Shown here piece after piece: positions 1 through 64,000 of a stretch of 64,000 nucleotides of DNA. The DNA is taken from positions 10,060 to 74,059 of the forward strand of contig CAAGJD010000129.1 of the NCBI GenBank assembly GCA_900770055.1. The letters run 5' to 3'. The stretch's first letter is position 1, and each line of letters starts with the position of its first letter. The stretch is from Acholeplasmatales bacterium (lineage in GTDB: Bacteria > Bacillota_I > Bacilli_A > Acholeplasmatales > Anaeroplasmataceae). The notes below the pieces were generated by a model. It searched no databases. It was not told where the DNA came from and saw only the letters and a program-made list of their open reading frames with translations. Position numbers and translations under genes: made by a program.

Positions 1-1
1 A

Positions 2-2104
2 TACGAAAATAGTGATTATAAAATAATAGAGGTAGACGAAAGTCTATCCCTATTATCTTCTTATAATATACTTCAAGCAGATAGTGAAACATCTGGAAGA
101 GACCCTCATATTTGTAAATTACTATTATTTCAATTAGGAAGTCCTGATAAAGAAATTCAAGTAGTTATTGATTGTACTACAATAGATATTAGAAAATATA
201 AGGATATACTTGAATCTAAAGGCTTAATATTTCAAAATGCTAAATTTGATTTACAGTTTTTATATAATTATGGTATTATTCCTTTAAAAATATATGATAC
301 TATGATTGTAGAACAGTTATTATATTTAGGCTATCTTCCTGAATATAAAGACCCTATAAATGGTATATCTTATGGACTTAAAGATATAGCATATAGAAGG
401 TTAAATCAATATATTGATAAAACTATAAGAGGGCAAATACAATGGAGGGGTATAGATAATTCTGTGATACTTTATGCTGCAAATGATATAGTGTATCTTT
501 ATGATATAATGAAAAGCCAAATAAAAGATTGTACTAAAAAGGAATGCATAAAAGCAGCTAGATTAGAATGTGAATTTGTACCTGTAATGGCTTATCTTGA
601 ATGGTGTGGTATTCATTTAGATGAAAATAAGTGGAAATCTAAAATGAAAAAGGACAAAGAAAATCTAAATAAATCTGTAGAAGATTTAAATAATTTTGTT
701 TGTTCTAATCCAGATTTAAAAGAATTTACTTATATAAATACTCAGGGAGATTTATTTTCAGGATTTGACACTACTCCTAAATGCACTATTAATTGGGCTT
801 CTTCAAGTCAAGTAATTCCTTTATTAAAGAAATTGGGTTTTAATACTACTATTGAAGATAAAAAGACTGGAGAAGATAAAGATAGTGCTATGGAAAAAGT
901 ATTAAAGAAACAAAAAGGTATTAATGATGAATTTTTAAGACTTTATTTAGGTAAGGGAAATGAAGAAGATGAAGATTACTATGCAGGATATAATGGGTCT
1001 GCAAAAGTAGTTACTTCCTTTGGACAAAATCATCTTAATGCTATTAATCCATACACTAATAGAATACATACTCAATATTGGCAATTAGGATGTGATACTG
1101 GAAGAATGTCTTGTGGTAGTAAAGATAATAATAATGATTTAGCTAAATTAAAAAAGTTACCTATAAATCCATCAAATAAGCAGAAAAAAGAAGGAAAAGC
1201 CTGCCCTTATCCTAATATGCAACAACTTCCTAGTGATAAAGTAACTAGAGCATGTTTTACTGCTATGAAAGGTAATAAATGGTGTAGTTGTGATTACAGT
1301 GCTATTGAAAGTAGATTAGGTGCTGATATATACCAAGAAAAGTCTATGATTAATGAGTTCTTACATGGTAGCGGAGATATACACTCTTTATGCGCTTATA
1401 TGGTATATACTGATATAATACCTAGAGATACTCCTATTAAAGATATTAATAAATTATATCCTCACCAAAGAAAAGAAGTAAAAAGCATTGAGTTCTCCCA
1501 ACAGTTTGGTGGAAGTGAGTATGCAATTCAAAATGCTATGGGATGTACTCTTGAAAAAGCTAAAGCTTTTAAGGAAGCCTATTCTAAAGGTTTTCCTGGA
1601 ATAGCTAAATATAAGGAAAAAGCATCAAAAATAGTAAGAAATAAGGGTTATATACTATTATGTCCTATTACAGGGCACAAAACTTATTGGACAGGATTTA
1701 ATAAATGGAAAGAAGTTCAATCTTCATATACTCAATCTTTTTGGGATGAATATAGAAATATTCATAAATCTAATAAAGATGATATATATAAAGAAGTAAA
1801 AAAACACTTTCAAGAAGTATCAAAATTTGATAGAAAATCTCTCAATTCACCAACGCAAGGCACAGGAGCTATAATACTAAAAGATAGTCAAATAAAAATA
1901 TTTAATTGGGTAGTAAATAATGGATATTTTGGAAAATGTTTATTATGTAATTTAACTCATGATGAATGTAATTGGGAGTATCCAGAAGAGTTAGAAATCT
2001 TTCCTAATATAGTAAGTAAAACTATGGAAGAGTCTGCTAGAATATATTGTAAGTCATTACCTGTACCAGCAGAAGTTTCTATAGGAGATTTTTGGATTCA
2101 CTAA
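2..2104 (+). CDS. polA: Family A DNA polymerase with 3'-5' exonuclease domain, 5'-truncated by the window edge
   Basis: The frame of the 302..2104 ORF is open back to base 2 and adds ExoI (ADSETSG) and ExoII (QNAKFDL). ExoIII is YAAND. Polymerase motifs: TGRMS, A (DYSAIESR), B (RKEVKSIEFSQQFG), C (THDE). Confidence 0.95.
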   Translation, partial: YENSDYKIIEVDESLSLLSSYNILQADSETSGRDPHICKLLLFQLGSPDKEIQVVIDCTTIDIRKYKDILESKGLIFQNAKFDLQFLYNYGIIPLKIYDTMIVEQLLYLGYLPEYKDPINGISYGLKDIAYRRLNQYIDKTIRGQIQWRGIDNSVILYAANDIVYLYDIMKSQIKDCTKKECIKAARLECEFVPVMAYLEWCGIHLDENKWKSKMKKDKENLNKSVEDLNNFVCSNPDLKEFTYINTQGDLFSGFDTTPKCTINWASSSQVIPLLKKLGFNTTIEDKKTGEDKDSAMEKVLKKQKGINDEFLRLYLGKGNEEDEDYYAGYNGSAKVVTSFGQNHLNAINPYTNRIHTQYWQLGCDTGRMSCGSKDNNNDLAKLKKLPINPSNKQKKEGKACPYPNMQQLPSDKVTRACFTAMKGNKWCSCDYSAIESRLGADIYQEKSMINEFLHGSGDIHSLCAYMVYTDIIPRDTPIKDINKLYPHQRKEVKSIEFSQQFGGSEYAIQNAMGCTLEKAKAFKEAYSKGFPGIAKYKEKASKIVRNKGYILLCPITGHKTYWTGFNKWKEVQSSYTQSFWDEYRNIHKSNKDDIYKEVKKHFQEVSKFDRKSLNSPTQGTGAIILKDSQIKIFNWVVNNGYFGKCLLCNLTHDECNWEYPEELEIFPNIVSKTMEESARIYCKSLPVPAEVSIGDFWIH

Positions 2105-2115
2105 AATAAATAATT

Positions 2116-2358
2116 ATGGAAGAAAAAAATAATAATGTAAATCATCCTCCTCACTATACTCAGGGAAATATTGAGTGTATTGATGCTATGCAGGCTGCTT
2201 ATGGTATAGAAGCAGTAATTCACTTTTGTATGTGTAATGCCTTTAAATATCAATGGCGTTTTAGATTAAAAAATAATAGAGAGGATATTCTTAAATGTCA
2301 GTGGTATCAAAATAAAATGATAGAGTTGGAAAATAAATTAAATCAAAAAGAAGTATGA
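2116..2358 (+). CDS. DUF3310 family protein (T7 gp1.7-like, putative nucleotide kinase)
   Basis: Signature VNHPPHY..GNIECIDAM...NAFKY.WR...K...EDI.K..WY. Confidence 0.85.
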   Translation: MEEKNNNVNHPPHYTQGNIECIDAMQAAYGIEAVIHFCMCNAFKYQWRFRLKNNREDILKCQWYQNKMIELENKLNQKEV

Positions 2359-2498
2359 CATTTATAATTCATTTTAAAGATAAACCTAGAGAAACCTATA
2401 GTAATAGGTATGATGAGGATGTAGAGTATGAAAGAGATGCAGCTTGGGATGATGTTTATGCAAAATTTCCTGATGCTGATTATATTGAATCTTTTTAA
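2355..2498 (+). CDS. Small acidic hypothetical protein (47 aa, MTFIIHFKDKPRETYSNRY...), absent from the ORF track
   Basis: ATGA overlap with the upstream stop; fills the gap in a tight operon. Confidence 0.7.
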   Translation: MTFIIHFKDKPRETYSNRYDEDVEYERDAAWDDVYAKFPDADYIESF

Positions 2499-2508
2499 AT
2501 TAAAAAGT

Positions 2509-2691
2509 ATGTCATCAATTAGAGTAAATGTTAAAACAAAAGCTACAGAAACCCTAAAACTATCTAATAAATTTAGGTCATATCTTTTTGAGCAAGAATA
2601 TGATGAATTAAGTAATTGTACTCCTGCTCAGAAGAAAACCCTTAGAGATGCTTTAGCAGTTTTAGATTTAATAATTAAGAATAGTAAATAA
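2509..2691 (+). CDS. Hypothetical protein (60 aa, MSSIRVNVKT...)
   Basis: Start moved from 2428 to 2509, which has an A-rich leader and removes the overlap with 2355..2498. Confidence 0.65.
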   Translation: MSSIRVNVKTKATETLKLSNKFRSYLFEQEYDELSNCTPAQKKTLRDALAVLDLIIKNSK

Positions 2692-2696
2692 TAAAA

Positions 2697-2993
2697 ATGA
2701 ATAATTATGATTACCCTATAGGTGCAGATAATAAATCTGCACCTTGGAATGAAAAAGAAAATTCTGAGAGGGAAATAGAAGTAACAATAAGTGTAACACT
2801 TAGTAAAACTACAAAGATTAAAGTATCTGACTATAAGATTACTAACTCTGGAAAGGATGAAGATGGTGAGTATTTTGAAGAAATAGACTATTCAAACTGT
2901 GATCTTGAAGAAGCAGTTAAAGAACAAATTAAATTGCCCCAAGATACATATAAGGATTGGAATATAGATGATTTTGAAATTATAAAAGAATGA
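2697..2993 (+). CDS. Hypothetical phage protein (YPIGAD...APWNE)
   Basis: ORF in a tight operon with an A-rich leader. Confidence 0.75.
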   Translation: MNNYDYPIGADNKSAPWNEKENSEREIEVTISVTLSKTTKIKVSDYKITNSGKDEDGEYFEEIDYSNCDLEEAVKEQIKLPQDTYKDWNIDDFEIIKE

Positions 2994-3253
2994 TTATGAA
3001 AGTATTAAAATTTTATTCAGAAACTTGTGGTTCTTGTAAAATATTAGAAAAAAATCTTCAGCTTGCAGATATTCCACATAAATGTATAGATGCTCAGTCT
3101 ATGAAAAATGAAGCTATTATAGCTAAGTATAATATAATGGCTGTGCCTACTCTTATTTTAATAAATGATAAAGATGAAGTTATAAAAAGGCACAGAGGAC
3201 TACTAAATGTCCAAGAACTAAAGGAATTTTATAATAATATTAACAATTCTTAG
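2990..3253 (+). CDS. Thioredoxin-like protein
   Basis: KFYSETCGSC (CxxC) and the cis-Pro motif AVPTLI. Confidence 0.85.
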   Translation: MIMKVLKFYSETCGSCKILEKNLQLADIPHKCIDAQSMKNEAIIAKYNIMAVPTLILINDKDEVIKRHRGLLNVQELKEFYNNINNS

Positions 3254-3262
3254 TTAATAAGT

Positions 3263-3439
3263 ATGGAAGAATTAGTAATAATGGATTATTCAACTTTATC
3301 CGTTCATTTTTATAAAATAGATCCTAATATTAATATAAATGAAGAATATATAAAAAATTTAGGATATAATACTGATGAATGTAGTTGGATGTTTGGTGAA
3401 GATATTAACATCTTTAAACATAAAGGAATATTAAAATAA
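3263..3439 (+). CDS. Small hypothetical protein (58 aa, MEELVIMDYSTL...), absent from the ORF track
   Basis: Open ATG..TAA frame filling the gap in the operon. Confidence 0.65.
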   Translation: MEELVIMDYSTLSVHFYKIDPNININEEYIKNLGYNTDECSWMFGEDINIFKHKGILK

Positions 3440-3453
3440 GAAAGAAGTATATT

Positions 3454-3834
3454 ATGTTTGGAGGACGTTTTGACAATTATCAATGGTATATTGATATTAT
3501 AGCTAATAGTCTAGAAGATTATATAAATGGCCATTCTATAGATGAAGAAGATATTGAAAGGTATATATATAATCATTGTTTAGAAGATAATGAAAAAGAG
3601 TATATACTAAAGAATAAACATACTATTCCTAATAAATACAATTTTAATGAAAATACTATCGAAGAATTTAAAAAAGGATTGGATATATTAAGAAAAGCTT
3701 TTATATATACTATAAGAATAGATTGGCTTCTTAGTGGTGATGAGGGAGAAGAATCTTTTCATAAAAGACTAAAAGAAGAGCTGGATAATTTGAAAAATAA
3801 GAAAAATGGAACTAATAAAACAAACACTGTTTAA
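3454..3834 (+). CDS. Hypothetical phage protein (IDWLLSGDEGEESF motif)
   Basis: ORF in the operon. Confidence 0.75.
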   Translation: MFGGRFDNYQWYIDIIANSLEDYINGHSIDEEDIERYIYNHCLEDNEKEYILKNKHTIPNKYNFNENTIEEFKKGLDILRKAFIYTIRIDWLLSGDEGEESFHKRLKEELDNLKNKKNGTNKTNTV

Positions 3835-3843
3835 AATAGAAAT

Positions 3844-4770
3844 ATGAAATTAATTAAACCATCGTACCAAATAATCAAACCTACAGGTTACACTATAGAT
3901 GATATATATAAATCTATAGAACTTGTAGGCAGAGTATCTCACAAAAGTGAAGATAAAATAACTGAAAATTCTGCTAAAACTTTTGTTAAAAGAATGATTA
4001 AGTTAGGTCATGGTGCTACATTAGAACATGGTACAATATATTTAAGTATTCCTTATAATTTTATTCATAGGATAACTAATATAGGATTATGTAGTAAGTA
4101 TATAAAAAATCCATACTCTAAATGTTTTATTTATTATGATATTGCAAAAACATCTTTAAATTTTAGAAGTGAGTTTGGCTCTCAAATAACAAAATATCTT
4201 GCAGTTACTACTAATCTAAGAGTATTAATAGAAAATAATTGGTTAGATGATTTAAAATATTTATGTGAACCTACAAAATTTCATGAAAAAAGATATACAG
4301 TAAAGTTTATATGTGATAGAGCAATAGCTAATGAATTTGTAAGGCACAGAAAATTTAGTTTTTTACAAGAATCTACAAGATATTGTAATTACTCTAAAGA
4401 TAAGTTTAATAATGAACTTACTTTTATTAAACCTTACTGGATAGAATATCTTGGAGAAATTAATGCAAATACTGAATTATGTTTTTTATCTAATCAGTAT
4501 AATAGAGAAGATCCTAATTTAAGATTCTTAGCAAGTTTAGCTAATAGTAAACATAATTATTTAGCTCTATTAAATAAAGGGTGGAAATCAGAACAAGCAA
4601 GAAATATATTACCTCTCTGCTTAAAGACAGAATTATATATGACTGGTTTTGAAAGTGATTGGGATCAATTTTTCAGATTAAGAACTGCTTCTAATGCTCA
4701 TCCTCAATCACGAGAATTAACTATTCCTTTAAAAGAAGAATTTATTAAGGAAAGATATATTATTGAATAA
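3844..4770 (+). CDS. thyX: Flavin-dependent thymidylate synthase ThyX
   Basis: GHGATLEH, the ThyX motif RHRKFSFLQESTRY, ARNILP and LR...AHPQ.R. Confidence 0.93.
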   Translation: MKLIKPSYQIIKPTGYTIDDIYKSIELVGRVSHKSEDKITENSAKTFVKRMIKLGHGATLEHGTIYLSIPYNFIHRITNIGLCSKYIKNPYSKCFIYYDIAKTSLNFRSEFGSQITKYLAVTTNLRVLIENNWLDDLKYLCEPTKFHEKRYTVKFICDRAIANEFVRHRKFSFLQESTRYCNYSKDKFNNELTFIKPYWIEYLGEINANTELCFLSNQYNREDPNLRFLASLANSKHNYLALLNKGWKSEQARNILPLCLKTELYMTGFESDWDQFFRLRTASNAHPQSRELTIPLKEEFIKERYIIE

Positions 4771-4777
4771 TATTACT

Positions 4778-4820
4778 AAGGGAGAATAAGTAAAATACTT
4801 GTTCTCCCTTTATTTTTTTT
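4778..4820 (+). terminator. Intrinsic terminator ending the replication operon
   Basis: Stem AAGGGAGAATAAGT/ACTTGTTCTCCCTT followed by a T-run; the single mismatch is a G-U pair on the + strand. Confidence 0.9.
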
Positions 4821-4828
4821 TAATAATA

Positions 4829-4859
4829 TTGTGTATTACAATTAAAATTTTTATCTTTG
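4829..4859 (+). promoter_or_regulatory. Bacteroidota primary-sigma promoter for the vRNAP operon
   Basis: TTG-N20-TATCTTTG (-33/-7 consensus). Confidence 0.85.
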
Positions 4860-4897
4860 CAGCAAAAGTAAATAATGTTTTAATAAATAATTAATTT

Positions 4898-7800
4898 ATG
4901 GGATTTAAATGCGCGTCTTTAAGTTTAAAAGAACTTGAGACTATAAAGAAAAATTTTAATGCCTCTATTCAAAATAATGAGCAGTTTGAGCGCACTGCTA
5001 ATAGTGCTTTAAAGAGGATTAAAGAAATGACTAGTATAGGAGATTTAAATGATGCAGAAATTATTACTACAGCTTCTTTAATTCTAACTGAAAATCCAGG
5101 AATGTCTATTGAGACACTGCTTAGTCCTTCAAATGCTGATATTTTAAATAGAGGGATTGCTGCACAGAGAAACAAGAAATCAGAAGAACTTGAAGCTTTT
5201 AATAATCCTATGATTAGTAATGCTGCTGTTAAAGTTCTTAAGCCTACTACTAGAATAACTAAAGAAACGGTACGTTCACAACCTAGAACATTATTTGTTA
5301 TAGGTGAGAATATTCAGGCTTATAATATTGTAGCAAAAGCTCTGGGTAGAACCCCTATAACAGTTTCTGGAGTAGAGGAAATTACGGACAAGGAGCAGCA
5401 AAGAACTCTTACTCATATTACTAGTAGTAATACTCAAGCTGTTATACGTACTAATACTAATGGAGACTTTAATCCTAATGTAATTGGTTTACCTGTGAAG
5501 CCTACAGCTTTTAAAAATGGCAAATTTACAAATGAAGATGAGGACCAATTTCAAGAAAGCCAGGAAGGGGAATTCATAGCGGCCATTAATCAATTTTGTG
5601 ATGAAGTTCTTAAATTATTAAGTACTGAAGATTTTGATAAAGTCGTATTTCCAGCAGAGTTTGCTTCTTCATTAGCAAGATTAAGAAAACCATTAGCTGA
5701 TAAAATGGTAGAAATTCTTAATAATAAGTTAGGTATACAATCTCAAGCTATTAGAATATTTCCTAAAGGCAGCCAAAACTGGAAAGGAGAATGGTATAAA
5801 ATAGAAATTTCTCAAAAACAAGTTAATAAAAAATCTTCTAATAAATCTAAATCTAATAGTAATACTAAAAATAAGGAACAGAAAGAAGCTTTAAAAAGCC
5901 TTGAAGCTGAAAGACCTATTTTATCTGCAGATATAACAGAAATAAAGGAGGAAGATTTGAACATTCTTTCTAAAGTTCTTCCTGATATAGAAGAAAGAAA
6001 AGCTAGAGTAGATTTTATTAACACTCTATTTTCTGCTAATCTTACTTCTATTATTAATTATTATAAAGCAGAATTAGCTAAAATGTCTCCTGAAGAGAAA
6101 GCAGCTAGAGGATTTGACTATCTGGAAAAAGGTCTTACTAAAGGCAGTGTTGCACAGCAGAGGATATTTGCTTTGACTAATATAGAACAAGATGGGCTAT
6201 CTTTAACAAATTATATATTTAAATCTATTAAAGATACTATGAATACTATAGTAACTTTAATGGAAAATCCTGATGCTATTTTTAATCCTAATGACCCAAA
6301 AGAAAACCAAATTACTAATATTGAATTTGTAGTAAATAATATTATTCTTAGAACTACTACTGATGCAGATGGTAATTCTGTTCCTGATGGTTTATTGGCT
6401 GTTGAGTTTGATAATCAGGCCTATGATTATGGATGGAATAAAGAGCAAAAAAGGCAGTATGCTTTTCGGAGAGCTAGAATACTAGCAAAAGCATTTAAAG
6501 TAATGCTTGATGAAAAGATATTTAAAGCCCTTTTAAAAGATGTAGCATTTGATTTATTATTTAATGAGGGTATTAGATTAGACTTTTCTGGTATTCCTAC
6601 TCAAACTAGAGAAGGGGAAGATGATGAAGACCTTAATGAGAGTAATATAGATGCTAATAAAGAGGGCTACATGATAAAATACAGATTACTAAATCCAGAT
6701 AAAACAATGTCAGTAAGGATGAAGAGTGCTTTTGCTAATTTATATTTAACTAGAGCTAATCCTGATGGTAGTTGGTCTTATGTGTATGATGATTTAGGGC
6801 AAAGAATTAGAATGAACCCCTCTTTAGCTTATTATACTATTCTTGAAGAATTTAGTGAAATGACTAAACCTGAAGATTTAGATACTATTATGGAGGATGC
6901 GGTAAATACCTATCCTTGGCTTAACTCTATTTATGATAAAGTAGTATTAAATCCTTATAATGCTAATGAGTATGATCCCAATTTTAGAAAAGAGTTTTTT
7001 ACTACATTTAGAAAGTCAGCAATTCCTTATGGTATGACTACTTTTGATGGTACTTTTACAAGACTGAATATGGATGCTAAAAGTGAGACTTTCTTACACG
7101 AGATTACTAAAGCATATGAAGGACGTGAAGTGCTTGGAGATAATTCTATTTATAATGCTGATGGTCAATGTAATGAAAGTAACGTAAAAAAGCTTGCCAA
7201 TCTTGTAAACTTTAGTGCTAAGTATATTACAGTGGGTAATAAAATAAAAAAGACAGCTAAAACTAATGAAGAACTAAAGAAAGATCATTCTATTGCTTGG
7301 GCTTATGATATTCTTACTAATAAAAATAGTAAATATAGAACTTCTAAGAATATTATAGATGCTATTAAGTTATTACAGGGGCTTGATAAAGACCATCCTA
7401 AAATTAGTCTTGAAGCTATGCTTAATAACTTAGGAGTAAATACGGCAAATATAAACTTAGGTGGTATTCTTCCTGATGTTTCTGAATTATCAGAAGAGAA
7501 CACTCTTAACACAGTCTTAAATACAGTAACTGATAAGCATATTAGTAAAATAAGTGCTATTATAGAAGCTGCTAGAGTTATTACTAATCAAAGTGAAGGA
7601 GAGACAGGGGGTTTTCATAAAGGTGATGACCTTGTTGCTAAATTTCAGTCTTCTTATTTAAGCATAGGCAATGCTCTAAGTATGGTATCTGAGGCTTATA
7701 CTTTAGCTACTTTTAGAGCACCTGATGGTACTGACAGATTCACTTATGCTGCTCCTGACTTTATTTCTGACTTTGTGAATAGTGTAACTTCTGAAGATAG

Positions 7801-10800
7801 AGAAAGTGGAAGTGAATACTTAGAACATAACTATGGTAGATTTGAGTTCTTTAGGGATAAAGAAACTAAAGAGTGGAACAACACTTTACTGGGAATGTTA
7901 TTTCATCCAAACCCACAAACAGGCAAATATAATGTAAGAGATAACTTTGAATATATTAATATGCTTGCTTTTGGTGGTAATAAGGATGCTAACTCTATTG
8001 GACAGGCAAATAAACATACAATGCTTCAAGGATTTATTAGTATGTATTATTCTGCTAATAATGATAGTGATGATAATACTTATGGATGGTATACTGGCCC
8101 ACTAATATCAGATGTAGATGCTTGTGTAATGTATAAATTGCCTAGATTTACTGGAGCAGGATACCAACAACAGCTTATTACTCTAATTACTAAAGTTCTA
8201 GAACAGGAGATAGACAGAGTTAATGCTGTAGATAGTGGAGATAACAATCTACAAATAGAGTTCTATAATGACAGTAAAAGCAATGCAAGAAAGTTTCAAT
8301 TCTTTCCAGAATTAAATGCAAGAAGGGAAGAGATACTTAATACTCTTGGAGCTATGGCTAGTGATAGTGCTAAAGAATATGCAGAACAAAAGCAGGCTTA
8401 TTTAGAAAGTATAATAGCTGAATTAATGCAAGAAAAAGTATCTAGATTTCTAAATGAGTTTAGTGAAGAGGAAAAAGGTGTACTTTGGGCATCTATTACT
8501 AAGATTGCAAAGAAAAAACAAAGAGATGAAGAAAAATTAGCAGAAATTGAGGGTAGAGAAATTAAAACCTTAGAAGAGATATTTAAAGAAGAGTCTATTC
8601 CTAATAGTGAGAAGATAGAGATAGTAAATGAAAAGCTTGAAGAATTCTATTACAATAATTTCTTTATGCATTCTCAATTAATTCAAGTGTTAGGTGGAGA
8701 CCTTGCTTATTATAAAAATTTTAGAGACTTTATAAAGAGATTTAAGCAGGCTTATGCTTGTGGAGAAAGACTTTATGCTAGAGATGAGAAGGGAGAGCCT
8801 ATAGTAGAACATTGTATGTACTCTGAGGATTTATATATGGTATCAAATAGTTGGAGCAGCATTAATAAGTTGCTTTCTGCTGATAAAACCATGACTTCTT
8901 TAGAAAAATCAATACTTAGAGGAGCTATAAATGCATTTAAAAATATTAATTCTACTGATGGCCAGTCATTTAGAACTATGAAATCTTTCAAAAAGATATT
9001 TGAAGCAAGGGGAATGTGGACAGATGCTATGGAAGATGCATATAATCATATTAGAGAAGGTAAGTCTACTCCTGATGATTTTTTGACTCTATGGCACCCA
9101 ATTAAACCTTTTGTATTTTCTTATGAAGCTAAAATGATTAATGGAAGACTGGAGAAAGTACCTGTACAACATAAGAACTCAGAGTATTTGCTTAATGCTA
9201 TATATTCGATGCTTAATGTTGCTATGAATAAATCTCCAGAATTACAAGCCATTCATCAATTTATGGAGGATAATGATATTGATGTACTGCACTTCCATTC
9301 AGTAGTAAAGGAGGGTTTTTTTGGTGCTGTTGATATTAACCATGATGAAAAAGCATTTAAGGAAGATTTCCCTAATAAGTCTTACAAAGAATACCTTGAA
9401 CAACAATTAGAATTACTTAAAACAGGTAAAATATCCCAAGAACAATATAATAAATCTATTTCTAAATATAGATTTAAGAATAAAGAGGCAGCATATAAAG
9501 CACTTCAAGAGCAAATGGGATCAAAAGATAATGAGGGTAATATAATTAAAGGGGAGGGCAATGCAATTAAGTTGGATGAAAATATGGACCATGTTATTCC
9601 ACTTGATGATTATTTAATTGTACAACCTTCTGATGACCATTTAGTTGATCATGAAGCTCTGTTTGGCTCTCAGTTAAGAAATATTATACCTGCTGATTTA
9701 CCAGACGATTTTACTCTTACTATTAATGGACAGACTTTAAATAGAGAAGAGGCTGTTCAGTACTATAATACTATTATTGCAGACCAGTTATTAGACTCTT
9801 TTTCTAAGGTAGATAGGGAATTTTCTAACATAGAAAAACTACAAAAAGCCCTATTAGCTAAAATGGAGAATAATCCTAAGTATGGTCCCGATGTAAAGCA
9901 GGCATTAGAGTTAAATGAAGATAAGACAGCATTTAAAATGCCATTTAATAGCCCTAACTTAACTAATAAGATTGAAGAGCTTATATTAAGCACTTTTAAA
10001 AATGCTATACAAAAACAAACTATTGATGGGGGAAATGTAGTTCTTGTATCTAATTATGGACTAAGTGATGAATTACATGTACAATGGAAAAATGCAAAAA
10101 CTGGAAAGCTAATTACATCTAAAAAAGATCTGGAAAATACACCAAAGGAAGATTTAGCGGTTGATCATATACCTTGCTATCTTCCCTATACTAAAAAAGA
10201 TATGTTAAAGGACTTTTTAGTAGAACAGCCTGATGGTACTTTTATACTTGATTTTAAAAAGATGGAAAGTATATTGGGTGATGAGTCTAAAAAGTTATTA
10301 GAAATAATAGGTTATAGAATTCCTACTGAAGATAAATACTCTGCTATGCCTTTAAGAATATATGGGTTTATGCCATCTATTTCAGGTACTACTATAATGC
10401 TTCCTTCGGACATTATTACAATGTCTGGTACTGACTTTGATATAGATAAACTCTTCATAATGATTAGAAGTATAAGAAGAGAAACTCATAGAGCAGAATT
10501 AAGGCAGGCTTTTTTACAGTGGTTAAATAAAAATAATCCATCAGGAGACGAAAGTTCAGCAGAATTGCTTAAAGGCCTATTGCTAAAGCAACTTAGTGAG
10601 GAAACAGATAATAAAGAAATAGAAGAGATTAAAAAAGCTATTGAAGAACTTGAGTCTTCTAAAAATATTAATCTCTCAGAAGTTAAAAAACTACTTAGAA
10701 GTAATAAAGGATTAACTGAACAAGAGATAGCTTCTATGGAAGAGCAGAGTGAGCTTTTTAGTAAATTTATGGAAGAAATAGGTTTTAATTATGCTTATAA

Positions 10801-13426
10801 AAATCCTAAATATATTATTAAAAAGCCTAGAAAATTCTATAAAGATGGAAGGTTAGACCTTAATATGATGTCTAAAAGAGCTTCTAAAGATGAAAGAAAT
10901 AATATGCTTATTGATGTTATATGGGGTGTTTTAACTTCCCCAGCAGGCTCTAGACTCTCAATGATGCCTGGTTCCTATAATAATGTTAGTCATGGTTCTA
11001 GACAACAAAGAATATTACATGATATTAATGCTCTTCAGAAGTTTTTATCAGATACAAAAATTCAAAAGAAATTACAGGATATTACAGGAAATAAAGATTA
11101 TAAAGTTACTACGGAAAACCTATGGAAATCTTTAAATCTACTTTCAACGAAGGATTTAGATGCTTTTTATGAAGAAAATGCAACTATTCAAAGTCCTATG
11201 GATATTTTAGATTATGTTGATAATCATAGAAATCTTATGGATGGTAATGACCTTATTGGTAGATTTGCTGTGAACTCTAGTAATCACTATAAATTTCAAT
11301 TCTTAAATCTTAAAATTAAACCACAGTATAGATTTAAAATTAATGGTATAGAAATAAAGAGTATTGACAGTGTTGATTCTCCTATCACTGGAGTTAAAAT
11401 TGGTAGAATGTGTGCTGAATTTCAGGCTGCTTCTCCTGATAATGGTAAAGACCCTTGTCTAGGAGACTTAGGTGCTAATAGAAAAACTGTATCAAGAATT
11501 AGTTTTTTACTAAGAATTGGACTTGATGCACAAAGTATTGGAATAATAAATACTTCTGATAAATTAGTCTCATTAGGTAAAACATTAAGTAAAATGTCTA
11601 CACTGGGACTAAAAGGTACTAAAATAAATAATTTTGATCTTAATTTTGATAAAATTACTCAATACTTAGCAGACTATACTTTATTAGGAGAGGAAGGATT
11701 TTTAAATAAGTATGGTACTGGTGATTTCCAATATATCAAGGATTATGCAGTATGGTTTGATACTATAGAAGGCCTTTCTAGTGAACTTAGTTCTGCCTCT
11801 ATTATATCTAGAAGTGATAGTATTAATGGTGCCTTGAGTATAAGTATTGCAGAAACTACTCAACAAAGACTCAAAGCTGAGGACTTTATTAAACTTACAA
11901 AAAGTCCAGATAAAATGATTGATGGTCTAGAAGAATTAATTGATATTGATTTAGATGCTACTAATACTTCTAAAGAAGAGCTTAGAAATAAAATTCTTGG
12001 AAGCAAAATACCTAGACTTCAAGCTTTTTATACTTTAGGGCACAAAAGTGCAAGGTCTTTAGCTAAAAAATGGTTAGTACAAATGAATGATAATGTCTTT
12101 AATCTCGTTAAATTGCTTAGAGATGTGACTAAAGGCCCTTTAACTTATAATAGTGATATACCACTATTAAAGAAATTTTATAGTGAATTAACTATGTATA
12201 TGATGTCTTACGATTCTATATTCTCAACTGATACTAGTGGTAGGACTTTAATGGAAAAGAGAAATTATTACTTACATGATTTCCCTATGAAATTAAAGCA
12301 GTATCTTGAAGAAAAAGATAATAATAATGAGTATAAGCATAAGAAAATAAGAAATCTTAATTTTATAAAAAGACTATCTAATTCTAATAGAGAGGGTATT
12401 AAATTTAAGAATGTAAATAAAATTACTCTACAATCTAGAAAGCACTATGTTGAGGAGTTAGAGTCATTACTTAATATTGGGCCTGAAGAAGCAGAATTAG
12501 CTATGGATTTATTTATGTATGCCTATTATGATAGTGGTTTATCATTTAGACATAATAGCTTTGGTATATTCTTTACAACTGCATTTATGAGAGCTATACC
12601 TAGATATGTAAATAAATTACAAGAAGCTAATAACAGATTACAATCAGATTCACAATTTGCTATTAATTTTGTATACCAGTTTATGCTTAATCATCCAGAT
12701 ATTATTCCTAAAATACGCAGTAATGACTATACTAAAGTAGATAATAATACTATTAGAATACTTAGACAGGAAGATGGGTATTTTCCAAATAATATAGTGT
12801 CTGGTATTGATAGTTTGGGAGAACTTCTTAAAATAGTTAAAGTAGGTACGGATATTTATGTATTAGACAAAGGTAATACTCAAACTTCTTTAATCTATAC
12901 TAAAATGACTGAAAGAGTTCCAAATGATACTCTTTTCTATGATGCCTCAAAGAGTTTTGAAGAAATAGAATATAGTAAACTACAGGGTAGAGGATATATT
13001 ACTAATATACCAAAAAAAGATAAAAATAAAAATAGTATGAATAAGAAAAACATAAAGAATAGTGAAGTTCCTAATGATGAAAATGTGTCAAATTATGAAG
13101 TACCTAAAGAAAATGTATCTAGCTCTGATGTACCTAAAGAAGATATACTATTAGTTCCTACTGAAGGCACTTTAGGAGAAAATATAACAGATTCTGAAGT
13201 ACCTAAAGACAATACTCCTAATGATGATGAGATTGCACAGCAGGCGGATGCTGTGGATGCAGTTGAATATACACTTAAAAAATTAGCTGAAGATGTTGAG
13301 ATGGCACAAGCAGCAGTTTCTAATATGGCTAATTTAAATCAAAATGTTCCTGTAGAAAAGAAAAATGAAAAGGACATAAGTAATTTTGATGATGGACCAA
13401 CTAACCTTTGTGTATCTAAAGATTAA
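4898..13426 (+). CDS. Virion-packaged DNA-dependent RNA polymerase (crAss-like vRNAP, 2842 aa)
   Basis: GYRIPTE followed by MSGTDFDIDKL (10433-10447), the DFDID catalytic loop characteristic of crAss-like vRNAPs such as phi14:2 gp66; STDGQ motif; size. Confidence 0.92.
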   Translation: MGFKCASLSLKELETIKKNFNASIQNNEQFERTANSALKRIKEMTSIGDLNDAEIITTASLILTENPGMSIETLLSPSNADILNRGIAAQRNKKSEELEAFNNPMISNAAVKVLKPTTRITKETVRSQPRTLFVIGENIQAYNIVAKALGRTPITVSGVEEITDKEQQRTLTHITSSNTQAVIRTNTNGDFNPNVIGLPVKPTAFKNGKFTNEDEDQFQESQEGEFIAAINQFCDEVLKLLSTEDFDKVVFPAEFASSLARLRKPLADKMVEILNNKLGIQSQAIRIFPKGSQNWKGEWYKIEISQKQVNKKSSNKSKSNSNTKNKEQKEALKSLEAERPILSADITEIKEEDLNILSKVLPDIEERKARVDFINTLFSANLTSIINYYKAELAKMSPEEKAARGFDYLEKGLTKGSVAQQRIFALTNIEQDGLSLTNYIFKSIKDTMNTIVTLMENPDAIFNPNDPKENQITNIEFVVNNIILRTTTDADGNSVPDGLLAVEFDNQAYDYGWNKEQKRQYAFRRARILAKAFKVMLDEKIFKALLKDVAFDLLFNEGIRLDFSGIPTQTREGEDDEDLNESNIDANKEGYMIKYRLLNPDKTMSVRMKSAFANLYLTRANPDGSWSYVYDDLGQRIRMNPSLAYYTILEEFSEMTKPEDLDTIMEDAVNTYPWLNSIYDKVVLNPYNANEYDPNFRKEFFTTFRKSAIPYGMTTFDGTFTRLNMDAKSETFLHEITKAYEGREVLGDNSIYNADGQCNESNVKKLANLVNFSAKYITVGNKIKKTAKTNEELKKDHSIAWAYDILTNKNSKYRTSKNIIDAIKLLQGLDKDHPKISLEAMLNNLGVNTANINLGGILPDVSELSEENTLNTVLNTVTDKHISKISAIIEAARVITNQSEGETGGFHKGDDLVAKFQSSYLSIGNALSMVSEAYTLATFRAPDGTDRFTYAAPDFISDFVNSVTSEDRESGSEYLEHNYGRFEFFRDKETKEWNNTLLGMLFHPNPQTGKYNVRDNFEYINMLAFGGNKDANSIGQANKHTMLQGFISMYYSANNDSDDNTYGWYTGPLISDVDACVMYKLPRFTGAGYQQQLITLITKVLEQEIDRVNAVDSGDNNLQIEFYNDSKSNARKFQFFPELNARREEILNTLGAMASDSAKEYAEQKQAYLESIIAELMQEKVSRFLNEFSEEEKGVLWASITKIAKKKQRDEEKLAEIEGREIKTLEEIFKEESIPNSEKIEIVNEKLEEFYYNNFFMHSQLIQVLGGDLAYYKNFRDFIKRFKQAYACGERLYARDEKGEPIVEHCMYSEDLYMVSNSWSSINKLLSADKTMTSLEKSILRGAINAFKNINSTDGQSFRTMKSFKKIFEARGMWTDAMEDAYNHIREGKSTPDDFLTLWHPIKPFVFSYEAKMINGRLEKVPVQHKNSEYLLNAIYSMLNVAMNKSPELQAIHQFMEDNDIDVLHFHSVVKEGFFGAVDINHDEKAFKEDFPNKSYKEYLEQQLELLKTGKISQEQYNKSISKYRFKNKEAAYKALQEQMGSKDNEGNIIKGEGNAIKLDENMDHVIPLDDYLIVQPSDDHLVDHEALFGSQLRNIIPADLPDDFTLTINGQTLNREEAVQYYNTIIADQLLDSFSKVDREFSNIEKLQKALLAKMENNPKYGPDVKQALELNEDKTAFKMPFNSPNLTNKIEELILSTFKNAIQKQTIDGGNVVLVSNYGLSDELHVQWKNAKTGKLITSKKDLENTPKEDLAVDHIPCYLPYTKKDMLKDFLVEQPDGTFILDFKKMESILGDESKKLLEIIGYRIPTEDKYSAMPLRIYGFMPSISGTTIMLPSDIITMSGTDFDIDKLFIMIRSIRRETHRAELRQAFLQWLNKNNPSGDESSAELLKGLLLKQLSEETDNKEIEEIKKAIEELESSKNINLSEVKKLLRSNKGLTEQEIASMEEQSELFSKFMEEIGFNYAYKNPKYIIKKPRKFYKDGRLDLNMMSKRASKDERNNMLIDVIWGVLTSPAGSRLSMMPGSYNNVSHGSRQQRILHDINALQKFLSDTKIQKKLQDITGNKDYKVTTENLWKSLNLLSTKDLDAFYEENATIQSPMDILDYVDNHRNLMDGNDLIGRFAVNSSNHYKFQFLNLKIKPQYRFKINGIEIKSIDSVDSPITGVKIGRMCAEFQAASPDNGKDPCLGDLGANRKTVSRISFLLRIGLDAQSIGIINTSDKLVSLGKTLSKMSTLGLKGTKINNFDLNFDKITQYLADYTLLGEEGFLNKYGTGDFQYIKDYAVWFDTIEGLSSELSSASIISRSDSINGALSISIAETTQQRLKAEDFIKLTKSPDKMIDGLEELIDIDLDATNTSKEELRNKILGSKIPRLQAFYTLGHKSARSLAKKWLVQMNDNVFNLVKLLRDVTKGPLTYNSDIPLLKKFYSELTMYMMSYDSIFSTDTSGRTLMEKRNYYLHDFPMKLKQYLEEKDNNNEYKHKKIRNLNFIKRLSNSNREGIKFKNVNKITLQSRKHYVEELESLLNIGPEEAELAMDLFMYAYYDSGLSFRHNSFGIFFTTAFMRAIPRYVNKLQEANNRLQSDSQFAINFVYQFMLNHPDIIPKIRSNDYTKVDNNTIRILRQEDGYFPNNIVSGIDSLGELLKIVKVGTDIYVLDKGNTQTSLIYTKMTERVPNDTLFYDASKSFEEIEYSKLQGRGYITNIPKKDKNKNSMNKKNIKNSEVPNDENVSNYEVPKENVSSSDVPKEDILLVPTEGTLGENITDSEVPKDNTPNDDEIAQQADAVDAVEYTLKKLAEDVEMAQAAVSNMANLNQNVPVEKKNEKDISNFDDGPTNLCVSKD

Positions 13427-13437
13427 ATTTTATTACT

Positions 13438-16400
13438 ATGAAAAAAGGATGTATTTATACGCCTGAAAGGGGAAGAGAGACATTTATAAAATTATCTAAA
13501 ACTTTTGGCAGAAAAAGAGCTGTAGAAATATATGGCAAAATTACTGGTTCAGATTTTCAAAGAGTATTTGGTGACTCAGTCTCATTTGATGAGACTGGGG
13601 TACCTACCTTTGAAAGTATTATGCAATTAAAAGAGATGCAAGACTTTATAGGCCAGGCTTCAATGGCTGATTATTTAAATAAACAGCAGCCACATGTGGA
13701 TGATACTCTGGCAAACGTTTCTTTCTTAACTAAGAAAGCAGAAGAATTTAATAATAATAATGAAGATTATATTGCTATAGTAGATTATGATAGTAAAGGA
13801 GGCTTAACTTTAGATATACAACCTAGAAACGAAGAAACTATAGCTATAGCATCTAATCAACAAGCTATCCAAAAAATAAATGAAAGAGCTTCTGAGATAT
13901 TAGCTCCTCTTGGTATTAGCATAGATATGCTTGATAGTTATCAGACATCTGTTGGTAGAGTTGGTCTTACTGAATTTACTAAAAGTAAAAATATTGCTGA
14001 TGGATTTAGTGTACTTATGGCAGTAGCTAATAATATGGAAGGCAGCAATGCTATATCTGAAGAATTTGCTCACTTTATTATAGGAGTAATGAGAGAAAAG
14101 CCTTTAATAGAAAGAAGTATTAACTATTTAAAAGATGAATCTCATGCTAGAGAGGTATTAGGAGAAGAGTTTGATGATGTTTATGAGTATTATGACGGTA
14201 ATATGGATTTAGTTGCTGAAGAAGCAGCAGGACATATATTTAAACAAGCTCTTCTAGACAGAATAAATAAAACTGATACAGTAAAGTCTACTCTTTTTAA
14301 AAGAATGGCTAACTTTATTATAAATCTATTTAAGAGATTAAATCCAGCATACTATCAAGATAGTATTAATAGGATATATAAAGATTATAGTAAATTAGCT
14401 GATAAAGTGCTTTCAGGTAAAATTACTATTAAGAAGTCAGATATTCAAAAGGCAAGAAGAGAAGCTTCATTTAATGCATTATCTGAAAGAGGGAAGGTAC
14501 AAATTAAAATTCTTAAAGATATAATAGAAAGGGCATATAAAAGTGCTGCATTACAAGACAATCTTGATGATATAAATAAAGGGGACATAACTCAAAAAAG
14601 TGCTGCAAGAAAATTTGCAGAACAAGTAAAAGATGCTATAACAAGGCATGTAAAAGAAGAAGAAACTATGGCTGCCATAGCTGAATTTCTCACATTAGCT
14701 CAAGAAAACATTAATGGATTATTTAACCAAATATCTAATCTTGAAGGTAAAAGTGCTAAGGATAAATTTACTATATTAAGAAATGCTCTTACTACTATAC
14801 AATCTTATCAAGAGACTATAAATGAACTTGAAGCCACTACATCGGAAGAATATATGTCTGATGAAGCAATAGCAGGGCAACAATTTATAGTGAGTGATAT
14901 GTCAAATAGTCTTGAAGAGTTTGAAGTGGATAATGAAGAGTTGCCTATAGATACTACAAATAAGAGTGCTTCTGAAATTGCTAATATTATACAAGAAGAA
15001 TCTAATAAATGGCAATTAAGTGATGATGAAACACATTATCAAAATACAGAAACAGGAGCAAAAAGTACTAGAGTAACTAAAACTATAGAAGCAGATAAAG
15101 AAGGTGAAGCTTTTAACCCTAAGGATCCATGGGCAACTCCATCTACTAATATAGGTACTGGCATGGATGAGCTTACTAGAGATTTTTTAGAAAATAAAAT
15201 TACTAAAGAAGCTGGTGGTAACTATACTATTAATGGGAAACAATTAGATGAAATATATCCTAATGCTACTAGAGAAGCTTTAAATAAATTTGTAAAACAA
15301 CTTGAGGAATTACGAAATAATCTTACAGCAAAAGGTATTACACTTATTTCAAGAGATATAATTGCTAACGGTACTATAGATACAATAGATGGTACAGGCA
15401 AAGTACATACTGTTAATGTTGCTGGTACTTTAGATTTACTTGGGTATGACGCTAATGGTAATTGGTATATCTATGATATGAAGACTCATAGAGGTATTGT
15501 AGATAGTAAAAAAGAGAAAAAATGGAGAAGGCAATTAAGTCTTTATAAACAATTTCTTGAAAATAAATATGGCATTAAAGTAAAAGAAATGGGTATCATA
15601 CCTATTAAAGTAGAATATCCTGTTCCTGAAGGATATGGTAATGGTACTACTAAATACACTGTAAGTAATGAGAGTAATGCTCCTGAATATAGTGGTAGAA
15701 GAAATAATCAACTTATAGCTAATGGTTCTGAGTTTAAAGATGCTAATCCTGTTCTGGAAGAAATTAAACCTATAAAGGAGATTGATCTAGATATTCAATA
15801 TAGGAAATTGGCGAATGACCATACTAATGGTATGGGAGGAGGAAGAGAACTATTAGTTAAAGCTGTTGCCAATACTAGAAAACTTTATGGTGAATTTTGT
15901 AAAAATTTTTCAGAAAAAGCAGTACCTGAGTTTTTAGAGTTCCTAAAACCCTTTGTAGGAGAAAATATAATAATAGCTGATGAATCTTGTCCAGGTAAAT
16001 TTAAAACTGTATCTATAAAAAGTATTATTGAAAGTTCTAAGAGTGACGTTACTTTAATGCAAAGATGGTTTACCTCTATGGCTGATAATCCTGATGCTTT
16101 ATTACAAATCTTTGATAAAGTAGTAAAGAGACAAAAAGACGAGTCTAGAATTAAAACTATAGAAAAAGCCCAAGAGATTTTAGCTTTAGGTAAACAATAT
16201 GAAAAACTAGGTATTACATCTTATAATTGGATGTTTGAGGAAGATAAGAAAAACTATATAAATAAGGAATATGACTTAGCGGCTTATAATAAAGCTAAAG
16301 AAGCTAAACTAAAAGAACTAGATTCTCAATATGGAGAACGTCCTGCTATAGGAAGCACTGAATGGAAAGAAAAAAATAAAGCTCGTAAAGAGTGGATAAA

Positions 16401-18381
16401 AGAAAATACTGAAGTAAAGAAAACTAGAATTGGAGGTATAACGTATATTCCACTTATAAGTAAATACCCATCAAAATACAATTCTCTAAATGAAACCCAA
16501 AAAGAGTTTTATGATAAGTGGATGAGTCTTAAATTAGAATTAGATAATCTTATAGGTAGTCAGCATACTCATCTTACCAACACTATTAAGATTAGAAAGA
16601 GTGGTATTGAAAGACTAAAAGGAGCTATGAGTGGCGAAGCTATTAGTAACTTTATTGAAAGCACTAAAGCTAAAATGATAAAAAGTTTTGATGATGATAT
16701 TACTTATAAAGATGCTAAAGGTATTAGAGGATTTGATGGTAGGGAAGTTATGAAATTACCCTTATATTATGTATATGGAGGTAAAGGGAATCAAGATGAC
16801 TTATCTACTGATGTAATAGGCACTCTTATTGCTTATGCTAATATGGCATATAATTATGACGCAATGAATCAAGTAGTTAATCCCCTTGAAATAGGTAGAG
16901 AAATAGTTATTAAAAATAGAAAAATAAATGCTACTAAAGGTGATAAACAACTATTTGAAACATTTAGATATGCAGGAAGAACAATTAAAAATCCTATTTA
17001 TGAAGATACTCAGGCATCAAACTTTAGGAAGGCTATTGATGATTTTTTTGAATCTAAAATATATAACAGGTATTTAAAAGATGCAGGAGAAATTGCAGGT
17101 ATAGATATTAATAAGGGAGCTAATATATTGCTTAAATTAGGAAGTACTGTTCAATTAGGTTTTAATCTTCTTGCTAATCTAGCTAATGTGGGTACTGGTA
17201 TAGCTATGCAAAATATAGAAGCTGCTGCTGGTGAGTTTTTTAATGCCAGAGAATTAGCAGCTGCTGATCTTATATTTGCTAAAGAAATGCCTGCATATTT
17301 AGGAGATATAGGACAAAGAACTACTAAGAGTAAACTTGCCCTATTTGACCAAATGTTTGATGTAAGACAAAACTTTAAGTCTAAAATAAAGAAAACAAAC
17401 TTCTTAAATAAAACTATTCTTACTAGAATATTTGGACCTGGAATACAATATATAGGTCAAGATGCTGGAGACCATTGGTTATATAATAGAACTGCAATAG
17501 CAATAGCAAAAAGACATAAACTTAAGGACGCTAATGGCAATGAGATTTCTTTATGGGATGCTCTTGAAGAAGTTCCTATTGATGCAAATAATCCAAATGC
17601 AGGTAACAAATTAGTTCTAAAAGACGGCGTAACAAATGCAGATGGGAGTAGATTCTCTGTAAAAGATATATCAGAAATAAGTGGGCATATGAGATATGTT
17701 AATCAACACTTATTTGGTATATATAATGACGAGGACTCCATAGCTGCAAGAAGAGTGATTTGGGGTAGATTTTTAATGCAATACAGAGATTGGATACCTG
17801 CTCAATTTAGATATAGATTTGGTGCTAGAACAAGCAATTTAGAGAAAGGTGGTGGAGTAGAAGGTTACTATAGCACTACTGGAAGGTTTGCTAAACAAAT
17901 CTATGATGAACTAAAGCATGGAGAAAAAACTATAGGACAAGTATGGAATGACTTAGATGATTATGAGAGAGCCAATGTAAAAAGAGCTGTTGCAGAAGTA
18001 ACACAGTTAGCAGTAATGACATCTATAGCTTCTTTACTTGGAGGTGAAGATAAAGATAGACCTTGGGCATTAAGAGTTATATCATATTGGGCTGCTAGAG
18101 AAAAAACAGAATTAGGTGCTTTGGTGCCATTTATCCAAATGCCTAATGAAATTATTAAAATTGCAAAGTCTCCATTTGCTGCAACTAATGTTATTGATGA
18201 TATAACAGGTCTTACTGGATTACTTTGGCCCCCTAATTACTTTGATACTATAGAATCAGGTGATTATAAAGACCATAGTACTGCATATAAAGATTTTATG
18301 AAATCACCATTAACATTATGGTATAGAACTATAAAGAGAATGACTGAACCTGAAAAATCTGAAAAGTTCTTTAATCAATAA
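13438..18381 (+). CDS. Giant ejected cargo/polyvalent protein with a degenerate zincin domain and a PD-(D/E)XK nuclease domain
   Basis: EEFAH...EEAAG zincin-like motif; GTLDLL...IYDMKT...QLSLY RecB/Cas4-type motifs; adjacent to the vRNAP. Confidence 0.75.
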   Translation: MKKGCIYTPERGRETFIKLSKTFGRKRAVEIYGKITGSDFQRVFGDSVSFDETGVPTFESIMQLKEMQDFIGQASMADYLNKQQPHVDDTLANVSFLTKKAEEFNNNNEDYIAIVDYDSKGGLTLDIQPRNEETIAIASNQQAIQKINERASEILAPLGISIDMLDSYQTSVGRVGLTEFTKSKNIADGFSVLMAVANNMEGSNAISEEFAHFIIGVMREKPLIERSINYLKDESHAREVLGEEFDDVYEYYDGNMDLVAEEAAGHIFKQALLDRINKTDTVKSTLFKRMANFIINLFKRLNPAYYQDSINRIYKDYSKLADKVLSGKITIKKSDIQKARREASFNALSERGKVQIKILKDIIERAYKSAALQDNLDDINKGDITQKSAARKFAEQVKDAITRHVKEEETMAAIAEFLTLAQENINGLFNQISNLEGKSAKDKFTILRNALTTIQSYQETINELEATTSEEYMSDEAIAGQQFIVSDMSNSLEEFEVDNEELPIDTTNKSASEIANIIQEESNKWQLSDDETHYQNTETGAKSTRVTKTIEADKEGEAFNPKDPWATPSTNIGTGMDELTRDFLENKITKEAGGNYTINGKQLDEIYPNATREALNKFVKQLEELRNNLTAKGITLISRDIIANGTIDTIDGTGKVHTVNVAGTLDLLGYDANGNWYIYDMKTHRGIVDSKKEKKWRRQLSLYKQFLENKYGIKVKEMGIIPIKVEYPVPEGYGNGTTKYTVSNESNAPEYSGRRNNQLIANGSEFKDANPVLEEIKPIKEIDLDIQYRKLANDHTNGMGGGRELLVKAVANTRKLYGEFCKNFSEKAVPEFLEFLKPFVGENIIIADESCPGKFKTVSIKSIIESSKSDVTLMQRWFTSMADNPDALLQIFDKVVKRQKDESRIKTIEKAQEILALGKQYEKLGITSYNWMFEEDKKNYINKEYDLAAYNKAKEAKLKELDSQYGERPAIGSTEWKEKNKARKEWIKENTEVKKTRIGGITYIPLISKYPSKYNSLNETQKEFYDKWMSLKLELDNLIGSQHTHLTNTIKIRKSGIERLKGAMSGEAISNFIESTKAKMIKSFDDDITYKDAKGIRGFDGREVMKLPLYYVYGGKGNQDDLSTDVIGTLIAYANMAYNYDAMNQVVNPLEIGREIVIKNRKINATKGDKQLFETFRYAGRTIKNPIYEDTQASNFRKAIDDFFESKIYNRYLKDAGEIAGIDINKGANILLKLGSTVQLGFNLLANLANVGTGIAMQNIEAAAGEFFNARELAAADLIFAKEMPAYLGDIGQRTTKSKLALFDQMFDVRQNFKSKIKKTNFLNKTILTRIFGPGIQYIGQDAGDHWLYNRTAIAIAKRHKLKDANGNEISLWDALEEVPIDANNPNAGNKLVLKDGVTNADGSRFSVKDISEISGHMRYVNQHLFGIYNDEDSIAARRVIWGRFLMQYRDWIPAQFRYRFGARTSNLEKGGGVEGYYSTTGRFAKQIYDELKHGEKTIGQVWNDLDDYERANVKRAVAEVTQLAVMTSIASLLGGEDKDRPWALRVISYWAAREKTELGALVPFIQMPNEIIKIAKSPFAATNVIDDITGLTGLLWPPNYFDTIESGDYKDHSTAYKDFMKSPLTLWYRTIKRMTEPEKSEKFFNQ

Positions 18382-18383
18382 AT

Positions 18384-18429
18384 AAAATAAAAGGGAAGTA
18401 GAAATTAATCTACTTCCCTAATTTTTTTT
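18384..18429. terminator. Bidirectional intrinsic terminator between convergent cargo genes
   Basis: Perfect 11-bp stem AGGGAAGTAGA/TCTACTTCCCT with an A-tract on the left and a T-tract on the right. Confidence 0.9.
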
Positions 18430-18438
18430 ACTTTACTT

Positions 18439-21400
18439 TTACATACAGTGTAATAAGATTTCTTTTTGATCTGTATTTAATGCTTCATAATCCTTCTCTG
18501 TTACTTTTCTTAATGCTAAATATTCTTTCTCTTCTTGAGATAAATTATCATAAGCAACTTTATTAGCTCTATGTACTAATAATTCTTGTTTGAAAGTATC
18601 AGCTTTCATAAAAGTACCATTAGCTATAGATTTTTGTTTAATGGCTTCCATTTCTGAAGTTTCCATAAACTTTTCTTTTGTAGTTATAGTTTTTTCTTTT
18701 CTAGTAGTCATCCTTCCTCTATAAATACTGTAGAAAAGAGTATCAAGATATTGTTCTCTACCTAATATACCATTAAAAATGTTTTTAAGTTTTCTAAAAA
18801 TAGCTCTTATTCTACCTAATAGTGATTTATTTGGTTGAGTAATATTCATTCTCTCTTGACCATTCATAAATGCCCTAAAAGATTCTGCTAATTTTTCTTC
18901 AAGTTCCAACTCTGAAAGATTTCCCCATTTATTTTTAGCAGCTCTAAACATACTTTTTTTCTCGAAGTCATTAAGTAGGAAATCAACTACATAGTGGAAA
19001 GCTTCATGATAAGCAGTACCTATAGGTGCTATATCACTTAAATAAAGAATACCATCCCTAAAGGCACCAAATGCCTCTATAGGATTTCCATCATTATCTA
19101 TAGCATCAATCATTCCTTCTACTATAACTATTCTATTTTCATCAGCTAATGCAGGGAATAACTGCTTACAGTGCTCTATAGCCTGATTTAATTGGTCTTC
19201 AGTGGATATATTTTCTTGTTGTCTTTCTTTTGTTGCCAACATATGCTTAGCAGTTCCTCCAAATTTTCTTCCCTTTCTTCCTTTTCTTCCTACAGAAGTG
19301 CCTTCTAGCCCACCACCTCTTGTATTAGGTATAAAAGCTGTAAGTGCTACTTCTGGTGAAGATGATAAATTTACAGTAACTCCCTTTGTAGAATCTTCTA
19401 ATAACGCTTTTACTTTTTCTATAACTTCAGGGTCTGTAACTATCTCATCGTCTGTTTTTACTACTCCTTCAGCAGTTACAGTATACTCAGTGCCATTAAC
19501 GGTAATAGTACTAGTACTAGGTTTAGTACCAAAGAGTCTTCTAGGGTCATTTTTAGATGAAGAAGCTTTTCTTTCTTCTTTTTTAGCAGCTTCTTTCTTT
19601 TCTATATTAGTTGGTTCATAAGTAAACCAATCATTTATAGTGTGTTGACCCCGTTCTCCTACCATAAGATTAGTGTGTAGATACTTACTCATATTCTTAA
19701 TATAATCAGTATCTGTTAATTTATTTTTGTCTATATTAGTAGTCAGACCATTAGCTTTAGAGATATATCTAATTGCATTGATAGCATCAGATTTATTTAT
19801 TACTCCATTCTTGAGCTTAATAGTATAATACATTCTTTTACCTTGAGAGTCAAGATAATTTATAGATATTCTATCAGCTTTACTTAGATCATTTACATCT
19901 ATAGATTCCTTAGCTATAGTATCATAATATTGGAAATTAATATGAATATCTCTTATAGGTAACCACTTTTGTAGGGCATGAGCATTAGTACCCCAATCAG
20001 CAATAGATTCTCCACATTTAACAAGAGCTTCTGCTGCTTGTTGCATATACCAATCTTCATTGCTAAGAGAATTAATAGGTGTAGAATAACATAATGCAGG
20101 AATAAGATTTCCATTATTAGCAGGTATCATTACATATATTTGGCCTCCTAATCTACCTTCAGGCTGTCTTACATTATTATCCCTATTAACATTACCTGTA
20201 GTAATTTGACCAGTTTTACTATTGACCCAACCAATTATAGGTGTATTACTGCCAAATATTTCACTGACAGTATTCTCTTTACTACTAATAGGTAGAGTGC
20301 CCCCCACTAGAGACTCTACTTTAGTCTTTATTGTAGATGCAGTATTATTAATTATAGTATTATATAACTCTCTTTGAGCTTCTACAGTAAGATCCTTTTT
20401 ATTAGGATCTTTCTTTATAGCCCCATCATAAGCATCAAAGTCCAACTGTGATTTAATAGTGCCTATAACTTGGTCTCCCACTTTCATTACTACTACTGGA
20501 ACTCCTGCATTTTCTTTTTTTGATAATTCAGCATCTAATTCAAATGTAACTTCATCACCTGGTTTAAGTTGGTGGCTTACATAATTAAATGCCCCCTTAG
20601 CTTTTAAGAAATTATGGACAGCAGTAATATATTTCATGAATTCATTCTTATCTACTCCAGCAGGTATTTTATCAGGATGTGCTGTATAATAATCTATAGG
20701 ACTCATATTATCTACTGCATGTAGATAATATTCAGATATTTGAGGTCTGTTACCATACCCTTTTTTACCTAACTCTATACTACCTGATTGCTTTTTATTA
20801 TTTTCTGGCTTCCATTCTTCCTTTCTAGTCTTCTTATTATGAAGCATAATATCAGTATCTTCTTCTATAGGGGGAGTTAAAGTATTATCATTTGGCGGAG
20901 TTAGGTCATTTTCTGCAGGAGGAGTGAAGTCTTGTGGTAATTCATCTCCAGTATTTCCTTCTTTAGGAATTTCTCCCTTTTCTCTTTGTTTTTCTATCTC
21001 CTTTTCTATTTCCTTTTGTCTTTTTCTATCAGCTTCCTGTTGCTTTTCTTTCCTTTCAAGAGATGCCGCTATATTTGATAAATTAGTATTAAAAAATTCT
21101 GCCAGCTGCTCTTCTGCCTTAGTAAGTAAATCATCTTTTACTCTTTCATCTGTATCATCATCTAAGAGATTATCTGCCATTTCCTGTATAATACCATCAT
21201 TAAGAGAATCATTTATAGCACTGGCTAATTCTTGAATATTTTCAATATCTTTAGATTCCTTAGCCATAATGCTTTTAGCAATATTCTTTAAATCATCATC
21301 CATATCAGACTCATCAATAGCCTCTCCAAGACTAATAATACCATCTCTAAGTTTAAGAGCCTTTTTTAATTTCTCTTTTTGTGCTTCTCCAAGAGAGTTC

Positions 21401-24400
21401 ATGAATTTACTCATACCTCCCATATTATTAATATCACCCTCATTTTCTTCTAAGAATTTTACTATTTCTCCTGTAGAAGCATCCCAATTAAATCTTTCTG
21501 CAACAGTTTTAGCTGCTTTATTAGTTATATATGTTTCATTAGCAGCATCTACTTTTGCATGTGCTTGATCTATCTTTTCAGGATTCTTTTTATATTCATT
21601 AAGTAATTTATTATATTTACTATAAGCTTCTCCTATCTTAGTTAAGTCATCTAACATTTTCTTAATAGGCGCTTTTTGGTCGGCAGTATAAGTTAAATTT
21701 GCATCAATAAATGAACTTATAGAATTTTGTAAATATTTACCTAAAGGCATTTTAATCTTAGAACCATCTTCTTTTTTTAATTCTATTTCTTTATCTGATG
21801 CTAAGTATTTGGCAAGTACTATACCATATCTAGCATTTTCTGTACCAGATTCAGCCTCTTTTGCAGACATAGAGGCTATATCTTCTAATACATCTATAAT
21901 AGTCTGTCCTGCCTTTAAGAAGTTTTTAGTAGCTCTTATATTACCACCATATAATGCCTTTTGTTCTGCTGATAATTTTAATTCATCTGCATAATCCAAT
22001 AAATTTTCAATAATTTTAATAGACTCTTTAAATTTAGGATTTCTTAAAGCAATATTTATAAAATCTTTAAGATTTCCAGACATAGAGGCTGCTCTTCTTT
22101 CCCAATCTTTCATTCTTACCTTATACCAAGTAAGAGTGGTAAGCTGCTCATCAGTATAAACACCTCCAGTAGTATTATCTATTTCATCTTGAGCTTCTGA
22201 AATATCATCAATAATTTGATTTATTTTCTTAGCTCTTTTTTGAATATCTGTTTTAATCTCATCAGCAGACATCATGGTAGTCTCATCACCTGCTACCTTA
22301 ATAAATGGAGATTGGATTATATTAGTAGAATTATTTATTCTGTCGTAAAGATTATCTATTTGCTTCTGTAAATTCTCTATTTTCTTTTCAGCTTCTTGCC
22401 TTGCTTTTATAAAAGTATTATATTTTTTAGTAGCATTACTATTTCCGGGACCGCCTAAATCATAAGAAGCTTGAAGTACTTTACTATATGCCTCTTCTCC
22501 AAATCTAGTTTCATAATCTTCCCTTGCAGCAGCTAACTGGTTTTCTAATGCTTCTATTTGTTTATTATTTTCATTAATATTCGCATTTAAAGCACTATAT
22601 TGTTTTTTTGTCATTTCTACTATTTGGTCTATATCTTCCTGCTTAAAAAGCTCTGTATTTGCCAATGCTGCTTTAAGTAGATCTAATCTATTTCCTTTTT
22701 TAAAGTACATAATATCTTCAAAAGCAGCAGCAGTTTCAGCATTTTTAAAATCTAATTCTGATTCTTCTGCTACAGCTTTCTCCATCATATCACTGAAATG
22801 TGTTTGGGCAACAAGATGCTTGAATCTATTTTGAAAATTAGGGTCTTTAAGAGTTTTAGTAATATGAGCAGCTGTTCTTTCTGCACCTTCTAAGTCTTTA
22901 AGTTGGTCTCTTATTTCGGTAAATAAACCCCCTGACATACCAACTAATTTACCTCTACCTAACCATGTTTGATCTGTAGAATTAGCTTTTTTACCAATTG
23001 TGGGTGAACCTAAAATACCTGTAATAGCACCTATAAAACCTTCCTCCCATTTATTAGGATCTCCATAAGTACTATCTATACCTTGCCCTATAGAGTTCAT
23101 TAAACTCAATACCTTTTGCTTAGCTTCAGGATGTACTTGTGCATTATATATATTATCTACATCATCTTGATAATATAAACCTGATGCTAAAGCTGCTGCT
23201 CCTTGGGCCATTTCCTCATTGCCCTCTTTAATAGGGCCTTTAAGAATGGCTCTACCATAAGCACCTAATTTACCCCCAGTATAACTTGCTTGTGCTTCTT
23301 CTACTAACGCTTTTTCCTCAGCAGATAGTCCTCTATAACCTGTTTTTTCTGCCCTTTGTACTATCTCTTCTAGCCTCTTTAATGCACCCTCATCACCAGC
23401 TTTAACAGCTGCTTTAGCATCTGCTAATGCTTGTTTAGTAGCTCTAGTTATTGTTTTAGCTTCATTTCTTGCTGCTCTCCATCCTCCAGCATATAATTTA
23501 CCAAAAGTAACTACATCTCCTGCCCAAAGAATAGGTAAATTAAATAATAAATCTGCATTACCCATCTTTGTTCTGTCTTCTTCTATTTGTTTATAGGCAG
23601 CATCTCTGCCCTTATCTAGTCTATCAATAGTTGATTTTAGTTTAGCATAATCACTATCAAATTTATATTCTTCTTGAGCTTTATTTAGTTCTGTTTGATA
23701 AATATCATCAATTCTTTGCTTCTGTGATTTAGCCCAATCATTTGAATTAGATACAGCTTCTATAGTACCTTCTGCTTGAGCATTAAAAAAAGAACCAATT
23801 AAACTTTTGGTAGCTCTAGTAGCATTACTACTTTCCATAGCTAGAGCACCTTTGGCCATTAACAGTCTAGCTACTTTTCCCTCTTTACCACCTTTTATTG
23901 CTTGACCTAATCCTTTAAACATGGCTTGAGTTTTATTTGAAGCTCCTAATGTTTCAGCAGCAGATCCTAGTCCTTTTAGAGCACCTAAATATTTAGCAGT
24001 AAGAGAAATTCCTTTAGTATATAATCCTCCACTATAAGCAGCTCCTACCATAAATCCTAAGTTCTTTACAAACTTATCAAATAGAGTATTAGCACTAAAA
24101 AACGCATCTGCACTCCATGGATTTTCTTGCTGAAATTGTGTATAATAATTAGGAAGTTCTTTTTCTGCTACTTCGTTAATTTTAGCCATTGCTTGAGTTA
24201 CAGGATTATCCCATATACCTGACCATCTACCTTCAGATACAGCTGTATATACACCATCAAGAAGTCCTGCAGTACCATCTACAAATGTAGTACCTGCAAG
24301 TATACCCCCTTTAATAATACCAGCAGCAGCCTGTGCATACCAAGGCTGATTTTCTGCTCTTATATCTTTATAATGCTGCAATCTATAAAGATTATAAGAA

Positions 24401-24669
24401 TCGGGGTCAAACATAGAAGAACCTATATCTTCTCCCACATTTAATTCTTCTGGAGTATATTCTCTGTCTTGAGTAGCGGCAATACTACTTTGGTATTGCG
24501 GCATATAACTAAAGTCAGTATTATTTATAGCATAATCCAATGCTTCAGGAGAAGCACTAAAGCCTGCTTGATTAGCAAGCTGTAGTGCTCTATATCCTAA
24601 AGGCCCTGTTTTTCTTGTATCAATTACTTCTGGCTTTGTAGCCTTAGTTGTTGTTGTTTTTTTAGCCAT
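18439..24669 (-). CDS. Giant ejected cargo/polyvalent protein (2076 aa) with a Gly/Ala-rich N-region and a C-terminal zincin metallopeptidase-like domain
   Basis: GTAYHEAFH...EEKLAE (HExxH plus E); coiled coils; last gene of the late operon. Confidence 0.75.
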   Translation of the reverse strand: MAKKTTTTKATKPEVIDTRKTGPLGYRALQLANQAGFSASPEALDYAINNTDFSYMPQYQSSIAATQDREYTPEELNVGEDIGSSMFDPDSYNLYRLQHYKDIRAENQPWYAQAAAGIIKGGILAGTTFVDGTAGLLDGVYTAVSEGRWSGIWDNPVTQAMAKINEVAEKELPNYYTQFQQENPWSADAFFSANTLFDKFVKNLGFMVGAAYSGGLYTKGISLTAKYLGALKGLGSAAETLGASNKTQAMFKGLGQAIKGGKEGKVARLLMAKGALAMESSNATRATKSLIGSFFNAQAEGTIEAVSNSNDWAKSQKQRIDDIYQTELNKAQEEYKFDSDYAKLKSTIDRLDKGRDAAYKQIEEDRTKMGNADLLFNLPILWAGDVVTFGKLYAGGWRAARNEAKTITRATKQALADAKAAVKAGDEGALKRLEEIVQRAEKTGYRGLSAEEKALVEEAQASYTGGKLGAYGRAILKGPIKEGNEEMAQGAAALASGLYYQDDVDNIYNAQVHPEAKQKVLSLMNSIGQGIDSTYGDPNKWEEGFIGAITGILGSPTIGKKANSTDQTWLGRGKLVGMSGGLFTEIRDQLKDLEGAERTAAHITKTLKDPNFQNRFKHLVAQTHFSDMMEKAVAEESELDFKNAETAAAFEDIMYFKKGNRLDLLKAALANTELFKQEDIDQIVEMTKKQYSALNANINENNKQIEALENQLAAAREDYETRFGEEAYSKVLQASYDLGGPGNSNATKKYNTFIKARQEAEKKIENLQKQIDNLYDRINNSTNIIQSPFIKVAGDETTMMSADEIKTDIQKRAKKINQIIDDISEAQDEIDNTTGGVYTDEQLTTLTWYKVRMKDWERRAASMSGNLKDFINIALRNPKFKESIKIIENLLDYADELKLSAEQKALYGGNIRATKNFLKAGQTIIDVLEDIASMSAKEAESGTENARYGIVLAKYLASDKEIELKKEDGSKIKMPLGKYLQNSISSFIDANLTYTADQKAPIKKMLDDLTKIGEAYSKYNKLLNEYKKNPEKIDQAHAKVDAANETYITNKAAKTVAERFNWDASTGEIVKFLEENEGDINNMGGMSKFMNSLGEAQKEKLKKALKLRDGIISLGEAIDESDMDDDLKNIAKSIMAKESKDIENIQELASAINDSLNDGIIQEMADNLLDDDTDERVKDDLLTKAEEQLAEFFNTNLSNIAASLERKEKQQEADRKRQKEIEKEIEKQREKGEIPKEGNTGDELPQDFTPPAENDLTPPNDNTLTPPIEEDTDIMLHNKKTRKEEWKPENNKKQSGSIELGKKGYGNRPQISEYYLHAVDNMSPIDYYTAHPDKIPAGVDKNEFMKYITAVHNFLKAKGAFNYVSHQLKPGDEVTFELDAELSKKENAGVPVVVMKVGDQVIGTIKSQLDFDAYDGAIKKDPNKKDLTVEAQRELYNTIINNTASTIKTKVESLVGGTLPISSKENTVSEIFGSNTPIIGWVNSKTGQITTGNVNRDNNVRQPEGRLGGQIYVMIPANNGNLIPALCYSTPINSLSNEDWYMQQAAEALVKCGESIADWGTNAHALQKWLPIRDIHINFQYYDTIAKESIDVNDLSKADRISINYLDSQGKRMYYTIKLKNGVINKSDAINAIRYISKANGLTTNIDKNKLTDTDYIKNMSKYLHTNLMVGERGQHTINDWFTYEPTNIEKKEAAKKEERKASSSKNDPRRLFGTKPSTSTITVNGTEYTVTAEGVVKTDDEIVTDPEVIEKVKALLEDSTKGVTVNLSSSPEVALTAFIPNTRGGGLEGTSVGRKGRKGRKFGGTAKHMLATKERQQENISTEDQLNQAIEHCKQLFPALADENRIVIVEGMIDAIDNDGNPIEAFGAFRDGILYLSDIAPIGTAYHEAFHYVVDFLLNDFEKKSMFRAAKNKWGNLSELELEEKLAESFRAFMNGQERMNITQPNKSLLGRIRAIFRKLKNIFNGILGREQYLDTLFYSIYRGRMTTRKEKTITTKEKFMETSEMEAIKQKSIANGTFMKADTFKQELLVHRANKVAYDNLSQEEKEYLALRKVTEKDYEALNTDQKEILLHCM

Positions 24670-24674
24670 ATTTA

Positions 24675-26597
24675 TTATTCCTCTTCTTGTGATTCGCTAT
24701 TTCCCCACATATCGCCAAATAAAGGAGTTCCTGCTGATTGGAATGTCTGTGCTTGAGCAGTATTAGTTCTAATCATACTAGCCATATTAGAATATATATC
24801 TGATACACCACTCTTATACATTTCATTAGCCCAGTTACTACTTGAAGGGTCTTTACCATATATTTGTGTATAAACTTTTTGATTCTTAAATATCTTTTTG
24901 ATATTTTTGGCATAAGGATCTGAACTCGGAACCTCTATAAAGAAATGCTCAGAACTCTTTTTATCTTTTCCTCTTATTTCTATTACTACTCCAGAGTCTA
25001 TATTATCATTTGATATGTAAGATATTGCATCATAATCTTTGTCTATTAGTTTAGATTTGTCAAATGTACCAGTCTGTTTATATTTACCTTTAACATAATC
25101 TACCACCCTAAACTTGTCACTAGTAGTACCCAAAGCACTTACTAAATTATTTATAGCTTGTGGACTTTGTGAAGAACTTATAGGGTACTGCCAACCTGTA
25201 GTTGCAGATATTTTAGTAGGTCTTCCTCCTGTATATTGCGTAAATAAATTACCTATATTACCTGGCTGATACCCGTAAGTTACATTATCCTTTGATCCAT
25301 ATTTAATAAGGGGAGTTTTACCGCCACTTATATTATACATTTCATCAATAGCAGCTGCATATTGTCCCGCCAATCTTAAATTTCCTGATTTGTGGCTAGC
25401 ATAAATATCACCGCCAGTTATACTATACCCAAATGCTTTTCTAGCACCATATCTTTTACCAAAAGCAACATGTTTATTGATCCATTTATTTGCCTCAGCA
25501 GTTTCCATGCTGGCTAATTGCTGCCCCTGTTTTATAGATATACCTAATTCTTTACACTTATTAACAAATTTAATATACTCTTCTCTAGAATGAGGAGTAG
25601 CTTTAAGTTGTCCTGTTTTAGGGTCTTTCTTTAAGAACTTTTTATCTATAAAATTATTCAACTCTTTATTTTTATTTATAGCAAATAAATCTATAGGCTT
25701 AGTTTCAGCTCCTATTACTTGCATTCTTTTATTATTCTCTCTTGCTATTGCCCTATTCTCAGCTCTTATTTGTGCAGCTTCTTGTGCAGCCATTTTATCT
25801 CTCCAGTTATCAAGAGTTTGGTATTGAGTTTCTCCAACTGCACCCCATAAACCTTGTCTAGCATAATCATAGGCTTTGTCAAGTAACTCTTGATTATTCC
25901 ATCCCTCTATACCACTAGAACTTACTGCATCTTCAACAATTCTTGTAAGTTCTTGTGCTGCCTCAGGATGCCCTTGTATTGCTTTTAATACATCCTCTGT
26001 TTTAAACCCTTTCTGCACCAAAGTCTCATAATAAGAATCATGTAATATACTCCTCCATTTTCTAGGATTATCCCTTATTTGTTTAGCCAATGCAGTTGCG
26101 GCCTGTGCTACTTGAGCTGTAAGCATCTTTCCCGAGTAAGGATCATATTTTAGTTGAGGATTTCTTATATAGTCATCAAGACTTGTAGTTGCCGCAGTTC
26201 TACTAAACATCAGTGTTGGGTCTTGAAGAAGTGCTTGTTGTTGTTGCTCTGCTTGCTTCTGTCTTGCTGCATAAGCTTGCTCTATAGGAGTTATTTCCTT
26301 ACTATACCTTTCTCTCATATTGAGCATATCTCTTCTACTTGTAGCATTAAGTCCAGCTCTTGCTAATTGGTCTGCTTGATTTTTAAGGTCATTTGCATAA
26401 GTCTTATACATCTTATAAGCATAAGGGTCTGTATGCTTATTAGCCATTTCATCCCATATATTAGCTTTAGTTGCCAATTCACTATATTGATTTTCCAGTT
26501 CTTGATGAGCTTGTGTAGCCATTAATGCTGGAGCCAACATTTCTTGATAGGAAAAAGGATTGAATCTTGAGTCAATAACTAAAGAATAATTACTCAT
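24675..26597 (-). CDS. Putative ejected/cargo virion protein (640 aa)
   Basis: N-terminal FNPFSYQEML.P and helical composition; lies between other cargo genes. Confidence 0.6.
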   Translation of the reverse strand: MSNYSLVIDSRFNPFSYQEMLAPALMATQAHQELENQYSELATKANIWDEMANKHTDPYAYKMYKTYANDLKNQADQLARAGLNATSRRDMLNMRERYSKEITPIEQAYAARQKQAEQQQQALLQDPTLMFSRTAATTSLDDYIRNPQLKYDPYSGKMLTAQVAQAATALAKQIRDNPRKWRSILHDSYYETLVQKGFKTEDVLKAIQGHPEAAQELTRIVEDAVSSSGIEGWNNQELLDKAYDYARQGLWGAVGETQYQTLDNWRDKMAAQEAAQIRAENRAIARENNKRMQVIGAETKPIDLFAINKNKELNNFIDKKFLKKDPKTGQLKATPHSREEYIKFVNKCKELGISIKQGQQLASMETAEANKWINKHVAFGKRYGARKAFGYSITGGDIYASHKSGNLRLAGQYAAAIDEMYNISGGKTPLIKYGSKDNVTYGYQPGNIGNLFTQYTGGRPTKISATTGWQYPISSSQSPQAINNLVSALGTTSDKFRVVDYVKGKYKQTGTFDKSKLIDKDYDAISYISNDNIDSGVVIEIRGKDKKSSEHFFIEVPSSDPYAKNIKKIFKNQKVYTQIYGKDPSSSNWANEMYKSGVSDIYSNMASMIRTNTAQAQTFQSAGTPLFGDMWGNSESQEEE

Positions 26598-28998
26598 ATA
26601 TACCTCCTTTTCTCTTAATAGTTAAATATCCACCTTTAGCACTTTTATTTTTAACTTTATAAGGAGTTCCAGCTCCTCCTGTTGAAATTCCATAATATAA
26701 AGCTGGGTTTTTGTTAATCCAAGATTTCATTGTCTCTTCTCTACCAATATCTCCAAGAGAATTAAAGAGATTAGAGAAATTAGCACTCAAACTTGCCCCC
26801 TTTCTTGCATCAATAGCATCTCTCATTGCCATAGCTTGTGTAATACCTGTTAGCCCCAAGCTTCCTGCTTTCAATGCTGCTTCTTGATTAGCCATTGCGG
26901 CCCTGAGTCCCAATTCAGCATTAGTTTGATTAGTACCTCTATTAAATTGCCCTACAGCTTGTCTTTGTGCTAAATTATATTCTTCACCTTGTCTTGCTAA
27001 TTCTCCTAATTTACTTTGAGCATTATAATCTGCTGCAAGTATAGAATCTAATGCTGCTGCTCTATTACCTGCTGATTTTTCAACTAAAGCTCTTCTTGTA
27101 GCACCTGCTTGCCCAGCTAATTTAGTAGAATAATAATCTATATCAAATGGATCATAAGACATATAATCTCCAAGCTTCTCTGCACTTATAGATGTATTTT
27201 TACCAATATTTTCAGCATAATTAGATATTGTATCAGCTGAACTATAATCAGGTTTAGTAACTGCTTCTTGAACACTTCCTGTGAATTCACCAAGTGCAGT
27301 AACATATCTTAGATTTGTTAAAGGATTAACCTCTTCTTCTTGAGAACTAAAACGTGGAGGTTCATCATACTTAGGTGCTCTTTCTCTTACCTTATACTCA
27401 GTAAGCTTTGGTACTTCTCTAATTCTCTTATCCAAATCTGCGAATGTCGGAACCTGTGGTAATGTTGGTAATAAAGCATTACTAAGATCTTTTATAGAAG
27501 TCATTTTATCATCAGAAATAGGTTTAGCCAATAAATTAGGCTTTTTTCCTTTACCACTATATAAATTACCTAATAAACCACCTTCAGCATATCTATTATT
27601 TCTTCTTTCTTTTTTCTCTCTCATTTCTTCTTGAGCAATAGCCAGTTTATTCATTATATTTTGTAGTCCATTTTGACTAATAGGATCATTAGGCCTTTCT
27701 AAACTTTCTTTTTGTGCACTCTTAGCTAAATCAGCAAAAGTATCTCCTGTAAGTTTTAAAGCTTTCTTTAAATTTTTAGGAGCTTTAAATCTATTACTAT
27801 ATACATAGTCTTTATATATCACTTCTCCCTCTTCAACTAAATTAGGAATTCCATTATTATCAACTCCAAATTGCACGCCTTCATACGGATTATTTTCATG
27901 AGTATCACCATTATTAATAGTTACAACTCCATTAGACCATACTCCACCATGTGTATATAAAGGACCTCCCATAGAATGCCATTTAGCAGCATTTTTAGCA
28001 AAATTTGCTTTCTTTACCATAGCAGGACTATAATTTTCTTTATTTACTAATACTTGAGAGGCAAATTCTTGTACTGATTTACCATGTTTTGTAGCCTCAG
28101 AAGTAAATGTTCCTCTTTTACTTGGTTTTATAAATATTCCACCATCCTTAAACCTATTACCAAATGGTGACATTGTTCCTGTATATCTCATAGTAAGTGG
28201 TCCTCCATAGGCTGTAAAGTTAGCTAAAGTATCTGCTATTTGATTTTGTTCTAAATTATCTACAGCATTACTGAAATTACCTAAAGCACTATAAATAGCG
28301 TTAGCTTGTTCTGCTTGTAATCGTTTATATGTATTTTTAGCTTTATTAGATGCTAATCCATCTCTTCCTATATCTCCTTTACTAAAAGACTGACCAAAAG
28401 TAGTATTTCTAAATTGGTCCATAATTGAGGAAGAAGAGGATTGATCTACTTGTAAATTTATAAGTTCTTTATTACCTTTCTCAATCTCATTTATTTTTTC
28501 TTTATTAAGTTTGGATCCCATAACACCATTATATAATCCGCCAGCTGCAGATACAGCAGCCCCAAGTACAGGATTTACTGCCCCTACTGCAGAGCCTATA
28601 GTACTTATAGTATTTCCTACTCCTGTACTTAAACCATTACTTAGTATACCATTTGCTAATCCACCTACAGCTCCCATAATAGCTGGATTAGAAGCAGCAC
28701 TTTTAATAGTATTATCTATTCCTTTTAAAATACTAGATTTTTCGCCCGACTTTAGAGTAGCATCAGGTTTTTGATTTGTAGAAAATGGAGTTATATAGTT
28801 TACTTGATTTCCATTATCATCAGTATCAGTAAATAAAACATTTTCTGGATTAACAAATTCTGGATTAATAGATACACCATTAGAACCAAATGTTGTATAA
28901 ATTCCATTAGGATCAACTCCTCCAGTGTCTATTGGTCCAGGTATATCAAACCTATTAATCAATGATTTTCTTTTATTTGAGTATTTTCTACGTACCAT
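26590..28998 (-). CDS. Putative cargo/ejection protein (802 aa) with a glycine-rich hydrophobic segment and repeated xxGG motifs
   Basis: GSAVGAVNPVLGAAVSAAGG segment; THENNPYEGV...VEEGEV; immediately downstream of the muzzle gene. Confidence 0.65.
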   Translation of the reverse strand: MVRRKYSNKRKSLINRFDIPGPIDTGGVDPNGIYTTFGSNGVSINPEFVNPENVLFTDTDDNGNQVNYITPFSTNQKPDATLKSGEKSSILKGIDNTIKSAASNPAIMGAVGGLANGILSNGLSTGVGNTISTIGSAVGAVNPVLGAAVSAAGGLYNGVMGSKLNKEKINEIEKGNKELINLQVDQSSSSSIMDQFRNTTFGQSFSKGDIGRDGLASNKAKNTYKRLQAEQANAIYSALGNFSNAVDNLEQNQIADTLANFTAYGGPLTMRYTGTMSPFGNRFKDGGIFIKPSKRGTFTSEATKHGKSVQEFASQVLVNKENYSPAMVKKANFAKNAAKWHSMGGPLYTHGGVWSNGVVTINNGDTHENNPYEGVQFGVDNNGIPNLVEEGEVIYKDYVYSNRFKAPKNLKKALKLTGDTFADLAKSAQKESLERPNDPISQNGLQNIMNKLAIAQEEMREKKERRNNRYAEGGLLGNLYSGKGKKPNLLAKPISDDKMTSIKDLSNALLPTLPQVPTFADLDKRIREVPKLTEYKVRERAPKYDEPPRFSSQEEEVNPLTNLRYVTALGEFTGSVQEAVTKPDYSSADTISNYAENIGKNTSISAEKLGDYMSYDPFDIDYYSTKLAGQAGATRRALVEKSAGNRAAALDSILAADYNAQSKLGELARQGEEYNLAQRQAVGQFNRGTNQTNAELGLRAAMANQEAALKAGSLGLTGITQAMAMRDAIDARKGASLSANFSNLFNSLGDIGREETMKSWINKNPALYYGISTGGAGTPYKVKNKSAKGGYLTIKRKGGIYE

Positions 28999-29017
28999 GT
29001 AACATAAATTTATTATG

Positions 29018-29048
29018 CAAATATATAAATAAAATTATAGTTATGCAA
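29018..29048 (-). promoter_or_regulatory. Bacteroidota-type promoter for the cargo operon
   Basis: TTG-N20-TATATTTG on the - strand. Confidence 0.8.
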
Positions 29049-29058
29049 CACTATTACT

Positions 29059-29100
29059 AAAAAATAATAAGGTAGATAAATATTATATTTACCTACCTTA
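29059..29100 (-). terminator. Intrinsic terminator after the muzzle gene
   Basis: 14-bp stem TAAGGTAGGTAAAT/ATTTATCTACCTTA on the - strand (one G-U pair) followed by a T-rich tail. Confidence 0.8.
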
Positions 29101-29105
29101 TATAA

Positions 29106-32100
29106 TTATACAAAATATCCTATAACTATATCATGTAAAACTTTCTTATGATTATCAGGAAATTCTTTACCTGCAATAACTCGTCTTCCAGTATTTATAA
29201 GTTTAAAGTATGCCCAAGGATTTCTTATTCTAGATTTACCATCATTATCTCTAAAATTATTAATTCTCCATATTCTAAACTTTCTTTTTAAATTAGTAAT
29301 AGCCCAATTATTATAAGTCCACTGTAATTGATTATTACTTTCTTGATATTCATTCCATACTTTAAGATAGTTAAAAGGTTTTGTAGTATCATCAGTTCTA
29401 TTTGTAGGATCAAATACATCTGCTCTAAATTCAACAGTATTAAACACTTTATCACTATTAGGTTCTGGATTAGCTACTATAGTTATAGAGTTTTCTTTAA
29501 TTTTACCAAAAAACTCATTATACCTTCCTTCATGTTGCTGCCAAATATTAGTAGTATTATTTGAATGCTTTATAAAAAATTTATTAGAATCTATATTACA
29601 ATAATAAGGACTATTTTCATAACTATAAAATGAAGAAAATTCATTTAATAAATCTGAATAAGCCAAACAATACTCTCTGCTTATTATGTATAATTCTTTA
29701 TCTATATTATTATAGTAAAGAACAAATCCATCAAAATTTTTAGGATTCCAACCTATTGATTTATTTTTATCTAACCAAGACAGAAATCCTTTACTTGCAG
29801 CTAAATTCTCTATATTATCATCACTTAATTTATAAATGCCCAATGAATTAATATCTACAAAATATATACTATTATTACCATCACAGATAGCCCACTTATC
29901 AGGAAGCCCTATTGATGTGGTAATATAATTATATCCTGTAACAGTTCCTGAATTACCTAATTCTGTAGGAATACCTGAATCAGTAGTAATTATAGCATTT
30001 TCATTATACCTAAGTTTTCCTATAGCTCCATTTTGGAAAAAATATAAATTATTATTAGTACTGTATAATTTTTGAATTTCTCCATACAAATTTGATACAT
30101 CTATACTAGTAGTACTTCTAATTCTAGTCCAATCATCTATATCTGCTGTATTATTTTTAACTGTAGACCAAGCTATAGTATTATTTAATTTATTTGTCTC
30201 ATTTTTAACAAATCTATAAATAAAGTAGTTATTATCTTGATTATATACTTCATTAAATAAATTAAAGTTAGTTGGAGACATATAATTATTATTAGCTGCC
30301 CCTCTATTTCTATCAGTTCTTCCATCAAGATTTATTTGGGATTCTACCATAAATGATAATATCTCTACTACTTTATTTTGGTCTTCTTGAGTAAATGGAT
30401 AAGTTTTTAAGCAGTCCCATCTAGAAAAATAGGTATCTCCCTCAAGTTGTGTTATATAATCATCAGCTTCCCAAGTTTCATATAAATACTGAATTTCACT
30501 CGCTGGAACCCATGATATATTAGGAGTTATATATTTGTGTATATCATTATCTATATTAGGAACTACTCCATATATATCATCATGTGTTGCATTTGGATTA
30601 TATAATTCTGCTAAATATAAAATTCCTGAATTATTATTTACTAGTAAGGCCCCTTCAACTTGTGGAGCAGAACTAGGTATTTTAAGTGTAATAGTATCTT
30701 GATAATAATCATTAGTAGATGTTTGTTTCCACTCTACAAAACCCGCATATGTTTTAGTTGGAGACCAGTAATTCTTACATAGATTATCTAGCCATCTATC
30801 AGTAGAAGCACATAAAATAGTCTCATAAGCTACCCTACCAGTAGCTTGAATAACTTTAATAAGTTTATAATATGGCGAAGAATTCTCTACTAAATAATAT
30901 TTACCTACATTATCTGTAATGCACACATCATTAATATTATCTTTAAAGATAATATCAGTTATTACTCCCTTATAATTATTTGGATTATAATTTAAAGCAT
31001 AAAGACCTTGCATATTTGCTGTAAAATAATTTCGTTCTTTATCTACAACTTCAAGATAGTTTAAACTTTTAATATGTAAATTGGGGAGTATTATATTTTT
31101 GTTATTATTAGTACCTAACTTTAAAACAGCATGACTTGTAGATTTATATTTAATACTTACAGGTTCTGTGCCTATTCTATCATAATTAGTGTCATAAGTT
31201 ATTGGTAAATTAGAATCTATATTATAGTCTCTTGTTGTAGTATATATATTATATCCTTTAATGTCATTACCATCCTTTTCTATTTTAGGAGATAGTATAG
31301 TATCAACATTTCCTTTATACCAATAATTATTATTACCTGAATATATTTTAAGTAAAGCATCTTCAGTACTATTAAACACTGCTATCTTTGAAGAAGTTAC
31401 ATTCCCTTTTGAGTCTAATGTATTCCACAAAGAAGGTCTATTTGTTATATCATGTATTTCACCTATATCATCCCAATATAATTCACTTTCTACATCAGTA
31501 TTAAAATATTTTGTATACCAAGAGTATCTTAAATTAGAAAAAACTTTTTTACTTAATGTAGCAATTTTAGCCTCATCTTTCTCCAATTTTAGTGAACCTT
31601 GATCTCCTAAAGATCCATTTCTATGCCATGGATATGTTACAAAGCATCTTAATACATTTTTACTATCTTCATCAATAAATAGTCCTCCAGAAATTAATCC
31701 ATTTGCTTTATCTGAAATATTATCATGATTATAATTTCTTTGTATAATTCCCTCTGAATAAGGTTTTCTTGCTGCTCCAGTATACTGAATGTCATAAGAA
31801 GTAGTATTAGCAGTAATAGGCACTATTCCTACTATTCTTAAAGCTAACTCTGTATCATTTATATTATTATAAGAATTATCATTAATATCGGGAGAATGTA
31901 AAGTTAGAAAGTTACTATCTATTAAATAATTATATTTATTATTCTGTGTATACTGGTCTATATCAAACTTTTCATTAAAAGTTTTAATTATAGGATTTTC
32001 AAAAGTAGCATTTTTCCAAGCTTCTTCAGTTATATCTACTACAGTAGTTTCGCCTATATACTGCTTCTGTAAATATCTAATTACATCTGAAGAACTAAAA

Positions 32101-33848
32101 GCTTGAATTTCTTCTACCATTTGCCCTAAAGCATTTAATACTAAACACTTATATCTTTTAAATGTAGATTCAAAATAAAATTTACAAGAATAAAAAGACG
32201 TACTTTGGACGTCATCAGCTGATAAATATGGACTTACTGAGCTAGCACTTTGTATTTCACCTTTAGTGCTATTTGGAAGTCCCACATTATTATTATGAAG
32301 GTATTCAAGACTATTATTATTACTACTAGAAGTAGTATCTTGTAAAGGCCTAAAAAACCAAGAAGATTGTGCATAAATATTTCCTTCTGCCCTATCATCT
32401 AATTTATAAACAGTTTGAGATAAGACACCTTGACATAATACAGATTTATGATTAACTACTGGAGTAGCTCTTAATGCTCTATATGCTATAAATCCTTTTT
32501 TCTTTAGGTCTGTTAAAAAACCTACTGTACTGTCCCCATCATATCCTTCATCTAAAAATCTATATGATAGTATAGGAAGATAAAGCATATTTTGATTAGT
32601 AGACTCATCAGAAGCACCTATTATTTTAGGATAATTTACAGTATCAAAATCTGCTATATATAATGGATTAGTCCAACATCCATATTTATCCATTAGTTGT
32701 ATTCCTAGTCTGTATTTTTCTCCTCCCTTGAAATGCTTTATATAATTATTTGATTTATCTAAATTATTTTTATAAGGATATAATCCTTTACTATCATAAT
32801 ATGGAATCTTTTTATATTCTTCTTTAACAGATATATGATTTTGTATTCCTTTTTGAAGTTCTCTTTCTTCCTTTTCTGATAATATACTATTATATTGGAT
32901 ATTGCCAACAAATAGAGTTTGCATTTTTTGTGCAAGTGTTCCAACAACTAAAGGACTTCTAGTCTTAAATAATATCTCAGTATCACTTAATGCCTCATTA
33001 TTTCCATTATCTTGTATAATAATTTCCTTATTTACTTCTACATCTGCTACTAAATATGCTGCTACTGTAGAATTTAATGAAGTTCTATGAATAGAATATA
33101 CTCTTAAATTAGTCCAATTAAATTTTTGGCCTTCATTTATTTTAAAATTTAATACAAAAGAATTAGCGCATTTTTCCTCAGCAGTACCACCCCTTGATTC
33201 TGGTGACATATAATATAGGGGAGAATAATATAATATATTACTCTCTTGCATTTTTTTATTATACCCAGTAATAAAGTATTGAATTACTCCAGATGGAAAA
33301 ACTCCTAATCCTGATTGAATTTTTTTTATTTTAACCTGAAAAGATCCTATTGAACTACTTAAATCTCGTATAAAATCAAAAGTAGTATTATCTGTTATTA
33401 CTCCAGTAGCTATATTTATTAATCTTAGTTGATTTTTAACATCTGTCCAATATACTTTTTGTATAGATTCTGATTCATAGCTGACTAAAGTTTCTATGGG
33501 GTTTTCACTACTAAAATTTAGATTTCCTTCATAGAGCTTTTCAGTAATAGTTTCTTCTTTGTCAAAAGTTACTTTATGTATAAAATCCTTTAGAGTATCA
33601 TCTTCAGGTTCTTCAATAGTAGTAAATATTATTATTTGATTTTTAATAATACCCATTCCTATAGGTATACCTGGTATATTAATCTCTAATTTTTTAGTAC
33701 CTTTTTCATTTGTAATTCCAAAAAAAGAAGTATCTTTTGACGGAGACAGTCTTATATTCATATTTTCAAGGGAGTACATAGGATTAAAACTAGATACTAC
33801 TAAATCTTGTTGCATTCCCCTAATTTTATATGTTATTTGTTTAAGCAT
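29106..33848 (-). CDS. Tail stabilisation/muzzle protein (1580 aa)
   Basis: GMQQDL...ENMNIR N-terminus, beta-propeller-like content and C-terminal KRKFRIWR...RIRNPW; crAss-like gene order. Confidence 0.75.
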   Translation of the reverse strand: MLKQITYKIRGMQQDLVVSSFNPMYSLENMNIRLSPSKDTSFFGITNEKGTKKLEINIPGIPIGMGIIKNQIIIFTTIEEPEDDTLKDFIHKVTFDKEETITEKLYEGNLNFSSENPIETLVSYESESIQKVYWTDVKNQLRLINIATGVITDNTTFDFIRDLSSSIGSFQVKIKKIQSGLGVFPSGVIQYFITGYNKKMQESNILYYSPLYYMSPESRGGTAEEKCANSFVLNFKINEGQKFNWTNLRVYSIHRTSLNSTVAAYLVADVEVNKEIIIQDNGNNEALSDTEILFKTRSPLVVGTLAQKMQTLFVGNIQYNSILSEKEERELQKGIQNHISVKEEYKKIPYYDSKGLYPYKNNLDKSNNYIKHFKGGEKYRLGIQLMDKYGCWTNPLYIADFDTVNYPKIIGASDESTNQNMLYLPILSYRFLDEGYDGDSTVGFLTDLKKKGFIAYRALRATPVVNHKSVLCQGVLSQTVYKLDDRAEGNIYAQSSWFFRPLQDTTSSSNNNSLEYLHNNNVGLPNSTKGEIQSASSVSPYLSADDVQSTSFYSCKFYFESTFKRYKCLVLNALGQMVEEIQAFSSSDVIRYLQKQYIGETTVVDITEEAWKNATFENPIIKTFNEKFDIDQYTQNNKYNYLIDSNFLTLHSPDINDNSYNNINDTELALRIVGIVPITANTTSYDIQYTGAARKPYSEGIIQRNYNHDNISDKANGLISGGLFIDEDSKNVLRCFVTYPWHRNGSLGDQGSLKLEKDEAKIATLSKKVFSNLRYSWYTKYFNTDVESELYWDDIGEIHDITNRPSLWNTLDSKGNVTSSKIAVFNSTEDALLKIYSGNNNYWYKGNVDTILSPKIEKDGNDIKGYNIYTTTRDYNIDSNLPITYDTNYDRIGTEPVSIKYKSTSHAVLKLGTNNNKNIILPNLHIKSLNYLEVVDKERNYFTANMQGLYALNYNPNNYKGVITDIIFKDNINDVCITDNVGKYYLVENSSPYYKLIKVIQATGRVAYETILCASTDRWLDNLCKNYWSPTKTYAGFVEWKQTSTNDYYQDTITLKIPSSAPQVEGALLVNNNSGILYLAELYNPNATHDDIYGVVPNIDNDIHKYITPNISWVPASEIQYLYETWEADDYITQLEGDTYFSRWDCLKTYPFTQEDQNKVVEILSFMVESQINLDGRTDRNRGAANNNYMSPTNFNLFNEVYNQDNNYFIYRFVKNETNKLNNTIAWSTVKNNTADIDDWTRIRSTTSIDVSNLYGEIQKLYSTNNNLYFFQNGAIGKLRYNENAIITTDSGIPTELGNSGTVTGYNYITTSIGLPDKWAICDGNNSIYFVDINSLGIYKLSDDNIENLAASKGFLSWLDKNKSIGWNPKNFDGFVLYYNNIDKELYIISREYCLAYSDLLNEFSSFYSYENSPYYCNIDSNKFFIKHSNNTTNIWQQHEGRYNEFFGKIKENSITIVANPEPNSDKVFNTVEFRADVFDPTNRTDDTTKPFNYLKVWNEYQESNNQLQWTYNNWAITNLKRKFRIWRINNFRDNDGKSRIRNPWAYFKLINTGRRVIAGKEFPDNHKKVLHDIVIGYFV

Positions 33849-33849
33849 A

Positions 33850-34557
33850 TTATTGTAATTTTAAATATTCTTGATTTCCATTATTTCTAAATCCATCATT
33901 AAATGAAGTAGTTCTTTGTAATAATGTACACCAACTTCTTTTAAGACTTTCCATTTCTGAAATAGAAGGTATAGTAAATTCTGACTGTAATTGACCTGCT
34001 AACCAAGCATATTGTTGCTGAGTACTCTGTAATACAGCAGGAGTAATTTTACCCATATCAAATAAAATGGTAAATACTTCCTTCTTAATATATGCTTCAA
34101 GTGTTCTTAAAAATACTGGATTATCAATAAGTAGCGGAAACCCATCCTTATCTATTGGGATTGCTTTATAAGATATTAATACATCTCCTGTCTTGAAGGA
34201 AGTAAATAATACTTGTCCTTGTGTCTTAAATGTTAATTCTTGTATCTTTTTATAGCCAGCATCTTCATCATACCTTTCTTTTGGCATAAAATTATCTGTC
34301 ATACTTCTAAGACATATACCAGTCTTACATTCTTTAATCTGATTAATAGAGATTAAATCGCATGGCAATTTTGCTCTAAAATCTTCTATATGAATCATCT
34401 CTTCTTTATCTTGGTATAGCCCAGACATTCCAAAGACGCTGATAAAATCTAAAGTATATTGTACTGCTTGTTCAAGAGTTACATCTTGGAGAAGAGGATG
34501 CCTTAGTACTCTACTTAGAGCCTCTCTTATATTTATGTAGTTATATTCTTTTACCAT
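33850..34557 (-). CDS. Tail ring/tubular protein
   Basis: LPCDL..I and Y.AIPIDKDGFPLL motifs; directly upstream of the muzzle gene. Confidence 0.65.
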   Translation of the reverse strand: MVKEYNYINIREALSRVLRHPLLQDVTLEQAVQYTLDFISVFGMSGLYQDKEEMIHIEDFRAKLPCDLISINQIKECKTGICLRSMTDNFMPKERYDEDAGYKKIQELTFKTQGQVLFTSFKTGDVLISYKAIPIDKDGFPLLIDNPVFLRTLEAYIKKEVFTILFDMGKITPAVLQSTQQQYAWLAGQLQSEFTIPSISEMESLKRSWCTLLQRTTSFNDGFRNNGNQEYLKLQ

Positions 34558-34560
34558 AAT

Positions 34561-35271
34561 TTACATTGTTAAATATGATTTTTTAAGTGAACCTCCTAAA
34601 GATTTCTTATTACTTAAATATTCATCTAAATAACTATAATCAATATCATCAAATCTTCCAGCTCTGTCTCTATACATCCAACCTGTATTTAGCTCATTTG
34701 GAACAAGTTCTGTATAATTACCGTCTGGAGTAACTGTTATTGAAGGTAATTGATATGCTCCATCATACATGACTTTAGTAGCTCCATTATTATAATATAA
34801 ATCTGAACCAAGATAATCTAATACTCTATCAGTATTTATTTCATCTCTTATATCATCTAATCCTTGATTAGCTTGTCTGTAAGACATATTAAATATTTTA
34901 CCATTATTAAGCCATGAATTCGGGCCTAAATCTGGGTAAGTAGGATGATTGGGTGTTTTATAAGTACCACTTTTTCCTTCATCAGGAAAATGTACTTTAT
35001 CTCCATGTTCTATGAATTCTAGTTGTCTATAAGCTCTCTCTGGGTCATCATTATAATACTTCTGATAGTCATAATCATCTTGACTTAAATCTTGATTATT
35101 CCATGCTTTAGATAATCTAATAGAAAAGTCTTTATATGATTTTTTAATAGGGCCTCCTTTAACATATTTATTATATATTCCTCTAATTGTGTCTAAGTTT
35201 GTAATACCATTTTCAACCCCTAATTTTATATAAGTAGCTCTATCTGTCATTGATAAATCATTCCAACTCAT
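34561..35271 (-). CDS. Hypothetical virion-associated protein (YDY...HFPD...YKTPNHPT)
   Basis: ORF in the tail operon; carries the xxGG motif near both ends. Confidence 0.6.
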   Translation of the reverse strand: MSWNDLSMTDRATYIKLGVENGITNLDTIRGIYNKYVKGGPIKKSYKDFSIRLSKAWNNQDLSQDDYDYQKYYNDDPERAYRQLEFIEHGDKVHFPDEGKSGTYKTPNHPTYPDLGPNSWLNNGKIFNMSYRQANQGLDDIRDEINTDRVLDYLGSDLYYNNGATKVMYDGAYQLPSITVTPDGNYTELVPNELNTGWMYRDRAGRFDDIDYSYLDEYLSNKKSLGGSLKKSYLTM

Positions 35272-35806
35272 TTTTATTTAATTTAAAAGCATCTAATTTT
35301 CCTTTCTTTATTCTTTGCTTTAATCTCTTCTTCAGTTCTCTATTTACATTAAATTCATAGAAAACTTGATTATTATAGTCTGCTAATTGCTTATTATAGT
35401 AGACCTTAAAGATTTCTTTTTCTTCCACTTTAACCAGTGTTTTTTCCTTATAGGCTTCCTCATCTTCATACCATAATTTAAGAGTCCTATCCCAATCTAT
35501 TGGTAAGTTAGTTTTAACTTTATTACCATCAAAATTAATTCGTGCATTATACTTTCTGAGTTCTATTCTTCCCATTCTATGAGGTAGCTTAATATCTTCT
35601 CCCTGTAGTAAACTATCAGCAAGATAGTTATTCACCTTTCTTATAATACTATAGAACTCATGTTCTGTGAGAGATCTTTCTATATCAGCCCATTTTCTTT
35701 TTCTTAGAAATTTATAAGCCGAATATACTCCAATTGACCTAGTAACTTTGTGTTTTCTTGGACTACTTAGATGCTGAACCTCGGACTTAAATTCTTCATA
35801 AGTCAT
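35258..35806 (-). CDS. HU/IHF-like DNA-binding protein
   Basis: II..VN..LAD.LL.GEDIKLPHRMGRIELRK...F..NRELK resembles the HU fold; the likely start is MTYEEF at 35806 rather than 35854. Confidence 0.6.
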   Translation of the reverse strand: MTYEEFKSEVQHLSSPRKHKVTRSIGVYSAYKFLRKRKWADIERSLTEHEFYSIIRKVNNYLADSLLQGEDIKLPHRMGRIELRKYNARINFDGNKVKTNLPIDWDRTLKLWYEDEEAYKEKTLVKVEEKEIFKVYYNKQLADYNNQVFYEFNVNRELKKRLKQRIKKGKLDAFKLNKNELE

Positions 35807-36422
35807 ACTCCACCTCCCAACCTTTAATATTATTTCTCTTATGGTTAAGTACATCTAATATGTGAGCATTAGAGGATACACCAAGAAATTTAGCAAACTT
35901 GTAGGAGGAAGAAAACTTTAGCATTTGTCCAGTATTACTATTTGTACAAATTATAGGCTTAGCTTTTTTCCTTAAAGAGATATTTGAACTTATCAAATCT
36001 AAATCTTTATTATATTCGTATCTAAATTGGTAATTACCACAAGTCTTTCTCTTCATATTAGCTGCCATGCCAACATTTCTTCTATCCAACCCATAATAAA
36101 TAGCAGCAGATTTACAAGAGTCAAAAGAGTTAATTAGAATACCATGCAAATTATATACATAAATTTTCTTATTATTAGAATTATCTTTATAAATTTCTAC
36201 TCTTCTTCCATGTTTTAAATAATATCTTCTCCATAGATAATTTCTACTACAAGCTGCACATTCTACAGCTCTTGTATATTTAGAATGATATTTTATTAAA
36301 TCGTGGGTTCCTATACCAACATAGAATAATTTATTAGTATCTTTAGTATAATGTAAATATACATAGCAATTTCTAATAATATTATCCCAAACTACTCTTA
36401 TTTTATTCTCTTCAAGACACAT
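35796..36422 (-). mobile_element. Free-standing GIY-YIG-like homing endonuclease with NUMOD1-like repeats, probably degenerate
   Basis: CYVYLH...FYVGIG...RA...RN..W N-terminus; IYVYNLHG..INSFDS...AA and PIIC...F.S....AKFLG C-terminal repeats. Confidence 0.65.
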
Positions 36423-36424
36423 AG

Positions 36425-37153
36425 TTATTCTAATGCTTTACTTATTTCTGATTTAGTATTTCTTTTAATAAATGTAGCTATATCTGATAAATCATCAGTA
36501 GCATCATTATTTGAATCTTTTGGTCTATACTCAGCACCTAATAACTCCTTAACTACAAGCTCAATTATTGATGGTACAAGAGAAGCTTCAACAGGAAACT
36601 CTCTATCAAGCACACCACATATTATATTACCATTTTTATCAAGGCATTGTAATTCTGATGCAGCTTGTGGATCTTCAAATATACCTGTTACTTTTACTTT
36701 TTCAAGATATAAGTACTGTGGATTAGAAGATTTAAAATAAAGATAATTATCTGGTCCTAGAGAACAATAAATAATATTTTGTAGATACTTATTATATCCT
36801 ACATACCTCATTCTTTCCCTACTTACATAGGTAATTTCACCTTGATAATAATCAATAGGATATACTCTTGGTGTACCTATTTTCATTAGAAAAGGAATCT
36901 TTTCTTTACTTCTTAGATAAGAGCCCCCTTCACAAGGTTCTTCTGCTATAGCAGATACTTCTGTTAAATCTGTACATATTGTTTGATAATTACTTTCAGG
37001 TATTTGCTTTTTCACATCTGAATACCTTTGCTTTAAAATAAATGCTCTATACTTTCCTAATAGGAATATTACATGATCCTCTGTATATTGAGCATCGTCA
37101 CTATTGGCCTTTAGCTCATCAAGACACATATATACAGCTTCTTTATATGTCAT
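36425..37153 (-). CDS. Tail ring/tubular protein
   Basis: GIFEDP...C...FPVE...I.ELV.KEL...PKD..ND pattern; position in the tail operon. Confidence 0.6.
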   Translation of the reverse strand: MTYKEAVYMCLDELKANSDDAQYTEDHVIFLLGKYRAFILKQRYSDVKKQIPESNYQTICTDLTEVSAIAEEPCEGGSYLRSKEKIPFLMKIGTPRVYPIDYYQGEITYVSRERMRYVGYNKYLQNIIYCSLGPDNYLYFKSSNPQYLYLEKVKVTGIFEDPQAASELQCLDKNGNIICGVLDREFPVEASLVPSIIELVVKELLGAEYRPKDSNNDATDDLSDIATFIKRNTKSEISKALE

Positions 37154-37190
37154 AGTAATTTAATTTAAATTAAAAAATAAAAACCTTATG

Positions 37191-37221
37191 CAAAGATAGA
37201 AGAAATTTATCATTTACACAA
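37191..37221 (-). promoter_or_regulatory. Bacteroidota-type promoter
   Basis: TTG-N20-TATCTTTG on the - strand. Confidence 0.8.
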
Positions 37222-37238
37222 GGTTATAAATAGATTAC

Positions 37239-37580
37239 TTATAGACTAGCTATTCTAATTATGTTGTTCATAGTAGTTCTCATTATATTATTCTGAGAAA
37301 TTCTTGAAATTATATTTAGAGTAGCATTGGGTGCACTGTTACAATTTAGTTTAGGATAAGGAATTAAACAAGTAGTACCATATAATTTATATAAAACTTG
37401 ATTAATAATCTTATAATCCTCATCTGTAATATAATAGCTTAGATTACTATTAATTATTTCGGCTATAAATAATAGAACCAGCAATTTATCTACTTCATTA
37501 TAGTCTTTATAGCCATATATGGATAAAGCATGAAAATAGTTTTGCAGTCCTAAAAATCCTAATTCTTCTAATTTATCCAT
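37239..37580 (-). CDS. Putative tail hub/structural protein
   Basis: ORF coupled to the upstream gene in the structural module. Confidence 0.5.
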   Translation of the reverse strand: MDKLEELGFLGLQNYFHALSIYGYKDYNEVDKLLVLLFIAEIINSNLSYYITDEDYKIINQVLYKLYGTTCLIPYPKLNCNSAPNATLNIISRISQNNIMRTTMNNIIRIASL

Positions 37581-38133
37581 TACATTTACAAGAAGTTATA
37601 GTATTAGTATCTTTTATATTTCTAAAGTATTTACTCCAAAGATTATTTGTCTCTGTATAATGACAAGTTTTTATACTAAGTTCAAAAGCTTTGAGTCTAA
37701 GATATTTATCAATAAAATTTTTTGGAATACTACAGTCATTCAAAATTTCTTTCAAGTGCCCAATCATAGACCTATAAAAATTATTTAGATTAGCAGCCAC
37801 TCCTAAAGTAATAGGAGAATCTTCTCCACAAGGAGTATCTGGTCCATAAGAACCTTTTGTTACTACATAAATAAAAAATAATGTTTTATCTAGTGGACAA
37901 TTAAGAGCATTTAAATTAGATGTAGTTAATTGTAATCTTTTTGATTTTACATCATCCCCATTAGAATTAAACACAATAAGAGCTTGGCTACTTGGTCCTC
38001 CTTCTGAATAAGTATCTTGAGTATCTATTGCAATATAATCTATATAAACAGTGCTAAAATAAGATTTTGAAGGAACTGAAACATCAATAATCAGGCATTT
38101 ATCAGTTACTTGAAGCTCATTAAAATTAACCAT
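37573..38133 (-). CDS. Putative tail hub/structural protein
   Basis: Beta-rich N-terminal half, TPCG motif and C-terminal CKC; position. Confidence 0.5.
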   Translation of the reverse strand: MVNFNELQVTDKCLIIDVSVPSKSYFSTVYIDYIAIDTQDTYSEGGPSSQALIVFNSNGDDVKSKRLQLTTSNLNALNCPLDKTLFFIYVVTKGSYGPDTPCGEDSPITLGVAANLNNFYRSMIGHLKEILNDCSIPKNFIDKYLRLKAFELSIKTCHYTETNNLWSKYFRNIKDTNTITSCKCNG

Positions 38134-38149
38134 ATCTTAATTATTTTTA

Positions 38150-38181
38150 AAATAAAAAAGGAGACTTATTAGGTCTCCTTT
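38150..38181 (-). terminator. Intrinsic terminator after the auxiliary capsid gene
   Basis: AAGGAGAC/GTCTCCTT stem with a T-run on the - strand. Confidence 0.8.
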
Positions 38182-38188
38182 AACTATA

Positions 38189-39208
38189 TTATTCTGCAGT
38201 ATCTAAATCAGCTATAGATAGACCTGTTGCAGTATTAATAGCTGATATAATGTTATTAGTAAGTACATTACTAACTGAATTAGTTTCTCCTATCTTTGGT
38301 ACTACAAGAGTAATTGTCTTTTCAGACTTTTGAATTGACTCATTACTACCAACATAAGCATAGTGAATATCAATTATATTATACTTAATAGTTGGGTCTA
38401 CAAGATAAGTAGTTGGTATATTATGAGGCCAATTAATATTTCTATAAATATCACCTCTTTCACCCATGCAGAAATACTCAAGGTCTGCAATTTTCTTACC
38501 ATTGTTAATTATACCAGCAGAATCAGTATCTTTTGCAATGCCCCAAATTCTTTCATCACCATTTACAATAATTGTAGTAGGTTGTACCATAAAATATACT
38601 GGAGTTTGCTCCATAACACCAAGTCTCCAAGGCTGTTCAACTTCCTCAATAACAAGTGCAGTATAAGTCTCAGTTAAAGAGCTTTCTTTTGTAGTAGCAT
38701 CAACAGGAACTGTATCATCGTCAGAATTTACTAAAGCAAACTTAACAAGGGGAACTACTTCTCTACTAAAGTTTTTAACTAATGACATAGCTAATTTTTT
38801 GTAAAAATCTGAAGCTGTCATACCTGCATAAGCATGTACCATACCATATTTAAAATACTGATCCTCTTCTGACATTCCTATATACTGTTTGAATGCAATT
38901 CTTAGTATATAATCTTGTCCAGATACAGGAACACCTGCATTTATTTCACTATCAAGAGTTACTTTAACTGCTTTTAGCTTATGTGCCATATTATCAGCAT
39001 CAGTAGCATTAACATGAAGAATACTCTTAATATCAATTAAATCACTTCTCATTAAATTGTCTGCACCTTTATACTCAAAATAAAGATGATTTTTTGCAGT
39101 ATCAGTTTTTACTGCAATAGAGCCAGCATCATCTGATGCAAGTACATGAGGAGTTTTTAGTGCTTTTGCCACATAAAGCTGCCTTACTTGATTAACTGAA
39201 TAATTCAT
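38189..39208 (-). CDS. Putative auxiliary capsid (decoration) protein
   Basis: SVNQVRQLYVA N-terminus and DLEYFCMGERGD; has its own terminator; crAss-like position. Confidence 0.6.
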   Translation of the reverse strand: MNYSVNQVRQLYVAKALKTPHVLASDDAGSIAVKTDTAKNHLYFEYKGADNLMRSDLIDIKSILHVNATDADNMAHKLKAVKVTLDSEINAGVPVSGQDYILRIAFKQYIGMSEEDQYFKYGMVHAYAGMTASDFYKKLAMSLVKNFSREVVPLVKFALVNSDDDTVPVDATTKESSLTETYTALVIEEVEQPWRLGVMEQTPVYFMVQPTTIIVNGDERIWGIAKDTDSAGIINNGKKIADLEYFCMGERGDIYRNINWPHNIPTTYLVDPTIKYNIIDIHYAYVGSNESIQKSEKTITLVVPKIGETNSVSNVLTNNIISAINTATGLSIADLDTAE

Positions 39209-39238
39209 TTTAATTTAGTATTAAATTACACAATAATT

Positions 39239-39964
39239 TTAATCTTTTCCTGCATTTGGAACTCTACTCATGATAGCAAGTTTTACTGCTCTCTCAAGTA
39301 TAGCCCTATGTATTGCAGGATTTAATTTACATTCTGTTTTTTTACTTTCCTTATTAATTGTCAGATTATCTGTCAAAGTAGTTAATATAATGGGAGTAGG
39401 TCTTGAAAGGTATCTAACAAGGTAACTCTCCACATTATATTTTGATATTATCTCTACTACACTATTACTCAAATCAAGACTATTACTCAAATCGAGTCTT
39501 AAAGCTCTTCTTTCATTAGTACCTCTAAAAGGATTCTTTCTTATTCTATGATACTCATCTTGAGTAATTGGTATTATAGATATATATTTACCACTCATAC
39601 ATTCTGATTCATCATCCTTTAAATTAACTGCTTCATAGGTTATAAACCATAAGTCAGAAGGTAATTCAAAGAATATTGAATATTTAGACAGTCCTGTATA
39701 TCCCTCTTTTTTATCAGTAGTTTTATAAGTCTTTACTAGGCTACTTAAGTATCTTCTAATTTCTTCAGTCCTTTCAAAAGAGTCACCAAATGGATTCTTA
39801 CCATTATACATACCAATAACTATTTCTTCCTGAGCACTAGTGAGAAATACAGATTTCTCATACTCATCAAGTTTAGTAATGTTTGATGTTTTTCCAAATA
39901 CCTCTATAGTAGAATAACTATTTAGTAAGGTATCAAACTCATTAGAAAATTCTTCGCATGTCAT
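39239..39964 (-). CDS. Head-tail ring protein, paralogue of 39967..40746
   Basis: Shares MT..EFSNEFD, L.EYEKSVFLT.AQ and C.L...IH..IL.RAV.LA with its neighbour. Confidence 0.7.
   Translation of the reverse strand: MTCEEFSNEFDTLLNSYSTIEVFGKTSNITKLDEYEKSVFLTSAQEEIVIGMYNGKNPFGDSFERTEEIRRYLSSLVKTYKTTDKKEGYTGLSKYSIFFELPSDLWFITYEAVNLKDDESECMSGKYISIIPITQDEYHRIRKNPFRGTNERRALRLDLSNSLDLSNSVVEIISKYNVESYLVRYLSRPTPIILTTLTDNLTINKESKKTECKLNPAIHRAILERAVKLAIMSRVPNAGKD
39461..39496. repeat. In-frame 18-bp tandem duplication (LDLSNS x2)
   Basis: actattactcaaatcaag / actattactcaaatcgag. Confidence 0.85.
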
Positions 39965-39966
39965 AA

Positions 39967-40746
39967 TTATCTACTTTGTACTACATTACCCATATTTGTC
40001 TCACTTTGCTGCCCTAAAGCTATTTGAGAACTTAAGTCTCCTGTATAAACTGCTTTAGCTAATTCTACTGCTCTTTGTAAGATTTCATGATGTATTTCAT
40101 CATCTAATTCACACTCAGTCTTTTTATATTCACCATCTATAGTGAGATCAGAAGGAAGATCATCTAATATAATAGGATCTGGTCTTTTTAAATATCTTAC
40201 AAAATATTTAGCAGTTTCCATATTATCATTAGGACCTGCAATTATTTCAACATGCCTAAATCTTGATTCAGGGTCTTCATTATTAGTAGTAGTAATTAAT
40301 CTCCAAGCTTGATTCTTAATAGGATATTTATAAGGCTTACTCATTTGTCTTGCATACTCTTCAAAACTAATAGGAATAACAGTTAAGAATATGTCTTTCT
40401 CATCCCTAGTTACCCTTAAAGACTCATTGAGAATCATCATTGCATCTTTAGGAAATGAAAATCTAGTACTTTTATTATTAAAGTGGTTCCCACTAACCTT
40501 ATCTGATGCTAATTTAGTTAATTCTATATAGCAAGTTACCTTTGAAAAATCTATTTGCCTTTTACTACTATCGTCAAACCCTTCATTAAACTTATTACCT
40601 TTAGGACTAAAATAAGACTTAACTATCTCATATTGAGCTTTTGTTAAAAATACAGACTTCTCATATTCATTTAAACCTGGAGCAGCATTACTCATTATAT
40701 TATTATATAATATATCAAATTCATTTGAGAATTCCGTTGTTGTCAT
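39967..40746 (-). CDS. Head-tail ring protein
   Basis: Paralogous to 39239..39964; downstream of the capsid genes. Confidence 0.7.
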   Translation of the reverse strand: MTTTEFSNEFDILYNNIMSNAAPGLNEYEKSVFLTKAQYEIVKSYFSPKGNKFNEGFDDSSKRQIDFSKVTCYIELTKLASDKVSGNHFNNKSTRFSFPKDAMMILNESLRVTRDEKDIFLTVIPISFEEYARQMSKPYKYPIKNQAWRLITTTNNEDPESRFRHVEIIAGPNDNMETAKYFVRYLKRPDPIILDDLPSDLTIDGEYKKTECELDDEIHHEILQRAVELAKAVYTGDLSSQIALGQQSETNMGNVVQSR

Positions 40747-40753
40747 AATATTA

Positions 40754-41785
40754 TTATTTTAGTTTTGCCTCAAGACTAAATTTTAAATCTTGATGTTTTG
40801 GTATATTTAAGTACTTTGCTGCAATATTTAATGTAGGTTCTTCATTAGGCTCACAGAGTGGAGTGTTGTCCTTTCTTAGATATAAATAATTGCCTCTATT
40901 AGAAATTAGACCTGCTTCTATAGCTTTCTTAATAAGAACTTTTGTAGAAAGCATTGGGTCAGTAATAACTTTTAAGAATAATTTACTATCAGTCTGTATT
41001 AGATTATTAACTTTAGTTTGTAAGAACTCAAGTTTAGCAGTTTGTGATGTTGGTCTACCATCAATAGTTTCAATAATAACTCTTAGTATATCAACATCAT
41101 TTTCAATCTTACCAAACTCTTTATAGCACATCATTGTAGTGCTCATATTGCTCTTAGCAACTTTAGTTTCTTCCCCTTCAGAAACAATAACAAATTGATA
41201 AGTAGCTTTAGGGACATCTTGAAGTGCTTGCAATGATGGTGCAATATAATCCTTATTAGCTAATAGTATCTTATATCTAATATAATCTTCTGGATCAGAT
41301 AGATTGAAATAGTTATCTTGCTTTGTCAATCTTACCTTATTAATACCATTCTCATTGGAATCATCCCAAAAGTTATCTACTTTCTTATAAATACTTAAAG
41401 CATTATATTCAAGTCCCATTATTTCTTCAAGAAAAGCTTTCTCTCTGTCTGTAAGAACATTAACAAACATGCCTGAAGATAATCTTGGTACTACAAAAGT
41501 TCTAACTGCACCTTCTGCCATACCTCCTGCTAATACATGTTTAGGATTATTACCCCATATACCTGATAGTTTAGGCACATACTTTACAATAATTCTCTCA
41601 TTTCTTAAACAGCTAATTAAAGTAGAATTATTTATTTCTATATTCTTTTGTGCCTTTTTTACAATAACATCTTCTTTTGGAATTTCTTGTAAAGGTATTT
41701 CCATATTATCTATATCAATATTAGGCATAGTATAACCTACCTTTTCTTCCATTTTTTCTTCTCTTCCATTTTTCTTTTCTGCCAT
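40754..41785 (-). CDS. Conserved crAss-like protein downstream of the major capsid gene, function unknown
   Basis: 343-aa ORF with L.DP.DYI.YKILLAN. Confidence 0.65.
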   Translation of the reverse strand: MAEKKNGREEKMEEKVGYTMPNIDIDNMEIPLQEIPKEDVIVKKAQKNIEINNSTLISCLRNERIIVKYVPKLSGIWGNNPKHVLAGGMAEGAVRTFVVPRLSSGMFVNVLTDREKAFLEEIMGLEYNALSIYKKVDNFWDDSNENGINKVRLTKQDNYFNLSDPEDYIRYKILLANKDYIAPSLQALQDVPKATYQFVIVSEGEETKVAKSNMSTTMMCYKEFGKIENDVDILRVIIETIDGRPTSQTAKLEFLQTKVNNLIQTDSKLFLKVITDPMLSTKVLIKKAIEAGLISNRGNYLYLRKDNTPLCEPNEEPTLNIAAKYLNIPKHQDLKFSLEAKLK

Positions 41786-41810
41786 ATCTTCTCCTTTAAT
41801 TTTTTATTTT

Positions 41811-41850
41811 AAATAAAATAGGGAAAGGAAGATTTTCTTTCCTTCCCCTT
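41811..41850 (-). terminator. Intrinsic terminator after the major capsid gene
   Basis: GGGAAGGAAAGA/TCTTCCTTTCCC stem with a T-rich tail on the - strand. Confidence 0.75.
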
Positions 41851-41855
41851 TATTT

Positions 41856-44800
41856 TTAGCCCTGTAAAATTGCAGGAATTAGTGACATAGTTCTAGTTGG
41901 GTCAAGAACACAAATTCCAAGTGTAGCTAATCTATGAATAACTGCACTGTCTTCATCAAATGACATATTTGGATTGCCCTTTTGTCCTGTAAACGGATTT
42001 CTCAATCCCCATTGATAGCCTCTATACTCATTGTCGCCTTTAATCTTACATTTAAAGATATTAGGTTGGTCCATAGTACCAATGTACATAATATCATATC
42101 TGTAAGAGAATGCAACACCGCCATTTGGGTGAAGTATCTTATTTCTTACTGGGTCATCATAGACATTTTGTTATCGCATAGCTTTTTATCTATGCTTCTT
42201 ACAATTTATTATCTTGTAAGTTCAGCGTACATCATCATCCTTATTAGGATGTAGGACACTCTTGGGAATATTTTATTCTTATTACTAAGTTTCAATTCCT
42301 ACGCGTTACACTGACTCAAGTACTTTAACTCTTGAGTTTAGCACGGTGTTATCCACATTAAGAGAAATTATTTTATTATAAAGTAAGCTGCCTATTTCTA
42401 TAATACCTCTATTAAATTCAGCTTTAGGAAAATCTAAATTTAGATGTTTCCAAGTTTTCTTCTGAATTATATTTCTTATAGTTATATGCCCTACTTTATA
42501 GAGAGATGCAATTAATTTGATACTAAAGCCGTATTTAAGAAGAATAGGTATTAATCTAACATGGTCTAGAGTTAGAGGAGAAAGCTCTTCCCTATGCTTA
42601 TATGAATATATTGAGGCGTGCTTCATATTATCATGTTTACTTACCCACTCAAGATTCGTAACTTTATTATTGTACTTATTGCAATCTTTGTGATTTACTT
42701 CAGGTAATTTGTAAGGATTAGGAAGAAAAGCTTTAGCAACTAATATATGTGTCTTGATTGTTTTTCTTCCATGTATTCCTCTTAAAGTTACTTGCAAATA
42801 TCCAGAATTGTCATCATGTTGATGAATAAATTTCTTATAATAATCACTATATATCTTACCTGTATTATAAATCCTATACATAGGATATTCTCTTAATTTT
42901 CTATAATCTTCTATCATAGTTTACCTATTAAAACATTATATTAAAAGGACTTCACCGTTTTTGTCCTATTTTTCAAAATACATTACTGTATTAAGCCGCT
43001 CTATGAAAATTTAACGGGTCTACATCAATCTTAACTCTAACACCATTAGGAGCTTTATACTCAACAAATTGGAAACCAGCACTTAGTGAGTTTTGATGTA
43101 ATTTAGATTGAGTTTTTTGAACAGCACTAATAGAACTATTATCAAGAACAAATTGTGTCCAGCCTGATACTGTCTTTAGTACTTCCTTATGGAACTGAAT
43201 AGCACCTCTTTCACCAGTCTTAATTAAGAAATATCTTTCTCCAAAGTCCAGTTTAGAAGCAGAAAGCTCATATAGAGCATCTTCAAGGAGCTTCAAGCTA
43301 AATGTGTTGTAATACATAGTATTAGCAACTTCCATTTGCTCAAACATACCTGCCCCTGTCTTAATAGCATTACCAGACTTACCAAAGTTCATATATTCAC
43401 CATTAGCATTTCTGTTGCTTCTACCAAATGCTAGAGCATTGTTCTTATACTCAGAGAATTGACACTCAACTTCCCAGTCTACATTATGCATCCATGTTGT
43501 AGCAACTGATTTAGTATATCTACCTTCAGTCTCCTTAACAATAGGAATACCTACAGCCAGCTTTTTATTTAACATAGAACCTGGAACTTTGTGTTGAATT
43601 CTCACAGTACTCCACTCGTTTCTCATAGAAACAGGACTTGAGAATCTAACATCACCTACAGCTCTACTCAGTTCCTTCTCTACGAATGCAGCTTCTATAC
43701 TAAATCTTTCTCCAGCAAGGAGTCTTTCTGCAGGAACTCCTTGTGTATTTGCACCCATTAATTCACATTTATATACTGCATTACTTCCCTCCATTCTAGG
43801 ATTTCCTAAGATTCTAAATTGATAGATTTCATTAAGATTTCCTACGATTATTTCACCATCAGCAAACCAATCCTCAGGGAATACCAAATAGAAAGGAGCA
43901 GTGCCTACTCCAACCATACCACTGTCAGCTGTAACAACAGTACCATTTTCATCTCTTGCTTCTATAAGAGGAATGTTTCTTCTTGAAGAACCTATAACAT
44001 CCCAATAATACTCAGCATCATCCTCAAATTCCTTACATTGTGTTAATCTACTAATATACTTATTAGTAACTCCCTATATCTCTATAGGGTTCAGACTATA
44101 CCATCACCATTAAAGGTGGACATATTATAGTCGTTGAACCTCCTCATTAATTTATGAGTTTGGCTGCTGATTATCTAATTCTTTCTTTATTTCTAAAAGT
44201 AAATGATTAACCTCTTTAGAATATACAATACCTCTAACAATTTTAGAGATATAGCCATTTGTTACTCCTGTAATTCTTTCTACTTCTAAAATACTTTTTT
44301 TATATACATAATAATACTTTAAAATATCTTTTATTATAGAAATATTCAGTTTCTTTCTTTTTGGCTTTTTATACTCTGAAGGCTTACCATAATATTCTGT
44401 ATAAGTAGAAGACCATCTAACTCCTCTGATTATTTCTCCTATAAGTGCATCAGAAACATTATATTTCTTAGCTAAAATGCTTTTATTTTTACAAGTTTCC
44501 CAGTCCTTATATATTTGAATAACTTGTTGTTTGGTTAATTTGGCTCTTGGACTATCTTCTTCTACTTTATATAAATTTGTTTCTTTAGCATGTCTATGAT
44601 TATATTCTGCTGTACACCATTCTAAATTATATATGCTATTATTAGATTTATTACCATCTTTATGGTTTACTTCTGGTAAATTGTAAGGATTAGGAATGAA
44701 TTGAATAGCTACTATCCTATGAACTTGTAAATTAATAAATTTACCAAGTCTCCTATCCATTAATTTTACTTTGCAATAGCCATGACAGCTTTTATCAAAT

Positions 44801-45194
44801 TTTAATTCTTTATTAGTTAAAGTAGAGAAGATTTTACCACTTTTTGTAATATAGTAATCTTCATATCCTTTAATTTTATAATATTTATCCATAGTTATAT
44901 AAATTAAACTGAAATAAATACATTTACTTTTAGCAAGAAAGACTCTAAAGAACTTCCAGCAATTTAATGTCTTTTCATTAATAGATTTCTCTATTAAGCC
45001 GCTAAGGTATTAACGGGGAATTGATTTAGGAATGTGTCAAGTGTCTTTCCTCTGTAATAAGCCAATAATTGCACCATTAAATTTGTAGCCTTCTGTGGAG
45101 CTAACTGAAAGATAGAACCAAGATGGTTCTCTTTTGTTAGACCGCGCCAATGATTGAAGCCTACCATTTGAAACTTACCTAATTTTCCTGCCAT
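41856..45194 (-). CDS. Major capsid protein, spliced: join(45194..45013, 44035..43014, 42163..41856) = 1512 nt, 503 aa
   Basis: The exons join in frame, giving ...FLNQFP-V-KEFEDD... and ...KIDVDP-F-YDDPVRN...; located between the scaffold-like gene and the ring genes. Confidence 0.9.
42164..43013 (-). mobile_element. Group I intron 2 in the major capsid gene (850 nt)
   Basis: The exon ends in U (CCGU pairs with GCGG, P1 U-G); terminal G; P10 UCAUAGA pairs with exon UCUAUGA; P3 UAGGACA/UGUCCUA; P4 CGGUG/CACCG; P7 GCGUA/UACGC. Confidence 0.9.
42306..42917 (-). CDS. Intron-encoded HNH homing endonuclease (I-HmuI-like)
   Basis: HILVAKAFLPNP...EVNHKDCNKYNNKVTNLEWV. Confidence 0.9.
   Translation of the reverse strand: MIEDYRKLREYPMYRIYNTGKIYSDYYKKFIHQHDDNSGYLQVTLRGIHGRKTIKTHILVAKAFLPNPYKLPEVNHKDCNKYNNKVTNLEWVSKHDNMKHASIYSYKHREELSPLTLDHVRLIPILLKYGFSIKLIASLYKVGHITIRNIIQKKTWKHLNLDFPKAEFNRGIIEIGSLLYNKIISLNVDNTVLNSRVKVLESV
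44036..45012 (-). mobile_element. Group I intron 1 in the major capsid gene (977 nt)
   Basis: P1 CCGU/GCGG; P10 CCUUA pairs with exon UAAGG; terminal G; P AAUUGCUGGAA, Q AAUCAGCAGC, R GUUCAACGACUA, S GGUAUAGUC; P3 GACAU/AUGUC. Confidence 0.9.
44152..44892 (-). CDS. Intron-encoded HNH homing endonuclease with C-terminal HTH repeats
   Basis: VHRIVAIQFIPNP...EVNHKDGNKSNN..YNLEWCT; LAKKYNVS...I..I..G..W. Confidence 0.9.
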   Translation of the reverse strand: MDKYYKIKGYEDYYITKSGKIFSTLTNKELKFDKSCHGYCKVKLMDRRLGKFINLQVHRIVAIQFIPNPYNLPEVNHKDGNKSNNSIYNLEWCTAEYNHRHAKETNLYKVEEDSPRAKLTKQQVIQIYKDWETCKNKSILAKKYNVSDALIGEIIRGVRWSSTYTEYYGKPSEYKKPKRKKLNISIIKDILKYYYVYKKSILEVERITGVTNGYISKIVRGIVYSKEVNHLLLEIKKELDNQQPNS

Positions 45195-45234
45195 TGTAAT
45201 TATAAATTAAAAAACTAATTCTATTACTTTGATC

Positions 45235-46410
45235 TTAGACATCTAAGTCCCAACCCTTTCCTATAAAGGATTCAGGATCCTCATCTACTCCACTTACAAA
45301 CTTTAAATTTCCATCTGAAGTTCTTGTAGTATTATTTAGGGTATGTTCCAGTTCTCTAAGACCTTTTTTTACTTCTTTTCTTACTTTACCTTTTATTAAA
45401 CCCTCAAGATTTTTAAAGCCATTAGTTAATGTAAAAAGTATCCCAATATTTTTCAGGAAGTCTGTTTTATGCTCCATTTCATATTTTTGAAGTGCTGTAA
45501 AGTACTCTCCTGTTTTTGGGTCTTTATATACAGGTCTAGCTATATTATCAAAAATCTTTTGTCTTGTTGATTTATCAATAGCTAAATCCCCAAATATATC
45601 CTTATCATTAAGGATTGATGATTTGAGCTTTTCTGCTTGCTCTTTTCTTTCTTGCTCTTCCTGTTCAGCCTCTACCTTTGCCTCATTGATAAGTTCTTTA
45701 TATTTATCATTGAAAAAGTCTATATTACTTTTTAAAGCCTCTTTTGCATCATCAATATCAGTTCCAGCATTAAAAGACTTTTGTACTTCTCTTGTTGCTC
45801 TTTCTTTACTGTAACCTCTATTAATAAAGTCTTGATAAATTAAGTCTTTTCTAAGTTTTTCTCCTTTATCACCCTCATCAGAGATATTTTCTTCATTAAT
45901 AGAATCAAGAAAATTAATAGTATTTTCATACTTTCTAATCTCTGTAGGCTCAACTCCAACATTAAGAGCTTCATCAATTCTCTTTTGCCTTTCATCAAGG
46001 CTAGCTTTAATTTGTTGCTCAACTAAATCTCTGAAATCTTCAGGTTCTTTAATCTTATCAAAGCTATCATTTTCAAGGTCTGGGAAGATACCTTCCTCTT
46101 TCAAGGCTTTGGCAATGGAAGAGTAGAAGTTATTGGGAGAAGTGCCGTCCTCTTTAGAAGTAGTACCTTCCTTTTCCTTTGTAATTTCTTTTCCACTACC
46201 TACGCTCTCTGGAGTATCAGTAAATAGAGTATCTACATCAACATCCTCAATAGTTTCTTCTTTATTATTATTATTTTGATTGTCTTTATTATCAGAGAGA
46301 TTCTCTTCATTATTATCAGAAGTAGCTCCCTGTGTTTCATTATCATCTACAAACAGATTTTCTATTTCCTCTGTTTCTAGGATATTATCTAAACTAAGTT
46401 CTTCTTCCAT
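45235..46410 (-). CDS. Acidic putative capsid scaffold protein
   Basis: Highly acidic coiled-coil protein directly upstream of the capsid gene. Confidence 0.6.
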   Translation of the reverse strand: MEEELSLDNILETEEIENLFVDDNETQGATSDNNEENLSDNKDNQNNNNKEETIEDVDVDTLFTDTPESVGSGKEITKEKEGTTSKEDGTSPNNFYSSIAKALKEEGIFPDLENDSFDKIKEPEDFRDLVEQQIKASLDERQKRIDEALNVGVEPTEIRKYENTINFLDSINEENISDEGDKGEKLRKDLIYQDFINRGYSKERATREVQKSFNAGTDIDDAKEALKSNIDFFNDKYKELINEAKVEAEQEEQERKEQAEKLKSSILNDKDIFGDLAIDKSTRQKIFDNIARPVYKDPKTGEYFTALQKYEMEHKTDFLKNIGILFTLTNGFKNLEGLIKGKVRKEVKKGLRELEHTLNNTTRTSDGNLKFVSGVDEDPESFIGKGWDLDV

Positions 46411-46441
46411 ATTCTTCTACCTTTACTCTTAAAAAACAGTA

Positions 46442-46472
46442 CAAAGGTAAATAAAGTTCTATATATTTACAA
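46442..46472 (-). promoter_or_regulatory. Bacteroidota-type promoter for the capsid operon
   Basis: TTG-N20-TACCTTTG on the - strand. Confidence 0.8.
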
Positions 46473-46523
46473 TATATTAACTAAATAATTTATTGTATAT
46501 AAACAAAATCATTTAAATAAGAA

Positions 46524-46556
46524 CAAAAATAAAGGGTAAGAATTAATCTTACCCTT
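46524..46556 (-). terminator. Intrinsic terminator ending the four-gene cassette
   Basis: AAGGGTAAGA/TCTTACCCTT stem with a T-tail on the - strand. Confidence 0.85.
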
Positions 46557-46561
46557 AACTA

Positions 46562-47041
46562 TTAGTGTTCATTCATGTACTTAAACCATTTATATTTATC
46601 AACCTGATCATCATCTTTAAACCAATATACTATTGCAGACTCTACAATCTTCTGTTCTATATTATCACCAAACCAGGCTTTAAATAATGAAACATAATTA
46701 TGATATTGAGAATTTATTGCAATATAAACATCACAAGTAGTTACTGATATTGGCAATATACCTCTATATCTTTCACACACTTCTTTTGCTTTATATATAT
46801 CAAATTTCTCTCCTACATACTTTCGTCCATTTTCAAGATGGTACATCTTTGATACTAATTCTTTTGCTTCAGTCTCACTTACATGACCATTATTAGTATG
46901 ACTTATAGAATCTGTAGATTTTGATAAGTATACAGGATCTTCCATTATACTGGCAGATGTCAATTCATGAAACTCATGTATATCCATATCAGAGATTATA
47001 CCTTTCTTTCTAAGGAATTGTAATAATAATACATCTTCCAT
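46562..47041 (-). CDS. Hypothetical protein, cassette gene 4 (D.Y.AIN..YH.Y...A..YWF.D.D)
   Basis: ORF in the cassette. Confidence 0.75.
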   Translation of the reverse strand: MEDVLLLQFLRKKGIISDMDIHEFHELTSASIMEDPVYLSKSTDSISHTNNGHVSETEAKELVSKMYHLENGRKYVGEKFDIYKAKEVCERYRGILPISVTTCDVYIAINSQYHNYVSLFKAWFGDNIEQKIVESAIVYWFKDDDQVDKYKWFKYMNEH

Positions 47042-47045
47042 ATTT

Positions 47046-47426
47046 TTAGTTTTTAGTGATTAGTGTTTCTTTAAAAGCTTCTAAATCTGTCATATCTAAC
47101 ACCAGTTTTTTATTTGTAAATGGTAAATTAAGTTTAATCTGCCCTCCACCAATTTCTATATCACCTATAAAAGAAGTCTTGAAAGTAAATGGATTTGTAG
47201 TCATAACATTTTCTATCATTTCAGCTAATATATTTTCAATATCTATTTTACCCTCATTATTGGCTATTAAATCCAAAATCTTTGTAATTTTATTAAAGTT
47301 TTTATCCAATGCTCTAGTTATAAGAGGTTTCATAAAACCTATCATAGGAGTATTTTTAGACATTGTATCAAGCTGTGAAGTTATATAGGCTCTCAGATTA
47401 TCTGTCAGTTGCATTATAGTCACCAT
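47046..47426 (-). CDS. Hypothetical protein, cassette gene 3
   Basis: ORF in the cassette. Confidence 0.75.
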   Translation of the reverse strand: MVTIMQLTDNLRAYITSQLDTMSKNTPMIGFMKPLITRALDKNFNKITKILDLIANNEGKIDIENILAEMIENVMTTNPFTFKTSFIGDIEIGGGQIKLNLPFTNKKLVLDMTDLEAFKETLITKN

Positions 47427-47427
47427 A

Positions 47428-47910
47428 TTATATATTCTCCTTTATAAATTCTTCATAAGAAGTACTAGGATGCTCTTTACTATATTCCTTAAACTTCTTA
47501 AATAATTCCATTTCCCTATTAGTATCTTCAATTATTTTAGCCTTTAATTTCTTAACTACTTTTAACTGCTTAGATAATAATTCTTTACCCCTTTCAGTAC
47601 TTTCAATTTTACCTTTAACAAGATTAAGAAGTTCTAATTGTACTATGGACTGTAATTCATTATATATATCTACATAATCAGCATCTTGTAAAAGTCTATT
47701 CTTTTGTTCAGTACTCATAGGAGTAATCTCCGCATCTATTTTATCCCATATTAATTGCTTTTGTTGGGTAGATTGTGATTGCTGCTGAGATTCTTTTATC
47801 TGCTTTAGCTTTTGCCTATATGCTTCCATTTTTTGAATTTGTACATCTATGTCATCTAAATTATTAAACATAGATTCTCCACCTAATATGACTTGATTTA
47901 CTGGATACAT
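47428..47910 (-). CDS. Q-rich coiled-coil hypothetical protein, cassette gene 2
   Basis: ORF in the cassette. Confidence 0.75.
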   Translation of the reverse strand: MYPVNQVILGGESMFNNLDDIDVQIQKMEAYRQKLKQIKESQQQSQSTQQKQLIWDKIDAEITPMSTEQKNRLLQDADYVDIYNELQSIVQLELLNLVKGKIESTERGKELLSKQLKVVKKLKAKIIEDTNREMELFKKFKEYSKEHPSTSYEEFIKENI

Positions 47911-47940
47911 AGATTTTACTTTTTGTATGTTAGATATTAA

Positions 47941-47966
47941 GTATGTCCTAAATTAATAGGACATAC
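47941..47966. promoter_or_regulatory. Intergenic hairpin after cassette gene 1 (mRNA-stabilising or leaky terminator)
   Basis: Perfect 10-bp stem GTATGTCCTA/TAGGACATAC without a strong U-tail on the - strand. Confidence 0.65.
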
Positions 47967-47974
47967 CTTAAAAA

Positions 47975-48763
47975 TTAGATAATTCTACCACAAGGAGAGC
48001 AACACCCACATAAAGGATTATATGTAGACTCTGTGTGAGTAGTTGTGCCTACAGTAGGTTCTGCTATAGTCTGAGGAACAAATGTACTATTTACATAGTT
48101 TACAATTTTGTTATCAGCACAGCATCTTCTCTCTGCTTCAAGGTTAATTCCAGCAGTTGCAGAAGCAGCAACACTATTTATTCTCATATCAAGTACCTTA
48201 GCTCTCCATGGTTCAACAGCATCAGCTACAGCCTGCTTAGTCTCTAAAGCACCTATTCTTGCAGAAAGTGTATCAAAGTTATCTCTTTGGTTCTTGTAAA
48301 GAGCAAAAGAATCATCAGTAATTCTTTTGTTTACAATATCAAAGCTATCTCTTGTAGATTTATAAAGACCAAAATCTGCATTTACTTGGCTCTTCCAGAC
48401 ACTAAATAATTCACCATTTAAAGTCTGTCTATCATTGAATCTGTTATACTGGTTATTAAGAGCAAGATTATACATATCAGCTTGTTGCTTCAAGTTATCT
48501 TCACACTCTTTCTCCCACACACTAAATGCAGTTGGGGCAGCACCATTAGTACCATTAACATCAGCATTTATATTTACATTCTGAGGCATACCATTATATC
48601 CACAGCTGTTACCAAAGAGTCCAAAACCTCCTCTATTGAGTGCTAATAGACCAAGTGCAGTACCAGCAATTCCTAATCCAAGCCCTGTACCAGCTACACC
48701 CTTTGAAGCATATTCCTTAGTAGGCTCTTTTTCAACTTCTTTTACCTTTTCAATAATTTCCAT
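47975..48763 (-). CDS. Glycine-zipper, coiled-coil, Cys-rich protein, cassette gene 1
   Basis: ASKGVAGTGLGLGIAGTALGLL; RRCC; C-terminal LCGCCSPCG. Confidence 0.8.
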   Translation of the reverse strand: MEIIEKVKEVEKEPTKEYASKGVAGTGLGLGIAGTALGLLALNRGGFGLFGNSCGYNGMPQNVNINADVNGTNGAAPTAFSVWEKECEDNLKQQADMYNLALNNQYNRFNDRQTLNGELFSVWKSQVNADFGLYKSTRDSFDIVNKRITDDSFALYKNQRDNFDTLSARIGALETKQAVADAVEPWRAKVLDMRINSVAASATAGINLEAERRCCADNKIVNYVNSTFVPQTIAEPTVGTTTHTESTYNPLCGCCSPCGRII

Positions 48764-48822
48764 AACAAGTAATTTTTGAAAAATTAAATTTAATTATTTA
48801 TCTCTTTTGTAAGCTTACAACG

Positions 48823-48857
48823 CAAATATATGCCAAATTATTTATGATACCTATCAT
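48823..48857 (-). promoter_or_regulatory. Promoter with an intact -7 box (TATATTTG), a non-consensus -33 (TAG) and a palindrome ATGATA-CC-TATCAT (48844-48857)
   Basis: Seen directly; the palindrome overlaps the position occupied by TTG in the five other promoters. Confidence 0.65.
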
Positions 48858-48867
48858 TACTCATATA

Positions 48868-48906
48868 ACAAAAAACCCTGACTATCTATATGATAATCAG
48901 GGTTTT
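48868..48906 (-). terminator. Intrinsic terminator after the HTH gene
   Basis: AAAACCCTGA...TCAGGGTTTT stem with a T-tail on the - strand. Confidence 0.8.
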
Positions 48907-48920
48907 ATATACTATATAAT

Positions 48921-49223
48921 TTATAACTCATTACTCATTTTCTTTATATATTCATCTAAGTCTTTCTTATACCATCGAAGTTCCTTAAATCCTATTTCAT
49001 GTTTTCCTTTAGGTAATTTACCTTCAGCTACATATCTATCAAAAGTAGCTCTACTTATATTAAGATACTCACAGGCTGCATATTTACTTATGCCTTTATC
49101 TTTTCTTGTATATTCAGATAATGCCTTAACTATTTCAATAGCATCATTTTCTGATATATTTGAATTACCTGCATCAATATCATCTATTATCTTTATTAGT
49201 AGATTTCTTATAACTTCTAACAT
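48921..49223 (-). CDS. MerR/excisionase-like (HTH_17-type) DNA-binding protein
   Basis: ISKYAACEYLNISRATFDRYVAEGKLPKG...LRWYKKDL. Confidence 0.8.
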   Translation of the reverse strand: MLEVIRNLLIKIIDDIDAGNSNISENDAIEIVKALSEYTRKDKGISKYAACEYLNISRATFDRYVAEGKLPKGKHEIGFKELRWYKKDLDEYIKKMSNEL

Positions 49224-49578
49224 ACAAATAAACTGTTATAAATATAGCTATTCCTGTAAATATGCTATATATACCAAACATTGAATAATTATCTACTGGA
49301 ATACCTACATATACATCATATACATTTATTAGGTTTATACCTAAAGCATAGTGTATAGGCATTCTATGATATCCACAAAACTTAAATACATAAGATGAAA
49401 CATATAAAAATAGAAAAAACATTAGGTAAACTATGTAATTAACTAGTGTAGAACATATATCTATATAATCTAATATTGTAGATAAAATATAAAGTGCTGC
49501 TATAACAAATGGCAGCACTTTAATAATTACTATCTCTAATTTGTATAAGTTACTTTTTAAGTTTCCCTCCGCAGCCAT
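49180..49578 (-). CDS. Small integral membrane protein (about 4 TM segments)
   Basis: Four hydrophobic stretches; FKFCGYHRMP loop; overlaps the HTH gene. Confidence 0.7.
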   Translation of the reverse strand: MAAEGNLKSNLYKLEIVIIKVLPFVIAALYILSTILDYIDICSTLVNYIVYLMFFLFLYVSSYVFKFCGYHRMPIHYALGINLINVYDVYVGIPVDNYSMFGIYSIFTGIAIFITVYLYVRSYKKSTNKDNR

Positions 49579-49639
49579 ATCTTCTACTTTTGCTTATACC
49601 TGCTTTTACAGTATTAGGTTTTCTTCTCCCTCTAACCAT
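49550..49639 (-). CDS. Basic micro-peptide MVRGRRKPNTVKAGISKSRRYGCGGKLKK (29 aa)
   Basis: ATG with an A-rich leader, TAA stop, fills the operon gap and carries the xxGG motif. Confidence 0.55.
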   Translation of the reverse strand: MVRGRRKPNTVKAGISKSRRYGCGGKLKK

Positions 49640-49659
49640 AGTTATTAAATTTTAATTTG

Positions 49660-49713
49660 TTATTTATTCTTTTTACCCTTACCTTTTCCTTTACAACCAC
49701 ATTTCTTTGCCAT
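49660..49713 (-). CDS. Basic micro-peptide MAKKCGCKGKGKGKKNK (17 aa)
   Basis: ATG two bases after the endolysin-candidate stop; strongly biased K/G/C composition. Confidence 0.5.
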   Translation of the reverse strand: MAKKCGCKGKGKGKKNK

Positions 49714-49715
49714 AA

Positions 49716-50192
49716 CTATAAAATTTTAATTGTTATTTTTTCACCTTTATCATGCTTGTCTTTAAGGAGTTTATATAGCTCTTTAAAAGTTTCTTTGCTA
49801 TTTATTACCTGACCCCTAACTTTATTTAATCCCACTAGCAAACATCCAGCTGAATCCTTGTCAGTATTTCCTGCATGTATAAGTATTCCTTCAAACCCCT
49901 TTACATTAAGTAGTCTTGGTACTTTGCCATTACATACTTGCTTGTAAAAACTATTAGTACTGTACTTAGGAGAAATTACATTTAATGTAATCTCATAAGT
50001 ACCCTTTGGAATAGCCGTGATTGATGGCTTCTTTAATTCCAAAATCTTATTTAGATTCATAGAATCATCTAATCCTCTATCAGCATCCTCAAGTACATTA
50101 CAGAACCACTTACCATCAATAGTAAGATTACTTATTGTGTAGCTCTGTTTTTTCCACTTTCTGTCTACTACTAATTCCATTTTGTTCTTCAA
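49716..50192 (-). CDS. DUF5675-like protein, candidate endolysin (His/Cys, YkuD-like); the start may be 50180
   Basis: F.N.LED..R; TAIPKGTY; GILIHAGN..KDSAGCLLVG. Confidence 0.7.
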   Translation of the reverse strand: MKNKMELVVDRKWKKQSYTISNLTIDGKWFCNVLEDADRGLDDSMNLNKILELKKPSITAIPKGTYEITLNVISPKYSTNSFYKQVCNGKVPRLLNVKGFEGILIHAGNTDKDSAGCLLVGLNKVRGQVINSKETFKELYKLLKDKHDKGEKITIKIL

Positions 50193-50505
50193 ATAAATTA
50201 AAAGTTTTCTTTCTCATTTGACAAGCCATGTTCATACATGTATAAGTCATTAAAGTATTTACTTGTTTTCTAAGTTCCTTTAATTCCTCTTCAAGACCCT
50301 CATTTCTTTTAATCATCAAATCAAGTCTACTTCTATTATCATCAGAAAGTTTTTTATAAAACTCTAAAGACTCATTCATATTATGAATAATGTTCTCATC
50401 AACTTCTGCACTATATTTCTTTCTAGTAAAAAACCAAGAAACCCAAGCAGATACAAATGATGTAATTATACCAAGTATTGCAGTAACTATTACTTCAGAA
50501 CCCAT
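50128..50505 (-). CDS. Putative holin (one N-terminal TM plus a coiled coil)
   Basis: VIVTAILGIITSFVSAWVSWFF-TRKK; lies between the spanin and endolysin candidates. Confidence 0.55.
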   Translation of the reverse strand: MGSEVIVTAILGIITSFVSAWVSWFFTRKKYSAEVDENIIHNMNESLEFYKKLSDDNRSRLDLMIKRNEGLEEELKELRKQVNTLMTYTCMNMACQMRKKTFNLFEEQNGISSRQKVEKTELHNK

Positions 50506-50879
50506 GATTTTATTAGCATTATTAATTTATAACTAAAAAATAAAATTAATGCTCCTCCCAATATCATAAGAGAGACTTGATAGTCTTTCAATTTATTAAC
50601 TTCTTTAATTGTTTCTACTTTTTGTATTTTGGGAATAGTATCTATTTTTAGTATGGTATCTCTTACTTCCTTTATTTTATATATAGTTTTATATTTACTA
50701 CAAAATATAGTATCACCAATTTCTTTTATAAATATACTATCTTTCTCTATAAAAGTATCTACTTTTTCATTAGTAATATACTTAGTTTTTATTGTTTCAA
50801 TAGGAACTTCTATATATTTTGTTGTAGTACAAGCTATAAAGGAAAGTAATAATAAAAAGATTAATATTAAATTCTTCAT
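50490..50879 (-). CDS. Lipoprotein with a C-terminal TM, candidate unimolecular spanin
   Basis: Signal peptide with lipobox FIAC; beta-rich D-T/S-I repeats; C-terminal hydrophobic helix. Confidence 0.6.
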   Translation of the reverse strand: MKNLILIFLLLLSFIACTTTKYIEVPIETIKTKYITNEKVDTFIEKDSIFIKEIGDTIFCSKYKTIYKIKEVRDTILKIDTIPKIQKVETIKEVNKLKDYQVSLMILGGALILFFSYKLIMLIKSWVLK

Positions 50880-50902
50880 ATATGTTATATTAATAATATT
50901 TA

Positions 50903-50935
50903 GAAAAGAATGCCCCCTGTATTGCTACAGGGAGC
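50903..50935 (-). terminator. Probable intrinsic terminator after the fibre operon
   Basis: CCCTGTA/TACAGGG stem followed by ATTCTTTT on the - strand. Confidence 0.6.
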
Positions 50936-50976
50936 TTATTAGGTAGTATTAACTTCCTAATATTACAGAAATAGTA

Positions 50977-51909
50977 TTAACTTCTTCTGTTAAAAGAGGT
51001 AGTAATAACTCCCTCTTGTATATCTTTATTATAATGAAAATATTTTATATTATAGTAGAGTTTCTGACTCTCTACAGCTGCATCATCTTCATTATAAGTT
51101 ATACAAAGTGTAGGCCTTATATTTGCTCTTATAGGAACTATATTTGTTATAAATTCTTGAGTAGTTAAATCTATTGCTGCTATTCCAAAGATTATATTCG
51201 TAGATCCTGATAAATGATAAGGAATAGTAGCCTTACCATTTTGATAAATAAATGAATTATATTTAAGAGATACGTATTTAAATGAACTAGTTCCTCTATA
51301 ATTATTATATAATCTAAATGTATATCCATTTTGAAATATTATATCTGGAGCACCTTCAAAAGATACTGTGTAACCATCCTGAGTTAATAACCGTATTTTA
51401 GATTTATTTGTATATGGATGTGGTTCAATAAAATAACCTCTTATTGCATTATCAATTTGTGTAAAATCTGCTCTAAAATATTCTTCTCCATTTATTAAAG
51501 TGAAATTTCTATCAGAATCAATAGGTATACAATTATGGATATGAACTTCACCTTCAGCTATAACCTCTTGTAAAGTATAGTCTTGTCCATAGTTCCACAT
51601 ATTTACTGTTGAGGGATTATATCTGTATATCTTTAAAGGTGTCCACCTTTTATCTTGATAATACATTTTAGGAGTACTATTTAACTTATATTTTTTATCT
51701 CTTACTTTAAATAGCATAAAAGCAATATCATGTCCAGAAGATACTGCCTTTTTAGGTAAAAGCAGTTCATAAAAATATTGGATAAATTTACCAGTATCAG
51801 CCCATTCTGCTCTAACAGGCTTTAATACTAAAGGATATAATCTTTGAACAAAAATACTATTAATTTTCCTATAAAAATATTGAAGAGTATCTAAATTAAT
51901 TAACTTCAT
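50977..51909 (-). CDS. Putative fibre tip/adhesin protein
   Basis: N-terminus KLINLDTLQYFYRKI resembles that of the 552-aa fibre; beta- and aromatic-rich body. Confidence 0.5.
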   Translation of the reverse strand: MKLINLDTLQYFYRKINSIFVQRLYPLVLKPVRAEWADTGKFIQYFYELLLPKKAVSSGHDIAFMLFKVRDKKYKLNSTPKMYYQDKRWTPLKIYRYNPSTVNMWNYGQDYTLQEVIAEGEVHIHNCIPIDSDRNFTLINGEEYFRADFTQIDNAIRGYFIEPHPYTNKSKIRLLTQDGYTVSFEGAPDIIFQNGYTFRLYNNYRGTSSFKYVSLKYNSFIYQNGKATIPYHLSGSTNIIFGIAAIDLTTQEFITNIVPIRANIRPTLCITYNEDDAAVESQKLYYNIKYFHYNKDIQEGVITTSFNRRS

Positions 51910-51919
51910 AATTTAGTAT

Positions 51920-52486
51920 TTAATAAAAATCAACTTCATATATTGTCTTTTTATCTTTAATCATTTCACCTGTTATTTCTGGATTATGTAACTTTGCATA
52001 CTTATTTAAAGTCATAAATTTATTTTTCCATAATCTTTTTAGATTCCATGAAAAAGATTTTCCTATTATATAATACTCATAATTTAGCCCAATAAATGAA
52101 TTTTTATAGAAATCATTTCTTATTACTTCCCCAGTTTTCTTTATTGTTGCTATAACAAGACTGTTATCTATACTCTCAACAAGGTCTTTAAATCTTGATA
52201 TATTAGTTTCATTAGCACCCCGTTCAAGCATTATGCGGATTTTAGGATGGTATGCACCACAAAATCTATTTTTAAATTGTTTTGTGGTGTAAGCATACTC
52301 TCCTAATGTAACTAAACCATGAGCAAACCTTATTAAACCTTTTCTATCAAAATATATTCTCCAGTCCTTAAGATATGTACTATTCATGACAAATGGATTG
52401 TCTTGACATTTCCACAACCATTTGAACAAATTGAATATACGGTATCTCGGTTGTAGTAAAGTTGCAGTATTATGTAGTAATATCAT
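51920..52486 (-). CDS. PI-PLC-like (PLC-like phosphodiesterase) protein
   Basis: LHNT...KCQ...DWRIYFD.....FAHG...IRIMLE matches the HN(S/T)...Q...D.R...HG pattern of the PI-PLC X domain. Confidence 0.5.
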   Translation of the reverse strand: MILLHNTATLLQPRYRIFNLFKWLWKCQDNPFVMNSTYLKDWRIYFDRKGLIRFAHGLVTLGEYAYTTKQFKNRFCGAYHPKIRIMLERGANETNISRFKDLVESIDNSLVIATIKKTGEVIRNDFYKNSFIGLNYEYYIIGKSFSWNLKRLWKNKFMTLNKYAKLHNPEITGEMIKDKKTIYEVDFY

Positions 52487-52496
52487 ATATTAATTA

Positions 52497-54155
52497 TTAT
52501 GCTGCAAATATTGCATCTATTTCAGTATTTGTTGCTATAACAATTCCATCCAATTTAGTCTTGTCGGCTGCCGACATTACACCTGCCTGTGTTGATGTCG
52601 CTGCTGATATCGTCCTTTCTTTAGTCACTGGTTGATAACCGTCAGACGACCCACAATGATTTTGTTCAAACTCTAACGTTACTTTCGTCTCTTCATATAC
52701 AATGCTCGTGTCGCTTAATATATCCGCTGGTAATGTATCTGCTTTACCGTTGTCAATCAACTGCTCTTTCAGCAAGTCAAGTCTTGTCTTGTCTTCCTTA
52801 CTCATCAAGCCGTCAACACTCGTTGTTACTACACCATAAGTAGTGTCCCTTGCTGCAATCGTTATCTTATCATTAGTTGCATCAGGAGTGATAGTAACAT
52901 TAGTGCCTGCTACCAATGTCAAAGAGTCTGTCTTGCTGTCAGCGTCAATATTAGTACTGCCAACAGTAACCCTGCTGAAAGCGTTCTGGTTAACCTCTGC
53001 ACCTGCTGCTATACCTGTAAGTTTGCTCTTATCCTCTTTACTCATCAAACCGTTAGCTGATGTAGTAGCGGCTGAATAAGTAGTATCTTGTGCTGGTATC
53101 CCCAATGCTGTAATGTCCGCCTTTGTAACAGCTGCAACACTCGCCACATGCGATTGAGCGTCAGTACTTATCTTGTACAATCCTGCTGCCTTAGATGCTG
53201 CACTTCCTGTAGGGTGACTATAAGCATTTGCACCTGCTGCAATACCGTCTAATTTAGTCTTATCAGCAGCACTCATAAGACCATTAGCTGATGGAGTTGC
53301 TGCATTATAGGTAGTATTAGTATCTGTCCAAGGCACATTTACATAAGCATTTCCCGAAGAATCAACCTTTACTGCATAATTTTTACCAGCTGTAGTATAT
53401 CCTGTTTTTATAAAACCAAATTCTGAAGCACTTGATATATTGAAGTGCATTGAGTCAATTGGATTACTACTATCACCTGCATATAGCTTAAAATTTCTAT
53501 TTGAGCTATCAAATTCAAATGCAAGCGTACTCCAACCTTTGTTAGTTAAAATGTCTAGATCTGTACCATCTTTATGCTGTGGAGCTTCAACTAAACCAGC
53601 TGTACTATTTGTAAATGTAGGAATAGTTACTTGAACAGAATCTACACTAGGACCATTAAATTCTACAGTTGGGAAATTAATTGAACCAGAGGTAGTAGCA
53701 GTATTAAATACTGGTTTAGTAGTATTTTTAACATATAAAAATTCATAATCTTTAATACTTGTAATAGTATTACCTATATCCGAAACTTTACTTTGTACTC
53801 CTGACACAGTTTGCTCTAAAGTTCCTAAACCTTGTTCAAGTAAAAAACCCTTACTTCCTTCATAAGCAGTGCCCGGTGTCTCACCTAATGCTAATGATGC
53901 ACTTATCTCTACATAAGTTGTACCACCCCATCTGTAAGTCTTATTAGTGCTTGTGTCAACATAAATCTTACCTGTTTCGCCTGTTGTAGGAAATGAAGCT
54001 AAATTAGTAAATTCAAGAACATCATCAACATAGCTAGGTAAGTACTTTGAAGGTATTTTACTTGCACTGTCTAAAAAAGGAACAACAGTCTTTAACTTTT
54101 CATGGTAGTGTTTAAGCCTACCTAAATTAATTAATTTATCTTCAGTTATTGCCAT
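52497..54155 (-). CDS. Fibre protein with repeated DTTY..AT...NGLMS..DK.KL.G units
   Basis: Four repeats; also LPSYVDDVLE and YRWGGT.YVEIS..LALGET modules. Confidence 0.8.
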   Translation of the reverse strand: MAITEDKLINLGRLKHYHEKLKTVVPFLDSASKIPSKYLPSYVDDVLEFTNLASFPTTGETGKIYVDTSTNKTYRWGGTTYVEISASLALGETPGTAYEGSKGFLLEQGLGTLEQTVSGVQSKVSDIGNTITSIKDYEFLYVKNTTKPVFNTATTSGSINFPTVEFNGPSVDSVQVTIPTFTNSTAGLVEAPQHKDGTDLDILTNKGWSTLAFEFDSSNRNFKLYAGDSSNPIDSMHFNISSASEFGFIKTGYTTAGKNYAVKVDSSGNAYVNVPWTDTNTTYNAATPSANGLMSAADKTKLDGIAAGANAYSHPTGSAASKAAGLYKISTDAQSHVASVAAVTKADITALGIPAQDTTYSAATTSANGLMSKEDKSKLTGIAAGAEVNQNAFSRVTVGSTNIDADSKTDSLTLVAGTNVTITPDATNDKITIAARDTTYGVVTTSVDGLMSKEDKTRLDLLKEQLIDNGKADTLPADILSDTSIVYEETKVTLEFEQNHCGSSDGYQPVTKERTISAATSTQAGVMSAADKTKLDGIVIATNTEIDAIFAA

Positions 54156-54163
54156 TTTTTTAT

Positions 54164-54388
54164 TTAAAATAATTTATCAATATCAGTATCTAATGCCATA
54201 TTTAAATTTAGCATATACTCGCTAAATTCATCTATTGACAGTCTTTTATTTAAATTATTTTGTAAAAACACTATTTCATCTTCAAGTGTCATATGATCAG
54301 TTTTAGGAAACTCAGTATCTTTTATATATTCTGAATTTTTCTTTAACCAATCCTTTATATTATTGTAATCATTTTGTGTAAGTAACAT
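54164..54388 (-). CDS. Small putative fibre anchor/adaptor protein
   Basis: C-terminus DTDIDKLF resembles the fibre C-terminus NTEIDAIF. Confidence 0.5.
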   Translation of the reverse strand: MLLTQNDYNNIKDWLKKNSEYIKDTEFPKTDHMTLEDEIVFLQNNLNKRLSIDEFSEYMLNLNMALDTDIDKLF

Positions 54389-54390
54389 GA

Positions 54391-56058
54391 TTAAGAAATA
54401 GTTATTTGATGAAAATCAATACCATTATAATTACCATTTACTAAATAAGAAACAGTGTAAAATCCATACTTATAAGCCCTATCAATAAAATAATTACCTA
54501 TTGGAGAAGATAATATATAAGAGTAATCATAATCACCAGAATAATCTACTTTACTAGTTAAATATAAAGGTAATAAATGTCCAAATTTAGTTAGACGAAC
54601 CCATATAGCACCGAATAAAGAAGATTCATCATTATCAGGTGTATTACTACTAACTATCTCAAACAATTTATAAAAAATAGAACTCTCAATACCATTAATA
54701 TTGAAACCTTCTAGGTAAAAATCAGAAAATATTATATTCTTAACATTTTCTTCATCATTCTTTATACTTAGTAATTTAATAACTACACTATATTTTGTTT
54801 GGTCCTCACCATTAGTTATAGAGCACTCTATTATAGATTTAGTACCTTGAGTTCCCTCATTGAGTACTCTTGAATAATATGTAGAAGTAGTATCAGTTAC
54901 TGTTTCTCTGTATAAAGTATATTTAGTCTTTTTATTACTAGAATCTTTAACTGTTATTGTCATTGATAATGGCATATTAGGAGCAGGATAGTTTTTAACA
55001 TCATGAGACATTATTTTTCCTACATAGCTAATAGTTTCTTGAGTACCATTAATTAGAGCATTAAATTCTTCTTTAGTAATAGTTATGCCTCCAAATACTC
55101 TACTATTTACATACCATTTAGGTATAGCACCTGTATCTTCAAAACCTGATGATTGCGGAATTTTAAATAATACATGTTCTTTATTATCATTATCAGTATA
55201 AGTATAATGTATTACATGAGTATATCTACAATCAAAGTATGCCTCAGTATCTCCATTATCATAATCCATTAATCTAATATTAGATTTATTGCTTTTTAAC
55301 TCTAAAGCCTTCTTACCTACATTTGCATCATAATAATGATTAAGTACTTCTACTGTGCCAGAACTTAGTTTAAATCCAGTTTTTGTAGCTTTTATTTGGC
55401 AGTCATCTTTTCCCTCTATTAATATACTTTCTTCAGAGTTATCTCCTCCTAATTTAAAATTAGCTATTTTATTCCATATTTTACTACCACCATATGGACT
55501 ATTAATATATGAATAAGTTTCTAACTTAATTCCATCATCAGGAGAAACAAACATTTCAAATCTCCAATTTGGATTATTTGCAGTTCCACTTCTTAAATAC
55601 ACCTTTTTACCTCTTTCAATATCTAATCCTATTTTATCTGTAATTCCAGGAGCTACTTCAGTGTTACTATCTCCTATATGAAGTGTATTTAAATAATCAA
55701 AACTGGAGTCTGTCTCAAAAGTCATAAATGGATTAATCTCTAATCTATTCTGACCTGAAGATTTTCTATAATATCTCAAAAAGTCCTCTTTACCTCCATT
55801 ACCATCTGGTTTATATATTCTAATACCATTAGGTTTACTTTTTGAATTAAGAGTATAATATTTAGTATAAAGGTCTTGAGTATCTTTTAAAGATGTTATT
55901 TTTTTAATAATATCTTCAATATCCTCATCTTGTTCTTCATTTCTGTTTATAGGAGTCCAGCCTTTAGGAGAGTACCACATAAGATTATTACCATATTTTG
56001 GATTAAACCAAAGTACAGAAGTATCTACAGGTTCTATTATTGATTTGTATATTTTCAT
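54391..56058 (-). CDS. Putative fibre/spike-like protein (555 aa)
   Basis: EP.D..VLWF...GW N-terminal motif, a short coil and a beta-rich body; follows the portal gene. Confidence 0.5.
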   Translation of the reverse strand: MKIYKSIIEPVDTSVLWFNPKYGNNLMWYSPKGWTPINRNEEQDEDIEDIIKKITSLKDTQDLYTKYYTLNSKSKPNGIRIYKPDGNGGKEDFLRYYRKSSGQNRLEINPFMTFETDSSFDYLNTLHIGDSNTEVAPGITDKIGLDIERGKKVYLRSGTANNPNWRFEMFVSPDDGIKLETYSYINSPYGGSKIWNKIANFKLGGDNSEESILIEGKDDCQIKATKTGFKLSSGTVEVLNHYYDANVGKKALELKSNKSNIRLMDYDNGDTEAYFDCRYTHVIHYTYTDNDNKEHVLFKIPQSSGFEDTGAIPKWYVNSRVFGGITITKEEFNALINGTQETISYVGKIMSHDVKNYPAPNMPLSMTITVKDSSNKKTKYTLYRETVTDTTSTYYSRVLNEGTQGTKSIIECSITNGEDQTKYSVVIKLLSIKNDEENVKNIIFSDFYLEGFNINGIESSIFYKLFEIVSSNTPDNDESSLFGAIWVRLTKFGHLLPLYLTSKVDYSGDYDYSYILSSPIGNYFIDRAYKYGFYTVSYLVNGNYNGIDFHQITIS

Positions 56059-56060
56059 TT

Positions 56061-58463
56061 TTATTTTTCTGTTTTAGATTTACTTAGTTCTCTTTTTAAT
56101 TGGTTATCCTCAGAATGCTTTCTTTTTTCAAATTCAAATTTATCTCTATCTAATTTTAACTTAGCATCAAATTCTTTCATTTGTTGCATAAGCTTATCTT
56201 TAGCTTCTTGAGAATATTCAGGCTCTTCTATACCATCATTTTCATTGTTTCTACTATAAGCTTGCATTTGTGCAATAAGAATCTTTGTCTCATTATCTCT
56301 TTGATTAAGAGCGTCTTCTTGTTGCATTTTAGCTTGCTCTAATTGTACTTTTTGCTCAATTTCTTGCTGTTGTATTTGTGCTTGTTGTTGTTGAGCCTGA
56401 GCCTGTCTTTCTTGAATATTTCTTTCATCCTTTTCAACAAGTTTCTGCTTTTCAGCAAGTGAGGATGATCCAAATAACTTCATAATAGTTGAGAATGACA
56501 AAGTTTGATTTTGTAGTGCTGCTTGGGCTAAAGTATCAAGTTTTGAATTCAATTCTTGAATACCATTGCTATTATCTACTACAAGACCATAATCAGCTTC
56601 TGCAAATTCATCTCCATCTATCTCCATAATCTGCATTGAGTTATCTGATAAGATGTATTGGAACTTCTTACTTCTTCCTCTTAATGCTATCTTAGCTGTT
56701 TCTAGAAAACATTCTAAAACTCGTTTTTTAACATCATCATGCTGAACAAATAACCATTCTGTGATATGAGATGATTGTAAAGTTGCTCTTTCTACTCCTC
56801 CTACAGTTTCTCTATTACTTATTTGGCCTTCTCTTTGTTTAGTAATACCAGCAACTTCTGCCATTTCCAGTTTAATAAATTCAAGAAGGTTAATATATTG
56901 TTGTATCTGATTACCATCAGAAGCAGCAATTACACCAGTAGAAGCATTATTTAATGCTCCAGCAAGTTTTCCTGTAGCTGCTCCTATATTACCTTCATTG
57001 AAACTATCTTCTACTGCAACACCTAAAGTTTTTGCATAGTATAACCATTTTTCTACATCCCATCCTTTAGGTTTCTTAGCAAAGTCAAATCTTAATAGTG
57101 ATCCCCAATTTCTTGCTATTAGCTTATTTAATCTATCATGTATTACATCATATAAATAATTATATGGTTTCATCATATCTACTAAGCTAAATGGTCTATT
57201 ATCATTAAGGTTATAGATAGAGCCAATAATACCAAAATGACATCTTGAAGGATTGCTTAGTCTATTATATTGAACTACTCTTGGTCTCATATTGACATAA
57301 ATGTCAGAACCTATCTTAGTTCCTTCCCACGCCTCATTGATATAAAATATTTGCTCTTCTTCACCAGCATCCTTATTTATAATATAATTTTCTGGATAGA
57401 AATTATAGTCCTCTTCACCTGTCTCAGGGTTATAAGATTTAACTTTTTTAATTTTTCTTCTTGACTTCCAATATACTTTAAGTACCCTTATATTTCCTGC
57501 AACATCATATGGAAGAAGTGAATTATTAACTCCATCATATCCTCCTAATGGATCCCAGAAAAATCCTTCAGTACTTATTTCATCCCCTACCATATAGTTA
57601 TTTACAAACCCATACCTTTCATCTATATTATCCATAGAGTCGGTTGCAGATTGTCCTACATAACTAGGTAATTTTTCTATATATTCTAAGTCTTTCTTTG
57701 TTAGTACATCATAAAAAGTATCTATTACTTTTCCTGGACTCCAATAGTCCTCAATAATTATTATGTCTGCATCTTCAATTCTATTACTATATCCAGACTT
57801 AAATATTCTAACTTTAAGAGGATTTAATTTTGTAATAGTAGGTTCTCCTCCTATTATATCACATTGATATATTTCCTCACCACTAACTAAGGCATCATTA
57901 AAACCATGATTGAACATTAGAAGTATATTGTACTCTTTAATATAATGATTAAGAAGTGCATTAGCTCTAATTTCTCTCATATCTTGCCATTCATAAGTAT
58001 AGTAGTCACTTATTCTTTCAAGTTCTTGGTTAGCCTCCTCTTCAGATTGTACAGTATTAGATACCCATTCTTGTAGTTTTTGTAATAACTCTTGCTTCTT
58101 ATTATTTTCTATTTCTGAAATAGCATTAGGGTTAGTAATTACTACTTTAAAGTCAAAAACTCTTTTACTTTCCTCGCCTTTAAGTACATTTAACTTACTA
58201 TTCATTATAGGATAGTGCTGAATTCTATCAGGTATAAAACCTGCCTGCAGTTTTTCAGGATTTAGAATCATTTCCAGATCACTCATGTGGAGTTTTCCAT
58301 TAAGTAGATCATAGTTAATTTTCTTATGTATTACAGACTTTCTAACTAGACTATAATTAAATAAAGTCTTGCTATCTGCCCAATCCATAACTTGCTTTCT
58401 CCACTTTTTATTCTTTTTACTAAAAGGTAAGTTTTGAGGAGGCAATTGACAAAATTCACTCAT
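56061..58463 (-). CDS. Portal protein
   Basis: 800 aa downstream of TerL; LPPQ.LP...K.K.W, L.GEE.KR, GIT.QREG.I...ETVGGVE; Q-rich C-terminal coil. Confidence 0.88.
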   Translation of the reverse strand: MSEFCQLPPQNLPFSKKNKKWRKQVMDWADSKTLFNYSLVRKSVIHKKINYDLLNGKLHMSDLEMILNPEKLQAGFIPDRIQHYPIMNSKLNVLKGEESKRVFDFKVVITNPNAISEIENNKKQELLQKLQEWVSNTVQSEEEANQELERISDYYTYEWQDMREIRANALLNHYIKEYNILLMFNHGFNDALVSGEEIYQCDIIGGEPTITKLNPLKVRIFKSGYSNRIEDADIIIIEDYWSPGKVIDTFYDVLTKKDLEYIEKLPSYVGQSATDSMDNIDERYGFVNNYMVGDEISTEGFFWDPLGGYDGVNNSLLPYDVAGNIRVLKVYWKSRRKIKKVKSYNPETGEEDYNFYPENYIINKDAGEEEQIFYINEAWEGTKIGSDIYVNMRPRVVQYNRLSNPSRCHFGIIGSIYNLNDNRPFSLVDMMKPYNYLYDVIHDRLNKLIARNWGSLLRFDFAKKPKGWDVEKWLYYAKTLGVAVEDSFNEGNIGAATGKLAGALNNASTGVIAASDGNQIQQYINLLEFIKLEMAEVAGITKQREGQISNRETVGGVERATLQSSHITEWLFVQHDDVKKRVLECFLETAKIALRGRSKKFQYILSDNSMQIMEIDGDEFAEADYGLVVDNSNGIQELNSKLDTLAQAALQNQTLSFSTIMKLFGSSSLAEKQKLVEKDERNIQERQAQAQQQQAQIQQQEIEQKVQLEQAKMQQEDALNQRDNETKILIAQMQAYSRNNENDGIEEPEYSQEAKDKLMQQMKEFDAKLKLDRDKFEFEKRKHSEDNQLKRELSKSKTEK

Positions 58464-58609
58464 ATTTATATTTCTTTTTATATCCTCTCGCCCTCCTAGT
58501 TTTTCCTTTAAGCACTTAAGATTATTGGCTTGGAAATATCAGTCTTTCTAGAGGATTCTTTAACTGATTATACTTTATATAATTTTTATAATTCAATTTA
58601 ATTACTGCG

Positions 58610-58640
58610 CAAAAATAAATAAAATATTTAACCTGTGCAA
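58610..58640 (-). promoter_or_regulatory. Bacteroidota-type promoter for the portal operon
   Basis: TTG-N20-TATTTTTG on the - strand. Confidence 0.8.
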
Positions 58641-58685
58641 GTGTATAAGTAAATTACTAATTAGTAAACATCATTTTTACTAAAT

Positions 58686-60917
58686 TTACTGCCTAAATCT
58701 GAAGTCATAGTTTTTTTGAAAGAAACTATCATTTCCTGCGTAATCTTTTGGCTCTTCTTTAGAAGCTTTATTAAGGACTCCATTAAATAATATCATCTTC
58801 TCTTCTCTATAAAGCATACCTTGTACTAAGGCCATAATTCTGTCTACATTAATATCAGGATTCCATAATATAAGTTCTTTTAGTAATGCTCTATTCTTAA
58901 TTCTATAAAGATTAGGTAACTGTATTTCTATTTCATTACCATTAGCATCTTTTTCTATTTTAGTGTATGGTTTTAGTAACCAATCTCTTATGAGTTTATA
59001 TCCATATACTTTTATAGGTTGAGTAGCATTGACTCCTTTTTGTTTATTTCCATATCCTATATCTTTTATAAGTTGCTTATCTCTAAGATACTCTGGAGTA
59101 TCTGCTAATAAATACACACAATTATATCTACTAAAATAGGCAAAGAGTCCCTTTTTATTCTGCTCATACATACATCTTGCATTATAAAAAAGTGTAAGTT
59201 TTCTTACTATTTCATAGTAATCATCTGCAAACATTGGTCTGCCAGTATACTCAGCTACAATAGTATCTGTCCATAAATCCATACACATTACACTTCCTAA
59301 AGACATAGTATTTGAAGTATCATCATCATAAGGGTCTGCAAAAGTTATATATCTACCTTGAGGTACTTCATTATTAGAATTTTTTTCTGGCATACTATAT
59401 ATTTCTAATGCCCCTTTAATTTTATTATCCTTAGTAGGAAATTCTCTAATAGGAGTATCTGTAGTGGATATAAACTCTACTTGTTTATCCTTATTAAATA
59501 TTAATTCTCCTATATAAGTACTATCATAAAAATTGGGAGAATTGTCTATTTGATTTAATCTTTCTGTAAGTTCTGTGATAGGAAATATAGATCCTGTAGT
59601 TCTAACAATAGCTTCTTGAGGAGTTATAGGAACTTCAGAGATAGTTTTAGATATAGCATTAATATCAGTTGAATTATATTTTACTGTATATCTATTTAAC
59701 AGTATTTCCAATAGAGCTTTAGTTACATTGCTATTACCATTTTTATCATAGCAGCCTTTTCTATTAATATATCCTGGAAAGAAATATACAAAATACTTTC
59801 TTCCTTGTCCTTCTTTATCATATATATTAAGTATTTCCTGCATATTATAGCCCAATGGATTATACATAATTTCTTGAGCTGCTGCAAAATCTGAGGAGGA
59901 ATCACCTGCTGTACCTTGTGCAAATATTAAACCATATACTGCATTACCTTCTTCTACAGAAGGTCTTAAAGTACCATAAAGTCCTAATAGATTAGGAAAG
60001 CTACCCCATTCCTCAAGAGCTATAAGGACACCTCTCTTACCTCTAAGTTTAGATTCATCATCTTTAGATGATATACCTAATACTTCATTAAGAGTTCCTT
60101 TTCTTGTTCCTGTATCAAGATCTATATATCCCATAGTCCATGACATATCTTGAAGAGATGATTTAAGTCTCTTTGCAGGAAATTGTGTACTTTGAGCACA
60201 AAAGTCTATATAAGACTGAAATTTATTTAATATACCATCTTTGGTTAGATACTCTTTTTGATATGCTGTAACTAAGCATTTTACTTCTTTATTAACCTCT
60301 TCAGATTCTCCTAATATAAATCTTTTAGCCAACATAGATGCTAGTGAATAAGATTTACCTCGACCTCTGGCTGCTAATTCAGCACCATGATGACCATTAT
60401 TTCTTGCCTGCTCTATATAATGAAATTTATAATAGTGTCCTTCCCAAAACTCTGGAAAGTCCCACACTCTTTCAGCTTTTCTGCCATCCTTTATTCTAGT
60501 TAGAAGTATAGGGCAGTAATTAAGAAAGAAATACATATCTCCTGTAATCCATTCACCATCAGAAGGTCTTATATATCCATGATAACACCTTCTAACCTCC
60601 TCTCTTAACCATTTTCCATATTCACTATTTGGGTTAGGATTAGGTCTTAGTTTAGTAATACAGCCATACTTTTGATAATGTATAGCAGTTGGTCTAAAAT
60701 AATCCATATCCTCAAATATATGAGGTAAAGTTAAATCTACAATAATCTTATTCTCTTTATCTCTAGGTAAATCAGAAGCTTTAGGTAAATTAGGGGAAAT
60801 GTGACTTTTAATATATGGTACATTATTTATAAAATCAAAGAATTGCTCTTGGACTTCTTTAGGTTGCTGTTCTATCTTAAGTTCCTCCAAAGAGGATTGA
60901 TATTCATTAAAGTTCAT
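58686..60917 (-). CDS. terL: Terminase large subunit
   Basis: Walker A ARGRGKS, Walker B IALEE, coupling motif GTAG, RNase H-like FADPYD...EQN...DRIMA. Confidence 0.93.
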   Translation of the reverse strand: MNFNEYQSSLEELKIEQQPKEVQEQFFDFINNVPYIKSHISPNLPKASDLPRDKENKIIVDLTLPHIFEDMDYFRPTAIHYQKYGCITKLRPNPNPNSEYGKWLREEVRRCYHGYIRPSDGEWITGDMYFFLNYCPILLTRIKDGRKAERVWDFPEFWEGHYYKFHYIEQARNNGHHGAELAARGRGKSYSLASMLAKRFILGESEEVNKEVKCLVTAYQKEYLTKDGILNKFQSYIDFCAQSTQFPAKRLKSSLQDMSWTMGYIDLDTGTRKGTLNEVLGISSKDDESKLRGKRGVLIALEEWGSFPNLLGLYGTLRPSVEEGNAVYGLIFAQGTAGDSSSDFAAAQEIMYNPLGYNMQEILNIYDKEGQGRKYFVYFFPGYINRKGCYDKNGNSNVTKALLEILLNRYTVKYNSTDINAISKTISEVPITPQEAIVRTTGSIFPITELTERLNQIDNSPNFYDSTYIGELIFNKDKQVEFISTTDTPIREFPTKDNKIKGALEIYSMPEKNSNNEVPQGRYITFADPYDDDTSNTMSLGSVMCMDLWTDTIVAEYTGRPMFADDYYEIVRKLTLFYNARCMYEQNKKGLFAYFSRYNCVYLLADTPEYLRDKQLIKDIGYGNKQKGVNATQPIKVYGYKLIRDWLLKPYTKIEKDANGNEIEIQLPNLYRIKNRALLKELILWNPDINVDRIMALVQGMLYREEKMILFNGVLNKASKEEPKDYAGNDSFFQKNYDFRFRQ

Positions 60918-61465
60918 ACTATTATCCCATCTTCCATTAATGTTTTACTTTGTCCACCTCTAGCTCTTCCCTGCTCTTCTATTTCCTTAGTAACAGCCTT
61001 CTCTGCCTCTGTTAAATCTTTTACTATTTTAGGAATCATAGATGTTATAGATGCTACTGTTTTTACTGCATTTACTTTATCTTTCTCTTCTAAACCTTCC
61101 CAATCAATACTTTTAAGAACTTTACGCATATTTTCTATTACTTCTTTTGTGTCTTGAAGAAGTAGGTAAGATGAAGTGATTACATGTTTCTTATATATCT
61201 CAATAGCTTCTTGTAATGCCTTATCTATTTTAAAGTTAGATGGTAAACCCTCTTGTATTATAATTTCTTTTAGTCTATCTTTATCATTAGTTATATAATT
61301 GTAGCTACTTCTTGGATCAGCATAAAAATATATAACAGATAACAACTGCATAAATTTTTCTTTATTCTTTGTTTTATCAGAATTATATAACTTTCTTATA
61401 GGAGCTATAAGAAACGCCTCCTCAGTTGGAGTTATTTGATAATTATTATATTCTATTAAGTGCAT
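60914..61465 (-). CDS. Conserved helical protein coupled to TerL, possible small terminase
   Basis: ATGA overlap with terL; the function is inferred from position only. Confidence 0.45.
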   Translation of the reverse strand: MHLIEYNNYQITPTEEAFLIAPIRKLYNSDKTKNKEKFMQLLSVIYFYADPRSSYNYITNDKDRLKEIIIQEGLPSNFKIDKALQEAIEIYKKHVITSSYLLLQDTKEVIENMRKVLKSIDWEGLEEKDKVNAVKTVASITSMIPKIVKDLTEAEKAVTKEIEEQGRARGGQSKTLMEDGIIV

Positions 61466-61476
61466 AAATATTTTAA

Positions 61477-61821
61477 TTAATTATATTGTATACCTTTATA
61501 AGTTCCTTGTATAACTTCTTCATAAAATTTAGAACCAATCCAATCAAATATCATATTACTTAACATGATATTCATTTTTCTATTCATATTCTCTTCTTGA
61601 CCATCAAGAACCTTTTCAGTATGATTTAATACAATAACTTCATAGGCTTTACCTTTCTTAACAAACCATAAAGTATACTTATATATCTTGTAAGCTTTGA
61701 ATGAAGAATGTGGCACTATTTCTTTCTGTAATACAAGATGTCCTGTAGTCTTTATGTCTATATCTTTTCTCTTTGTTTCAATATGTAAATTAAGACCTTC
61801 TATAATATCTTCTACTTTCAT
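61477..61821 (-). CDS. Hypothetical protein
   Basis: ORF in the operon. Confidence 0.65.
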   Translation of the reverse strand: MKVEDIIEGLNLHIETKRKDIDIKTTGHLVLQKEIVPHSSFKAYKIYKYTLWFVKKGKAYEVIVLNHTEKVLDGQEENMNRKMNIMLSNMIFDWIGSKFYEEVIQGTYKGIQYN

Positions 61822-61842
61822 TACTTTTGATATTAATAAAAT

Positions 61843-61880
61843 AATAAAAAAGCCTCAAGCCTTAGTCAAGGCTCAAGGCT
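61843..61880 (-). terminator. Intrinsic terminator after the GroES-like gene
   Basis: AGCCT.AGCCTT/AAGGCT.AGGCT stem with an internal loop and a T-run on the - strand. Confidence 0.7.
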
Positions 61881-61886
61881 AAATAT

Positions 61887-62303
61887 TTAATTTAATATTA
61901 ATTTCTTTTTTTCAGGTAAGACCAAGTTAGATGCTTTATCTTCAATATCTTCATATTCTTGAATAACATAATCTATATCTTGGTCAAATAGAAGAATACA
62001 AATAGTACCATTAACATCAACAAAATTGAAATTGTATGAAACTACAGGATTATCTGATACAATACCATCCTTTAATGAGCCTTCTTGATGTTGTTTTTTT
62101 GCATATCTAATAGGATTAATAAGTACTAAATCTCCTTCTTTAATACCTTTTACAGTATCTCCTACTGAGATTACCTTTTGATATTCCTTTAAGGTACCAG
62201 CAGTTGCTATTACTACTCCTCCCTGTTTAACATCTTTTTCATACTTATCTGCTGTAACAAGTATTCTGTTAAACATCGGCTTTATTTTTTTAATCTTTAA
62301 CAT
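61887..62303 (-). CDS. GroES/Cpn10-like co-chaperonin
   Basis: IKPMFNRILV...GGVVI...VISVG..V.GIKEGDLVL...V.G....L....DI. Confidence 0.75.
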   Translation of the reverse strand: MLKIKKIKPMFNRILVTADKYEKDVKQGGVVIATAGTLKEYQKVISVGDTVKGIKEGDLVLINPIRYAKKQHQEGSLKDGIVSDNPVVSYNFNFVDVNGTICILLFDQDIDYVIQEYEDIEDKASNLVLPEKKKLILN

Positions 62304-62568
62304 TTTTCTCCCTTATTTGTTTTATTAAATTAAATCTTTTTTTGCATCCTATCAATCTATTCCATGTTACACATAATTTTCCAATACTTGGAATATTAAA
62401 ATTTGTTCTTAGTCTAGAAAATTCTTCTTCACTTATATCTTCCTTTAATGGTAAAGACTGTATAGATTTATTAATAAATAGCCAAAATGCCTTATATGTT
62501 TTATCTACAACTTCTTTAGGTAAATTTAACTCCTCAGAAACCTTACCAATTATATCAGGATAATTCAT
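62290..62568 (-). CDS. HU/IHF-like protein
   Basis: DII.KVSEELNLPKEVV.K....F...I....FNIPSIGKL. Confidence 0.6.
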   Translation of the reverse strand: MNYPDIIGKVSEELNLPKEVVDKTYKAFWLFINKSIQSLPLKEDISEEEFSRLRTNFNIPSIGKLCVTWNRLIGCKKRFNLIKQIREKNVKD

Positions 62569-62945
62569 TTTAATTCAAAAAGTAGCAATAGTTGAAAAGT
62601 ACCAGTTTCCTCATCAATATTAGGGATAAATCTTGGATTAATTTTACCATCAACTATGACCTTGTTTTTTCTTAGTTTACCCATAATTACTTGAAAATGA
62701 GGGAGAGAGATATTACACTCCTCCCTTATTTTCTTCTTTGTATCTTCACTCATTGTAACTTTATCAAGTATTTCATTATCTTTGATAACTTTACTGAGTT
62801 CATATCTTTTCTTAACAAAGGCTGTAATTATATCAATCTCTCTATCAGTTAAGTTATGAAAAGGCTCTAAGAACATAAACCAATATTTAAAGAATTTACC
62901 CTCTAATGAAGTAGGAATCCTAATTATGTTATTCGCCTTTTTCAT
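62565..62945 (-). CDS. Hypothetical protein, possible winged HTH
   Basis: LTDRE.D...IREEC.IS..HF...MGKLRK. Confidence 0.6.
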   Translation of the reverse strand: MKKANNIIRIPTSLEGKFFKYWFMFLEPFHNLTDREIDIITAFVKKRYELSKVIKDNEILDKVTMSEDTKKKIREECNISLPHFQVIMGKLRKNKVIVDGKINPRFIPNIDEETGTFQLLLLFELK

Positions 62946-62951
62946 AATATT

Positions 62952-63278
62952 TTACTCTTTAATTTTATTATCTTGTGTATCTTCTTTTTCCTCTACAACT
63001 TCTTCAGGAACTGTTATAATATTTTCAATTTCATTAATACATTTATCAAGAAAATCCTTGTTAAATACATTACCATTTTCTATCACTTTAAATAGGTAAT
63101 CAAGTCTCTTAAACATATTATTTAGATTAGACTTTTGTAATTGGGTATACAATTGTCTTGCCTGTTCACTAAGTTGGTGGGCAACTTGTTCCAATTGTTC
63201 ATAACTCATTTTTTCAGTTCCCTTTGTTTCTTTTGTTGTAGGTTGCATTTCTACAATTTTTCCTTTTTGCTCTTCCAT
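62952..63278 (-). CDS. Coiled-coil hypothetical protein
   Basis: ORF in the operon. Confidence 0.65.
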   Translation of the reverse strand: MEEQKGKIVEMQPTTKETKGTEKMSYEQLEQVAHQLSEQARQLYTQLQKSNLNNMFKRLDYLFKVIENGNVFNKDFLDKCINEIENIITVPEEVVEEKEDTQDNKIKE

Positions 63279-63299
63279 TTTTACTTTATAATTAAATTA

Positions 63300-63521
63300 T
63301 TAATAGTTTTCAAGAAATTTATGTCCATATCTATTTTTATATAGCACTTCCCATTCCTCTATTGAACATTTTCCTATATTAGTAGAACCACACTCATCAC
63401 AGTAATCTGAATCTTCTATTATTGAAATGTTCCTGATCTTTAATGATAAACATTGTTTACAGTATAATACTGGAATTTTATTATAATCATTAGGCTGATT
63501 TTCTGTGTTTAAGTTGTTCAT
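63300..63521 (-). CDS. Small zinc-ribbon protein
   Basis: YCKQCLSL...YCDECGS. Confidence 0.7.
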   Translation of the reverse strand: MNNLNTENQPNDYNKIPVLYCKQCLSLKIRNISIIEDSDYCDECGSTNIGKCSIEEWEVLYKNRYGHKFLENY

Positions 63522-63813
63522 AAATCATCTTCTTTCTTTCATTAATAGTTCCACTGTGGTGCTTCTTTCTCTTACAAGTATTAGCCTTATTTTTAAAAGG
63601 TCTTTTAGGAAATATAATACCTTCAAGAGATACATGGCCTCTTCTAATTGCTCTCCTTATAGACTTAAACTTACTTACTGCTTCATAAGTTACTAGATGA
63701 AGAATATTTCTTTCATAGAAGTCTCCCACAATATCTATTCTATTCTTCTCTAAATAATCCTTAAACTCTTCTTCATTCATTAAGGGTCTTTCTACTGTCT
63801 TCTGCTCTTCCAT
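63490..63813 (-). CDS. Basic hypothetical protein
   Basis: ORF in the operon. Confidence 0.6.
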   Translation of the reverse strand: MEEQKTVERPLMNEEEFKDYLEKNRIDIVGDFYERNILHLVTYEAVSKFKSIRRAIRRGHVSLEGIIFPKRPFKNKANTCKRKKHHSGTINERKKMIYEQLKHRKSA

Positions 63814-63827
63814 TTTCTATAATGTTT

Positions 63828-63998
63828 TTATTTAAAATAAACTAATACAAACTGGCCCCCCTCATTAAGAATAGATACTATATCTTCCTTCTTTATACCT
63901 AATTCATTAGAGATATTAACAATTCCTCTTAATGTATTAGAATGTATAGCAGCCATAATTTTGTTTGCTTTAGTGTTTTCATTAGACTTTTTAGTCTT
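63828..63998 (-). CDS. Partial hypothetical protein (...LRGIVNISNELGIKKEDIVSIL...FVLVYFK), probably starting outside the window
   Basis: Frame is open from the window edge to TAA at 63828. Confidence 0.55.
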   Translation of the reverse strand, partial: KTKKSNENTKANKIMAAIHSNTLRGIVNISNELGIKKEDIVSILNEGGQFVLVYFK

Positions 63999-64000
63999 TA

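Follow-up and report, generated by a model that had tools for sequence, protein, structure and literature searches.

Bacteroidota phages share an optional four-gene operon with its own promoter and a candidate HTH regulator

The closest described counterpart of the locus considered here is found in p-crAssphage (Carjivirus communis), the most abundant gut phage, in which the genes KP06_gp61 to KP06_gp58 lie near tail genes. KP06_gp61 carries the record label 'putative tail protein' and the other cassette proteins are hypothetical. Neither a function for KP06_gp61-gp58 nor an experimental basis for the 'putative tail protein' label was found in the literature searched. The same literature, to which most subscription papers do not belong, yielded no description of the cassette and no paper naming DUF7841 (PF25223), the family of its last gene. 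The solved crAss001 virion is reported without the cassette (PMC10172136).

How does the present locus compare? The window, by which we mean the whole 64,000-nt stretch of DNA analysed, belongs to a Steigviridae crAss-like phage whose contig is 94 kb long. It carries these four genes too, with their order unchanged, here called g1 to g4, with identities of 32, 51, 40, and 55% to KP06_gp61, gp60, gp59, and gp58, respectively. p-crAssphage differs in that its copy occupies another genomic slot and has no HTH match and no O2 or -7 box, the promoter elements described below.

Gene content and distribution of the cassette

The original prediction had placed six open reading frames in this region, and all six were found, on the minus strand. 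The cassette proper consists of g1 (262 aa, 47975..48763), g2 (160 aa, 47428..47910), g3 (126 aa, 47046..47426), and g4 (159 aa, 46562..47041). Upstream lie the genes for an HTH protein (100 aa, 48921..49223) and a membrane protein (132 aa, 49180..49578), which overlap by 44 nt. The cassette was expected to be bounded by terminators, and both are present: one intrinsic terminator separates the HTH gene from the cassette promoter (48866..48906, fold z -6.5) and another closes the cassette (46524..46556, fold z -4.7). The scan, which placed the two at 48872-48906 and 46532-46556, counted six terminator-like sites in all, against 1.4 in shuffles. The hairpin anticipated after g1 is also there, between g1 and g2 (47939..47969, fold z -4.8), and has no U-run. 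Its structure is conserved, with 56 of 69 homologous spacers folding at -10 kcal/mol or below and 44 of 69 reaching a z of -3 or lower; such a hairpin would favour an excess of g1. No Rfam family was found in the window or in eight loci, g1 inserts included, so the intron status of these inserts rests on their anatomy.

The gene order g1-g4 is kept beyond this family: the carriers are p-crAssphage, four crAss-like groups that include further Crassvirales families, and Bacteroidales prophages that are unrelated. Loci with g1 also have g2 in 78 of 80 cases and g3 in 76 of 80, although the compared loci come from related genomes, so that these counts and those below overstate independence. The expectation that all six genes occur together is supported for g1-g4 as an ordered unit and not for the six genes as an obligate set. 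In Steigviridae and several prophages the cassette directly follows the holin and endolysin, while in p-crAssphage and cr11_1 it lies away from the lysis genes. The slot is empty in crAss001, where the endolysin directly adjoins the gene preceding the major capsid gene (the pre-capsid gene).

No match for g1, g2, or g4 was seen in crAss001, DAC15/17, or 25 Bcn records. Of the 34 records of cultured phages that have the pre-capsid gene, none was among the matches for g1, g2, g4, the HTH protein, the membrane protein, or B1 (the first gene of a second cassette type, B); the cultured phages without the cassette represent few genera only. A core crassvirus virion protein is encoded by crAss001 and present family-wide, and the cassette does not belong to this class. 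Its absence from crAss001 agrees with the earlier view that the block is not a core head, tail, or lysis part. There are nevertheless cultured carriers: BF1-TP2, isolated on B. fragilis, has a cassette of the window's type (A), and the plaque-isolated C3_41T2LP has one of type B. Since g1 was not found in 400 genomes from the phylum to which the contig's bin is assigned, and DUF7841 exceeded its cut-off in a single genome of 401 sampled around the Bacteroidales, the cassette is phage-borne and not chromosomal. The four-gene unit is best seen as an optional operon of Bacteroidota phages with a promoter to itself.

Promoter layout and the candidate regulator

The new element here is the regulation of the cassette, which, to judge from the sequence comparisons, is a fixed promoter layout tied to the HTH protein. 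From upstream to downstream on the minus strand, it comprises the palindrome O1 at -107, the terminator, O2 at -33, a TAnnTTTG box, and a second palindrome. The TAnnTTTG box (48823..48830), which fits the Bacteroidota-type -7 promoter consensus, is no more than 170 nt away from the start codon side in 47 of the 58 leaders, against 0.13 expected per 170 nt; a sigma-70 promoter scan gave no excess (29 versus 33). O2, TTAGYAWYGTTAKG (48850..48863), is fixed at -33 to -20 from the -7 box, is conserved without gaps in 29 anchored promoters, and is the best match in the window to a matrix that was built with the window included. Its left half is common to O1, a degenerate palindrome (48920..48937) with the consensus TTAGYAWY-N2-RWTRCTAA, located 107 nt before the -7 box in the window. 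The O1 copy of the window matches 13 of 16 positions, which is not significant alone (there are 51 such sites in the contig). Among 80 loci that were chosen without O1, however, 52 match at least 14 of 16 positions at an offset between -105 and -109. The two putative HTH sites are 74 bp, or seven helical turns, apart, and O2 abuts a weak -33 element.

A perfect 14-bp palindrome (48807..48820) lies at the predicted transcription start. Its core occurs only once in the 94-kb phage contig, and across 108 loci the box-plus-palindrome pattern was seen 57 times, never twice at one locus. The palindrome folds weakly as RNA, and in other clades different perfect palindromes replace it. It may be a second operator or a 5' hairpin, and it does not track the membrane gene.

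Which protein acts at these sites? A gene-blind scan for O2 plus the box recovered 80 loci, 69 of which head an A or B cassette (39 are B-type). The HTH gene lies upstream in 71 of the 80, from different phage groups, whereas the membrane gene does so in only 24; the HTH protein is therefore likely to be the direct regulator of the cassette. The cassette had been predicted to have its own promoter, and this conserved promoter, with upstream sites that track the HTH gene, supports this. O2 is present at 30 of 48 HTH loci and at 6 of 28 loci without a regulator, one of these six being a complete genome; the 18 HTH loci that do not have it mostly encode divergent HTHs. In seven prophage-type loci a DnaA_C-like protein takes the place of the HTH protein, none of the seven has O2, and the different regulator is accompanied by different upstream repeats. 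In cr85_1, whose complete genome yields no HTH match, every promoter motif is retained. The cassette also persists in p-crAssphage and cr11_1, where both an HTH match and the motifs are absent, so the switch is not required. Alternatively, O2 could be a repressor site.

The HTH protein belongs to PF12728 (HTH_17; E 3e-8, 34.1 bits against a cut-off of 27) and scores 28.0 bits against the excisionase-type TIGR01764, whose cut-off is 28.8. It had been described as MerR/Xis-like, of which the HTH_17/excisionase-like part stands; it has no MerR family match and no MerR effector domain, and so is not a MerR-type activator. A conserved 40-aa extension forms its N-terminus, the HTH domain is C-terminal, and the protein ends about 5 aa after the domain. 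The dN/dS is 0.12, and a PDB sequence search with the HTH alignment gave nothing convincing.

The membrane protein was thought to have about four transmembrane segments; hydropathy supports three distinct hydrophobic segments, with perhaps one more. Cys68 and Tyr77 are invariant, the dN/dS is 0.31, and there is no Pfam, PHROG, NCBIfam, or PADLOC family. Its gene adjoins the HTH gene in 71 of 79 HTH-anchored loci (those with the closest HTHs), and the -7 box is found upstream of only 8 of 126 membrane genes. Of 24 loci from which the cassette has been lost, 21 still have an intact membrane gene, and in IAS virus the membrane/HTH pair stands alone, with no cassette, so that the two genes may serve a different function. 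The membrane gene is an optional partner of the HTH gene and does not always accompany it at the motif loci. The protein is only a candidate membrane sensor, and signal regulation of the cassette a candidate property.

Cassette proteins and their possible role

The first protein has the predicted anatomy, with a Gly-zipper hydrophobic segment at residues 23-41 (of marginal hydrophobicity, 1.64), an 11-residue-repeat coiled coil at 79-216, and a Cys-rich tail. The AlphaFold model is a helix over 79-216 (pTM 0.26), and a fold search with it gave no match, an uninformative outcome for a single-helix, low-pTM query. The distance from Cys87 to Leu155 is 46, 57, 68, or 79 in 34 of 37 sequences, so the repeat number varies. 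At 50% identity the family falls into 723 clusters; among 102 distant relatives, 31 have a tail with one cysteine or none. g2 is Cys-free, acidic, and helical and is the most conserved gene of the unit (dN/dS 0.08); g3 is also Cys-free (dN/dS 0.13). Among g1, g2, and g3 there is no Pfam, PHROG, NCBIfam, or PADLOC family and no solved homolog, and g3 has no named cluster in the ESM Atlas, where names are automatic only. The PDB sequence search gave nothing convincing for g1; over the searches with the g1, g2, g3, and HTH alignments the best hit was a capsid protein (E 0.0085) with no passing stretch.

The fourth protein is a member of DUF7841 (E 6e-28, 97.8 bits against a cut-off of 25.2). Its model (pLDDT 83) found only DUF7841 relatives in BFVD and none in PDB, with a best Z of 4.8 in a wide search. 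A recurring likeness to a sigma-region-2 fold, at Z ~4, was too weak to use. The description of all four genes as unknown is thus revised for g4 and for g1, as the homolog of KP06_gp61, and stands in that g1-g3 have no Pfam family. PADLOC 2.0 recognised no defence system gene set, only a generic HTH match (mad1) and one weak coil match.

Intact cassette genes are under purifying selection (dN/dS 0.08-0.18, versus 0.16 for the pre-capsid gene). Remnants of the cassette occupy 22 of 68 fully visible slots, with neighbours intact; 21 are distinct, and 20 of these have no intact g1. Deletion fusions are also present in an independent protein set, and the deletions could partly be assembly errors. 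Purifying selection together with repeated loss of g1 suggests a pattern of benefit and cost.

The explanation that we tentatively prefer, at somewhat less than an even chance, is an optional operon, switched on late by the HTH protein, that mass-produces a membrane-anchored, Cys-tipped rod which aids progeny between hosts and is costly in the host. Its parts differ in strength. As no separate box precedes the HTH gene, it would be transcribed together with the lysis genes and act as a delay switch; an HTH dimer probably binds O1 and O2, the latter abutting the weak -33 element, and activates the cassette promoter. It is somewhat more plausible than its contrary that g1, as the bulk product owing to the hairpin, oligomerises, with the Cys-free g2 and g3 and the DUF7841 protein as partners in assembly or control. 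It is possible but doubtful that the rods lie in the infected-cell envelope, form disulfide cross-links once they encounter oxygen, and bundle or shield progeny outside the gut.

It has to be asked whether g1 might instead act within the host. Its oligomers could form a pore or coat in the host membrane that delays lysis or excludes superinfecting phage, favouring carrier-state persistence, with the membrane protein sensing the state of the envelope. The Gly-zipper segment, the position directly after holin and endolysin, the absence from plaque-isolated Steigviridae, and a deletion bias toward g1 that suggests cost or toxicity are all consistent with this idea. However, it is rather unlikely, because generic HTH matches aside, neither PADLOC nor the lysis families gave a match, the cassette is away from the lysis genes in p-crAssphage and cr11_1, the isolates BF1-TP2 and C3_41T2LP carry the A and the B type, respectively, and the Cys tail and hairpin-driven excess are left unexplained.

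Quite unlikely is an optional virion fibre or spike, made with chaperones, whose switch would tune adsorption or mucus binding. A long coiled coil of variable repeat number, encoded among structural genes and, in p-crAssphage, beside tail genes, would suit a fibre, as would the label of KP06_gp61 and the spike or fibre labels of B1. Moreover, the head fibres of crAss001 lack order-wide conservation (PMC10172136), so that different fibres may take their place elsewhere. By contrast, no receptor-binding knob is apparent in the A type, nor was a fibre homolog found in PHROG, Pfam, or PDB sequence searches, selection is purifying and not diversifying, and the same protein occurs in crAss-like phages and unrelated prophages. 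A fibre would also not usually begin with a hydrophobic Gly-zipper segment or have a multi-site promoter of its own.

It is very unlikely that the membrane/HTH pair forms a unit of its own, such as a small terminase subunit, beside an ordinary constitutive late operon: RefSeq labels the HTH protein 'terminase small subunit' (with a weak phrog_4102 match, E 0.003), the pair outlives the cassette, and cr85_1 has the motifs without the HTH gene, but crAss001 and p-crAssphage package DNA without this protein, Yutin 2021 proposes gene 86 as TerS (PMC7886860), and both the HTH recovery of the gene-blind scan and the change of repeats with the change of regulator speak against this reading.

The cultured Steigviridae that underpin crAss biology do not have the cassette, but p-crAssphage does. 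Should it shield progeny between hosts or govern persistence, it would matter for the spread and persistence of crAss-like phages. Two mapped sites, a single HTH protein, and two cultured carriers make regulation and function directly testable, and an HTH-dependent promoter could be of use in Bacteroides genetics. The findings also call into question the names 'tail protein', 'nuclear pore complex-like', and 'terminase small subunit' that databases give to these genes.

Likeness to known systems

The B-type, rod-and-knob cassette of cr116_1, epsilon crAss-like phages, and C3_41T2LP occupies the same slot and shares the HTH protein and promoter motifs (cr116_1). B1 also has a Gly-rich head, a coiled coil, and a Cys tail, and is labelled 'spike protein/glycoprotein' in records. 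The alignment of g1 with B1 reached an hhalign probability of 16% (E 0.0016), and a best E of 4.6 with a 140-sequence profile, falling short of demonstrating homology; no match was seen between g2 or g3 and B2-B4. DUF7841 is common to A and B, A/B mosaic cassettes exist, and the B type often adds an HExxH peptidase-like gene.

The regulator resembles HTH_17/excisionase-type proteins in its C-terminal 50 aa, the part that matches PF12728 above the cut-off. Xis and BldC bind direct repeats, whereas the HTH protein of the window has an extra N-terminal helical extension and is linked to an inverted repeat and a half-site.

ExsY/CotY-type proteins are Cys-rich, self-assembling proteins of the spore surface. 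They provide a works-like analogy only for g1, through Cys clusters, predicted self-assembly, and oxidation locking; g1 differs in showing no sequence or fold match to them, in its long coiled coil, and in its hosts, which are non-sporulating Bacteroidota. By analogy with a spore coat or occlusion body, and in the service of host-to-host transmission, a dedicated switch might at the end of infection enclose progeny in a disulfide-locked capsule of protein made from the dying cell, with A and B as two interchangeable kits under one regulator, transmission keeping the trait and within-host cheaters deleting it. Such a capsule is unlikely, and would have been missed because the plaque-isolated model crAssphages are without the cassette while p-crAssphage has it.

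The phage source and spread of the cassette

A 94-kb contig, which was binned with a 1.9-Mb assembly, contains the window. Identity to cr85_1 (Steigviridae) is 88% for the window's capsid fragment and 70% for the 391-aa gene preceding the major capsid gene (pre-capsid gene); the window is therefore from a crAss-like phage. The first cassette gene, g1, was absent from the phylum sample of the bacterial assembly holding the contig (G000:C129). It is likely that the contig was misbinned, and the same applies to several Bacillota-labelled contigs among the g1 matches. The major capsid gene (41856-45194) is in at least three pieces, broken by two HNH-like ORFs (44152-44892 and 42306-42917); these are probably group I introns, and Rfam at the gathering score gave no match for them.

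The six predicted ORFs are real, as are both cassette terminators (folding z -6.5 and -4.7) and the hairpin after g1 (z -4.8). The region lies between a DUF5675 endolysin-type gene and the pre-capsid gene. The cassette was thought to comprise four unknown genes, but g4 is a DUF7841 member; g1-g4 match p-crAssphage KP06_gp61-gp58, with gene order conserved. By tblastn, 80 g1 loci contained g2 in 78, g3 in 76, g4 in 40, the upstream HTH gene in 52 and the overlapping membrane gene in 36. The cassette is found in cr11_1 (Intestiviridae, there without g4), cr118_1 (Suoliviridae), 140-178-kb crAss-like contigs, isolate BF1-TP2 and, among the matches listed, 24 loci on genome contigs, some of which are prophage regions of Segatella, Prevotella and Bacteroides. 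A g1 profile search gave 723 clusters at 50% identity.

The cassette is an optional unit. In crAss001, whose virion structure has been solved (PMC10172136, accessible text), the endolysin gene directly adjoins the pre-capsid gene and the slot is empty. Among 55 pre-capsid matches, 10 of 12 uncultured genomes have at least part of the unit; none of 34 cultured-phage records matches g1, g2, g4, HTH, the membrane protein or B1 (the first gene of an alternative, B-type cassette), which is a lead and not a statistic because these phages are drawn from few genera. Cultured crAss002 carries only an unannotated g4 remnant (L081:5001-5177). The cassette is not described in the accessible text of PMC7886860, PMC10983915, PMC11054128, 10.1101/295642, 10.1101/582015 or PMC10172136, nor elsewhere in the literature searched. 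The genes are already catalogued; the system as such is not.

Promoter layout and the probable regulator

The leaders of g1 have a fixed order: terminator, O2, a -7 box and a palindrome 3-7 nt after the box. The cassette has its own promoter, as predicted, with TAnnTTTG, the Bacteroidota promoter consensus, at 48830-48823 (minus strand) and then a 14-bp palindrome. O2 (TTAGYAWYGTTAKG) is ungapped and spans -33 to -20 relative to the box; O1, a palindrome near -107 found in 21 of 34 training loci, shares its half-site and lies 74 bp from it. A second box (46449-46442, minus strand), without O2 or palindrome, heads the capsid operon. The palindrome at +1 differs in sequence among clades, retains symmetry through its centre and folds weakly; it may be either a second operator or a 5' hairpin.

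Which protein acts at these sites? The HTH protein, predicted to be MerR/Xis-like, is present and is of the HTH_17 type, and its partner, described as having roughly four transmembrane segments, has three that are clearly hydrophobic. In a gene-blind test, IMG/VR was scanned for O2 plus box. The 80 loci among the matches listed, some of them from near-identical genomes and some also in the training set, had HTH upstream in 71, the membrane gene in 24, the A-type cassette (g1-g4) in 30, a B cassette in 39 and none of these in 4; O1 scored at least 14/16 at -105 to -109 in 52. In a non-redundant set of g1 loci with 1.5 kb of upstream sequence, O2 was present in 30/48 with HTH, 6/28 without a regulator and 0/7 with a DnaA_C-like gene. 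Of these six, two encode HTH at another place on their contig, another three are fragments (HTH was searched in two) and cr85_1 is a true exception, with O2 and no HTH. The HTHs of the 18 HTH loci lacking O2 are mostly divergent.

The DnaA_C-like protein takes the place of HTH upstream of g1 in L078, L088, L089, L091, L094, L098 and L099. Several of these leaders show, by eye, 11-bp-spaced direct repeats before the box, and the +1 hairpin is stronger. This regulator also precedes B cassettes (L199, L214, C3_41T2LP).

It is probable, from these arrangements, that an HTH dimer binds both putative sites, O1 and O2, and would thereby activate a promoter whose -33 element is weak; HTH may instead act as a repressor at the predicted sites. 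The box is upstream of only 8/126 membrane genes, and the membrane/HTH pair would therefore be read with the lysis genes. Between endolysin and membrane gene, two tiny Lys/Arg-rich, Cys-containing ORFs of 17 and 29 aa (49713-49660 and 49639-49550, minus strand) were read by eye. Upstream of 19/126 membrane genes there is a peptide motif resembling these, and IAS virus and cr116_1 have an annotated 34-aa ORF at this spot.

Proteins and possible roles

AlphaFold predicts g1 as a single helix (79-216) with low-confidence ends (pTM 0.26). Its hydrophobic periodicity peaks at 3.61 rather than 3.5, and in 34/37 sequences Cys87 and Leu155 lie 46, 57, 68 or 79 residues apart (39 in the other three); the repeat unit is therefore 11 residues. 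Hydrophobicity of the Gly-zipper segment is marginal (1.64). A tail cysteine occurs in 38/38 aligned proteins (mean 2.8), and at least two in only 71/102 distant representatives; g2 and g3 have essentially no cysteines. In 56/69 spacers the hairpin following g1 is retained as a structure. The fold of g4 is predicted confidently and matches only its own family.

We tentatively favour a late operon activated by HTH, whose bulk product would be a rod anchored in the envelope, cross-linking in air and protecting or bundling the progeny; protection itself is a more doubtful part of this proposal. Against it, the switch is dispensable in p-crAssphage, and IAS virus retains the switch without the cassette. 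Action at the membrane, as lysis delay or exclusion, is rather unlikely. An optional fibre is less likely still. That the membrane/HTH pair is unrelated and the operon constitutive is the least likely of these.

Selection, loss and a second cassette type

Over 22 intact loci, summed dN/dS was 0.17, 0.08, 0.13 and 0.18 for g1-g4; HTH stood at 0.12, the pre-capsid gene at 0.16 and the membrane gene at 0.31. These values are rough because median dS is about 1. Among 79 HTH-anchored loci, 11 lacked the whole slot in view; the 68 counted held 38 intact A cassettes, five intact B cassettes, 22 remnants and three empty slots. The remnants represent 21 distinct deletions, 20 of them without intact g1. 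Neighbours at remnant and empty loci were intact (holin 24/24, endolysin 22/24, pre-capsid gene 23/23), and g1-g4 and g1-g3 fusions in the protein set are consistent with the deletion pattern. A costly, intermittently useful trait would be expected to show such long-term conservation with frequent recent loss.

In seven loci examined, the codons of the g1 Gly zipper contain 0.9-1.1-kb inserts with GIY-YIG-like ORFs, and more than one insertion site is used (L019:3565-4652, L185:5394-6429, and L133, L181, L013, L063 and L086). They are likely to be group I introns, although Rfam yielded no family for them; an optional gene here serves as a homing target. Some otherwise intact homologs (L001:5001-5786 and others) contain in-frame stops, possibly TAG recoding, which is known for this phage group; ORF-based counts are therefore too low at those loci.

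Small HExxH zincin-like genes (VOG3488, B5, KP06_gp56) recur beside the cassette, often directly after HTH (L083:5293-5640, L083:7873-8268, L077:9679-10020). One has a weak Peptidase_M78 match (E 0.045), and none was found in the window's genome. Mosaic cassettes join g1-g3 to the B-type genes B4-B5. In cr116_1, five different genes follow a membrane gene, HTH and promoter that are the same as in the window, and in other genomes the B type shares DUF7841 with the A type. B1, for which profile comparisons with g1 established no homology, resembles g1 in its Gly head, coil and Cys tail.
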